Of a stretch of DNA of 35,350 nucleotides, positions 1 to 35,350 are shown in pieces. Source of the stretch: an uncultured bacterium (GTDB taxonomy: Bacteria; Krumholzibacteriota; Krumholzibacteriia; Krumholzibacteriales; Krumholzibacteriaceae). The notes beneath the pieces are model-generated. The model saw only the letters and a program-made list of their open reading frames with translations, ran no database searches and had not been told where the DNA came from. The DNA lies in the NCBI GenBank assembly GCA_965601905.1, contig CBFCXB010000002.1:1-35350 (forward strand), written 5' to 3'. The translations under genes were made by a program, and so were the position numbers. The first letter of the stretch is position 1; each line of letters opens with the position of its first letter.

Positions 1-366
1 AGGCGGTTCGAGTGCCGCACAATCGGGCTGACAATGCCGCGCGAGAAGCTCTACGCGCGGATCAATGAGCGGACGAGGAAGATGCTGACTGGTGGGTGGA
101 TTGAGGAGGTGGAGCGGTTGCTCAAAGGAGGGGCCGATCCAGCGTGGCCAGGCCTAGGGAGTCTTGGATATCCCGAGGTGATATCACTGATCCGGGGGCT
201 TCTCACGCGGGACGAGACATTCGAGCGGGTAGCGAGGCTCACGCGGCAATACGCCAAGCGGCAATTGACGTGGTTCAAGAAGGTCGAGGGGGTGAGCTGG
301 TTCGATGCGGATTGTCAAGACCTTGCCCAACTCGTTTTCGCCTGGCTTCCCGCGCAGCCTGAGTAA
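1..366 (+). CDS. miaA: tRNA dimethylallyltransferase MiaA, 3' part (5' end outside the window)
   Basis: Frame 1 is open from nt 1. The tail (LYARINERTRKML..GWIEEVERLL...TRQYAKRQLTWFKK) matches the conserved MiaA C-terminal helices. Stop TAA at 364-366. Confidence 0.8.
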   Translation, partial: RRFECRTIGLTMPREKLYARINERTRKMLTGGWIEEVERLLKGGADPAWPGLGSLGYPEVISLIRGLLTRDETFERVARLTRQYAKRQLTWFKKVEGVSWFDADCQDLAQLVFAWLPAQPE

Positions 367-487
367 CGGCGCACGATCCGCGACCGGTCACCCGGGCAGG
401 ATACCATGAGACGTGCGGCCAGCAATTCAACCTTGACAGCTACAATGCCAGTTGGTACCTTTTCCGTTGATAGAAAAGAGGATACAA

Positions 488-560
488 GCGGGCATAACTC
501 AGTTGGTAGAGTATCAGCTTCCCAAGCTGAGGGTCGCGGGTTCGAATCCCGTTGCCCGCT
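488..560 (+). tRNA. tRNA-Gly (anticodon CCC)
   Basis: Hand-folded cloverleaf: acceptor GCGGGCA/TGCCCGC, D arm ACTC-AGTTGGTA-GAGT, anticodon arm TCAGC-TTCCCAA-GCTGA, T arm GCGGG-TTCGAAT-CCCGT, discriminator T. CCA is not encoded. Confidence 0.9.
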
Positions 561-570
561 CATGAACGGC

Positions 571-606
571 GCCCCCGGGAGGATGTGATCTCTCGGGGGC
601 TTCTTC
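571..606 (+). terminator. GC-rich hairpin plus T-rich tail downstream of tRNA-Gly (putative intrinsic terminator or processing structure)
   Basis: GCCCCCGGGAG (571-581) pairs with CTCTCGGGGGC (590-600): 11 bp with one G-U and an 8-nt loop, followed by TTCTTC. Confidence 0.45.
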
Positions 607-616
607 GCGGTGAATC

Positions 617-1927
617 ATGCCTGTGCGAATAACAGATGTCGCTGGAAAATCTCGATTCTTCCGCAATGGGGACGAGATCGTCTCGATCGATGGGATGCCG
701 GTCGAGGATCAGCTCGATATCCTCTTCTTGACGGGGGAGGAGCAGCGGAGCGCTCACTTCGCCGTGCGCCGCGCCGACGGCACGGCCGCTTCGCGGTTGT
801 TGACGATCAGATCGTTCGTGCAAGCGCGGCTTGTGTTCGAGGCGATGCAGTTCAAACGTTGCCGCAGCCGGTGCATCTTCTGCTTCGTCGATCAGATGCC
901 TCCCGGGCTTAGACCGACGCTGTACGAGAAGGACGACGATTACCGGCTCAGTTTCCTTTATGGAAACTACATCACCCTGAACGATGTCGGCGACCGTGAG
1001 ATCGAAAGAATGCTTTCGCTCCATCTCTCGCCGCTCTACGTCTCGGTGCACGCCGTTCGCAGACGTGTTCGCGAGCGTCTCTTCGGACGACACATGCGCG
1101 GAGATTTACTGGAAACAATCTCACGGCTGGCCGGCGGGGGAGTGACGATCCACGCCCAGGTGGTGCTTTTGCCCGGTGTAAATGACGGGCCCATTCTCGA
1201 TGAAACGGTCGATGCCCTCTTCGATTTCTATCCCGCGGTCCGCTCGGTCGCTGTTGTACCTGTCGGACTGACAAGGCACCGCGATACGCTCCCCCGTATC
1301 GAGCGCGTGGGAGAACGAACGGCTCGTGCGCTGATACGGTGGGCCGAGAAGAGGCGTGATTCGTTCGTGTCTCTGACGGGAGGTGATCATTTTCTCTGCC
1401 TTTCAGACGAATGGTATCTGCTCGCGCGAAGAAAACTGCCGCCGCTCGAATCGTACGGAGAGCTCTGGCAACTCGCCAATGGTGTCGGAATGTGCCGCAC
1501 GTTTCTCGAATCGATACGGCAGGATGTACGCCGGTTGCGTGATCGAAAATCACGGCCCGTGGATATGACGATCGTCACCGGCACCCTGGGCGGACGGTTT
1601 CTGCGCCGGTACGTCCTCCCGCTTCTCGCCTCACACCTGCCCGCGTTCGCGGTGAAGCTCCTCGTTGTGAGAAACCGTCTCTTCGGAAGCTCGGTCGGCG
1701 TCTCCGGCCTCCTTGCCGGCAGGGACATCATCAACGCATTCCGGCGCCGGGGAACGGAAACGGGTTGCCTCGTGCTGCCGCCGAACGCGGTCAACTATAG
1801 AGGTCTTCTCATCGACGACTTCAGCCCGGATGGTATCGGGCGCAAGCTCGGTTTTCCCGTGCTGGTACCCGAATGCACGTTTCTCGAGGACCGGATCGTG
1901 CAAACCTGCGGGGGAGGCACTCGATGA
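617..1927 (+). CDS. DUF512-type radical-SAM-like protein with N-terminal PDZ-like segment
   Basis: CX3CX2C motif (CRSRCIFC). PDZ-like GDEIVSIDGMPVEDQLD. Conserved block DDDYRLSFLYGNYITLN. The position directly upstream of der-plsY-gpsA is typical for this family. Its stop overlaps the der start (ATGA). Confidence 0.75.
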   Translation: MPVRITDVAGKSRFFRNGDEIVSIDGMPVEDQLDILFLTGEEQRSAHFAVRRADGTAASRLLTIRSFVQARLVFEAMQFKRCRSRCIFCFVDQMPPGLRPTLYEKDDDYRLSFLYGNYITLNDVGDREIERMLSLHLSPLYVSVHAVRRRVRERLFGRHMRGDLLETISRLAGGGVTIHAQVVLLPGVNDGPILDETVDALFDFYPAVRSVAVVPVGLTRHRDTLPRIERVGERTARALIRWAEKRRDSFVSLTGGDHFLCLSDEWYLLARRKLPPLESYGELWQLANGVGMCRTFLESIRQDVRRLRDRKSRPVDMTIVTGTLGGRFLRRYVLPLLASHLPAFAVKLLVVRNRLFGSSVGVSGLLAGRDIINAFRRRGTETGCLVLPPNAVNYRGLLIDDFSPDGIGRKLGFPVLVPECTFLEDRIVQTCGGGTR

Positions 1928-3246
1928 AGCGTCCGGTATTGGTTGCGATTGTGGGTAAACCCAATGTCGGTAAATCGACGCTGTTCAACCGTATCGTGGG
2001 CGCCCGAACGGCGATAACGCACGTCACTCCCGGCGTGACCAGGGACCGCCTGGAGGAACGGGTGAACTGGAACGGTGTACCCTTTGTACTCGTCGATACC
2101 GGTGGATTCAGCACGGGGGACGACGATCCGCTCCACCGGGAGATCTCGGAACGCGTGCGGAAAACCGCGGCGGAAGCTGCCGTTGTCATGTTTGTCGTCG
2201 ATGTCGATACGGGACCGACCATTGAAGATGAAGAGCTTCTGAGGAGCCTCCGTCCGCACCTCGGCAGGACGATACTCGTCGTCAACAAGGTCGAGAACGA
2301 CGCTGATCGGTGGTCCGCACACGAATTCCACCGGCTCGGCATTCAGACGATGTTCACGATCAGCGCCCTGCACGGTACCGGGATCGGCGAGCTTCTCGAC
2401 GAAATCGTTTCGCGTCTTCCCCAGCGCCATCTGCCGTCGGAGGAATCCGCGCTCAGGATCGCCATCCTCGGCAAACCGAACGTGGGGAAGAGTTCGCTGG
2501 CGAATGCGTTGGTCGGCGATGACCGGCACATCGTCTCCGAGGAGCCGGGGACGACGAGGGACGCAATCAATCTCCGCCTCCGCTACCACGGCACGGAGAT
2601 CATTCTCGTCGACACAGCAGGGATCAAGCGACGATCGCGCACGGAACGGGGATTGCATTCGATCAGCAGTATGAAAAGCCTTCGGACGGTGCGCTCAGCC
2701 GATATCGTGCTCGTCGTTATCGATGCCGAGGTCGATATTTCGCGGCAGGACGTGCGGATCGCAGCCGCCCCTCACCGGGAGCGCAAGGGGGTCGTCATTA
2801 TCCTCAACAAGTGGGACCTGGCCGGGGCCGGGAGCGGTGTCGGTGATTACGAGCGGTTCATGGAGAAGGTCCGGGACAGCGTGCCGTTCCTCTCTTACGC
2901 GCCGGTGCTTTCCGTATCGGCACTCACGGGGCTTCGCGTCGGTAAAATCTTTCCGATCTGTTTCTCGATCCAGGCTGAGCGGACGAAACGTATCACCACA
3001 TCGGCACTCAACCGAATGCTCGAAGAGGTCACGAGTCATAATCCGCCGAAATATTTCGGCGGAGGTACCGGGAAGATCTTCTACGCGACGCAAACAGGTA
3101 TATGTCCGCCCACCTTCACCCTTTTTGTGAACAAAGCGAGTTATTTTCCTCGTTCCTATAGACGTTATATCAATAATCAAATAAGAAAAAGGTTTACCTT
3201 CGAAGGGACTGCCATTACACTGAACCTCAGGTCCAAGGAGACGTAG
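1924..3246 (+). CDS. der: ribosome-associated GTPase Der/EngA (two tandem GTPase domains plus KH-like domain)
   Basis: Two P-loops (GKPNVGKST at both domain starts), DTGG and DTAG switch motifs, NKVE and NKWD. Start chosen at ATG 1924 (MKRPVLVAIVGKPNVGKSTLFNR), not the upstream ORF-track start. Confidence 0.95.
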   Translation: MKRPVLVAIVGKPNVGKSTLFNRIVGARTAITHVTPGVTRDRLEERVNWNGVPFVLVDTGGFSTGDDDPLHREISERVRKTAAEAAVVMFVVDVDTGPTIEDEELLRSLRPHLGRTILVVNKVENDADRWSAHEFHRLGIQTMFTISALHGTGIGELLDEIVSRLPQRHLPSEESALRIAILGKPNVGKSSLANALVGDDRHIVSEEPGTTRDAINLRLRYHGTEIILVDTAGIKRRSRTERGLHSISSMKSLRTVRSADIVLVVIDAEVDISRQDVRIAAAPHRERKGVVIILNKWDLAGAGSGVGDYERFMEKVRDSVPFLSYAPVLSVSALTGLRVGKIFPICFSIQAERTKRITTSALNRMLEEVTSHNPPKYFGGGTGKIFYATQTGICPPTFTLFVNKASYFPRSYRRYINNQIRKRFTFEGTAITLNLRSKET

Positions 3247-3248
3247 GT

Positions 3249-3926
3249 ATGGAGTTGATTTGGCGTATCGCTCTCGTCGTTGTGCCGAGTTACGGCATCG
3301 GGGCGATACCGTCCAGCTACATAGTGGGTTCGGCGTTCCATGGTATCGACCTCAGGGAGCACGGGAGCAGAAATCTTGGCGCGGCAAACACTTACCGGGT
3401 GCTCGGCCCGATGTCCGCAATTCCGGTGCTTCTGTTCGATATACTCAAAGGATTCCTTGCTGTCAGATTCTTCGCCGGCTTCGGGGGACAGGATTTCATA
3501 TTCCCGCTCCTCGCCGCCCTCATCGTCGTTCTCGGCCACAACTACTCGGTCTTCGTACGATTTTCCGGGGGGAAGGGGGTAGCCACCACCGCCGGCGCCT
3601 TTCTCGCGCTGGTCCCGTATGCCGTCGTGATGAGTTTCATACTGTGGACCGTCCTCCTGCTCGTCTTCAGGATCGTGTCCGTGGCGAGCATGGCAGGGAC
3701 GGTATTTCTCGCACCGGCGATCCTGATCTCCGACAGGTATCTCGGCAGCAAGACGCACCCCTCCATTATCATTCTGTCGATTATCGCGGCCGTTCTCGTC
3801 ATATACAAACACCGTTCGAATATTCGGCGACTCCTGAGAGGAGAGGAGATGAAGCTATTCGGTGGTGGGAGCGCTGCAGGCAAGAAGAAAGAGAATGCCA
3901 CGGACAAGAAGAAAGAGATCGGATGA
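3249..3926 (+). CDS. plsY: glycerol-3-phosphate acyltransferase PlsY
   Basis: Polytopic membrane protein with PlsY blocks GSRNLGAANTYRVLG and GHNYSVFVRFSGGKGVATTAG. Lys-rich C-terminal tail. Confidence 0.9.
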   Translation: MELIWRIALVVVPSYGIGAIPSSYIVGSAFHGIDLREHGSRNLGAANTYRVLGPMSAIPVLLFDILKGFLAVRFFAGFGGQDFIFPLLAALIVVLGHNYSVFVRFSGGKGVATTAGAFLALVPYAVVMSFILWTVLLLVFRIVSVASMAGTVFLAPAILISDRYLGSKTHPSIIILSIIAAVLVIYKHRSNIRRLLRGEEMKLFGGGSAAGKKKENATDKKKEIG

Positions 3927-3927
3927 T

Positions 3928-4956
3928 ATGAAGAGAAAAATCCAGAAACGTTCCGTACATCTATCGGTACTCGGTGCGGGCAGTTGGGGCACAACGCTGG
4001 CGCTGCTTCTCGAGGGGAAAGGATACCGCACGGTTCTCTGGGAGCATTTCCCCGATCTGGCCGCGCGCCTCATTGCTGATCGGGAGAACCGCCGTTTTCT
4101 CCCGGGAGTGGCGATTCCCGGATCGATCAAGATCACCTCGGTACTCGAAGAAGCCCTGGCGGGGGCCACGCACCTGATATTCGCAACGCCCAGTCATACG
4201 ATCAGAAACACGGCACGACTCGCGGTCTCCTCGGCTTCCTACAACGATAAAGCCGTAATCATCAATGTCGCAAAGGGACTTGAGGAGAAAACGTTGTGCA
4301 GGATGAGTGAGGTGCTGGGCCAGGAATTGCCGCAGCCTCCGGAAACGATCGTCGGTCTCCTCGGTCCTAGCCATGCCGAGGAAGTGAGCCGCCGGATGCC
4401 CACATCGATCGTCGTGGCGGGTCCAGACCAGTCGATACTCGAGGAGATACAGCACATCTTCATGACCGAACATTTCCGAGTCTATACCAATACGGATCTT
4501 GTGGGAGTCGAGCTGGGGGTATCCCTCAAGAATACCATAGCGATCGCCGCCGGTATCTGCGACGGACTCGGCTTCGGAGACAATACCAAGGCCGCGCTGT
4601 TAACGCGTGGACTCGCCGAGACGAAGCGGCTCTCATGCAAGCTTGGCGCGCGTGAAGAAACACTCAGCGGGCTGGCGGGTGTCGGGGATCTGATCGTAAC
4701 CAGTATGAGCCGCCACAGCAGGAACCGGTATGTAGGAGAGCAGATCGGAAATGGCAGGAAACTGAAGGATATACTCGCCGAGATGGTTATGGTCGCCGAG
4801 GGCGTGAAGACGACAAAGGCGGCGGTCAAGCTCGCGTCAAAGGTGGGCGTAGAGCTGCCGATCGCCGAGCAGGTATACAAGGTGCTGTTCTACGGAAAAA
4901 ATCCGAGAAGGGCGATAAGAGATTTGATGGTCAGAAAAGCGAAGAAAGAGATGTAA
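3928..4956 (+). CDS. gpsA: NAD(P)H-dependent glycerol-3-phosphate dehydrogenase
   Basis: Rossmann motif VLGAGSWGTTLA and the conserved blocks NVAKGLE, KNTIAIAAGICDGLGFGDNTKAAL, GDLIVTSMSRHSRNR. ATG 3928 sits 1 nt after the plsY stop. Confidence 0.9.
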   Translation: MKRKIQKRSVHLSVLGAGSWGTTLALLLEGKGYRTVLWEHFPDLAARLIADRENRRFLPGVAIPGSIKITSVLEEALAGATHLIFATPSHTIRNTARLAVSSASYNDKAVIINVAKGLEEKTLCRMSEVLGQELPQPPETIVGLLGPSHAEEVSRRMPTSIVVAGPDQSILEEIQHIFMTEHFRVYTNTDLVGVELGVSLKNTIAIAAGICDGLGFGDNTKAALLTRGLAETKRLSCKLGAREETLSGLAGVGDLIVTSMSRHSRNRYVGEQIGNGRKLKDILAEMVMVAEGVKTTKAAVKLASKVGVELPIAEQVYKVLFYGKNPRRAIRDLMVRKAKKEM

Positions 4957-5007
4957 CGGGGAAATCTCCCAGCAACCTGTGATTCCGAGTCGAGAGGTGA
5001 TGATACA

Positions 5008-5373
5008 ATGAAAAGCGGTACGCAAAAACTCTACTACTCTATCGGGGAGGTCAGCGAACTCCTCGATGTAAAATCGCACGTACTCCGCTACTGGGAGACG
5101 CAATTCCCGATGCTCAAACCGAAAAAGAACCGGGCGGGAAACAGGACATATCGAGTGCGTGATATCAAAATCCTCCTGACCATTAAAAACCTCCTGTACG
5201 AGAAGGGATTCACGATCGCCGGGGCGCGGCAGAAACTGCGGGAATCGAACAACAATCCGGATGTTCTGATCGAACAGTTGAACATACCTTTCGGCAGTCC
5301 CGAGAAACGAAGTGCGCTCCTTTCAATCAAGAGAGATCTGATCGAACTCAAAGAACTAGTCGATCAGCTCTAG
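5008..5373 (+). CDS. MerR-family HTH transcriptional regulator (small, 121 aa)
   Basis: N-terminal MerR HTH: [69 protein letters not shown]. Confidence 0.8.
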
Positions 5374-5475
5374 CCCGCGGTAACGTCTCGCCCACCGTTT
5401 CGAAGGGATACTCTCATTCAGGACAGAGCGCGCGGCCACTCACCACGAACCGTTGTACGGAATTTGATTTTGCGC

Positions 5476-5505
5476 TTGAATTCGGTTTCAGCGCGGTGGT
5501 ACATT
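5476..5505 (+). promoter_or_regulatory. possible sigma-70-type promoter for tRNA-Pro(GGG)
   Basis: TTGAAT, 18 nt, TACATT, ending 10 nt before the mature tRNA 5' end. By-eye match only. Confidence 0.25.
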
Positions 5506-5515
5506 ACGTAGTGGT

Positions 5516-5592
5516 CGGGGCGTGGCGCAGTCCGGTAGCGCACTAGCATGGGGGGCTAGTGGTCGCTGGTTCAAATCCAGTCGCCCCGACCA
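5516..5592 (+). tRNA. tRNA-Pro (anticodon GGG), CCA encoded
   Basis: Acceptor CGGGGCG/CGCCCCG, D arm GCGC-AGTCCGGTA-GCGC, anticodon arm CTAGC-ATGGGGG-GCTAG, T arm GCTGG-TTCAAAT-CCAGT, discriminator A, CCA. Confidence 0.9.
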
Positions 5593-5612
5593 GATTCATA
5601 GTGATCATACAT

Positions 5613-6446
5613 ATGGTAACGTACCTCTTATATCTGATCGCCGCTCATCTCACCCGCATCGTTCCCCCACGTGTATCAGAGGGAATTGCATCGGCTATAG
5701 CCTTTCTTTTCTATATCTTCCGTCCCAGGATACGTTACAACGTGAAGCGCAACCTCGAGGCGCTGAATGTCCCGGACGGAAGCAGGTTCATCGTGTTTCG
5801 AAATTTTTCGAGGACGATCACGGACTTCCTGAGCTTGTCCCGGATCACGCGAAAGGAGCTGGTATCGTACTGCCGCATAGAGGGAAAGGAGCATCTCGAT
5901 CGCGCGCTGGAGGGGGGGAGCGGGGTCATTATCATCACGCCGCATCTCGGACCCTGGGAGGTTTCCGGCGCCTATCTCGCCTCGCTCGGCTATCGGATTC
6001 ACACCGTAGCACTGCCGCATCCGTCGAGAATGGTTACGCGATTCTTCAGCAAGCGGAGGGCGGCGTGGGGGATTCATGATTATCCCTTCGGCGAATCTAT
6101 TCCGCTTCTGCTCCGCGCGCTCCGCTTGGGAGAGATCGTCGTACTGCTCGTTGACAGGAACTACTCCAACAGAGGGATCACGCTCCCGTTTCTCGGCCGG
6201 GATGTAACGCTTCCGGATGGTCACATCATACTCGCCAAGCGGACGGGCGCCTCCTTGCTGCCAGGCTCGTGTTACTATGATAACGAGCGTTCGATCACGA
6301 TCCGTATCGAGGAACCAGTGGATATCACGAGATCGATCAACGATCCCGTCGAGATCGGTGTCAGGTGCCTCCATCGCATCGAACGGCACATAAGGCCGCA
6401 TTACGAACAGTGGTTTGCCTTCGATCATCTCTGGCCGGAGAAGTGA
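5613..6446 (+). CDS. lysophospholipid / lipid A-type acyltransferase (LpxL/HtrB family)
   Basis: N-terminal TM helix and the family active-site block ITPHLGPWE (H-x-G-x-W-E), then LVDRN. Start set at ATG 5613 because the longer ORF overlaps the tRNA. Confidence 0.7.
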   Translation: MVTYLLYLIAAHLTRIVPPRVSEGIASAIAFLFYIFRPRIRYNVKRNLEALNVPDGSRFIVFRNFSRTITDFLSLSRITRKELVSYCRIEGKEHLDRALEGGSGVIIITPHLGPWEVSGAYLASLGYRIHTVALPHPSRMVTRFFSKRRAAWGIHDYPFGESIPLLLRALRLGEIVVLLVDRNYSNRGITLPFLGRDVTLPDGHIILAKRTGASLLPGSCYYDNERSITIRIEEPVDITRSINDPVEIGVRCLHRIERHIRPHYEQWFAFDHLWPEK

Positions 6447-6447
6447 C

Positions 6448-7125
6448 ATGCAGGAACTGTTCGGCGCTGTGATACCGGCATGCAACGAGGAAGACCGTAT
6501 CGGCGATGTTCTCGATGGGATGAAGCGCTACATCCCGGCGGATCAGATCGTCGTCGTCGACGACGGATCGACGGACGGGACAGCCGCCGTGGCTGAAACC
6601 GCCGGTGTTCGGGTGCTCGCCCACCGGACAAACAGGGGTAAGGGAGTCGCTCTTCGTACGGGATTCGAATATCTGATGGCACGCCACGGGATCGAGGCGA
6701 TCTTCACGCTCGACGCGGACGGGCAGCACGATCCGGATGAGATTCCCGCATTTATCGAGCGATACCGGAAACGACGAGTCGACATTTTGATCGGGAACAG
6801 GATGTTCCGTACGAAAGGTATGCCGTTTATCAGATTGCTGACAAACCGGTTCACCTCGGGTGTTTTAAGCCTCAGAACGGGGTGCACGATCGAAGACAGC
6901 CAATCGGGTTACCGGCTCATCCGGTCGTCGCTGCTCCGCACGCTGGATTTCGTGACGGGGCATTTCGATCTTGAGAGCGAGCTCCTGATCAAGGCCGCCC
7001 TGCGTGGAGCCGTCATCGATTCGGTTCCCATCCGGACCATCTACATGGACGAGCGGAGCAGGATCAATCCCCTCAGGGACACGGTTCGATTTTTCATGCT
7101 GGTTCTGAGGAGCCTGTTCTGGTAG
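6448..7125 (+). CDS. family-2 glycosyltransferase
   Basis: GT-A signature AVIPACNEE...VVVDDGSTDGT...LDADGQHDP (DXD). ATG 6448 lies 1 nt after the acyltransferase stop. Confidence 0.8.
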   Translation: MQELFGAVIPACNEEDRIGDVLDGMKRYIPADQIVVVDDGSTDGTAAVAETAGVRVLAHRTNRGKGVALRTGFEYLMARHGIEAIFTLDADGQHDPDEIPAFIERYRKRRVDILIGNRMFRTKGMPFIRLLTNRFTSGVLSLRTGCTIEDSQSGYRLIRSSLLRTLDFVTGHFDLESELLIKAALRGAVIDSVPIRTIYMDERSRINPLRDTVRFFMLVLRSLFW

Positions 7126-7209
7126 AATGACCTCTTCCGGTCAGGGCCGGCCCGGGGCCCGGTAAGCGCTCAGTACCCGGGGGACATTCGGTGATACGGC
7201 AATCTCTCT

Positions 7210-7980
7210 ATGCGTGAAGACGACACACTCATACTCGCGACCAACGACGATGGGATCAGGGCGGAGGGCCTTCAGGTCCTCACCAATGCGCTCACCGGGC
7301 TCGGCAGAGTCGTCGTTGTCGCACCAGAACTGGAACAGAGTGCCTCGAGCCACGCCATCACACTCGACAAACCGCTTCGCATCAATGAATACGGGACAAA
7401 CAACTTCGGCGTTTCCGGAACCCCGACAGACTCCGTCCTGTTGGCAGTACGGGGCATTCTCGACCGGTATCCCGACCTGCTCGTCGCGGGCATCAACAAG
7501 GGACCGAACATGGGGGAGGATGTGACCTACTCGGGAACCGTTGCGGCCGCTATCGAAGGGAGCATTCTGGGGATACCCTCGATTGCGCTTTCGATGGCTT
7601 CCTGGGATTCCGTACCGCTTGATGTTGCGGCGGATGTTTCCCGCTATCTGTGCGCCGAGATGCTGAAACACGACATACCGCGCGGAAGCCTATGGAATGT
7701 CAACATTCCGCCGCTTCAGCGGGAGGAGCTCGAAGGAATCCGCATCACACGCCTCGGATCACGTGTATACAACGACGTGATCATCAAGAAGAAGGATCCG
7801 CGCGGCAAGGACTATTTCTGGATCGGAGGCGGTGATCCCGGTTGGGATGCCGGCAAGGACACCGATTTCACGGCGGTCACCGAGGGATACATATCGGTAA
7901 CGCCGCTCCGCCTCGATATGACCGACTGCAAGGCGATCCTCGACCTTAAGAAGTGGAACCTGAAATGGACCGAGAGGTAG
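7210..7980 (+). CDS. surE: 5'/3'-nucleotidase SurE
   Basis: LILATNDDGIRAEGL...VVVVAPELEQSASSHAITL...GINKGPNMGEDVTYSGTVAAA are the hallmark SurE blocks. Confidence 0.9.
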   Translation: MREDDTLILATNDDGIRAEGLQVLTNALTGLGRVVVVAPELEQSASSHAITLDKPLRINEYGTNNFGVSGTPTDSVLLAVRGILDRYPDLLVAGINKGPNMGEDVTYSGTVAAAIEGSILGIPSIALSMASWDSVPLDVAADVSRYLCAEMLKHDIPRGSLWNVNIPPLQREELEGIRITRLGSRVYNDVIIKKKDPRGKDYFWIGGGDPGWDAGKDTDFTAVTEGYISVTPLRLDMTDCKAILDLKKWNLKWTER

Positions 7981-8606
7981 ATTACACCATCGCGAGGCGG
8001 CGGATGGTGCGGGAACGACTGTATGCACGGGGGATCACCGATCGGCGTCTCCTGCACGCGTTCCTCCGGGTTCCGCGCCATGCATTCGTCGATGCGACGA
8101 TAGGATTACGGGCCTACGAGGATTGCTCGCTCCCGATCGGTTATTCGCAGACGATCTCGCAGCCGCATACGATTGCGTTTATGATCCAGAGCCTCGATAT
8201 ACGCGCTCACTGCCGCATCCTCGAGATCGGTACCGGATCGGGATATCAGACGGCGATCCTCTCACTGCTGGCGAGGGACGTTTTCACGATCGAGCGGTTG
8301 GAACAGCTTTCTCGCAAGGCGGAACAGACGCTGATGATGATCCCGACGGGGCGGATAAGGCTCAAGGTCGGGGACGGCGCCCTCGGGTGGGACTACTACG
8401 CACCGTTCGACCGCATCATTGTTTCAGCCGCAATGCACGAATGGCCAACCGATCTCCTCGAGCAACTTGATGACGGCGGCATGCTCATTGCCCCGATGGT
8501 GGAGAAGGTCGAATGTATCACCCTGTTTCACAAGATAGGCGATCGAGTGCAAACGCGGCGGCTCTCGCGCTGCGCATTCGTGCCGCTCGTCAAAGGAGTT
8601 GAATAG
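7953..8606 (+). CDS. pcm: protein-L-isoaspartate O-methyltransferase
   Basis: RRMVRERLYARGITDRRLLHAFLRVPRHAFV, TISQPHTIAFM, and the SAM motif ILEIGTGSGYQTAILS. The exact start is uncertain (ATG at 7953, 7965 or 8004), and the gene overlaps the surE end. Confidence 0.9.
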   Translation: MEPEMDREVDYTIARRRMVRERLYARGITDRRLLHAFLRVPRHAFVDATIGLRAYEDCSLPIGYSQTISQPHTIAFMIQSLDIRAHCRILEIGTGSGYQTAILSLLARDVFTIERLEQLSRKAEQTLMMIPTGRIRLKVGDGALGWDYYAPFDRIIVSAAMHEWPTDLLEQLDDGGMLIAPMVEKVECITLFHKIGDRVQTRRLSRCAFVPLVKGVE

Positions 8607-9172
8607 TGCCTTTTATTCTGACATCCACCGTGTTCAATATATCCCCGAAACTGATCACCGTCCTGATCGCCGCCCTTCCCATATTCGAATTGCGCGGGGC
8701 CATTCCGTACGCGATTCTGGCCGGCAAGCTCAGGTGGCCCGAGGCCTACCTATTAGCCGTTATCGGCAATTTCCTGCCGGTCATTCCGATCCTCTTGCTG
8801 CTCGAGCGCGTCTCGAACCGGCTGATGCGCTACCCCGCCTGGAATCGCTTTTTCACATGGCTGTTTGCACGGACAAGACGTCGGGGTAAGATGATTGAAC
8901 GTTTCGAAGCACTCGGACTCGCGATGTTCGTTGCGATACCGCTCCCAATCACCGGTGCCTGGACCGGATGCGTCGCCGCCTTTCTGTTCAAGATACCGTT
9001 GCGGATCGCTGTTCCGATGATCATCTGCGGCATACTGACCGCAGGCGTTATCGTGACGCTCGCAAGCCTGGGCGTTATTTCGTTTTGGGGCATTGAGCAG
9101 ATTGCGCAAATCGACATTTCGTACCGGTGCATGGCAACTTACCTGTTGCATATCGTCACGGTATCTTGTTAA
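8606..9172 (+). CDS. small polytopic membrane protein, COG2426 ('small multidrug export'-like) family
   Basis: ALPIFELRGAIPYAI near the N-terminus and 4-5 predicted TM helices. The GTG start overlaps the pcm stop (TAGTG). Confidence 0.6.
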   Translation: MPFILTSTVFNISPKLITVLIAALPIFELRGAIPYAILAGKLRWPEAYLLAVIGNFLPVIPILLLLERVSNRLMRYPAWNRFFTWLFARTRRRGKMIERFEALGLAMFVAIPLPITGAWTGCVAAFLFKIPLRIAVPMIICGILTAGVIVTLASLGVISFWGIEQIAQIDISYRCMATYLLHIVTVSC

Positions 9173-9218
9173 TATCATTGAGTTATAGGGTTGGGCGTGA
9201 TAGTGTCATGTTCGGTGT

Positions 9219-9296
9219 CGGGGCGTAGCGCAGTTCGGTTAGCGCGCCTGCTTCGGGAGCAGGAGGTCGCTGGTTCAAATCCAGTCGCCCCGACCA
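9219..9296 (+). tRNA. tRNA-Pro (anticodon CGG), CCA encoded
   Basis: Acceptor CGGGGCG/CGCCCCG, D arm GCGC-AGTTCGGTTA-GCGC, anticodon arm CCTGC-TTCGGGA-GCAGG, T arm GCTGG-TTCAAAT-CCAGT, A, CCA. Confidence 0.9.
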
Positions 9297-9304
9297 TTTA
9301 TCTA

Positions 9305-9862
9305 ATGTATAAACGGATCGTTCATTCGTTTTCATTCGTGCTCCTGCTTGTGCTCCTCCCGCTGGTACTACGCTGTACTCCGTCACCCAAGTACCGTGGG
9401 AGCACATCCAGGGAACGGCAGCGGACCGAAGAGCGGCCTTCAAGCACCGTGAACGATTCCAAGATAGGAATAGCCTTTTCGGCTCCGCTGCAAAACTACA
9501 AAGAATCCCGGATCACGAGCAGATTCGGATTGCGCCGTGATCCCCGATACAACAGGCAGGAGTCTCACTACGGGATCGATATCAAGGCGCGGGAGGGAGA
9601 GAAGGTTCTCGCGGCGGCTGCGGGTACGGTGACATTCGCGGGGAAACAGCGCGGATTCGGTAAGCTCATCATCATCGACCACGGCGAGCGTGTGAGCACT
9701 GTTTACGGTCACCTCTCGAATGTTGCCGTGAGAAAAGGAGAATCGGTCAAGGTGGGGACGTTCATCGGGACGGTCGGGAGAACGGGGAATGCAACCGGCG
9801 TCCATCTCCATTTCGAGATTCGAAAAGGGGGAAAAGCGCTCGATCCACTCGATTACCTTTGA
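9305..9862 (+). CDS. M23-family metallopeptidase (NlpD-like, secreted or lipoprotein)
   Basis: Signal peptide MYKRIVHSFSFVLLLVLLPLVLRC. M23 catalytic blocks HYGIDIKA...GTVTFAG and HGERVSTVYGHLS...GNATGVHLHFEI. Start set after the tRNA. Confidence 0.85.
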   Translation: MYKRIVHSFSFVLLLVLLPLVLRCTPSPKYRGSTSRERQRTEERPSSTVNDSKIGIAFSAPLQNYKESRITSRFGLRRDPRYNRQESHYGIDIKAREGEKVLAAAAGTVTFAGKQRGFGKLIIIDHGERVSTVYGHLSNVAVRKGESVKVGTFIGTVGRTGNATGVHLHFEIRKGGKALDPLDYL

Positions 9863-9912
9863 CGATCGGGTAAGTAGTGTAGTTAACTGTATCCGTGCGC
9901 AGTGAAGGAACC

Positions 9913-10752
9913 ATGAAAAGCGAAATCAACGAGATCCAGAGGCGGTACTTCAAGGATATCAGCAAGTATCCGGTGCTATCAAAAGAGAAGGAGATCGATC
10001 TCGCACGAAGGGTCCGCGCGGGGGACGAAGATGCACGCCGCATGCTCATACTGAGCAACCTCAAACTCGTCATAACCATCGCGAAGTCATATATGTCGTA
10101 CGGTGTTTCCTTTCTCGATCTGATCGAGGAGGGGAATATCGGGTTGATCAAAGCGGTGAGCAGGTTCGATCCCGAAATGGGATTCAGGTTCAGCACCTAC
10201 TCGTCATGGTGGATACGGCAATCGATCGTTCGGGCGATATCGAACCACTCCCGGACAATCCGCATACCGATCCATATCTTTCAACTCATGTCCCGATACC
10301 TCCGTCTCGAGGAAGAGGGGAAAGGTATGAACATCGATGAGAAGGCGGCACGGCTCAAAATTTCACAAAAGAAATATCTCATGGTCGAAAAGCTCGTGCA
10401 GAATATACGGGCCCTCGATGTCGCCAACAGCCTGGATACCTACAAGCAGCTCGTACAGATAGAGGACCCCAAGGAGCAGAACAATCCAGAGCAGATTATT
10501 CTCAAGCAGATAGAGCATGAAAAACTGGCTGCCATCCTGGAACGTCTCTCCGAACGCGAACGGCTCATCATCAGGATCCGGTACGGCTTTGACGACGGTG
10601 AACCGCACACCCTTGCCGAGACGGGCAAGGTGGTCCATGTATCACGGGAGCGTGTGAGACAGCTCGAGATGCGGGCGCTGCGCAAGCTGCGATTTCTCAT
10701 CGAACCGAAGAGTGTCGCAGATGATGGTGACAGGAAGGAATCTGATGCATGA
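9913..10752 (+). CDS. sigma-70-family RNA polymerase sigma factor, group 1/2-like without region 1.1 (RpoS-like architecture)
   Basis: Region 2: NLKLVITIAKSYMSYGVSFLDLIEEGNIGLIKAVSRFDPEMGFRFSTYSSWWIRQSI. Then RTIRIPIHI, and region 4: HTLAETGKVVHVSRERVRQLEMRALRKLR. ATG 9913 is preceded by GAAGGA. Confidence 0.85.
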   Translation: MKSEINEIQRRYFKDISKYPVLSKEKEIDLARRVRAGDEDARRMLILSNLKLVITIAKSYMSYGVSFLDLIEEGNIGLIKAVSRFDPEMGFRFSTYSSWWIRQSIVRAISNHSRTIRIPIHIFQLMSRYLRLEEEGKGMNIDEKAARLKISQKKYLMVEKLVQNIRALDVANSLDTYKQLVQIEDPKEQNNPEQIILKQIEHEKLAAILERLSERERLIIRIRYGFDDGEPHTLAETGKVVHVSRERVRQLEMRALRKLRFLIEPKSVADDGDRKESDA

Positions 10753-11263
10753 AGATCTGAAGGCGTATATACGGGACATACCTGATTTTCCAAAGAAGGG
10801 TATCCTTTTCCGCGATATAACGCCGATTCTGCTCGAGCCGCGGTCATTCAACCGAGTGAGCGATATTCTCTTCGAGCGGTACCGTAATCGGGCCGTCGAT
10901 AAGATCGCCGCGATCGAGTCGAGGGGATTCATCTTCGGTTCCGTTCTCGCTTTCCGGCTCGGCTTGGGGCTCGTACCGTTGCGAAAGCCGGGGAAGCTGC
11001 CCTGGCGTACAATTTCGGAAAGCTATTCGCTCGAATATGGCGACGCCGCGCTCGAAATGCATGTCGACGCGGTGGGCGAAGGGGAGCGGATCGTCATCGT
11101 CGATGACCTTCTGGCAACGGGCGGTACCGCGGCGGCTTCGGCCCGGCTGATCGAGCGTCAGGGCGGCATCGTGGAAGAACTCGTCTTCGTGATAGAGCTC
11201 GCGGAGCTTCGCGGCGTCCGGAAACTCGGCGAGCGTCCCGTCTATGCCCTCATTTCGTACTAA
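10745..11263 (+). CDS. apt: adenine phosphoribosyltransferase
   Basis: LKAYIRDIPDFPKKGILFRDITPIL, ESRGFIFG, and the PRPP loop VIVDDLLATGGTA. The start overlaps the sigma-factor stop by 8 nt. Confidence 0.9.
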   Translation: MHEDLKAYIRDIPDFPKKGILFRDITPILLEPRSFNRVSDILFERYRNRAVDKIAAIESRGFIFGSVLAFRLGLGLVPLRKPGKLPWRTISESYSLEYGDAALEMHVDAVGEGERIVIVDDLLATGGTAAASARLIERQGGIVEELVFVIELAELRGVRKLGERPVYALISY

Positions 11264-11276
11264 CAACGAATTTTAT

Positions 11277-11305
11277 TTGCCAGGAGCCTGCCGTCAGCGT
11301 ACTAT
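11277..11305 (+). promoter_or_regulatory. possible sigma-70-type promoter for tRNA-Arg
   Basis: TTGCCA, 17 nt, TACTAT, about 25 nt upstream of the tRNA 5' end. By-eye match only. Confidence 0.3.
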
Positions 11306-11330
11306 TATGCTGTGATTTGAAGGAACCAAA

Positions 11331-11407
11331 GCCCCCGTAGCTCAGGTGGATAGAGCATCGGTTTCCTAAACCGGGTGTCGCACGTTCGAGTCGTGCCGGG
11401 GGCGCCA
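11331..11407 (+). tRNA. tRNA-Arg (anticodon CCT), CCA encoded; integration target
   Basis: Acceptor GCCCCCG/CGGGGGC, D arm GCTC-AGGTGGATA-GAGC, anticodon arm TCGGT-TTCCTAA-ACCGG, T arm GCACG-TTCGAGT-CGTGC, G, CCA. Confidence 0.9.
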
Positions 11408-11408
11408 T
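11362..11408 (+). repeat. attL-like copy of the 47-bp direct repeat (3' part of tRNA-Arg)
   Basis: TTTCCTAAACCGGGTGTCGCACGTTCGAGTCGTGCCGGGGGCGCCAT is identical to 15509-15555. Confidence 0.9.
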
Positions 11409-11450
11409 TATTTTCAATGACTTGCGTATTGGACGCGGAAGCAAGTCGCT

Positions 11451-11475
11451 CTTCATATGCCACTAATATGCCACT
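11451..11475 (+). repeat. tandem ATATGCCACT repeats (11-bp period); putative integrase arm-type sites
   Basis: CTTCATATGCCACTA (11451-11465) is identical to 15367-15381. A second ATATGCCACT follows at 11466-11475. The repeats overlap the last codons of the integrase remnant. Confidence 0.5.
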
Positions 11476-11758
11476 TTTTTTGAACGAGGAGGGCATCAAC
11501 CGCTTTACGCTTCGTCTCGGGCGACGGGTGGGCGTATCGCATCGTCATCGCGATGTCAGCATGGCCCAAGAGCTCTTTGACCGTGACTAGGTCAACGCCA
11601 CCGAGTACCAAATTTGTCGCGAACGTGTGCCGTAAATCGTGAAAACGGCAAGGTTTGATGCCGGCGGCAAGAAGAGCTGTTCTAAACGAACGTGTGACGC
11701 TCTGGATGGTATATTCTACCATGAATAAGAAGGTCTGTAAATAGGGGGGATGGCACAT
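11453..11758 (-). pseudogene. tyrosine recombinase / phage-type integrase, C-terminal catalytic fragment only
   Basis: Contains RFHDLRHTFATNLV, LLGHADIAMTMRYAH (the catalytic H-x-x-R, H and Y boxes). Only ~100 aa remain, with no N-terminal SAM-like or core-binding domain and no upstream continuation. Confidence 0.75.
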
Positions 11759-11821
11759 AAGGGCCTAAGTATGCCATCATCATTGATAGGAAATGTCAGA
11801 AGCCTCTTACAGGCAGGAGAA

Positions 11822-14248
11822 CTATCTCAGAATCACCATCTTCCTGGTGATCGTTTCTTTTGCCGCCTGGAGCTTATAGAAATAAACACCTGATGCTACG
11901 TTAGTACCTTTAGCATCTTTGCCATTCCATCCAACATCATGATTCCCTTTGGACTGATTCTCATTAACCAGGCGTGCAATCCTTCGTCCGGATATATCGT
12001 AGATATCTATTCTCACATGGCAATTCTCCGGCAGATAATATCTGATTCTCGTCATGGGATTAAAAGGATTGGGATGGTTCTGCCAAAGGGTGAGCGGCAG
12101 CTGCGGTGTCTCAATCGCATCGGTTTCGAAGAGGATTTGTTTTTCTTGATTATTAATAACCTCGACGCGGTATTTGTATGTACTCCCGCAGTCAAATTTC
12201 TCATCCCTGAAATAATAGGCGTTGTTTCTGTGCTGAGCCTCGCCATCTGAAAGGGAACGGTAGTCTTCGATATTCCCGTCGGTACGAGAAATTATAAACT
12301 CCGCGTTTTCATCGTATTCAATGAGACTCCATGACAGCTCAATGAATGAGTTCTTATATGCTGCCGTATAACTGTCCAGAAGCGTTCCCGTTGCACCCTG
12401 TGGGACTATCAGTAGCGGGTCACTTTCGTTCCCGCTGTGATCCTTCGCTGTAATTTTATAGCAAACTGCCCCTGATGAATTCCAATCGCTGTCTAAATAT
12501 TGAGTTTCAGTTGTTTCAGCAATAAGATTCGCTTCACTCGGTTCAAATGATTGGTCATCGCAACGGTAGATGAAATAAGATTCAGTGTCGAAATCCGGCG
12601 GAGATTGCCAGGAGATTGCCATGCCCTCGTCGCTCGGTTCGGCGATCAATTCCTGAGGTGGATCTGGCGATAGTGAATCATCCGCATATGTAGAATCTGG
12701 ACATGAAGTCCATACAGTATACACGGTATCTCCATTTTGGACTGCATATTCCACAAACCTGACGATATACACCGTCCAGTACGTATCGCCATATGATGGT
12801 ACTATACTTAAGTAGCTATTTAGATAAAGATGCTGAGCAGGACGGGTTTCTACCAGCTTCCAGCCATCATCCGGGTGACAGTCGCAGTGAGCCGGGCCGT
12901 CTGCCACACTACTGTAAGCGCTGGATTCGGAAATTTCTCCAGGAGTTGCACCATCACCTTGAGCTTGCTCAATGGCGCTGCCTCGCCGTGCATATATTTC
13001 AAAATGCTCGTTATCGTTTCCTCCGTCCAGTGCGCTGGCTAAATAACGAATAGCTACGTTGCCATTATGCGTTGAATAATCGGAGACACGTATCAAATCC
13101 ACAGGGATTCCAATTTGTTTAGATCTACTATTGTTATTTTCATTAATTTCTTCAATCTGATTTAAATCATCAACACGAAGGTATAATACGGAGCCTCCCG
13201 GCTCCATTAAGGTGAATGTTGCTGATCCAACGAGTGTATCGCCAGATGCCAGCCCGCTATACTCATGGTAGTATACGGACCTATGCTCACTGGATCCCAC
13301 TCTTCTGGTATACAGCTCTATGCGAAATGCCCCCACCGATTGTGTGCCTGCATTAATCAATGCATATCTTGCATTGACCGGCGAGCACCCACATCGCACA
13401 TACCTGACTGAGTATATCCAGGTAGCTTTTAAATCAGAAAAGCCGGTAATATTCTTTTCATTTATGGTCGAGTTGCCGGCAAGATCGTGTATATTGACTG
13501 TTCGCAACGTATATGGTATCTCGTTCTCTGTGGCGTTCGACAAAATCAGTGAAACTGATGAACCGCCTTCCAACAAAGATGCGCTGAGAATGGCAATTGT
13601 GTCAGTAGGATTATCAACTTTACATATACTGTAACGAGAAATATCCTGTGCATCGTTCTCATTCAATGTTTCGCTGAAGAGCAAACGCAGATGATCATCA
13701 TCGATGATCTGTGCTTCAATAAGATACGGTGGCAGCGTGTCAGATGCGCAATGGTTGATGCAGAGATTGGAGTAGATTTTAAGCTCCTCGATAGGGAGAC
13801 CGACCTCGCATATGCAATGAATGGGGGTCTCATGATATGGATCCGTTTGGTGTTTGATTACTTCTATCGATGTTTCATCTTCGTTCAGGATATATAGGGT
13901 TTGACGAAAGATCCAGAGCCAATCGTGATGGCATCCGTCGAAGGCTAGACTAATTCCGTCTGGCAGGGCACCCAGAGGAAGCCCCTCAATTGCGCTGCTA
14001 AAAGTTATTGTACTTGGAACGATGTTCTCTGGATATTGGAGACCGAACTGGACTGCCTGCATTCCATCAGCGCTCGGCAAACACCATCCCCACATCTCGA
14101 TCTCTTGGAAGCCCGAACCTTGTTCACACCAATTGCTATGAGTCGAATCAGCGAAGAGACCTATGTAGCCGTGTGGTGGACTCTCTCCGAACGCTACTGT
14201 GGGTGACACACATATCATTAAGGTCACGAACGTGATTAATCTCATCAT
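11822..14248 (-). CDS. secreted multidomain surface protein with T9SS type-A / FlgD-Ig-like C-terminal sorting domain
   Basis: Signal peptide MMRLITFVTLMICVSPTVAFG. Start at ATG 14248, preceded by GGGAG. CARDB-like segment ending RVDDLNQIEEINENNNS, and Fn3-like segments. C-terminus: WQNHPNPFNPMTRIRYYLP...IDIYDISGRRIARLV...GVYFYKLQAAKETITRKMVILR. Confidence 0.8.
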   Translation of the reverse strand: MMRLITFVTLMICVSPTVAFGESPPHGYIGLFADSTHSNWCEQGSGFQEIEMWGWCLPSADGMQAVQFGLQYPENIVPSTITFSSAIEGLPLGALPDGISLAFDGCHHDWLWIFRQTLYILNEDETSIEVIKHQTDPYHETPIHCICEVGLPIEELKIYSNLCINHCASDTLPPYLIEAQIIDDDHLRLLFSETLNENDAQDISRYSICKVDNPTDTIAILSASLLEGGSSVSLILSNATENEIPYTLRTVNIHDLAGNSTINEKNITGFSDLKATWIYSVRYVRCGCSPVNARYALINAGTQSVGAFRIELYTRRVGSSEHRSVYYHEYSGLASGDTLVGSATFTLMEPGGSVLYLRVDDLNQIEEINENNNSRSKQIGIPVDLIRVSDYSTHNGNVAIRYLASALDGGNDNEHFEIYARRGSAIEQAQGDGATPGEISESSAYSSVADGPAHCDCHPDDGWKLVETRPAQHLYLNSYLSIVPSYGDTYWTVYIVRFVEYAVQNGDTVYTVWTSCPDSTYADDSLSPDPPQELIAEPSDEGMAISWQSPPDFDTESYFIYRCDDQSFEPSEANLIAETTETQYLDSDWNSSGAVCYKITAKDHSGNESDPLLIVPQGATGTLLDSYTAAYKNSFIELSWSLIEYDENAEFIISRTDGNIEDYRSLSDGEAQHRNNAYYFRDEKFDCGSTYKYRVEVINNQEKQILFETDAIETPQLPLTLWQNHPNPFNPMTRIRYYLPENCHVRIDIYDISGRRIARLVNENQSKGNHDVGWNGKDAKGTNVASGVYFYKLQAAKETITRKMVILR

Positions 14249-14286
14249 AATCACTCCCATCGAGATATTGTCATCTTATTAAGTAT

Positions 14287-14302
14287 TGCTTAAGTTGTGC
14301 CA
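14287..14302 (-). promoter_or_regulatory. candidate sigma-54 (-24/-12) promoter upstream of the islet cargo gene
   Basis: The minus strand reads TGGCAC-AACTT-AAGCA, against the consensus TGGCAC-N5-TTGCW. GG and GC are correctly spaced, ~40 nt upstream of ATG 14248. Confidence 0.4.
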
Positions 14303-15366
14303 ATATATCAAAGAGCTGTCAATATATTATCCCGATGAATTATATCTTACCATATAGCATATAATTAAGAGCTCACAAGAATACATTAATGGAATCATAT
14401 AGAGCTGCTATTCGAATGCATAACTTCGACCACACCGATCCATGCGGGTGCGGGGAGCGGGAGGGATGCATGCGGGAAACGGGCTCTGGGCAGCGATTTC
14501 TATGGATTCCGGGCTTTGTAGCCCCGCTCAGGAGAATTTCTGATGCCAGATCATGACCGCTCGATATCGTCGCTCTCTGAGTCGGTCGAGACCTCAGTCG
14601 GCATAGATGGGTGGAAGGAAGCGTTGAGTTTTTTTTAAGCGCTCGCAAATATTGCTTTGTTTCATTATTTTTAAATCAAATCGATTTAATGGTTCATGGA
14701 GGTAAAATGAAAACGCGATCCATGGAGGTGACAGCCTTTGACCAGGTTTGGATAGTGAGTAATGAGGCGGGTGGAACGTTTAAGTTTTTCAGAAGCATTC
14801 GCAAATTTGATTTGATTCATTTTTTCTGAATCAAAACTACCTTATGGGACATGAGGGTGTCTGCAAAATGCGGCACATGGGGGTTTAGGTGGAGAGCCTG
14901 TGCTGGGGGCATGGTTGCCGGGCTCTGGGTAATTGTGAGCCTTGCGCTGTCCTTCCCGTCATCCGCCCTTATGAAATGATAGCCGCAGTCGCAGTTTCGC
15001 CTCAGAGCCTTGCATCGCATCGGGGAGGGGTTTGCCGAAGACGGTTGGTTTCTTAAGAGAGATATCCGGTCTGGTGTTCTGTCCTATATTGAGAGAATTG
15101 GAAATATCATTACTTTCTTGAGACATATATAAGTCCTCCGGCAATATATTAAGGTCAAATCGTGATGGGGGCTGTTCAGATTGAAGGTATTGCCAAGCCA
15201 CCCGCTTGAAGCTCATAATTGTCAACATCTCGGATCATATCCGCCCAGTCACACGATACATGCTGCCGTCCCCCAGCCGTTCCTCTCCGTCCCACCACTC
15301 GATTTTGACATTTGTCTACCTCGCTGGGATGTTCACGCACGCGCTGTCCAGAGATTTCATCTGCCA

Positions 15367-15381
15367 CTTCATATGCCACTA
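15367..15381 (+). repeat. third copy of the ATATGCCACT-containing 15-mer near the attR end
   Basis: CTTCATATGCCACTA is identical to 11451-11465 and in the same orientation. A near-copy CTGCCACTT lies immediately upstream (15361-15369). Confidence 0.5.
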
Positions 15382-15508
15382 CAGATCGGGTCTGTCGGGT
15401 TCTCGTAAGACAAAAGACACCTCAGCAGAGAGTGTGAAAGACCAGGAGACGGGCGACGATTCGACAACTTCCACCGAATCACTCACTTGCTTTTTCATCT
15501 TCCTTCGC

Positions 15509-15555
15509 TTTCCTAAACCGGGTGTCGCACGTTCGAGTCGTGCCGGGGGCGCCAT
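15509..15555 (+). repeat. attR-like copy of the 47-bp direct repeat (orphan 3' part of tRNA-Arg)
   Basis: Identical to 11362-11408. It lacks the tRNA 5' half. Confidence 0.9.
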
Positions 15556-15558
15556 CAA

Positions 15559-15602
15559 AAAAGGGAATTACTTCTCGGATTTATTCGAAGTAATTCCCTT
15601 TT
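15559..15602 (+). terminator. perfect 16-bp stem hairpin right after attR (probable original tRNA-Arg terminator)
   Basis: AAAAGGGAATTACTTC (15559-15574), 12-nt loop, GAAGTAATTCCCTTTT (15587-15602). The U-tract is contained in the 3' arm. Confidence 0.5.
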
Positions 15603-16332
15603 CTCATAAAGGTAACGAGACACTGCCAAACCACCTTGCGTGACGTGTCTCAACCGCACTTCAGAGGCCTGAGCAGCAAGATCGCTTCGCTTCCTAAGTT
15701 TGGCATGAGAGCAGGCGGATCACGAACGCGTAGTTTTTTAATGCCTCGTTGATTACGATTATAGATTGCGCGTAGAAGATGTCAAGGAAAAAATACAAAA
15801 TATTATCAATTTTTATTTTATTTATTGATAGTAAGATGCGGATACAATCTTAGAATTTAGATTAAGTAAAACGCAGGAGGTGACAAAAACCACACACGGC
15901 TATGGATTGAGATTCAGCCGAAATGAACGCGTCTATAAAAAATATTATTGAGCTATTATACTATGAAAATATCATGATAAATTTTCGGGTCGCGCGTATG
16001 GACGCGCGGGGGGGTAAGGCGGGAGTGGAAATAAACATTCCCGCTGATACACCCATACTCAACGGGAATATTTATGAGACATTCGGTATTGGGTTCCTGA
16101 TCTTGCTACCGAAGCCACCAGAGAAGATCAATTATCCAGAATATCGGTAACACGGTGATCACCCCCAGTACAACTAAGCCTGACAATAGTCGGTTTAAAC
16201 CGCTACCTGCCTTTGAAACATCAAATATGTATTATTTGCATATGCTGTGCCGACAGTGGAAAGAACATGTCATATGAAGGTCTATCTTAAGAATTAACAA
16301 AACCTTGAGGGTAATAGAGAGAGTCGTGCAGA

Positions 16333-18804
16333 TTAAGATGGGTTATTGCGAAGTAGCACAATCGTCATATCATCTTTCAAATTGTTTAGGCCAAATGCAA
16401 TAATAGTGTCAAATAGCTTGGCAATCGCGTTTTCCAATGGAAGTTGTAAGTTATTTCTGAAAAATTCAACCAATCTCTTTTCTCCGAAATGCTCGCCTCG
16501 GTCGTTCTCCTGATCGATCAGGCCGTCCGTATAGATGACTACGAGAGAATTTGCCGGCAGCTTGACGATCCCCTCGCTGTAGTGTGGATGCTCCTCGACG
16601 CCGATCAGCATACCGCCCCTCTGTAAACGTTCGACGCTCCCGGACGGTGTGATGATGAGCGGTGGATAGGAACCGCCGTTCGAGTAACGGATGATGTCGC
16701 TTTGATTGTCGTACAGGGCGTAGAAGAAGGTGGCGAATTTCGTTGTATCGCTCCGTTCGTAGAGGGAAGAGCTGATGCTGGTGAGAACCTCATCGGTGGA
16801 TCGATCACGCACGGCTTCGGCACGGAACATCGCCTGCAGTGTTGTCATGAGCATGGCCGCAGGAATGCCCTTGCCCGACACGTCGGCAACAGCGATGCCG
16901 ATCGTTCCGTCCGACATATCGACGAAGTCGTAGAAATCACCTCCGACTTCCTTGCTCGGTTTCGTGCGGCCGGCGATCTCGGCGTTGGTCAGCAGCGGGG
17001 AGGCGGCGGGCAGCAACCGTTCCTGTATACTCTTGGCAAGCTGAAGCTCCTCCTGGAGCCTCTCCTTCTCGATCGAATCCCGGTATAGCTCGATAGTGCG
17101 GATCGAGGAGGCGCTCCGTTCGCCGATCAGTTCGAACAGTTCGGATTCCTGCTGGGTATACGGGCCGCGTGAAACTTTGCCGCCGACCAGTACGAATCCG
17201 AGAAGCTCGTGCTGATCAACGAGCGGAACGACAACCGCAGCGGCCGAGATCGAGAGAAGCTCGAGCGAGATTCTGTCGAGATTGTGCTTGATCCATATCG
17301 TATCGAAATACTCCATCATCAGGGGTAGCCCCTTGTCCTTCATGAGCTGCATCAAAGCGGTATTCGGCGGGAATGAGGTCAGGGGCGGTCGGTTCTTTTC
17401 CGGACAGCTCATCCGCAGCTTGAAGTAACCGCTTTCGTCCCTGAGAAAGAGGTGCACCGGATCTGCTCCGAAGATGTCATGAATTTCCCTTGTGATGAAA
17501 CGCGATATCTCCTCCGGCGAGAGCAGTAGGTGGATCCGGCGCGAGAACTCGATGAACTCCTCCCTGAATACCGCGCGGCTTCGGTAGAATGTACGGTCAA
17601 CGACGCGCTGCACGACGGCCCGTGCGGGCACGAAGGTGATCCCCAGCATTATGATGGCGATGACGGCGACGAATGCGCGCTCGAGCCCGATGACCGAACC
17701 GAAGCGGTCGAACAGCATATCGAATACGGCGTAATAGATCGCCACCAAGAGGCCCGAGGCAACGAAGAATACGAGCCCCTTCCGTAATACCAGCCCGAGA
17801 TCGAAGGCATCGTGCTTAAGGATCGCGTAGGCGAACGAAACCGAGATGAAGGCGAGAAACACGGCTGAGATATGTTGGTAGGGAATATCCAGTGTCGGCT
17901 GGAACTGCTTGATCAGCATGACGGCGGAGAAGGGAAGGATGCCGAGTGCCAACCCGGTGATGACCAGCCGTAACTTGATCTTCTGCGCGCTCTCGGAGAC
18001 GCGGTACGTCCTGATAAAGACGATCACGCTGGCCAGCATATAGAGGAACCAGTAGATGACGGTCACCGCATTGAGGAACGATGCGGTGCCGGCATGTATT
18101 CCCTTCGTGTACTTGTACAGCGCCAGGACGAATGTGGAGATGAATAACACGGCGGGGGGGAAGTAGAGAATCCTGATGACCATCGATCGTTTTGTCCCGC
18201 GTTTGCTCTCCGTTCCGGGGAATAGGATGAAGAAGTGGAGAAAAACGCTCGGGAGAAAGATAAAGAAAAAGTCATACACCAGCTCCCCGGCGATATGGAG
18301 GAATGGAACCGATGTGATGGGACGTTCAGTGATGATGAACGAGAAGAGGAAGCAGTTGATCATGAAGAGCGTGCCGAAGATGTCGGGGCGCTTGAGCGCC
18401 ACGATCAGACCGACGAGGATAAAGGAGCACGCGACCAGGAAAAAAGATATCTTGCGGTAGATCCGCTCCTGCCTCTGCGGCGCGCTCTGGACGAGAAGCT
18501 CGAATGTGGAATCGCCACGCGCGACCGTGTACCGTTGCGGCCGGAGTTCCGTATTCGAATATACGAGAAAATTGAAGTGGTTGAGGTTTCGCGGCACCCT
18601 GCCGTCCACGGCGAGTATCTTGTCCTGCCTGCGGAGCGGCGTCGCCGTGTTCGGGCTGTCCCGCAGGACGCTCTGGATGACTAGATTGTTGTGTTGTATA
18701 CCCGTGTAGGGCGACTGAGAGAAATCCTCGATGCCGAGAACGCCGAGAATAGCGATCAGCGCAGCCGCCGATACAACCAGGACCCGATACACCCTGATCA
18801 CCAT
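16333..18804 (-). CDS. membrane sensor PP2C-type (SpoIIE/RsbU-family) serine phosphatase with N-terminal PDZ-like domain, multi-TM block and GAF-like domain
   Basis: PP2C blocks: LAKSIQERLLP, EVGGDFYDF, IAVADVSGKGIPAAMLM, FATFFYALYD, VIYTDGLIDQEN. About 8-9 hydrophobic helices in the middle. Start moved to ATG 18804, preceded by GGGGAGGAAAGA. Confidence 0.85.
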   Translation of the reverse strand: MVIRVYRVLVVSAAALIAILGVLGIEDFSQSPYTGIQHNNLVIQSVLRDSPNTATPLRRQDKILAVDGRVPRNLNHFNFLVYSNTELRPQRYTVARGDSTFELLVQSAPQRQERIYRKISFFLVACSFILVGLIVALKRPDIFGTLFMINCFLFSFIITERPITSVPFLHIAGELVYDFFFIFLPSVFLHFFILFPGTESKRGTKRSMVIRILYFPPAVLFISTFVLALYKYTKGIHAGTASFLNAVTVIYWFLYMLASVIVFIRTYRVSESAQKIKLRLVITGLALGILPFSAVMLIKQFQPTLDIPYQHISAVFLAFISVSFAYAILKHDAFDLGLVLRKGLVFFVASGLLVAIYYAVFDMLFDRFGSVIGLERAFVAVIAIIMLGITFVPARAVVQRVVDRTFYRSRAVFREEFIEFSRRIHLLLSPEEISRFITREIHDIFGADPVHLFLRDESGYFKLRMSCPEKNRPPLTSFPPNTALMQLMKDKGLPLMMEYFDTIWIKHNLDRISLELLSISAAAVVVPLVDQHELLGFVLVGGKVSRGPYTQQESELFELIGERSASSIRTIELYRDSIEKERLQEELQLAKSIQERLLPAASPLLTNAEIAGRTKPSKEVGGDFYDFVDMSDGTIGIAVADVSGKGIPAAMLMTTLQAMFRAEAVRDRSTDEVLTSISSSLYERSDTTKFATFFYALYDNQSDIIRYSNGGSYPPLIITPSGSVERLQRGGMLIGVEEHPHYSEGIVKLPANSLVVIYTDGLIDQENDRGEHFGEKRLVEFFRNNLQLPLENAIAKLFDTIIAFGLNNLKDDMTIVLLRNNPS

Positions 18805-18948
18805 TCTTTCCTCCCCGGTGAAGGCTGACTCAGAGATTTGCAAAACGGCTCCGGTCTGTCAATCGCTTTTCTTACGGGGCGGCAGGTATAATTTGCTTGA
18901 AAAGAATTCGGGCACAGTGTTAATTAATAGCGAAAGGAGGGCATTGAA

Positions 18949-19614
18949 TTGGCGCGTAAACTGTCACGCAAAGAGATCAGGAAAGACCCATTCATAACTG
19001 CTACCCTGAACGCCTGGGAATACATCCGCGAGCATCAGGGAACCGTTTTTGCCGGCCTCATCGTTCTGGTAGTGGTGATCGCCGCCGCCGCCTGGATGCA
19101 GAACTCGCGGCGCGGCGGGCGAATCGAGGCCATCACACAGTTTTCGGAAGCCCTGTCGGCGTTCCGCATTGGAGATGTCAAAACAGCGGAACAGCTGTTC
19201 GCGATGGTTCATGAAAACCACGCTTCGACTGAGGAAGGGATCCACGCACTCTACTTTATCGGCACGTGCACCCTTATCGAGGGAAACTATTCAGCGGCGA
19301 TCGAATCATTCGACCGGTACCTTGCTAATAGCACTAAACACAATGACTTCCATGATGCCGCGATGGATGGAAAGGGCATCGCGTTGATGAATCAAGAGCG
19401 GTACTCGGAGGCGGCGGAACTATACGGCGAACTTGCCCGCACTATAAAAACGAACACATTCATGGAAACGGTATACCTCCGCCGGGCTGCTGAGAACTAC
19501 AAGCTCAGCGATCGACCGGACCAGGCCGTGAAGATTATGCAGCAGCATCTCGAAAAAACCACAGGCACCGAACGGCGCGATCTCGAGGTGGAGATCACCA
19601 TCCTCAGCGGCTAG
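18949..19614 (+). CDS. membrane-anchored TPR-like protein (YfgM-like architecture)
   Basis: One N-terminal TM helix (VFAGLIVLVVVIAAAAW) followed by a TPR-like helical domain. TTG start preceded by AAAGGAGGG. Confidence 0.6.
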   Translation: MARKLSRKEIRKDPFITATLNAWEYIREHQGTVFAGLIVLVVVIAAAAWMQNSRRGGRIEAITQFSEALSAFRIGDVKTAEQLFAMVHENHASTEEGIHALYFIGTCTLIEGNYSAAIESFDRYLANSTKHNDFHDAAMDGKGIALMNQERYSEAAELYGELARTIKTNTFMETVYLRRAAENYKLSDRPDQAVKIMQQHLEKTTGTERRDLEVEITILSG

Positions 19615-19660
19615 CCGGGTCTGACACGCTCACCCGGCAATCCGCTCTGTATACGGAGCA

Positions 19661-20077
19661 ATGATGGAAGAGACAAAAAAAGATACGGTACCCGAGGCGG
19701 GGGAGGAAACGGAACCACAATCTCCCTCGGATCGGTCGCGGTGGATCGCTGCTGTCGGCTATGTGTTGTTTCTCTGCTTTTTCTCGCTTTGTCGCGCGGG
19801 GAGAGATCCATTCATTCGATTTCACGCCCGTCAGGCATTTCTCCTGTTTCTCGCCGAATGCGTCGTCATCGTCATGACGATCATTCTTGACATGACGATA
19901 GGTAAACTGCGGTTTTTCGGTATGGTGGTGATCGGTCTGTTTCAACTGATTGTTGGACTCGGGGCATTGACGGTATCCGTCCTGGGATTCGTGAAGGCCT
20001 TATTCGGGGAGTACTGGCATCTCCCGTTTCTCGGCGAGTACAGCGAGCGGGTGCCGGTGCTGCGGCGAGAGGAGTAG
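19661..20077 (+). CDS. small membrane protein, DUF4870-like
   Basis: Acidic N-terminus, three hydrophobic helices, and a DPFIRFHARQAFLL motif reminiscent of DUF4870. The family assignment is tentative. Confidence 0.5.
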   Translation: MMEETKKDTVPEAGEETEPQSPSDRSRWIAAVGYVLFLCFFSLCRAGRDPFIRFHARQAFLLFLAECVVIVMTIILDMTIGKLRFFGMVVIGLFQLIVGLGALTVSVLGFVKALFGEYWHLPFLGEYSERVPVLRREE

Positions 20078-20098
20078 CAGGAAGGAAACATTTTTTTC

Positions 20099-20128
20099 TT
20101 GACACTCGAAAAGATGTACGAGTAACCT
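20099..20128 (+). promoter_or_regulatory. possible sigma-70-type promoter for the 189-aa secreted protein gene
   Basis: TTGACA, 18 nt, TAACCT. A strong SD (AGGAGG at 20204-20209) precedes ATG 20218. Confidence 0.3.
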
Positions 20129-20217
20129 TCAGCAGCGAAATATAAAGAAACAGCATTTAGCGGAAACAACCGGTGAAATGTAGTTGAAAGAGGTAAGAGG
20201 AAAAGGAGGATAGGGAG

Positions 20218-20787
20218 ATGAAGAAACTGTCATTGACCGCCGTTCTCGTGATTCTGATGGCAACCTGCGTATGCGCACATGAGGGTTCGCTCGGCCTATT
20301 CACCGCGGAAACTGCCTTGGATTGCGATTATAAACCAGCGGCTCCCATAGAGCAGATTACATTGTATTTGGTATACTACAAGAGCGACTCCGGGCCGAAC
20401 GGCATCACCGCATTCGAGTTTATGCTGGAAATAAGCTCGAATGTTTGGTTCACATCAGCAACATGGCAGCAGGGATTCATCACAAACGGGGCTGTCATGA
20501 GCGGGATCTCGGTCGCCTCGCAGGGCTGCTTCGGATCGGGCATGACGTACGCGCCGCTCGGCAATATCAAGGTATTCCTGACAACTCTCGATAACTTCGA
20601 AAATCAATACGCGAGGATTGTTCCGGATCCGGGAGCTGAATTTCCACATGTCTATATTTCGATGTGTGATGAGGATCGTACGATGCACGAGGTTCTCGGT
20701 GGGTGGTTCTTGTTCAACGAGGGAGCGTGCCTAACGGGGACTGAGACGACGAGCTGGGGCGCAATCAAATCGATATACCGGAACTGA
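20218..20787 (+). CDS. secreted hypothetical protein; stand-alone copy of the Cys-containing domain found at the N-terminus of the islet cargo
   Basis: Signal peptide MKKLSLTAVLVILMATCVCA and a strong SD. Blocks GSLGLFTAETALDC, NGITAFEFMLEISSNV and SGISVASQGCF align with the 808-aa protein. Confidence 0.7.
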   Translation: MKKLSLTAVLVILMATCVCAHEGSLGLFTAETALDCDYKPAAPIEQITLYLVYYKSDSGPNGITAFEFMLEISSNVWFTSATWQQGFITNGAVMSGISVASQGCFGSGMTYAPLGNIKVFLTTLDNFENQYARIVPDPGAEFPHVYISMCDEDRTMHEVLGGWFLFNEGACLTGTETTSWGAIKSIYRN

Positions 20788-20801
20788 TCCAATCACCGGG
20801 A

Positions 20802-20834
20802 GGGAGGCGCCACGAGCTGGGGCGCCTCCCTTTT
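20802..20834 (+). terminator. rho-independent terminator
   Basis: GGGAGGCGCC (20802-20811), 9-nt loop, GGCGCCTCCC (20821-20830), followed by TTTT. Confidence 0.7.
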
Positions 20835-20987
20835 AATAGTTATCCGAAATGGCGCATAATATATATTATGTTAACCAAGAGAGGCTGCATTCCTTTTTCT
20901 ATACTACCCAATGCACTACTGTTCTTATGAGATATCTCTTTAAATATGAATCGCTTACGCTGCTGGTTCGCCGCCGTCGGCAACTCA

Positions 20988-23495
20988 CTACAGAACGATA
21001 TTTACGAGTCGCCCCGGAACAACGATTACCTTACGAATCTTTGTTGCATCGACGAGTGATCTGATACGTTCATCGGATAATGCAATCTCCCGCAAGCGTT
21101 CCTCATCACTGTCATGCTCAACCTCTGCTCGTGATCTTATTTTCCCGTTCACCTGTATCACCAACGTATAGAGGTCGTCGGCGATATAATCACTGTCCGG
21201 CTCGGGGATCCTCTGTTTCATGATCGTTTCCTCGAATCCCATGCGTGACCACAATTCCTCGCACAGGTGCGGCGCCATGGGCGCGAGCAGCTTGACAACG
21301 GTCACGAACGCATTTCGGAACACCGCCCGGGAATCTTCGCTGCCGGCATGGAATGCCTTATTGTTTTTGATAAACAGGTATATCTCGTTCGTCAATTCCA
21401 TCAACGCGCTGATAGCCGTGTTGAAATGGAAATCCCCGCCGAGGATGTCACGCTTTACCCGGTGAATGGTCTGCTGTGTCTTTCTGTATAACGAAATTTG
21501 TTCTTTATCTGAGGTTATAAGATTTACCGAAATATTGGTATCGGCGACGCTACTGACGATCTCCTCGTGCTTCGAGTAGAGGCGCCAAAGCCTGTTCACG
21601 AAGCGATAAGCGCCTTCTACGGCACGATCGTTCCACTCGGCGTCTTTCTCCGGCGGCCCGATGAAAAGGGTGTATAAACGGACCGTATCTGCGCCGTATC
21701 GATCGATCAGGGGATCGGGATTGACGACATTCCCGCCCCGTTTCGACATCTTCGCGCCGTTTCGCGTGATCATCCCCTGCGTGAAAAGCCGCTCGAACGG
21801 CTCGTCGAATCCGACCAGGCCCTCGCTTTCGAGGAACTTCACGATGAAGCGCGCGTACAGCAGGTGGAGGATCGCGTGCTCGATACCGCCGATATACTGG
21901 TCGACGGGGAGCCATCGGTTGGCCCGGGGACCATCGAATGCCCGATCTGAATCGTGCGGCGACACGTATCGGAGAAAGTACCAGCTCGAATCAACAAAGG
22001 TGTCCATCGTATCGGTATCGCGCTCGGCCGGACCACCGCATGCCGGACAGGTCGTGTCAACAAATTCCGGCACCCTCTCGAGTGGACTCTTCCCGTCACC
22101 CCGCGGCATGAAGTCAACGTCGTCCGGCAGCACGACGGGGAGATCCTCCTCGGGCACCGGTACGGCCCCGCATTTTTCACAGTGTATCATCGGAATCGGC
22201 GCACCCCAGTACCGCTGGCGCGAGATAAGCCAATCCTTCAAACGGTAATGCACGGTCCGCTTTGCATAATCCTTGCCGGCGAGATGGTCGGTTATCCGGT
22301 CCATGGCGACCCGGCTGGGCAACCCGTCGAACCTCCCGGAATTGACCATTATTCCATCTTCAACGTAGGCGGCGGTGAGCTCTGCCGCTTCCGCGCCCTC
22401 GGGTCTTATAACCTCGACAACCGGTATCTCGACAGGCGATTGGTGCACAAACTCGAAGTCTCTCTGATCATGGGCCGGCACACCCATCACCACACCGGTG
22501 CCGTACTCCATCAGCACATAGCTGGCGAGGAAGATCGGTATGCGCTCTTCGGCGGCGGGGTTGATTGCGTAGCAACCGGTAAAGAATCCCTCTTTTGTCG
22601 CCTCGGCCTTTTCCCGGTCGGACACCTGTACATGCCGGGCGTGCTGTATGAATGCCCTCCCCTCCTCCTCCGTCCCCCCCTCTTGCAGCAAGCGCACGGC
22701 GAGCGGGTGGTCGACGGCGATGACGATGAAGGTGGCTCCGAAGATCGTGTCGATCCGCGTCGTGAAACAATCCAGGACGGTATCGCTTCCCTCGAGGGGA
22801 AAACCGACTTCGACGCCCTCACTTCTTCCGATCCAGTTACGCTGCATCACCCGCACCCGTTCGGGCCAGTTTTCGAGTTTATCGATGTCTTCGAGAAGCC
22901 TGTCGGCGTAGCGCCGGATGCGGAAAAACCACTGTTTGAGATTTCTGGTCTCGACCTCGCTGGAGCATCGCTCGCAATACCCTCCCACGACCTGCTCGTT
23001 CGCCAGCACCGTCTTGCACGAGGGACACCAGTTGACGGGCGCCTCCTCTTGGTAGGCGAGACCGGCCCGGTGGAGACGCAGGAAGAGCCATTGCGTCCAG
23101 CGGTAATAGTCGGGGCGGCAGGAGGTGACTTCGCGGGACCAGTCGTAGATGACGCCCCACCGGTAGAACTGACGTTTCATGTTGGCAATATTCTGCTCGG
23201 TCCACGTGGCGGGGTGGATCGCGTGCTGTATGGCCGCATTCTCGGCCGGGAGTCCGAACGCGTCCCATCCCATCGGGGCCAGCACGTTCTTGCCCTCCAT
23301 CATCATGATTCTCGCGAGGGCGTCCCCGATAATGTAGTTCCGGCCGTGACCGACATGGAGATCGCCGGAAGGGTAGGGAAACATCATGAGGCAGTAATAC
23401 TTCTCCTCGGCCCGATCGATATCACACCGGAATATTTCTTCCCAGCGCTCCTGCCACTTCTTTTCCACCTCTTGGAAGGGGAAAACATCACTCAT
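20988..23495 (-). CDS. leuS: leucine--tRNA ligase
   Basis: 835 aa. Class I HIGH ([15 protein letters not shown]) and KMSKS ([10 protein letters not shown]) motifs. N-terminus [10 protein letters not shown], and the CP1 editing region. Confidence 0.97.
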
Positions 23496-23585
23496 TGAGC
23501 TCCATCCTTTGCAACTGCATTACCCGCGAACACAAGAAATGCATCACCTTTGTAAACGAAAAGATACGGTGTATGGGGGAGACAC

Positions 23586-23921
23586 TCAAGAGGATTTGAG
23601 CAGCCGGTCCAATTTATCCACGAGCATCTCTCTGGAGAGTGATCCCACGGCCTGATCGACGATCTCCCCGTCTTCGAAGAACAGCAGCATGGGGAGGCTC
23701 CGCACGGCATACCGCGATGCCGTCATGTTGCTCTCATTCACATCCACCTTGAAGAACGAAACCTTTCCCGCATACTCGCGTGCCATCTCCCGAAGTACGA
23801 CGTCGAGCTGTTTGCACGGCGTGCACCAATGTGCCCAGAAATCGACGACGGCCGGCTTACCCGATTCAAGCACCTTATCTCTAAAGTCGCCATCTTTGAT
23901 TGTACCTACTGTCCCATCCAT
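23586..23921 (-). CDS. thioredoxin (active site WCTPC)
   Basis: 111 aa. VVDFWAHWCTPCKQL...FKVDVNE...RSLPMLLFFEDGE is the thioredoxin fold signature. Confidence 0.85.
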   Translation of the reverse strand: MDGTVGTIKDGDFRDKVLESGKPAVVDFWAHWCTPCKQLDVVLREMAREYAGKVSFFKVDVNESNMTASRYAVRSLPMLLFFEDGEIVDQAVGSLSREMLVDKLDRLLKSS

Positions 23922-23966
23922 TGCTTGTCAACTCCATGTTGCATCAACCAAGAATTTGTACATCGC

Positions 23967-25001
23967 TCATGCCGCCTCACCCAGCCGAAAGCGATCGTCG
24001 AGCGGCTTTCCTCTCATCGAATGGAGGATCGCGCCGAAGAGCAACGTTTCGGCCGGAAACGAGGTACTCTTCATTACAAGCTCCGTGATACGGAGATTTT
24101 CGAGCCAGAGCATGATCTCCCCGATACTATAGCTACCCGCCTTCCGCTTCAAGTGATCAACGCGGTATCCGCTTCCCCGCAGGCCGAGCTTTACCTTGAA
24201 GAGGGTGAGAAAATGCCTGATCAGGTGGTACGTGATGGCAGACGGCTTCTCGGCGCCGGTTTCCAGAATGCGCCAGAGAATCGCGAGAACATCGATATCG
24301 GTCCCCGACCCGATCCGTTCGATGAACTCGAACACGGCATGCATCCGGTGACTGCCCAAAACGCGCGCCAGATCCCGGACGGCGACGCGTTCACCCGCGT
24401 ACAGGAGCGATAATTTTTGGAGTTCGTTCTGGATGTCGAAGAGGTTCTCCCCGACGCTCCGAACGAGCGCGGCGGCGGTACTTCCATCGAGCTCGATCCC
24501 CATACGCTTCGCCTTTGCGGACACCCAGCGTTGCACTCCCTTTTCGTGCAACTGCTCGAACTGGATCACCGATCCCGCCGCCTCGACGGCTCTCTCGAGT
24601 TTTCTGAAATCGCGCGGCGCGTTTATCTTCCTGCCTCGTTCGTCATGCGTGACGAAGAAGAATACGACGACGCTCGATCCGGCGGGATTTTTACAGTAGT
24701 CGACGAGCGGCGCCCAGCTTCCGCGGAGCCGTTCCATCTCCTTGAGCAACAGCACGCGCCGTTCGGCGAGAAATGGGTACGATGCGGCGGTCGAGACGAA
24801 CGCCTCGATGTCGACCTCGGAGCCGTACGAAACGGTCAGGTTGAAACTGCGCAACTCCTGCGGAACGGCCGCCTCGACGATCCGCGCCGCCATCTCCTCC
24901 ATGATGAAACGCTCCGGACCCCGGAACAGGTAGACGGGGGCAGGCGCTCCGGTATCCAGATCCTTGAAGAGCCGCCGGTAGTACGCGAGATCGACCTTCA
25001 T
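23967..25001 (-). CDS. holA: DNA polymerase III subunit delta
   Basis: 344 aa. PVYLFRGPERFIMEE near the N-terminus. Size and position next to lptE and leuS match the known leuS-lptE-holA neighbourhood. Confidence 0.8.
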   Translation of the reverse strand: MKVDLAYYRRLFKDLDTGAPAPVYLFRGPERFIMEEMAARIVEAAVPQELRSFNLTVSYGSEVDIEAFVSTAASYPFLAERRVLLLKEMERLRGSWAPLVDYCKNPAGSSVVVFFFVTHDERGRKINAPRDFRKLERAVEAAGSVIQFEQLHEKGVQRWVSAKAKRMGIELDGSTAAALVRSVGENLFDIQNELQKLSLLYAGERVAVRDLARVLGSHRMHAVFEFIERIGSGTDIDVLAILWRILETGAEKPSAITYHLIRHFLTLFKVKLGLRGSGYRVDHLKRKAGSYSIGEIMLWLENLRITELVMKSTSFPAETLLFGAILHSMRGKPLDDRFRLGEAA

Positions 25002-25002
25002 C

Positions 25003-25521
25003 CTACCACTCCTGAATTGTCGAGCTCAGCATACTTTCGACGATCTCGCGGTATACTTCTTTGAGGGCATGATCGTAATCCCGTTCCGACGTCGTCTCGA
25101 GGTAGTAATCTCCCTGGGCCCGTATCGTCTTGTTTTCCCAGATATAGGTATTCTCGAGACGGTTGAAGAGCGAGACCCGGAGTCCGATGACGAGACGGTA
25201 CTGTTCGGCCTGGATATCTGACTCGCCCGGCATCTTGTTGAACGTGAACGGCACATTCTTGTAATCGACGACACTCCCCTCGAGAATCGCATCCGCCTCA
25301 CTGTCGGTCACCACTTCGAGGGTGTTGTCCTTGATGATGCCCTCGATGACCTTATCCGTGATCTCGAGCTCTATCTCGGGTTCTGGAGTTTCATTTTTCA
25401 GATAAGGTATCGCGATCTTCTTGATATCGCCCGCGGTCCGGCTGCTCGTGCTGTAGTACCCGCACGATGAAAGCGTCACCGCAGCGATCAACCCAAGTGC
25501 CACCAGGCGTAACCGTGGCAT
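25003..25521 (-). CDS. lptE: LPS-assembly lipoprotein LptE
   Basis: Lipobox LSSC|GY. Size is ~170 aa. Pattern IAIPYLKNET...ADAILEGSV...YRLVIGLRVSL is typical of LptE/RlpB. Gene context with holA and leuS supports the call. Confidence 0.65.
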   Translation of the reverse strand: MPRLRLVALGLIAAVTLSSCGYYSTSSRTAGDIKKIAIPYLKNETPEPEIELEITDKVIEGIIKDNTLEVVTDSEADAILEGSVVDYKNVPFTFNKMPGESDIQAEQYRLVIGLRVSLFNRLENTYIWENKTIRAQGDYYLETTSERDYDHALKEVYREIVESMLSSTIQEW

Positions 25522-26936
25522 TATCCTTCCTCTCCCTCGGCTTTGAAATTCTTCAACCGGTATCGTAGCTTGTCGCGGTTGAGGCGGAGCAGCCTCGCCG
25601 CCTTGCTCTGGTTCTGATCGGCCTCCCGCATCGCCTTGTTGATAAGCTCATGTTCGATAGTCTGCAAGAGATCTTCAAACTCGACACCCTCACCGGGGAA
25701 CGGCCGGCTGACGGCCATCTCGAGCGTTTTGGAGATCGAATATTCGCCGGTTGGGCCCGACTCTTCACGTATATTCAAGGGGAGATGCTCCATGCGGAGG
25801 ATCTCGTCATCCTCCAGCAAAACGATGCGCTCTATCATGTTCTTGAGTTCCCTGATATTCCCCGGCCAGGGGTACGTGAGGATCGCCCTGTACGCCTCCT
25901 CGTCGACATCCTTGAAATGCTTGTTGAACTGCTGATTGAAATGGTTCAGGAAGTGCCTGATCAGCAGGTATATATCCTCCCTGCGTTCCCTCAGGGGGGG
26001 TATCTGGATCGGAATAACCTTGAGCCGATAGTACAGATCCTCCCGGAAGTGCCTGTCCTGTACGGCGGTTTGGAGGTCCCGGTTGGTGGCCGAGATGATG
26101 CGGACGCTTACCTTGATATCCTTGGTGCCCCCGACACGCCGGAAGGTCATCCGCTCGAGTACGCGAAGCAACTTCACCTGGATCGTCATACTCATTTCAC
26201 CGATTTCATCGAGAAAAAGGGTTCCCTTGTTGGCCAGCTCGAGCAGCCCGGTCTTCTGCACCTTGGCATCGGTGAACGCGCCCTTCTCGTGCCCGAACAA
26301 CTCGCTCTCGAGCAGTTCCTCGGGGAGTGATGCGCAGTTGATCTCGAGAAACGGCTTGTCGAAGCGGGGGCTGTACTTGTGGATCATATTCGCGATCATT
26401 TCCTTGCCGGTACCGCTCTCACCCTGAATCAGAACCGTTGTCGTATCGCTCTTCGCCACCGTTTGCACCATTTCGTATATCTTCTTCATCTGGGGACTCT
26501 CGCCGGGAATGTAGTTCTCGTTGAAGTCGAGCTTCACGCGCCGGCGTAGCTGGAACAGTTCCCTCGTGAGTTTCCGGGATTCCAATCCCTTCTGGATCGT
26601 CAGAAGGAGCTGCTCGAGGTTCACCGGCTTGCTGACGAAATCGAAGGCGCCCTTCTTTATGGCGGAAACGGCTGTCTCGATATCACCGAATGCGGTGAGC
26701 ATGATCACGCATATCTCCGGTCTCATCTCTTTCACCTGCCGGAGAACCTCGATGCCGTTGATATCCGGCAGTTTCAGATCGAGAAGAACGAGATCGGGAA
26801 GTTCCTTTATCGCGCGCTCGATCGCCTCCTCCCCCGTGGCCGCCGTGATCGCCTCGTACCCCTCATCGCGGAGCGTTTTCTCGAGAAAAAGTCGTATCGT
26901 ATCCTCGTCGTCAACCAGTAGAACGACCGGCTTCAA
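25521..26936 (-). CDS. sigma-54-dependent response regulator (REC - AAA+ - Fis-type HTH, NtrC family)
   Basis: REC domain (VLLVDDED...LLDLKLPD...KP). Walker A GESGTGKE, GAFTDA loop, ESELFGHEKG, R-finger region, and C-terminal HTH QNQSKAARLLRLNRDKLRYRLK. TTG start preceded by AAGGGGGA. Confidence 0.9.
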   Translation of the reverse strand: MKPVVLLVDDEDTIRLFLEKTLRDEGYEAITAATGEEAIERAIKELPDLVLLDLKLPDINGIEVLRQVKEMRPEICVIMLTAFGDIETAVSAIKKGAFDFVSKPVNLEQLLLTIQKGLESRKLTRELFQLRRRVKLDFNENYIPGESPQMKKIYEMVQTVAKSDTTTVLIQGESGTGKEMIANMIHKYSPRFDKPFLEINCASLPEELLESELFGHEKGAFTDAKVQKTGLLELANKGTLFLDEIGEMSMTIQVKLLRVLERMTFRRVGGTKDIKVSVRIISATNRDLQTAVQDRHFREDLYYRLKVIPIQIPPLRERREDIYLLIRHFLNHFNQQFNKHFKDVDEEAYRAILTYPWPGNIRELKNMIERIVLLEDDEILRMEHLPLNIREESGPTGEYSISKTLEMAVSRPFPGEGVEFEDLLQTIEHELINKAMREADQNQSKAARLLRLNRDKLRYRLKNFKAEGEEG

Positions 26937-28977
26937 TTTCGTCCCCCTTCTTGATACGCCCGATCGGCAGGTATACGCGAAGCGCCGCCCCTCGTTCCTG
27001 CTCGGCCGGAATTGTTATTCTTCCCTGATGGTGTTGGATTATGTTATGCGTTATGAAGAGACCGAGCCCCGTTCCTCCCTTCTTCCTCGAGTAGAACGGC
27101 TCGAAGATCTTTTCACGATCACCGTCATCGATGCCGTCTCCGCTGTCGCTCACCTCGACGCAAATCATGGTGCGATCCTTTTCACGTATAACCTCCACAT
27201 CACCGCCCTCGTAAACATATGCATCTACCCGCACCGTACCCTCTTTCGGGACAGCTTCAACTGCATTCTTTATGAGGTTGATCATCACCTGTACGATCTG
27301 GTCCGGATCAACCTCTATAAGCGGGAGATTATCGGCAATATCCACATGAAAATCAATCTTCTTTTCATTCATCAATTCCATCAATGACTTAGAGGCGCGA
27401 TCGACAATATCGGTCACTTTGACTTCCTGGTACAACAGGTCGCGTGGCTTGGCGACCTTGAAAAGATCTGTAATAATACGATTGAGACGCTCGACCTCGT
27501 TCAGAATGAACGAGATATTCTCATGCTGGGCATCGGGAAGGGAACGGTCCCTGTTCAGGTACTGGATGCCCGCGGCGATGCCGGTGAGCGGATTCCGGAT
27601 TTCGTGCGCCACGGCCGAGGTGAATCTGCCGAGAACCGCCAGCCGGTCGAGGTGCCGTATCTCGTTCTCCATGCGTTTGATATCGCTCAGATCGACGAAC
27701 TCGATGATCGCGCCCTGCAGCCGGCTATTGTCCCCGACGAGTCTCGATACGTTCATTCGTATCGGCACGTGGAGTCCGTCCGACCGCTTGAGGTACGCCT
27801 CGTAGTACCTGAGTGGCATATCCTCTTGCAATACGCGGAGAAGGAGAGAGCGCGCACCGTCGCCGGACTCCTCGATGATGAGTTGTTCTATGCTCGTCCC
27901 GGTCAACTCATCCTCATCCAGAGCGCTCGTCTCGCGCGCGGACCTGTTCGCGAGGGTCACCTCTCCCTCGAGATCAACGACAAATAAACCGTTTATCATG
28001 CCCTCGATCACCTTTTCCCGGAATATTTCCTCCCGCCGGAGCTCCTGGTAGAGCATCCAGTTCTCGATGTTCGAGCTGATGAGCGTGCCCAGCGTCTCCA
28101 TCGTCACCTGATCGATATTGGTCAACGGAGTTGCACGGTAGCCGTCCGTAACGACAAGCGCGCCGAGCACCGGAATGTTTGGACAGACGAGGCATTCCTC
28201 CTTCCTGAGCATGATCTCGTCGAAACCGGAATTTTGACCGTTTGCGAGCTTCCTAATAGCGCATTCGTTTTTTTGCGAGCACAGCACCTCATCCACCGAT
28301 TTCATGAGCGGAACGCATATGTACGATGTCATGGTGCTGCCGGGAAAGAGCGGTTCCCCACCGACCTCCATGAGGGGATGCATGGCGACATCCTTTATCA
28401 GAAAGGGCTTCTGCGAGATGAACGAATTGTAGAGGGCGCCGTCGAGATCTGTAAAATCGATGCTGACGGTCCGGCGGATGACATTGGCCGCTCGTTCGAT
28501 GCTCACAACGGCCTGGAAGGTTTTCAATTTCTTGCGTAGGATTATGAACGCGACCTCTTTGTACCCGACACCATGGATCAGGTACTCGAAAACGGAGTTG
28601 ATCAGTTTCTTTTCGTCCAGCGAACTGACAATGCTCCGCCCGATCTCCTTGAGGCTCAGAAGCTGGATATTCTTCTCGACCATCTTGAAGAGCGAGCGCT
28701 CGAGATCGGTCAGCAGGGTGAGTATCATCCGATAAAATACATCGCCCTCGGTTCCCCGCACCGTGTCGCCAATCACCACCCCTTCGCTCTTGAGGGAGGT
28801 CAGTCGCTTCTGGATCATCTCGATCTTTTTCGCGTAATCGATCATTCGCCGCCGCACGATGAACGCCGTCACGGCTATCCCAATGGGAATAATAATCCAC
28901 AGAGGGAGAAACGGCGATAGCGCCAGCAGCAACGTATAGATGGCGGCGAGCAGTATGTAGTACATGAATCGACGCAT
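26911..28977 (-). CDS. sensor histidine kinase (2 TM - GAF-like - PAS - HisKA - HATPase_c)
   Basis: H-box FTSAVAHEIRNPL, N-box LIKNAVEA, G-boxes DSGDGI and GGTGLGL. The 3' end overlaps the regulator start by 26 nt. Confidence 0.85.
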   Translation of the reverse strand: MRRFMYYILLAAIYTLLLALSPFLPLWIIIPIGIAVTAFIVRRRMIDYAKKIEMIQKRLTSLKSEGVVIGDTVRGTEGDVFYRMILTLLTDLERSLFKMVEKNIQLLSLKEIGRSIVSSLDEKKLINSVFEYLIHGVGYKEVAFIILRKKLKTFQAVVSIERAANVIRRTVSIDFTDLDGALYNSFISQKPFLIKDVAMHPLMEVGGEPLFPGSTMTSYICVPLMKSVDEVLCSQKNECAIRKLANGQNSGFDEIMLRKEECLVCPNIPVLGALVVTDGYRATPLTNIDQVTMETLGTLISSNIENWMLYQELRREEIFREKVIEGMINGLFVVDLEGEVTLANRSARETSALDEDELTGTSIEQLIIEESGDGARSLLLRVLQEDMPLRYYEAYLKRSDGLHVPIRMNVSRLVGDNSRLQGAIIEFVDLSDIKRMENEIRHLDRLAVLGRFTSAVAHEIRNPLTGIAAGIQYLNRDRSLPDAQHENISFILNEVERLNRIITDLFKVAKPRDLLYQEVKVTDIVDRASKSLMELMNEKKIDFHVDIADNLPLIEVDPDQIVQVMINLIKNAVEAVPKEGTVRVDAYVYEGGDVEVIREKDRTMICVEVSDSGDGIDDGDREKIFEPFYSRKKGGTGLGLFITHNIIQHHQGRITIPAEQERGAALRVYLPIGRIKKGDEIEAGRSTG

Positions 28978-28993
28978 ATTATCACCCGCTTGA

Positions 28994-29022
28994 AGTGTAC
29001 GGCCAGTGGGGTTTCAGGTCAA
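28994..29022 (-). promoter_or_regulatory. possible sigma-70-type promoter for the kinase/regulator operon
   Basis: The minus strand reads TTGACC, 17 nt, TACACT, ending ~16 nt before ATG 28977. By-eye match only. Confidence 0.3.
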
Positions 29023-29076
29023 GATATTACAGTGTCTAAGCGGGTTGCCGCGGTGCGTCGGGAAAACGGGGAGATT

Positions 29077-29940
29077 TTAGCAGGCGCCCTTTCCGGTCAG
29101 GACGACGTAGAACGTTTTCAGAATGATCTGAAGCTCTTGGATGAAAGAGAGGCGTGAGATGTACCTGAGGTCATAGAGGAGTCTCCGGCGCATGTGATCG
29201 ACGGTTTTCGTGTAGCCACTCTCTACCTGCGCGAGACCGGTGATGCCGGGTTTCACGCATAGACGCAGATCGAATTCAGGTAGCTCATGCTTGTATTTGC
29301 TGATGAAGAACGAGCGCTCCGGCCGCGGGCCGATTATACTCATATCCCCGTATATCACATTCAAGAACTGGGGTATCTCGTCTATCCGCGCCCTGCGCAT
29401 CAAGCGTCCTACATGGGTGATGCGTGGATCATTATCGCTCGCCAGGACCGGCCCGTCCTTTTCCGAACCCAGCTTCATCGTTCGGAGCTTGATAATATTG
29501 AACGGCTTTCCGGGAGATATCTTTTTTCTGCGATCGGTGCCCGCTCTCCTGTCCGTACTGTTCCTGATGCTCTTCGATAGCGCGCGGCGATCGTTTCGGC
29601 GCCGGTTGATACCGATTCTCTCCTGCTGGTAGAAAGCGGGACCGGGAGATTCGAGTTTTATGATTATCGCGGCGATGAGTATCACCGGCGCGAGTAGAAT
29701 GAGCGCGATACCAGAGAGTATAATGTCAAATCCGCGTTTCAGTTGCATGATCTGCGTCAATCTATCGGTATGCATACTATCGGCATGCATATACCGGACG
29801 GCTTGGCCGAGCCAGGAGATCTCATCCTGCTGGGGCTGAAAATACGGTTGATATGCCTGCTGCGCTCCTCCGTCGTAGAGCGCCGTGCGGTTGAATATTT
29901 GCCTACTCCTGCCCCTGATGACCATTTCTCCCGAGTTCAA
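29077..29940 (-). CDS. small (monotopic-type) polyprenyl-phosphate phosphoglycosyl transferase ('bacterial sugar transferase' family)
   Basis: KRGFDIILSGIALILLAPV...LESPGPAFYQQERIG...GKPFNIIKLRTM...DPRITHVGRLMRRARIDEIPQFLNVIYGDMSIIGPRPE. The true start may be an internal Met (e.g. MHADS or MQLKR). Confidence 0.85.
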   Translation of the reverse strand: MNSGEMVIRGRSRQIFNRTALYDGGAQQAYQPYFQPQQDEISWLGQAVRYMHADSMHTDRLTQIMQLKRGFDIILSGIALILLAPVILIAAIIIKLESPGPAFYQQERIGINRRRNDRRALSKSIRNSTDRRAGTDRRKKISPGKPFNIIKLRTMKLGSEKDGPVLASDNDPRITHVGRLMRRARIDEIPQFLNVIYGDMSIIGPRPERSFFISKYKHELPEFDLRLCVKPGITGLAQVESGYTKTVDHMRRRLLYDLRYISRLSFIQELQIILKTFYVVLTGKGAC

Positions 29941-30208
29941 TCGAATACAATTACCCTCTATTTAATCTCATTACCGAGCAATAATCATACCTTATCAAGA
30001 ATTATTAGCGACACCTAACAACACGATCCCCGTTTCATTTGTAACCAGCCATATTTATTTAACTTAAATAACCCATGGGAAATAATTCGGGCATGCTGCG
30101 CCGTTACAGCTGGGCCAATCCATAATGTATTGTGGGGAAAACTCCCCAAACAATATTACTAATTTCTTTATTTATTGAGCCTTACGCGTTATTTATAATG
30201 TATATTAC

Positions 30209-31750
30209 CTACTGAACTGTTGTAACTTCATTGCTACGAGAGAGTTTACCGCCTTTATCAAATACGTATACTCTATAATAATAGTTAAAACTGCCCAGGT
30301 CGAGACCCGTATCGTCATAGTATGTAACCTCGCGATCGTTTATTGTTTCCACGAGCGTCGACTGCGTTGTAACTCCCGGAGCGGTCTCGCGATATATACG
30401 GTATTCCTGGAAATCGGTATTTCCGTTCACGCTCCACGTCAAGGTAACGCGATTGTTCCCCACCGACGACAACTCGTCGAGGGTCACCGGTGTAGGATAG
30501 GCATCATGCGTCTGAGCGGCCAGCTCATCGCTACCGGCGGATTCATCGAGATCGTTTACTACATAGATCTTGTAGAAATATGTTTCTCCCTCATCGAGGC
30601 CGCCGTCCGGATAGGCTGTCTGGTCGATATTGTACAGCTTCTGCACGAGGAGAGCCGGATCGTCACTGACTCCCGTCTCCTTATCGCGATAGATCGCGTA
30701 GTATGCGAAATGCTCCTCGGTCGAGGCGATCCACCTGATCGTGATGCTTGCCACGGTCGAGTCCTGAACGCCGATCAGCGTGACCGGATCGGGGGGATCG
30801 GTAAGTGAAACGGTATAATCCGTCTCGTAGATCGGTGCCTCGTTCCCGGCGCGATCGATAAAAAAGCCCGCGAGGGTGAGATCGGTGCCGCGTACCCCAG
30901 TGGGGAAGGTGAAATCGGTCCCATACACGCCATCCGAGGACGTCTCGTCCCCTCCCCTCCCATCGTCGGCAAGGTAGATCGGCGTGTCGTAGCTCTCCAC
31001 CATGATCCACGCCTCACCGGAGGATTCATTGTCGTCGACATGCATTACGAGTTGGACCGTTGCCCCCGGACTGTAGCGATACGGTTGTGGCGAGAGCGAG
31101 ACGCCGGTGATCTCCGCATGGGTATCGAGCCCGATCGCATCGCTCATGACCGGCGATTCCGCACCGTTCTCGTCGCGGAAGCGGGCGTATACGGTTTTGA
31201 CGCCGTCTTCCTCGGTAAGGGTCCATACCCGATTGAAACGGTACGTCTCCCACGCACCGCCTGTAAATGTGGGATCATTCGCGATCATCATCAGGGCGGT
31301 CGTGACCGGAGCGCTCAGTTGAAGGGTAACCGCCCGTGAACCGGTATACTCCTCACCGTCGTTGATGATAATTGAATAGGCGGTGGGAACGGCTTCTATC
31401 TCCTCGGATCGATCGCCCTCGACGCCGTCCGCCCCAGCTGCGGACACCGAGTAGTAGTATGACCTGCCGCTGCGCACATTGCTATCGATATAGAAGGTGT
31501 CAACCGTTTCGGCAAGCCGGGCGGGGCGCTGCTCCTCGCTCGTTCTGCGGTACAGATGGTAGCTGCTCGCTCCTGCCGCCTCACGCCAGGTGAGAAGGAT
31601 CAACCCATCGTCGACCTGCGCGGCGAGATCGTTCGGTGCCGGTATTCCCTCCGTTTCGAGATCGAGCGGAACCTCTTCTATGTCTTCCAGGCAGCCATAC
31701 CCCAGGCCGAGTACCATGAGTGCGAGGGCCAGTAGCATCATTCTCTTCAT
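30209..31750 (-). CDS. surface lipoprotein with Fn3-like repeats
   Basis: Start ATG 31750, 8 nt after GGAGG. Lipobox LGYG|C. Several Fn3-like segments (SYHLYRRTSEE...YYYSVSA; FAYYAIYRDKE...YFYKIYV; FQEYRIYRET...YYYRVYV). Confidence 0.7.
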   Translation of the reverse strand: MKRMMLLALALMVLGLGYGCLEDIEEVPLDLETEGIPAPNDLAAQVDDGLILLTWREAAGASSYHLYRRTSEEQRPARLAETVDTFYIDSNVRSGRSYYYSVSAAGADGVEGDRSEEIEAVPTAYSIIINDGEEYTGSRAVTLQLSAPVTTALMMIANDPTFTGGAWETYRFNRVWTLTEEDGVKTVYARFRDENGAESPVMSDAIGLDTHAEITGVSLSPQPYRYSPGATVQLVMHVDDNESSGEAWIMVESYDTPIYLADDGRGGDETSSDGVYGTDFTFPTGVRGTDLTLAGFFIDRAGNEAPIYETDYTVSLTDPPDPVTLIGVQDSTVASITIRWIASTEEHFAYYAIYRDKETGVSDDPALLVQKLYNIDQTAYPDGGLDEGETYFYKIYVVNDLDESAGSDELAAQTHDAYPTPVTLDELSSVGNNRVTLTWSVNGNTDFQEYRIYRETAPGVTTQSTLVETINDREVTYYDDTGLDLGSFNYYYRVYVFDKGGKLSRSNEVTTVQ

Positions 31751-31768
31751 CGAGCACACCTCCGTATA

Positions 31769-32938
31769 TCAGACCCTCACCACGAGGGCGCAGCCGCTCC
31801 CGCTGATATCGAGTGCGTAACGATCAGGAACAGGTGGAAGTTCGGCGGGAAACAGGGTATCGAGGAGGCTGAGGCCCCATAGTCCCGCCAACGCGATGCA
31901 GGCGGCATCCCTGCGACGCCTCTCCTTCCGGGCGCTATCCCAGATGGCGGACGCTTCGTCTCTGTACCGTATCTTGTCCTCGATCGTCGATGCCGCTAGA
32001 AACCTGTCCACCGCGACGTCGTATCGAATCGTTTCTTGATTGTATCGGTTGTGGAAATCGAGGGCAAGCAGCCCCGAAACGACGCTCATTGAGGAAAGGA
32101 GAACGCCGCGCGTTGTTTTACCCTGGTAGAACTGTCCCCGTCCCGGGTGAATAAGTGAATGGATAAATGCCTTCGGCCTCGTCGCCCGTGCCGGGACGAC
32201 TTCAACGACACTTCCCTCCGCATCGGATCGCATGCGCGGAGGACCGCAGGCTATCCAGGGTTCGAGGAGCTGGAATCCGTAAAGGTACGCGGAGAGGCAA
32301 ATGAGCCGTTTGCGATGCTGGTTCTGTGCATTCACATCCCGTGAGGCCACATGAGCCGCCTCCTGAATGCGTCGCCGGTCCTCCAGCGTTTCGGCTTCCC
32401 GCAAGAGACCGTCCAGGACCTCGAGACGGTCTTCAAGATGGCGATACTCCTGATCCTCATCGTACAATATATAGAGGGAAGCGGCGAGCGAGAGGCCGTC
32501 GGTGAATCCGACAGCGGAATGATCCGCGTACGCCGATCCCCATCCGGGTACGAGCGCGTTTCTCAAGGCGGTCCGGATCCTGATACCCCCGAAACGCGGC
32601 CGACCGGCGCCGTCGATTGAGAACGTGCCGATCCTCCGCTCGAAACCGTATCCCTCGATTGTTGCACGATAGGGCTTTTTGTACTCCAGATCGCATATGG
32701 TGAACGGTAGCACGCCGTTGATGCTGTACTCACGCTTCAGCTGCAGATGAACGTTTTTCTCCGTTCCGGCGAAATGTATGCAAAACGAATCGACATCATC
32801 CGCGAATGCCGGCCTAGCCGGCACGGCAACTGCGGCAATAATCGTCAATACGACAAACCAGTGTTTGGCATCCACGCGAAACCCTTCCGTCGATATCCCA
32901 TGCACGGAGATCACTCCCGATACTACGAGCGGGCTCAC
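31769..32938 (-). CDS. hypothetical membrane or secreted protein with two PG(W/R)G-x-x-Y + TM modules
   Basis: The ORF is tightly packed between the BY-kinase gene (GTGA overlap) and the lipoprotein gene. Signal-like KHWFVVLTIIAAVAVPARPAFA. An alternative GTG start at 32875 follows GGAAGGG. I recognise no family. Confidence 0.55.
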   Translation of the reverse strand: MSPLVVSGVISVHGISTEGFRVDAKHWFVVLTIIAAVAVPARPAFADDVDSFCIHFAGTEKNVHLQLKREYSINGVLPFTICDLEYKKPYRATIEGYGFERRIGTFSIDGAGRPRFGGIRIRTALRNALVPGWGSAYADHSAVGFTDGLSLAASLYILYDEDQEYRHLEDRLEVLDGLLREAETLEDRRRIQEAAHVASRDVNAQNQHRKRLICLSAYLYGFQLLEPWIACGPPRMRSDAEGSVVEVVPARATRPKAFIHSLIHPGRGQFYQGKTTRGVLLSSMSVVSGLLALDFHNRYNQETIRYDVAVDRFLAASTIEDKIRYRDEASAIWDSARKERRRRDAACIALAGLWGLSLLDTLFPAELPPVPDRYALDISGSGCALVVRV

Positions 32939-33636
32939 CCGCTCGAATGCTCCTCTTCCTCCTTGTACCCATAGTACCGATAATCGTAGTAATATGGCAA
33001 AACCTCTGAGAGGTTGTTCACCACCGTACCGATGAGATTCGCGTCGGCATCGAGTAGTATGTTCTTCGCCCTCAGTGCCACGTTGCGCGGCGTCATGCCG
33101 GCGAGGAGAACCAGTATAACCCCATCGACCTCGCTGGCGATCAGCATCGGGTCGCTCACCGGTATGATCGGTGCACTGTCGACGATCACGATATCATAGT
33201 AAAATTTTATCTTCTCGAATATCTCGGAGATAATGTCTCCCTCGAACAGGTGCGCGGGTGAGTGCACCCTTCTACCGCTCGGTATCACCTTGAGATTCTC
33301 GATGGGAGTATCCTTGACGACGTCAAGGGGATCTTTTTTTCCCTCGAGACATTCGAGAAGCCCCGGTTCCTGGGGAACCTGGAATATCTGGTGCACCCGG
33401 GGGCGGCGCAGATCGGCATCAACCACGAGTGATTTCTTTCCGCGGAACCGGGCCACGGTCAGAGCGAGGTGGGATGCGACCGTGCTCTTCCCTTCCCCGC
33501 GGTGTGCGCTGGTGACAAGAAAGCTGCGCATCTTGCCTTTGCCTTGAACGTGGCGTATGTTCGAATAGAGCCTCCGCATTTCTGTAGCGATCGGACTCTC
33601 TTGGTCGAATACCTCGTAAATCGATTTTCTCTCCAT
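32935..33636 (-). CDS. bacterial tyrosine (BY) autokinase, stand-alone cytoplasmic ATPase (CpsD/CapB type)
   Basis: Walker A GEGKST, Walker A' LVVDADLRRP, Walker B IVIVDSAP, and the C-terminal Tyr cluster LPYYYDYRYYGYKEE. Confidence 0.85.
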   Translation of the reverse strand: MERKSIYEVFDQESPIATEMRRLYSNIRHVQGKGKMRSFLVTSAHRGEGKSTVASHLALTVARFRGKKSLVVDADLRRPRVHQIFQVPQEPGLLECLEGKKDPLDVVKDTPIENLKVIPSGRRVHSPAHLFEGDIISEIFEKIKFYYDIVIVDSAPIIPVSDPMLIASEVDGVILVLLAGMTPRNVALRAKNILLDADANLIGTVVNNLSEVLPYYYDYRYYGYKEEEEHSSG

Positions 33637-33660
33637 ACCACTCCATCACCATTGTGCCGG

Positions 33661-35337
33661 TTATTTTTCGTGCAGCTCCACGCCGATGCTTGTCGCCTTG
33701 AGGCTTCTTGCGTAGATGTACAGCGCACCGCTCACGATTGAAACGAACAGGAACAGCCCCACGATCCAAAGCAGCACCATCTTGCCTTGTCTCTTCTTTT
33801 CCCAGGCGAAGCGCGAGACGGTTTTGGGAACCGTGCCCAGCACGGGTATCTTCAGCACGCGTTCGACCTCATCGACGGACCGGAACGAGTCGTCCATGTA
33901 CTCGGTAATCAGGATAGCGCCGAGGCCGCTGGCGATTCCAAAAAGTAAGGCGAGCAGGATAATCTTGACTTTATCCGGTTCCACCGGTGCGAAGGCCCGT
34001 TCAGCCTTCTCGACGATGCTGATGCGAACCCCGAGATTGGTGCTCTGAACGGCCTCCGAGATCTGCGCCGATGTTTTCGATTCGAGAAAGGTCTGGTATA
34101 TCGCACGGTTCGTTTCGACCTCGTGCGTCAGACGGCTGAACTCCCGTTCCAGCATCGGCTGGCTCTCCATGTCCTGTTTGAACTGATCGATGTAGACCTG
34201 GAGCCTGCGCTCGCGGAACCGTTGGTAATCGATGAGGTAGCGCTGCATATAGTATTCCGTTATCAGGGGGCGGAGCTCCGCCGAGAATTCCTCGTACTCA
34301 TCGTCGACGATGACCCCTATCCGCCGCCAGAGTTCTTCCCAGAGGATCGTCAAATCCGTATCCTCGCCGGGCGCCTGATCCGTTCCGATCTCTTCGAGAA
34401 GTCTCTCCTCTCCGAGTGCGAAAATCCGGTTCTCGTGCGTATTGGCCGTTTCGTCGCCTGCGATTCGATCGGTCGACGGAATGAGCCCGAAAACCGACTG
34501 CAGGCGCTCCCTGACACGCTTGAGAGAGATCTCGCTGTTACCGATCTGCGCGCTGATCGAACGCTTGCGCGCCTCCGCGACGTGAATATTGCCCGAGTTG
34601 ACAGGATTGCTCTCTACATTGGTTTCCATCATCTCGTGCCGCACGCGGGCAAGCTCCTTTTCGGAGGTTTCAAGTTTTTCCTTGTATATCGCGAGCTGTT
34701 CATCACTGAAGGCGCCGGCCTGACGCAGGCCCATCACCTGCTCCTGTTTCACCATCTCGATATACTTCTCGCTGATGCGGCCCGCGAGGATGTAGGCGTT
34801 GGATGGATCGGTGTCGAACACACTCACGCGGAAAAAGCCGGGCATCTTGTTCTGTATGCCGATCTTCGCACGCAACAGCCCGACGAGACGGCGTATGACA
34901 AGCTCCTCGACCGGTATACCCGCCACCGTCTCTCCGGCCTCACCGATGGCTTGACGTGTTTTGTACAAATTGTGCATGTTGAGATCCCTCACGACCTGCT
35001 CGAGGAACGTGCGGCTCATGAGCTTTGTCTCGATCATGGCGCGGTACCGCTGATCTCGCAATCTGTCCCGTTCATCGACCGCCGTAACATATCTGCCCAT
35101 CGTGCGCGAGAGTATGTTCTGATCCTCGACGGATAGCAGTGTGAAGGATTCATAGACCGGCGTTATCTGTTTCACGCCGAAAGCGGCGATGACGATCGAG
35201 AGAACGACGGGCACCAAAAAATAGTACTTTTTCCGCCACAGGATCTTCCCGTAGGTCTGGAGATCGAGCTTCCTCTCCTCTTCCTCGGGTACAATCTTGC
35301 GGACCTTTTCCAACTCCAATACCTTACTACCGGACAC
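33661..35337 (-). CDS. polysaccharide co-polymerase / chain-length determinant (Wzz/GumC-like PCP)
   Basis: N-terminal Wzz motif (ILWRKKYYFLVPVVLSIVIAAFGVKQITPVYES). Long coiled-coil periplasmic region. Second TM with the G-rich KIILLALLFGIASGLGAIL. It pairs with the downstream BY-kinase. Confidence 0.8.
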   Translation of the reverse strand: MSGSKVLELEKVRKIVPEEEERKLDLQTYGKILWRKKYYFLVPVVLSIVIAAFGVKQITPVYESFTLLSVEDQNILSRTMGRYVTAVDERDRLRDQRYRAMIETKLMSRTFLEQVVRDLNMHNLYKTRQAIGEAGETVAGIPVEELVIRRLVGLLRAKIGIQNKMPGFFRVSVFDTDPSNAYILAGRISEKYIEMVKQEQVMGLRQAGAFSDEQLAIYKEKLETSEKELARVRHEMMETNVESNPVNSGNIHVAEARKRSISAQIGNSEISLKRVRERLQSVFGLIPSTDRIAGDETANTHENRIFALGEERLLEEIGTDQAPGEDTDLTILWEELWRRIGVIVDDEYEEFSAELRPLITEYYMQRYLIDYQRFRERRLQVYIDQFKQDMESQPMLEREFSRLTHEVETNRAIYQTFLESKTSAQISEAVQSTNLGVRISIVEKAERAFAPVEPDKVKIILLALLFGIASGLGAILITEYMDDSFRSVDEVERVLKIPVLGTVPKTVSRFAWEKKRQGKMVLLWIVGLFLFVSIVSGALYIYARSLKATSIGVELHEK

Positions 35338-35350
35338 TAATGGCGGTGAA

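Follow-up and report, generated by a model that had tools for sequence, protein, structure and literature searches.

This locus raises a simple question: why does an exact copy of the 3' half of a tRNA gene lie about 4 kb away from the gene itself? The window, i.e. the whole stretch of 35,350 nt that was analysed, comes from an uncultured bacterium; the named matches of its LeuRS are from Krumholzibacteriota, which identifies the host, as far as its sequence tells, as a Candidatus Krumholzibacteriota bacterium. An earlier note on this DNA had proposed an integrative islet anchored at tRNA-Arg(CCT) and delimited by a perfect 47-bp direct repeat, with attL and attR sites typical for integration into a tRNA gene. 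Repeat, composition and empty sites in relatives all support this, and very probably positions 11409-15508 are the remnant of a mobile element that was inserted site-specifically into the tRNA-Arg(CCT) gene by a tyrosine integrase.

The tRNA-Arg(CCT) gene (11331-11407, plus strand) is called by ARAGORN, matches Rfam RF00005 with 59.9 bits and is intact in its reconstituted form. From position 32 onward, it coincides with the attL core, a 47-nt identity block at 11362-11408 (plus strand). The window contains exactly two copies of the 47-mer, one starting at 11362 and the other at 15509, and both have the same orientation; no match was obtained in 100 dinucleotide-preserving shuffles (0/100), and none is expected by chance. 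The second copy, the attR core (15509-15555, plus strand), is a displaced 3' fragment of the same gene lying outside any tRNA gene, and ARAGORN calls no tRNA there. In a permissive scan of the window, a third, degenerate copy was not found; the best matches after these two (27/47) were either within the shuffle range, reported as 24-26, or in other tRNAs. In related loci, the pattern occurs once per locus, within the tRNA (L001, L002, and L010) or at the att site (L081), and so it is not a dispersed repeat.

Read from the sequence, the first base of the block is tRNA position 32, which closes the 5' arm of the anticodon stem and immediately precedes the anticodon loop; its last base is the T following the CCA, exactly as had been proposed. 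It can be lengthened to 51 nt with one mismatch, G 11361 vs. C 15508, which adjoins the core on the 5' side; the G in attL is the tRNA base. The tetranucleotide TCGC at 15505-15508, 5' of attR, mimics the anticodon stem with one mismatch. This single flanking mismatch agrees with a crossover located at tRNA position 32 in the anticodon stem, or 3' of it. Both copies of the repeat carry C65 and G73, while L001 and L002 both have T65 and A73; this could reflect lineage-specific changes of the tRNA or homogenisation. Since the copies are identical, the sequence does not tell which of them the element supplied.

The composition of the islet is clearly foreign. Its G+C content is 46.4%, compared to 55.4% elsewhere in the window (z = -5.9 relative to 4.1-kb windows); for the tetranucleotide distance, z is 18.5, and GC3 of the islet's large gene is 0.45, compared to 0.67-0.73 in host genes. 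The earlier rough counts were right about the lower G+C content of the islet, but had set the background at about 60% instead of about 55%; the APRT gene has 58%. The sequence beyond attR, 15556-16332, also has low G+C content (40.8%). As it is conserved in relatives, it is native intergenic DNA and does not belong to the islet.

The predicted empty site was found in four related genomes (L001, L002, L226, and L227), where the orthologous, uninterrupted tRNA-Arg(CCT) gene is followed directly by the sequence from 15556, and no DNA corresponding to 11409-15504 is present. Nucleotide identity to the window is about 80% for L001 and 67% for L002. Judging from these relatives, the attR core is continuous with native downstream sequence. 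The latter begins with a bidirectional terminator hairpin of the tRNA gene (15554-15607; 21-nt arms, 90% complementary), which all four relatives have directly 3' of the tRNA, L002 showing compensatory changes in it, and which marks the chromosomal side of attR, outside the islet. Also directly adjoining attR is a candidate small RNA of about 196 nt, which is conserved but unannotated. In the part of the window compared with relatives, 7.2-20.6 kb, the islet is the only clearly accessory DNA, as the earlier note had stated.

The islet content agrees with the earlier description, starting with an integrase fragment next to the tRNA. The ORF at 11453-11758 (minus strand, 101 aa) matches PF00589 with E = 3e-18 and 66.6 bits, and PHROG integrase families as well. 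However, the Pfam match spans only profile positions 108-170 of 172, so this is a C-terminal remnant, not an intact gene. According to alignment and tblastn, true homology is restricted to 11489-11707, corresponding to residues 154-226 of a 273-aa relative, P0155. About 73 homologous codons are kept, the tail at 11359-11481 is frame-shifted, and neither the N-terminal DNA-binding domains nor the first catalytic residues are left. The blastn alignment with L083 and L084 also stops at 11707. The region from there to the stop codon of the next gene (11708-11821), where homology has ended in both DNA and protein, has no match in any fetched related locus and is best described as a deletion or rearrangement breakpoint region.

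The relatives of this integrase are informative about its target. The close ones, L083 (83% nucleotide identity), L084 (79%), and L081 (71%), adjoin the same tRNA-Arg 3' half, and for distant ones the tRNA genes whose 3' ends they converge on are those for Met, Arg(CCG), Glu, Gly, and Lys. Convergence on the 3' end of tRNA genes is thus a feature of the family, which supports the integration reading. The family has 333 matches in related metagenomes, and 256 loci were confirmed by tblastn. All four close relatives are truncated or frameshifted, none being full-length, and no intact relative of the element was found, the best having 45% identity. Still, dN/dS between the remnants is 0.09-0.13, meaning that they diverged while functional, i.e. 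as mobile elements.

Integrase remnants beside tRNA-Arg(CCT) in several lineages (L083 and L084), with differing truncation points, mean that this site has either been filled more than once or stayed filled for long. The islet could then be ancestral to this group of Krumholzibacteriota and have been precisely excised in the lineages of L001, L002, L226, and L227. We consider this very improbable, as it needs four independent precise losses instead of one gain. Moreover, the islet composition is still far from that of the host, the attR copy, which is not under selection, has 0/47 substitutions while the nearest empty-site relative has diverged by about 20%, and the DNA adjoining the integrase remnants in L083 and L084 is unrelated to the islet in the window. 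A single insertion of a mobile element hence remains the preferred reading.

Near both att cores, we found short tandem motifs that are candidate arm-type integrase binding sites. On the P' side, CATATGCCAC and AATATGCCAC form a tandem at 11454-11474 (plus strand; TRF period 11), overlapping the 3' end of the integrase remnant; on the P side, CATCTGCCAC and CATATGCCAC are at 15358-15379 (plus strand; TRF period 12), 130-150 nt from the attR core. The motif CATNTGCCAC has three exact matches in the window vs. 0.16 expected, all of them within about 150 nt of the att cores. The P'-side motifs are conserved at the same place in L083, L084, and L081 despite the differing overlapping reading frames. 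Their presence on both arms makes a role as arm-type sites likely.

Independent Logan contigs cover only 11379-14697, while the attR-side junction (14698-15555) is seen in this assembly alone. The contigs, coming from two other sequencing runs, contain attL, the integrase remnant, the large gene, and the adjoining 440 nt on its far side, all with 99.9% identity; being short-read contigs, they break within the repeat at 11379 and again at 14697. Such breaks might indicate an assembly that is chimeric at the shared 47-mer, or the repeat might have arisen without an integrase, by segmental duplication of the tRNA 3' half. We give hardly any credence to these explanations, as two independent runs reproduce most of the islet, and the integrase remnant and both pairs of arm motifs are placed exactly as in an integrated element. 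In addition, TCGC next to attR resembles the anticodon stem as an attP arm should, and a chimera leaves the arm motifs near attR unexplained.

The remaining intact gene, the cargo of the islet, occupies 11822-14260 (minus strand) and encodes 812 aa, or 808 aa from the start at 14248. Pfam identifies CARDB, FlgD_ig (PF13860, 41.9 bits vs. a cut-off of 27), and Por_Secre_tail; the C-terminal sorting domain PF18962 scores 33.8 bits vs. 27, above the curated threshold for a substrate of type IX secretion (T9SS). The order of domains is a signal peptide (recognised by eye), a cohesin-like N-domain, an Ig-like domain, CARDB, a module at residues ~450-730 whose sequence has fn3-like features (also by eye), and the T9SS sorting domain. 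No components of the T9SS machinery (Sov/SprA, PorV, PorU, or others) are encoded within the 35-kb window. The N-terminal module of about 250 aa is not covered by a full Pfam model, Big_5 covering just its C-terminal part in some relatives. The AF2 model (pLDDT 78) has matches to the cohesin fold, with TM 0.55-0.66 normalised to the target, rmsd 3.4-4.3 Å, and about 10% identity; as there is no Pfam cohesin match, the likeness is that of fold and does not imply family membership. The protein is not an orphan, as it has 3957 remote homologues, some with the same architecture, and homologues with the same sorting tail are abundant. Its copies in the two other sequencing runs are 99.9% identical.

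Overall, the cargo is a secreted, non-catalytic protein that consists of several beta-sandwich domains and ends in a sorting tail for type IX secretion, and most likely functions in binding or as a scaffold at the cell surface. T9SS-sorted multi-domain surface proteins of the FCB superphylum (PMC10202324) similarly combine an N-terminal signal peptide (assigned by eye in the cargo), tandem beta-sandwiches, and a sorting domain. Unlike them, the cargo has no catalytic or known adhesin domain, and its N-domain resembles cohesin by fold only.

The rest of the islet, a tract of about 1.25 kb on the P-arm side (14261-15508), contains no recognisable gene. Small ORFs preceded by Shine-Dalgarno-like sequences are present, none of them with a Pfam or PHROG match. 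Two degenerate tandem units of about 135 nt (14608-14740 and 14768-14902) are ~70% identical, folding z-scores vary from -0.6 to -2.2, and no DNA match was found among phages, plasmids, or the fetched loci.

What kind of element has left these traces? A prophage is not indicated: the PHROG scan yielded nothing but integrase families and one weak match (E = 2e-4), between a beta-sandwich segment of the cargo and a structural protein of virions, and no DNA match to the islet was found among 50,697 phage records. Nor do the islet ORFs carry relaxase, T4SS, or mobilisation domains from Pfam, as would be expected for an ICE or IME, and no DNA match was found in plasmids.

The layout, an intact tRNA gene and a displaced fragment of the same gene in direct orientation on one replicon, is the signature described for Islander (Hudson, Lau and Williams, 2015, PMC4383910), where an anticodon-centred attP is the commonest class (2083/3919). 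Like islands of this class 'A', the islet has the intact tRNA gene at one end and the direct 3' fragment at the other, the identity block from the anticodon loop to the 3' end, an internal tyrosine-integrase gene (here a remnant) beside the att site, and foreign composition. As a genomic island it is a clear-cut case, but an ordinary one of a well-known kind. It differs in its very small size of 4.1 kb, with just one intact gene, in belonging to a phylum known only from metagenome-assembled genomes, and in having just the C-terminal remnant of the integrase, whereas Islander islands are putatively active.

The same isoacceptor is the target of the defective prophage KplE1 (CPS-53), which resides in argW (tRNA-Arg CCU) of E. 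coli K-12, a site also used by phages such as HK620 (PMC2951348, PMC3509656). KplE1, too, is a small defective remnant with a duplicated core and arm-type sites in attL (candidate ones in the islet). Its core, however, is 16 nt at the extreme 3' end of the tRNA, compared to the anticodon-centred 47 nt here. Its intS gene has a promoter that overlaps attL and is read in the direction away from the tRNA, whereas the islet integrase converges on it. Moreover, KplE1 keeps functional IntS and the excisionase TorI and is still able to excise.

The integrase ORFs of the relatives P0002, P0004, and P0155 extend through the att core, antisense to the tRNA 3' half, and therefore integration would alter the C-terminus of the protein. 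This resembles the overlap of intP and attP in myxophage Mx8 (cited as reference 24 in PMC4383910). Unlike in Mx8, the integrase ORF in the window stops 45 nt short of the core, with a frame-shifted tail.

A plausible history may be outlined from this anatomy. In the element, attP would have included a copy of the tRNA's 3' part, beginning with the anticodon loop. A crossover in this loop, or close to it, would have joined the complete tRNA to element DNA, forming attL beside the integrase gene, and the displaced 3' fragment to the native terminator, forming attR. Later, a deletion or rearrangement has taken away all of the integrase gene upstream of nt 11707, one intact secreted-protein gene surviving. 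An active element would encode an integrase of full length, complete in its catalytic residues and DNA-binding domains, and usually an excisionase, while no excisionase candidate was found among the islet ORFs by Pfam or PHROG. Without the N-terminal DNA-binding domains and first catalytic residues of the integrase, the islet is presumably unable to excise alone. This refines the earlier proposal: the islet appears to be a decayed, non-autonomous remnant of 4.1 kb.

The islet may nevertheless be mobilisable in trans, if another locus of the genome or a co-resident element encodes a full-length integrase of this family, which could excise and re-integrate it. Such mobilisation by a related ICE has been demonstrated for, and defines, the CIMEs of Streptococcus thermophilus. 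CIMEs are likewise short, att-flanked, and carry cargo only, with no functional recombination module of their own; the islet is likened to them by layout alone. The attL and attR cores are 47/47 identical, pairs of CATNTGCCAC are kept on both arms, related metagenomes contain many and diverse members of the integrase family, and the cargo is intact and conserved in other samples. We still regard trans-mobilisation as unlikely. Close integrases are all truncated or frameshifted, the islet has no candidate excisionase, the Logan contigs represent the filled state only, with no attP or empty-site variant of the strain recovered, and a perfect 47-nt repeat is equally expected from recent insertion alone. 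A more specific version, in which the islet is a non-autonomous cassette that survives through its intact att cores and arm sites and is still moved by a tRNA-Arg(CCT)-specific integrase of a co-resident element, is slightly more doubtful. If true, the uncultured phylum Krumholzibacteriota would have its first described CIME-like element, and the cassette would spread a cohesin-like T9SS surface protein among these bacteria.

The tRNA-Arg(CCT) gene was found by both ARAGORN and Rfam at 11331-11407 on the forward strand. The 47-mer at 11362-11408 has an exact second copy at 15509-15555 on the same strand, so that the perfect, tRNA-anchored 47-bp direct repeat described in an earlier note made from the sequence alone is indeed there. 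Counting along the tRNA bears out its described extent too: the repeat block runs from tRNA position 32, the final nucleotide of the 5' anticodon-stem arm, to one T past CCA. Similarity between the copies runs four bases further 5' with one mismatch (G 11361 vs C 15508). The 47-mer is not dispersed, as no further site was found in the window even at ≤3 mismatches, and none of 100 dinucleotide-preserving shuffles yielded a match. Both copies carry C65 and the discriminator G73, and the tRNAs of the two syntenic relatives described next carry T65 and A73. This may be a lineage-specific change, element-derived sequence, or homogenisation.

Two syntenic relatives, L001 (DNA ∼80% identical to the window) and L002 (a complete chromosome, ∼67% identical), were retrieved by scanning one genome per species with the protein of the upstream APRT gene. 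In both, the alignment with the window is continuous to 11408 and picks up again at 15505, the overlap being the tRNA 3' half, and neither contains any sequence from 11409-15504. Read base by base, the tRNA in these genomes is directly joined to an A-rich tract and then to a terminator hairpin (GGGAATTACTTC ... GAAGTAATTCCC), which in the window lies 3' of the second repeat copy. Contigs recovered via homologues of leucyl-tRNA synthetase (LeuRS) added two further empty sites with unchanged gene order, L226 and L227. Hence the empty-site junction, which the earlier note had predicted and proposed as a check, is present in four genomes.

The 4,100 nt enclosed by the repeats have a G+C content of 46.4%, compared with 55.4% in the remaining window (z = -5.9 against non-overlapping 4.1-kb windows), in line with the lower G+C content first estimated by hand. 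A z of 18.5 was obtained for their strand-symmetrised tetranucleotide distance to the window background. GC3 is 0.45 in the large gene of the islet and 0.67-0.73 in five host genes. Low G+C persists for ∼0.8 kb past the second repeat (40.8% at 15556-16332). This stretch is native intergenic DNA outside the islet, conserved in relatives. We also considered the tail at 15556-16500 as a second, tandem islet, and ruled this out, as the tail is conserved in the empty-site relatives and a permissive ungapped scan of the window revealed no third, degenerate att copy. Another low-G+C patch (43%) lies at 29750-30500, where a sugar-transferase gene and a gene for an fn3-domain protein flank it within the exopolysaccharide cluster.

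The tyrosine-recombinase fragment reported to abut the tRNA proved to be a remnant truncated at nt 11707. The ORF at 11453-11758(-) matches PF00589 with E = 3e-18, but only over profile positions 108-170 of 172. Alignment with relatives places the start of the integrase homology near ORF residue 18, and DNA alignments to two loci with related integrases, L083 and L084, both stop at nt 11707. Similarly, tblastn with P0155, a related integrase of 273 aa, matched only residues 154-226, at 11707 to 11489, beyond which lies a frame-shifted tail running antisense through the tRNA. The remnant retains the HxxR motif and the catalytic Tyr, and has lost the N-terminal domains and the region of the first catalytic Arg. 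The islet is therefore unable to provide its own recombinase, and we infer that it is immobile on its own; trans-mobilisation by a related integrase is an unlikely, residual possibility.

The nearest integrase relatives adjoin the same tRNA-Arg(CCT) sequence: L083 with 83% nucleotide identity and a complete tRNA, L084 with 79%, and L081 with 71%. They are decayed as well, each broken at a different point: at residue 144 in L083, at residue 66 in L084, and by a frameshift in L081. The dN/dS ratio of the window remnant is 0.09 against L083 and 0.13 against L084; therefore, the divergence arose while the integrases were functional. On this sequence comparison, the low ratios point to related mobile elements that would have inserted independently. 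More distant relatives (30-45% identity) keep this geometry: the 3' end of the integrase gene converges on tRNA-Met, tRNA-Arg(CCG), tRNA-Glu, tRNA-Gly, or tRNA-Lys. No intact parent element or close intact relative was found, the best matches being 32% identical among viral contigs and 45% among metagenome contigs, and phage and plasmid records contained no DNA match to the islet.

In several relatives (L083 503-952, L081 734-1243, and the proteins P0002, P0004, and P0155), the integrase ORF continues without a stop to the att core and runs through the tRNA 3' half in antisense (...QVVEK.GAP.T.RT.D.RFRKP). On integration, the C-terminus of the protein would thus be altered. This resembles intP/attP of Mx8. 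At 1179-1310, L081 (GCA_022560955.1, Krumholzibacteriota) also carries the tRNA-Arg 3'-half att sequence without the tRNA 5' half, flanked by two convergent integrase genes, one a frameshifted relative of that in the window and the other an unrelated gene of 395 aa with its own terminator. This region looks like an attP or a junction of tandem elements.

Tandem Repeats Finder identified short tandem repeats by both islet ends, at 11455-11475 (period 11) and 15356-15380 (period 12). Exact matches to the motif common to both pairs, CATNTGCCAC, number three in the 35-kb window (0.16 expected), all on the forward strand and at most about 150 nt from an att core. The attL-side pair is kept in L083, L084, and L081 despite differing overlapping reading frames, which argues for constraint at the DNA level. 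These motifs are candidate arm-type integrase binding sites.

In its anatomy, the islet conforms to an anticodon-centred attP; among catalogued tRNA islands, this class is the commonest (PMC4383910). The one difference flanking the core is 5' of it (the G of the tRNA in attL, C in attR), placing the crossover at or 3' of tRNA position 32. Under the standard model, the tRNA 3' portion in attL (core at 11362-11408) would be supplied by the element, while the native 3' portion would be displaced to attR (core at 15509-15555), still attached to the native terminator. As the two repeat copies are identical, the sequence is compatible with either of them having come from the element.

The one large secreted-protein gene noticed in the islet is an intact ORF at 11822-14260(-); the version of the gene caller has 808 aa and starts at 14248. 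Two Logan contigs from other sequencing runs, L082 and L225, are 99.9% identical to the window over 11379-14697, the full extent of both. Compared base by base, L082 differs in the gene by one synonymous change and S226G, and beyond it by a 1-nt poly-T indel. Pfam searches yielded a CARDB domain and, at the C-terminus, a FlgD_ig / Por_Secre_tail sorting domain that scored above threshold. A word-indexed protein search found no homologue beyond the sorting tail; however, exhaustive HMMER searches found 3,957 relatives at about 30% identity, with E ≤ 1e-30 for 78. This rules out that the protein is an orphan, and a lack of hits in an indexed search is not a safe basis for calling divergent repeat proteins orphans. 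Some relatives have the same architecture, and some repeat the N-terminal module of ∼250 aa up to 18 times.

A single-sequence AlphaFold model of the whole protein was unusable (pLDDT 33) and was replaced by an alignment-based model of residues 1-290 with a mean pLDDT of 78. The N-domain of the latter is similar to cohesin modules in fold only, with target-normalised TM scores of 0.55-0.66, rmsd of 3.4-4.3 Å, and ∼10% identity. No catalytic domain was detected in the protein. The best reading is a binding or scaffold protein that would be secreted or anchored at the cell surface.

The remaining part of the islet, 14261-15508, has no ORF with a Pfam or PHROG match, even when pseudogene remnants were sought, in agreement with the earlier description of ∼1.2 kb without a convincing ORF. 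In a tblastx comparison of the islet with all fetched loci, the integrase and att regions matched, and this stretch produced only one weak isolated match; phage and plasmid collections contained no DNA resembling it. It comprises two degenerate tandem units of ∼135 nt, 14608-14740 and 14768-14902, about 70% identical. Each contains an AT-rich palindrome, and after each comes a small ORF (14708-14829, 40 aa; 14851-14979, 42 aa, hydrophobic) with a Shine-Dalgarno-like sequence ahead. As possible structured RNAs the units are unremarkable, with folding z-scores of only -0.6 to -2.2. Both L082 and L225 stop within the first unit, at 14697, and the poly-T length difference of L082 lies near 14629-14637, which hints at population variation in this stretch. 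We regard it as decayed or regulatory element DNA.

The native intergenic DNA beside attR contains a strong, unannotated small-RNA candidate of about 196 nt, reading from ∼15751 to 15556 on the reverse strand. It has a perfect sigma-70-type promoter (TTGACA-16-TATAAT, 15785..15758) and folds into an imperfect hairpin of ∼140 nt (MFE z = -5.7). The candidate is kept in L001, L002, L226, and L227, and its core is 91% identical to L002, compared with ∼67% for adjacent genes. The five-genome alignment has 93% of its cells paired and compensatory changes at six pairs, a number reached in none of 500 shuffles, while slid controls gave 1-3. No Rfam family matched the candidate, nor did it contain a conserved ORF. 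It shares a bidirectional intrinsic terminator with tRNA-Arg, the exception being L227, in which the gene lies in inverted orientation with a terminator of its own. With the tRNA and the SpoIIE gene as reference, L227/L228 have the intergenic block that includes this candidate and the conserved segment 16030-16167 in inverted orientation (L227 17111-17511 vs window 15630-16167). A second conserved native intergenic element, 16029-16167, was aligned in L001, L002, L226, L227, L229, and L230. A 75-aa ORF with no Pfam match, 15923-16150(+), overlaps it with its C-terminal part, and the element may be either a gene for a small protein or a further RNA.

The window is a housekeeping region. The islet is preceded by genes encoding Der, PlsY, GpsA, an LpxL-like acyltransferase, SurE, PCMT, an M23 peptidase, a sigma-70 factor, and APRT, and followed by those for a PDZ-GAF-SpoIIE phosphatase, a TPR protein, LeuRS, HolA, an NtrC-type two-component pair, and an exopolysaccharide cluster. 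Exact-protein look-ups with the APRT and large islet ORFs retrieved nothing on record, probably due to start-codon choice. The named LeuRS relatives all belong to Candidatus Krumholzibacteriota / Krumholzibacteria (64-70% identity), the sole exception being a Latescibacteria entry at 63%; the nearest named integrase relative is also from Krumholzibacteriota. The record of L001, the closest syntenic relative (DATKWS010000037.1), carries the label 'Patescibacteria group bacterium', which is probably wrong: gene content and similarity to the window suggest Krumholzibacteriota. Of the LeuRS gene (window 20988-23495(-)), only ∼280 nt of similarity are left at L001 10688-10991, probably due to a rearrangement or misassembly in this MAG contig. 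A second accessory region is ruled out here, as LeuRS is a core gene found in L002, L226, and L227.

Of the Islander signature, the tDNA, the displaced fragment, and the empty site are all present; the PF00589 match comes from the integrase remnant, an intact integrase being absent. With no structural or transfer genes, the islet is neither a prophage nor an ICE/IME. It shares its target isoacceptor with the argW elements of Escherichia coli. Like the islet, KplE1/CPS-53 is a small defective remnant; by contrast, it has a 16-nt core at the extreme tRNA 3' end, its IntS and TorI are functional, and its integrase gene is directed away from attL (PMC2951348).

The observation is confirmed, and the tRNA-islet interpretation is supported. 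The islet is a further, very clean case of a well-known kind, and current understanding is unchanged, because its mechanism and layout match thousands of catalogued islands. The adjoining small-RNA candidate is arguably a more interesting lead. Still, this is a base-precise, textbook-quality tRNA-gene integration in a phylum known from metagenomes only, and a horizontal delivery of a putative type IX secretion-sorted surface protein. It yields a set of attB, attL, and attR, a candidate arm motif, and a tRNA-Arg(CCT)-specific integrase family, which could seed island searches or genetic tools in Krumholzibacteriota.

What the first reader, a model, noticed from the sequence alone, without database searches (positions are those of the whole stretch)
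11822..14248. Single-cargo islet: 808-aa secreted multidomain protein with a T9SS-type C-terminal sorting domain
The product has a signal peptide and a Cys-containing N-domain of unknown family. An Ig-like segment follows (LRLLFSETLNENDAQDISRYSI...YTLRTVNIHDLAGNS), then a CARDB-like segment (..RVDDLNQIEEINENNNS) and two Fn3-like segments. The last ~85 aa (WQNHPNPFNPMTRIRYYLP..IDIYDISGRRIARLV..GVYFYKLQAAKETITRKMVILR) fit the T9SS type-A / FlgD-Ig-like sorting domain consensus. An integrase-borne element whose only intact gene is an adhesin-like secretion substrate is unusual. It suggests horizontal exchange of surface proteins that depend on a host-encoded secretion machine. No T9SS component is present in the window.
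Basis: partly seen in the sequence, partly recalled or inferred. Interest (0 to 1): 0.65.

Follow-up and report, generated by a model that had tools for sequence, protein, structure and literature searches.

The report
T9SS surface protein in dead tRNA island
A 4.1-kb remnant of an integrating element sits in a tRNA-Arg gene of an uncultured marine-sediment bacterium, and its only intact gene encodes a foreign-looking surface protein with a cohesin-like head and a type IX secretion tail. This is a well-documented example of an ordinary kind of genomic island.

Summary
ORF 11822-14248 (-) encodes an 808-aa protein whose last 81 residues pass the curated T9SS type-A sorting-domain models (TIGR04183 43.7 bits vs cut-off 23; PF18962 33.8 vs 27). 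CARDB also passes.

The "unknown" N-domain models confidently (pLDDT 95) as a cohesin-like beta-sandwich. It belongs to a large family with no Pfam model.

The gene lies in a genuine insertion:
- It is bounded by a 51-nt direct repeat of the tRNA-Arg(CCT) 3' part.
- Relatives from other metagenomes have the empty site.
- GC3 is 0.45, against 0.67-0.76 in the host genes.

The element is dead. Only the last ~80 of ~350 integrase residues remain. The rest of the island is decaying non-coding DNA. Depth equals flank depth in three samples.

Related islands at the same tRNA share att arms but carry different cargo. Three of four informative lineages hold a T9SS-tail gene or relic. Full-length homologues elsewhere sit in ordinary chromosomal contexts.

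Whether the host encodes a T9SS could not be tested. Mobile-element-borne T9SS cargo and cohesin-plus-sorting-domain proteins both have published precedents. Verdict: real and well explained, a new member of a known kind, of moderate interest.

The parts
11331..11407 (+). tRNA-Arg(CCT), the integration target. Its 3' part was reconstituted by the element (attL).
   Evidence: ARAGORN and Rfam tRNA at 59.9 bits. Orthologous tRNA-Arg(CCT) is present in the empty-site relatives L088, L093, L095 and L090.
11358..11408 (+). attL copy of the 51-nt direct repeat, running from the anticodon loop to the 3' end of the tRNA.
   Evidence: Repeat family D1, 50/51 identical to 15505-15555. Junction sequences were compared with empty sites.
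11455..11475 (+). Tandem pair of ATATGCCACT, a candidate arm-type integrase-binding site (attL arm).
   Evidence: Two exact 10-mers lie 11 nt apart. The same pair occurs inside attR, and only one other exact copy exists in the 35 kb.
11453..11707 (-). Tyrosine-integrase stump (pseudogene). Only the last ~80 residues remain (HxxRH and catalytic Tyr region). The open frame runs on to 11758, but homology stops at 11707.
   Evidence: Pfam Phage_integrase matches profile positions 108-170 of 172. Full-length relatives are 338-456 aa, and homology starts at residue ~278 of 374.
11707..11790 (.). Short conserved block downstream of the cargo gene. It holds a promoter-like site (- strand, 11741->11713) and the inverted pair ATGGCAC..TGCCATC. 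It is shared with other genomes of the same community.
   Evidence: read laying and promoter scan.
11822..14248 (-). Cargo gene: an 808-aa predicted T9SS substrate.
11831..12073 (-). T9SS type-A C-terminal sorting domain (aa 726-806).
   Evidence: TIGR04183 43.7 bits (cut-off 23), PF18962 33.8 (27), FlgD_ig 41.9 (27).
12077..12391 (-). Conserved pre-CTD beta-rich domain (aa 620-724) with no family model.
   Evidence: It recurs directly before the CTD in many homologues. No Pfam or PDB sequence hit.
12413..12691 (-). Fn3-like domain (aa 520-612).
   Evidence: It aligns to fn3 repeats of P0167 and P0113. It gives no direct Pfam hit.
13121..13375 (-). CARDB domain (aa 292-376).
   Evidence: PF07705 at 36.4 bits against a cut-off of 22.7. 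The model shows a beta-sandwich.
13463..13741 (-). Big_5/SbsA-type Ig-like domain (aa 170-262).
   Evidence: High-confidence beta-sandwich. Homologues hit PF13205. The closest PDB matches of the 3-domain model include S-layer SbsB/SbsC.
13754..14185 (-). Cohesin-like N-domain (aa 22-165) with conserved Cys, Trp and Asn residues.
   Evidence: AlphaFold model at pLDDT 95, pTM 0.88. The top 20 PDB matches are all cohesins (TM 0.52-0.66, E down to 6.6e-6, <=13% identity). No Pfam, NCBIfam or PDB sequence hit.
14186..14248 (-). Sec-type signal peptide (aa 1-21), with predicted cleavage after AFG.
   Evidence: Read from the sequence. Helix 2-13 in the model.
14249..15356 (.). Decaying non-coding part of the island. 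It holds only short ORFs without family hits and shows indel polymorphism in the population.
   Evidence: ORFs; no Pfam hits; no CTD relic. A 245-nt deletion variant occurs at ~1/3 of depth, with 1-nt and 5-nt indels.
15357..15504 (+). attR arm of the element. It is conserved in the related islands L086, L087 and L092 and starts with the tandem ATCTGCCACT/ATATGCCACT pair (15359-15380).
   Evidence: blastn at 74% over the arm. In the alignment the tandem motif is the best-conserved part. Motif search.
15505..15555 (+). attR: the displaced partial copy of the tRNA-Arg 3' part.
   Evidence: The Logan assembly breaks inside it. Partial tRNA copies lie at the same place in L003, L086, L087, L092 and L094.

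Best explanation
**What it is.** Window 11358-15555 is the decayed remnant of a small tyrosine-integrase element. It integrated site-specifically into the anticodon-loop-to-3'-end segment of tRNA-Arg(CCT), in the chromosome of an uncultured, diderm, Krumholzibacteriota-like bacterium from marine sediment.

**History (inferred).** A ~3-kb low-GC3 DNA segment later replaced the first ~277 codons of the integrase gene and whatever lay beside it. That segment carries one gene with its own flanking intergenic modules. The element is now immobile and fixed in the population.

**How the protein most likely works (inferred from family knowledge).**
1. The Sec system exports it through its signal peptide.
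2. The type IX secretion system recognises the C-terminal type-A sorting domain.
3. The protein crosses the outer membrane.
4. The PorU sortase removes the sorting domain and anchors the protein on the cell surface.
5. On the surface, a stalk of Ig-like modules (Big_5-like, CARDB, an unassigned region, Fn3-like, pre-CTD domain) holds out an N-terminal cohesin-like module. That module probably binds a protein partner or another surface.

**Shown here.** The island boundaries, the empty sites in relatives, the integrase truncation, the foreign composition, the domain calls and the cohesin-like fold.

**Inferred here.** Secretion by T9SS, surface anchoring, binding function, and the order of events.
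For: **Island**
- A 51-nt direct repeat of the tRNA 3' part bounds the insert.
- L088, L093, L095 and L090 have SpoIIE, the conserved block, an intact tRNA-Arg and apt contiguous, with nothing in between.
- GC falls to 0.45 against 0.53-0.60 in the flanks. Cargo GC3 is 0.449 against 0.67-0.76 for host genes.
- Tandem ATATGCCACT pairs lie inside both att sites and are conserved in related islands.

**Dead element**
- Integrase homology covers only residues ~278-350 of full-length relatives.
- The other island ORFs have no family hits, and indel variants segregate in that region.
- Island depth is 20.6/90.2/30.7. The flanks are 21.1/82.9/27.7 and 22.1/81.6/31.1 in three runs. No empty-site contig appears at genome depth.

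**Secondary arrival of the cargo**
- The integrase break (11707) coincides with the edge of a block that other community genomes share.
- The integrase stump has GC3 0.576, against 0.449 for the cargo.

**Protein**
- CTD and CARDB HMMs score above curated cut-offs.
- Full-length homologues with the same architecture exist, for example P0053, P0061, P0069, P0073, P0077, P0097 and P0067.
- The N-domain has a cohesin-like fold.
- The gene is intact in all three samples, with 2 synonymous and 2 non-synonymous differences.

**Host lineage**
- LptE and a lipid A acyltransferase are in the window.
- Gene order is shared with a Krumholzibacteriia MAG (L002) and with L003.
- Other proteins with the same sorting domain occur at the same locus in relatives. 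The L003 gene passes TIGR04183 at 30.6 bits. L086 and L087 hold a CTD relic.
Against: - No T9SS machinery gene could be looked for in the host genome. The sorting domain has been validated experimentally only in Bacteroidota (my own knowledge).
- No expression data exist, because no RNA run holds the gene.
- The signal peptide was judged by eye.
- The cohesin likeness is fold-level only: <=13% identity, and no hit to Pfam Cohesin or to PDB sequences.
- The order of events is inferred from coinciding boundaries and composition only. A simple internal deletion of an element that already carried the gene would leave a similar picture.
- Contig-based read laying cannot exclude rare excised forms.
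Confidence: 0.68

Rival explanations
1. The element brought the gene with it. The 808-aa protein was an original passenger of the integrase element, and a plain internal deletion later removed the 5' three-quarters of the integrase gene.
For: - The gene lies between attL and attR.
- Related islands at the same tRNA also hold T9SS-tail genes in L003 and in L086/L087. That suggests such genes are typical passengers of these elements.
- The whole island is low in GC.
Against: - GC3 of the integrase stump (0.576) differs from that of the cargo (0.449).
- The integrase break coincides to within 3 nt with the edge of a block found next to unrelated DNA in other genomes of the community.
- The T9SS genes in the related islands are different proteins, at the other end of the island and in the other orientation.
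- No related island in hand carries this gene.
Confidence: 0.2
2. The C-terminal domain is only an Ig-like (FlgD-Ig type) fold used for something other than type IX secretion. The protein might be a periplasmic or otherwise exported multi-Ig protein in a lineage that lacks a functional T9SS.
For: - FlgD_ig scores as well as Por_Secre_tail on this tail.
- No T9SS component is in the window.
- Literature searches found no paper naming both Krumholzibacteriota and type IX secretion, and nothing on T9SS in the paper read.
Against: - The domain is at the extreme C-terminus and passes the curated TIGR04183 cut-off by 20 bits.
- Hundreds of unrelated multidomain proteins end in the same tail, which is the hallmark of a sorting signal.
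- The host groups by synteny with an FCB-superphylum lineage. Reviews assign T9SS to that superphylum (PMC12398890 highlights; PMC7468147).
Confidence: 0.1
3. The gene is one cassette of a site-specific cassette-exchange system for surface proteins. The two short conserved blocks (11707-11790 and 14613-14650) would be recombination sites, and they bracket different ~3-kb inserts in different genomes.
For: - In a differently abundant genome of the same samples, the two blocks occur in the same order and orientation, 3177 nt apart. Nothing between them is >=80% alike.
- The left block contains an inverted pair ATGGCAC..TGCCATC. Its arms recur in other contigs but its spacer does not.
- A small contig joins a 14542-14568-like piece to an 11735-11761-like piece in the order expected for adjacent cassettes.
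Against: - No repeat is shared between the left and right blocks.
- The left block also reads as a plain promoter, so the blocks may simply be conserved intergenic regulatory modules of a paralogue array. P0061 sits in an array of four such genes.
- The matches are only 38-54 nt long.
- The blocks are absent from all 107 other loci in hand.
- No intact recombinase is present.
Confidence: 0.1

Closest known systems
T9SS type-A C-terminal-domain cargo proteins (TIGR04183 / PF18962), e.g. gingipains of Porphyromonas gingivalis and SprB/RemA-type adhesins of Flavobacterium johnsoniae
   Same: Both have a Sec signal peptide, a modular beta-rich passenger and an ~80-aa sorting domain at the extreme C-terminus that scores above the curated cut-offs.
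   Different: The host is outside Bacteroidota (Krumholzibacteriota-like). The tail scores equally well as FlgD_ig. The passenger has no catalytic domain. Secretion and the presence of the machinery are untested.
tRNA-integrated genomic islands with tyrosine integrases (P4-like or lambda-like integration into a tRNA 3' part)
   Same: It shares the direct repeat of the tRNA 3' part, the integrase next to the tRNA, candidate arm-type sites, atypical composition, and empty sites in relatives.
   Different: It is only 4.1 kb. The integrase is reduced to its last ~80 residues. There is one intact gene, no excisionase, and no sign of excision.
Phage-encoded, highly variable T9SS cargo genes ('Cryophage', PMC7468147)
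   Same: In both, a mobile element carries proteins with T9SS type-A sorting domains that must rely on a host-encoded machine. The cargo differs between related elements (compared here).
   Different: Here the carrier is a small decayed integrative island with no phage genes. No close relative of the cargo is on IMG/VR viral contigs.
Cohesin modules of cellulosomal scaffoldins, and the cohesin-plus-CTD scaffoldin-like protein of Cloacimonadota (PMC8542988)
   Same: The N-domain has a nine-strand jelly-roll cohesin fold (TM 0.52-0.66 to type I, II and III cohesins). The combination of a cohesin-type module with a T9SS sorting domain for surface attachment is shared.
   Different: There is no sequence-level membership in Pfam Cohesin. 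No dockerin partner has been identified. The domain has conserved Cys/Trp positions of its own. It also occurs as a stand-alone ~185-aa secreted protein ending in an SWGAIKSLY-like motif.

Membership tests
T9SS type-A CTD substrate | Sorting domain matches TIGR04183 / PF18962 above the curated cut-offs | tested here: met
   TIGR04183 scores 43.7 bits (cut-off 23). PF18962 scores 33.8 (27).
T9SS type-A CTD substrate | Domain lies at the extreme C-terminus of the protein | tested here: met
   Residues 726-806 of 808.
T9SS type-A CTD substrate | N-terminal Sec signal peptide | tested here: met
   By inspection only: MMR, then a 15-residue hydrophobic core, then AFG|E. Helix 2-13 in the model. No signal-peptide predictor was available.
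T9SS type-A CTD substrate | Host genome encodes the T9SS core (SprA/Sov, PorV, PorU, GldK/L/M/N) | not testable with these tools
   Only this 35-kb contig of the genome is accessible, and none of its ORFs is a T9SS component.
T9SS type-A CTD substrate | T9SS-dependent secretion and CTD removal shown experimentally | not testable with these tools
   This is an experiment. No RNA run holds the gene.
tRNA-integrated tyrosine-integrase island | Insert bounded by direct repeats derived from the tRNA 3' part | tested here: met
   Coordinates 11358-11408 and 15505-15555 are 50/51 identical.
tRNA-integrated tyrosine-integrase island | Empty target site in related genomes | tested here: met
   L088, L093, L095 and L090 have an intact tRNA-Arg directly next to the conserved block and SpoIIE.
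tRNA-integrated tyrosine-integrase island | Intact integrase gene adjacent to the tRNA | tested here: not met
   Only Pfam positions 108-170 of 172 are present. Homology to 338-456-aa relatives starts at residue ~278.
tRNA-integrated tyrosine-integrase island | Composition different from the host | tested here: met
   GC is 0.44-0.48 against 0.53-0.60 in the flanks. Cargo GC3 is 0.449 against 0.67-0.76.
tRNA-integrated tyrosine-integrase island | Present-day excision (empty junction or circle in the population) | tested here: not met
   Island depth equals flank depth in three runs. The only skipping joints involve the highly repeated tRNA at depths unrelated to this genome. Contigs cannot show rare forms.
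Cohesin module (Pfam PF00963) | Cohesin beta-jelly-roll fold | tested here: met
   Model at pLDDT 95. The top 20 Foldseek PDB hits are all cohesins, TM 0.52-0.66.
Cohesin module (Pfam PF00963) | Sequence match to the family model | tested here: not met
   No Pfam hit for residues 22-172 at E<=10. The profile gives no PDB sequence hit at E<=1.
Cohesin module (Pfam PF00963) | Cognate dockerin-bearing partner | not tested
   No dockerin search was run.
Integron gene cassette | Integron integrase next to attI, with cassettes following and each ending in an attC site | tested here: not met
   The integrase stump lies downstream of the cargo on the same strand and abuts a tRNA att repeat. Its NCBIfam scores do not separate IntI from Xer. 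No attC model was run.

The most novel reading that the evidence does not exclude
The two short blocks that bracket the cargo gene (11707-11790 and 14613-14650) bracket 3.2 kb of unrelated DNA in a more abundant genome of the same sediment community. They could be the exchange sites of a cassette system that swaps whole T9SS surface-protein genes between Krumholzibacteriota-like bacteria. The tRNA-Arg island would then be one landing pad.
Probability: 0.1. Interest if true: 0.7.

Novelty: new member of a known kind. Interest (0 to 1): 0.4.

Why it matters
- **A clean natural example.** It shows how bacteria outside Bacteroidota renew their surface coat. One tRNA-Arg hotspot is compared across about a dozen related uncultured genomes. 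It is empty in some and holds different T9SS-tail genes or their relics in others.
- **An unannotated domain gets a fold.** A widespread domain is assigned to the cohesin fold. It has no Pfam or NCBIfam model. It is found at the head of hundreds of multi-Ig T9SS-tail proteins and as stand-alone secreted proteins. This suggests cohesin-type protein docking on the surface of these sediment bacteria.
- **Limits.** Neither point overturns current views. Both are testable leads.

Tried and rejected
1. **Word-indexed homologue searches.** The full protein returned only CTD-level hits. The N-terminal 275 aa and the N-terminal alignment returned nothing. The protein looked like an orphan until the exhaustive HMMER search showed 3952 relatives.
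2. **Exact look-up of the cargo protein's contig.** It failed. LeuRS gave the Logan contig instead.
3. **Integron reading.** I considered it because the integrase stump scores near IntI models and short conserved blocks flank the gene. I rejected it for the tRNA att repeats, the arm-type sites, and the position and orientation of the stump.
4. **Second T9SS gene relic next to attR.** One exists in L086/L087. None was found in window 14249-15560 (best tblastn E 0.08 in a 1.3-kb target).
5. **Terminal repeats of a transposon around the cargo.** None exceeded the shuffle controls.
6. **The flanking blocks in other loci.** They are absent from all 107 loci.
7. **Viral origin.** No relative of the cargo is in IMG/VR.
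8. **Rfam.** Nothing was found in the non-coding part of the island or the neighbouring conserved block, even at E<=5. The only returns were hairpin look-alikes of the terminator.
9. **Foldseek with the 3-domain model.** It gave only generic multi-Ig matches, so the N-domain had to be modelled alone.
10. **Literature on T9SS in Krumholzibacteriota.** Nothing was found.
11. **RNA evidence.** No run holds the gene.
12. **Global alignment of the conserved block with L003.** It was misleading, because the block is inverted there.
Full report
**1. The observation**

The minus-strand ORF 11822..14248 is real and open for 808 aa. An in-frame ATG four codons upstream (14260) would give 812 aa. The 14248 start has a GGAG five bases upstream (sequence). 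Three independent Logan assemblies also aa.

- CARDB at residues 292-376 scores 36.4 bits against a cut-off of 22.7.
- A type-A T9SS sorting domain sits at the extreme C-terminus, residues 726-806. TIGR04183 scores 43.7 against 23. PF18962 scores 33.8 against 27. FlgD_ig scores 41.9 against 27.

- The N-terminus reads as a Sec signal peptide (MMR, hydrophobic core, AFG|E). This is by inspection only.
- The 'Ig-like' segment 170-262 has no significant Pfam hit of its own. It models as a confident beta-sandwich. Its counterpart in homologues hits Big_5 in 13 of 26.
- Segment 520-612 aligns to proven fn3 repeats in P0167 and P0113.
- The second 'Fn3-like' segment (620-724) is a conserved domain that precedes the sorting tail in many relatives, but it has no family model.

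**2. The protein is not an orphan**

The word-indexed searches found only tail-level matches or nothing. The exhaustive HMMER search with residues 1-725 found 3952 proteins at E<=0.001 and 74 at E<=1e-30.

Seven relatives share the whole architecture at about 30% identity: P0053, P0061, P0067, P0069, P0073, P0077 and P0097.

The N-terminal ~145 residues form a distinct module:
- Among the 150 best hits there are 90 copies in 70 proteins. Of these, 54 are at the N-terminus and 36 are internal.
- Internal copies occur in giant Big_5-repeat proteins.
- The module also occurs as a stand-alone ~185-aa secreted protein ending in an SWGAIKSLY-like motif.
- Pfam, NCBIfam and PDB sequences have no match for it.

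Modelled alone with 32 family sequences, it gives pLDDT 95 and pTM 0.88. The best 20 PDB fold matches are all cohesins of types I, II and III (TM 0.52-0.66, E down to 6.6e-6, identity <=13%). The head of the protein therefore has a cohesin-like fold. It is not a sequence-level member of the cohesin family.

**3. The island is real**

- tRNA-Arg(CCT) lies at 11331-11407.
- Its last 51 nt recur at 15505-15555 with one mismatch.
- GC drops from 0.53-0.60 to 0.44-0.48 between the repeats.
- The flanks are core genes of a diderm bacterium. On one side: Der, PlsY, GpsA, SurE, Pcm, a sigma-70 family factor and Apt. On the other: a GAF-SpoIIE phosphatase, LeuRS, HolA, LptE and a sigma-54 two-component pair.

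A 25-mer from the conserved block beside attR retrieved 11 related loci from JGI metagenomes. They fall into three groups:
- **Empty site (L088, L093, L095, L090).** SpoIIE, the conserved block, an intact tRNA-Arg(CCT) and apt are contiguous.
- **Family A (L086, L087, L092).** A partial tRNA copy sits at the same spot. It is preceded by ~150 nt that are 74% identical to window 15357-15504.
- **Family B (L003, L094).** L003 is the closest genome in the GTDB collection (LeuRS 71% identical). These loci have a partial tRNA copy with a different arm.

Tandem ATATGCCACT pairs lie 47-68 nt inside attL and 125-146 nt inside attR. They are the best-conserved part of the family-A arm, as expected for arm-type integrase sites.

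**4. The element is dead**

- The ORF next to the tRNA matches only positions 108-170 of the 172-position integrase model.
- Against full-length relatives of 338-456 aa, homology starts at residue ~278, which is window 11707.
- The 1.1 kb between the cargo gene and the attR arm has only short ORFs with no family hits.
- That region has no detectable relic of another sorting domain.
- Indel variants segregate there: a 245-nt deletion at about a third of the depth, plus 1-nt and 5-nt indels.
- In three marine-sediment runs the island has the same depth as both flanks (20.6/90.2/30.7 against 21.1/82.9/27.7 and 22.1/81.6/31.1). No empty-site contig appears at that depth.
- The cargo gene is intact in all three runs, with two synonymous and two non-synonymous differences.

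**5. How the cargo probably got there**

- The cargo's GC3 is 0.449. The integrase stump has 0.576, and host genes have 0.67-0.76.
- The point where integrase homology stops (11707) is also the left edge of a 54-nt block (11707/11710-11763). Several other contigs of the same metagenomes carry this block.
- In one differently abundant genome (depth 12/168/74), a 38-nt match to 14613-14650 follows that block 3177 nt later. Nothing between is >=80% alike.
- The left block reads as a promoter on the minus strand. It has an inverted pair ATGGCAC..TGCCATC upstream.

My reading is that a ~3-kb segment from a lower-GC community member replaced the 5' part of the integrase gene. That segment is the cargo gene with its own intergenic modules. 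The modules could come from a tandem array of paralogues. P0061 sits in such an array of four. This step is inference. A plain deletion in an element that already carried the gene is the main rival.

**6. Is T9SS cargo a habit of this site?**

Among occupied lineages that can be read:
- L003 carries an intact, unrelated LVIVD-Fn3 protein with a TIGR04183 tail (30.6 bits), ending 305 nt from att.
- L086 and L087 carry a sorting-domain pseudogene with an in-frame stop, 45% identical to the window's tail. An ECF sigma factor and a membrane protein lie beside it.
- L092 carries a lipoprotein and a small cupin, and no tail.
- In L090 a stand-alone N-domain protein sits between apt and the tRNA.

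The full-length homologues whose neighbourhoods could be read lie among ordinary chromosomal genes. None has an integrase nearby (P0061, P0067, P0069, P0073, P0097). P0077's short contig starts in what looks by eye like a tRNA 3' end, but no tRNA was called there.

**7. Host and the untested point**

Gene order (sugar transferase, histidine kinase, sigma-54 regulator, HolA, LeuRS) is shared with L003 and with a Candidatus Krumholzibacteriia MAG, L002. This places the host near that FCB-superphylum lineage.

Reviews assign T9SS to that superphylum (PMC7468147). I found no paper on T9SS in Krumholzibacteriota. I could not reach the rest of the genome. It is the first thing to do.

**8. Comparison with what is known**

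The locus works like a classical tRNA island that has lost its integrase. The protein looks like a standard T9SS type-A substrate with an adhesin or scaffold-type passenger.

Two precedents reduce the surprise:
- A phage whose variable genes carry T9SS type-A tails (PMC7468147).
- A Cloacimonadota scaffoldin-like protein that combines cohesins with a sorting tail (PMC8542988).

New here are three things: the particular island family, the comparative series at one tRNA, and the fold assignment for a large unannotated domain family.

**9. Verdict**

This is a new member of a known kind. Interest is 0.4. The cassette-exchange reading of the flanking blocks is the most novel possibility left open, at about 10%.

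Noticed in passing
window 15551-15785 (- strand); also L003 17013-17277 and L085-L095: A conserved small-RNA-like unit lies between attR/tRNA-Arg and the SpoIIE gene. It has a 12/12 sigma-70 consensus promoter (TTGACA-16-TATAAT, 15785->15758). A ~140-nt rod-like hairpin with a 60-nt invariant core follows, then a terminator hairpin abutting the tRNA. The promoter and core are present in all 13 related loci. The closing helix is AACGAGAC/GTCTCGTT in most loci, with a different pair of sequences in L003 and L094. In the consensus fold, 6 of 58 pairs show double changes. No Rfam family matches, even at E<=5.
   Followed up: partly
window 15636-16167 vs L003 17113-17511 and L094: The ~530-nt block holding that RNA-like unit is inverted, relative to SpoIIE and the att repeat, in L003 and L094 compared with the window and the other relatives.
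   Followed up: no
window 11707-11790 and 14613-14650: Two short blocks bracket the cargo gene. In a differently abundant genome of the same samples they recur in the same order, 3177 nt apart, around unrelated DNA. Further low-depth contigs carry the left block only. This is unexplained.
   Followed up: partly
window 14698-14944; also 14628 and 15011: A 245-nt deletion variant occurs at about one third of the depth in all three runs. It lies between two diverged copies of a ~100-nt repeat (cgcaaat..tttgattcatttttt..aatcaaa). The public contigs also show 1-nt and 5-nt insertions relative to the window.
   Followed up: no
L090 845-1408 (-): In one relative with an empty att site, a 187-aa stand-alone cohesin-like N-domain protein lies between apt and tRNA-Arg. 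It is 42% identical to cargo residues 24-166 and ends in SWGAIKGLYKR. This is on the other side of the same tRNA.
   Followed up: partly
proteins P0133, P0137, P0147, P0148, P0150, P0153, P0162: Stand-alone N-domain proteins of ~185 aa all end in a conserved (S/T)WGAIK(S/G)(L/M)(Y/F) motif. This may be a sorting or docking signal. P0133 has a sub-threshold hit to 'choice-of-anchor N' (E 0.036).
   Followed up: no
L082 (2604-nt Logan contig carrying P0053): The contig consists of the homologue gene alone. Its first 19 nt are repeated at its end, just after a long imperfect palindrome. This could be a tandem or circular assembly artefact, or a repeat flanking the gene.
   Followed up: no
window 30209-31759 (-) and 31769-32938 (-): A 516-aa protein with a C-terminal fn3 domain sits next to a DUF5683 protein, a ParA-like ATPase and a Wzz/GNVR protein. 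This looks like a surface-polysaccharide cluster. It is conserved in L003.
   Followed up: no
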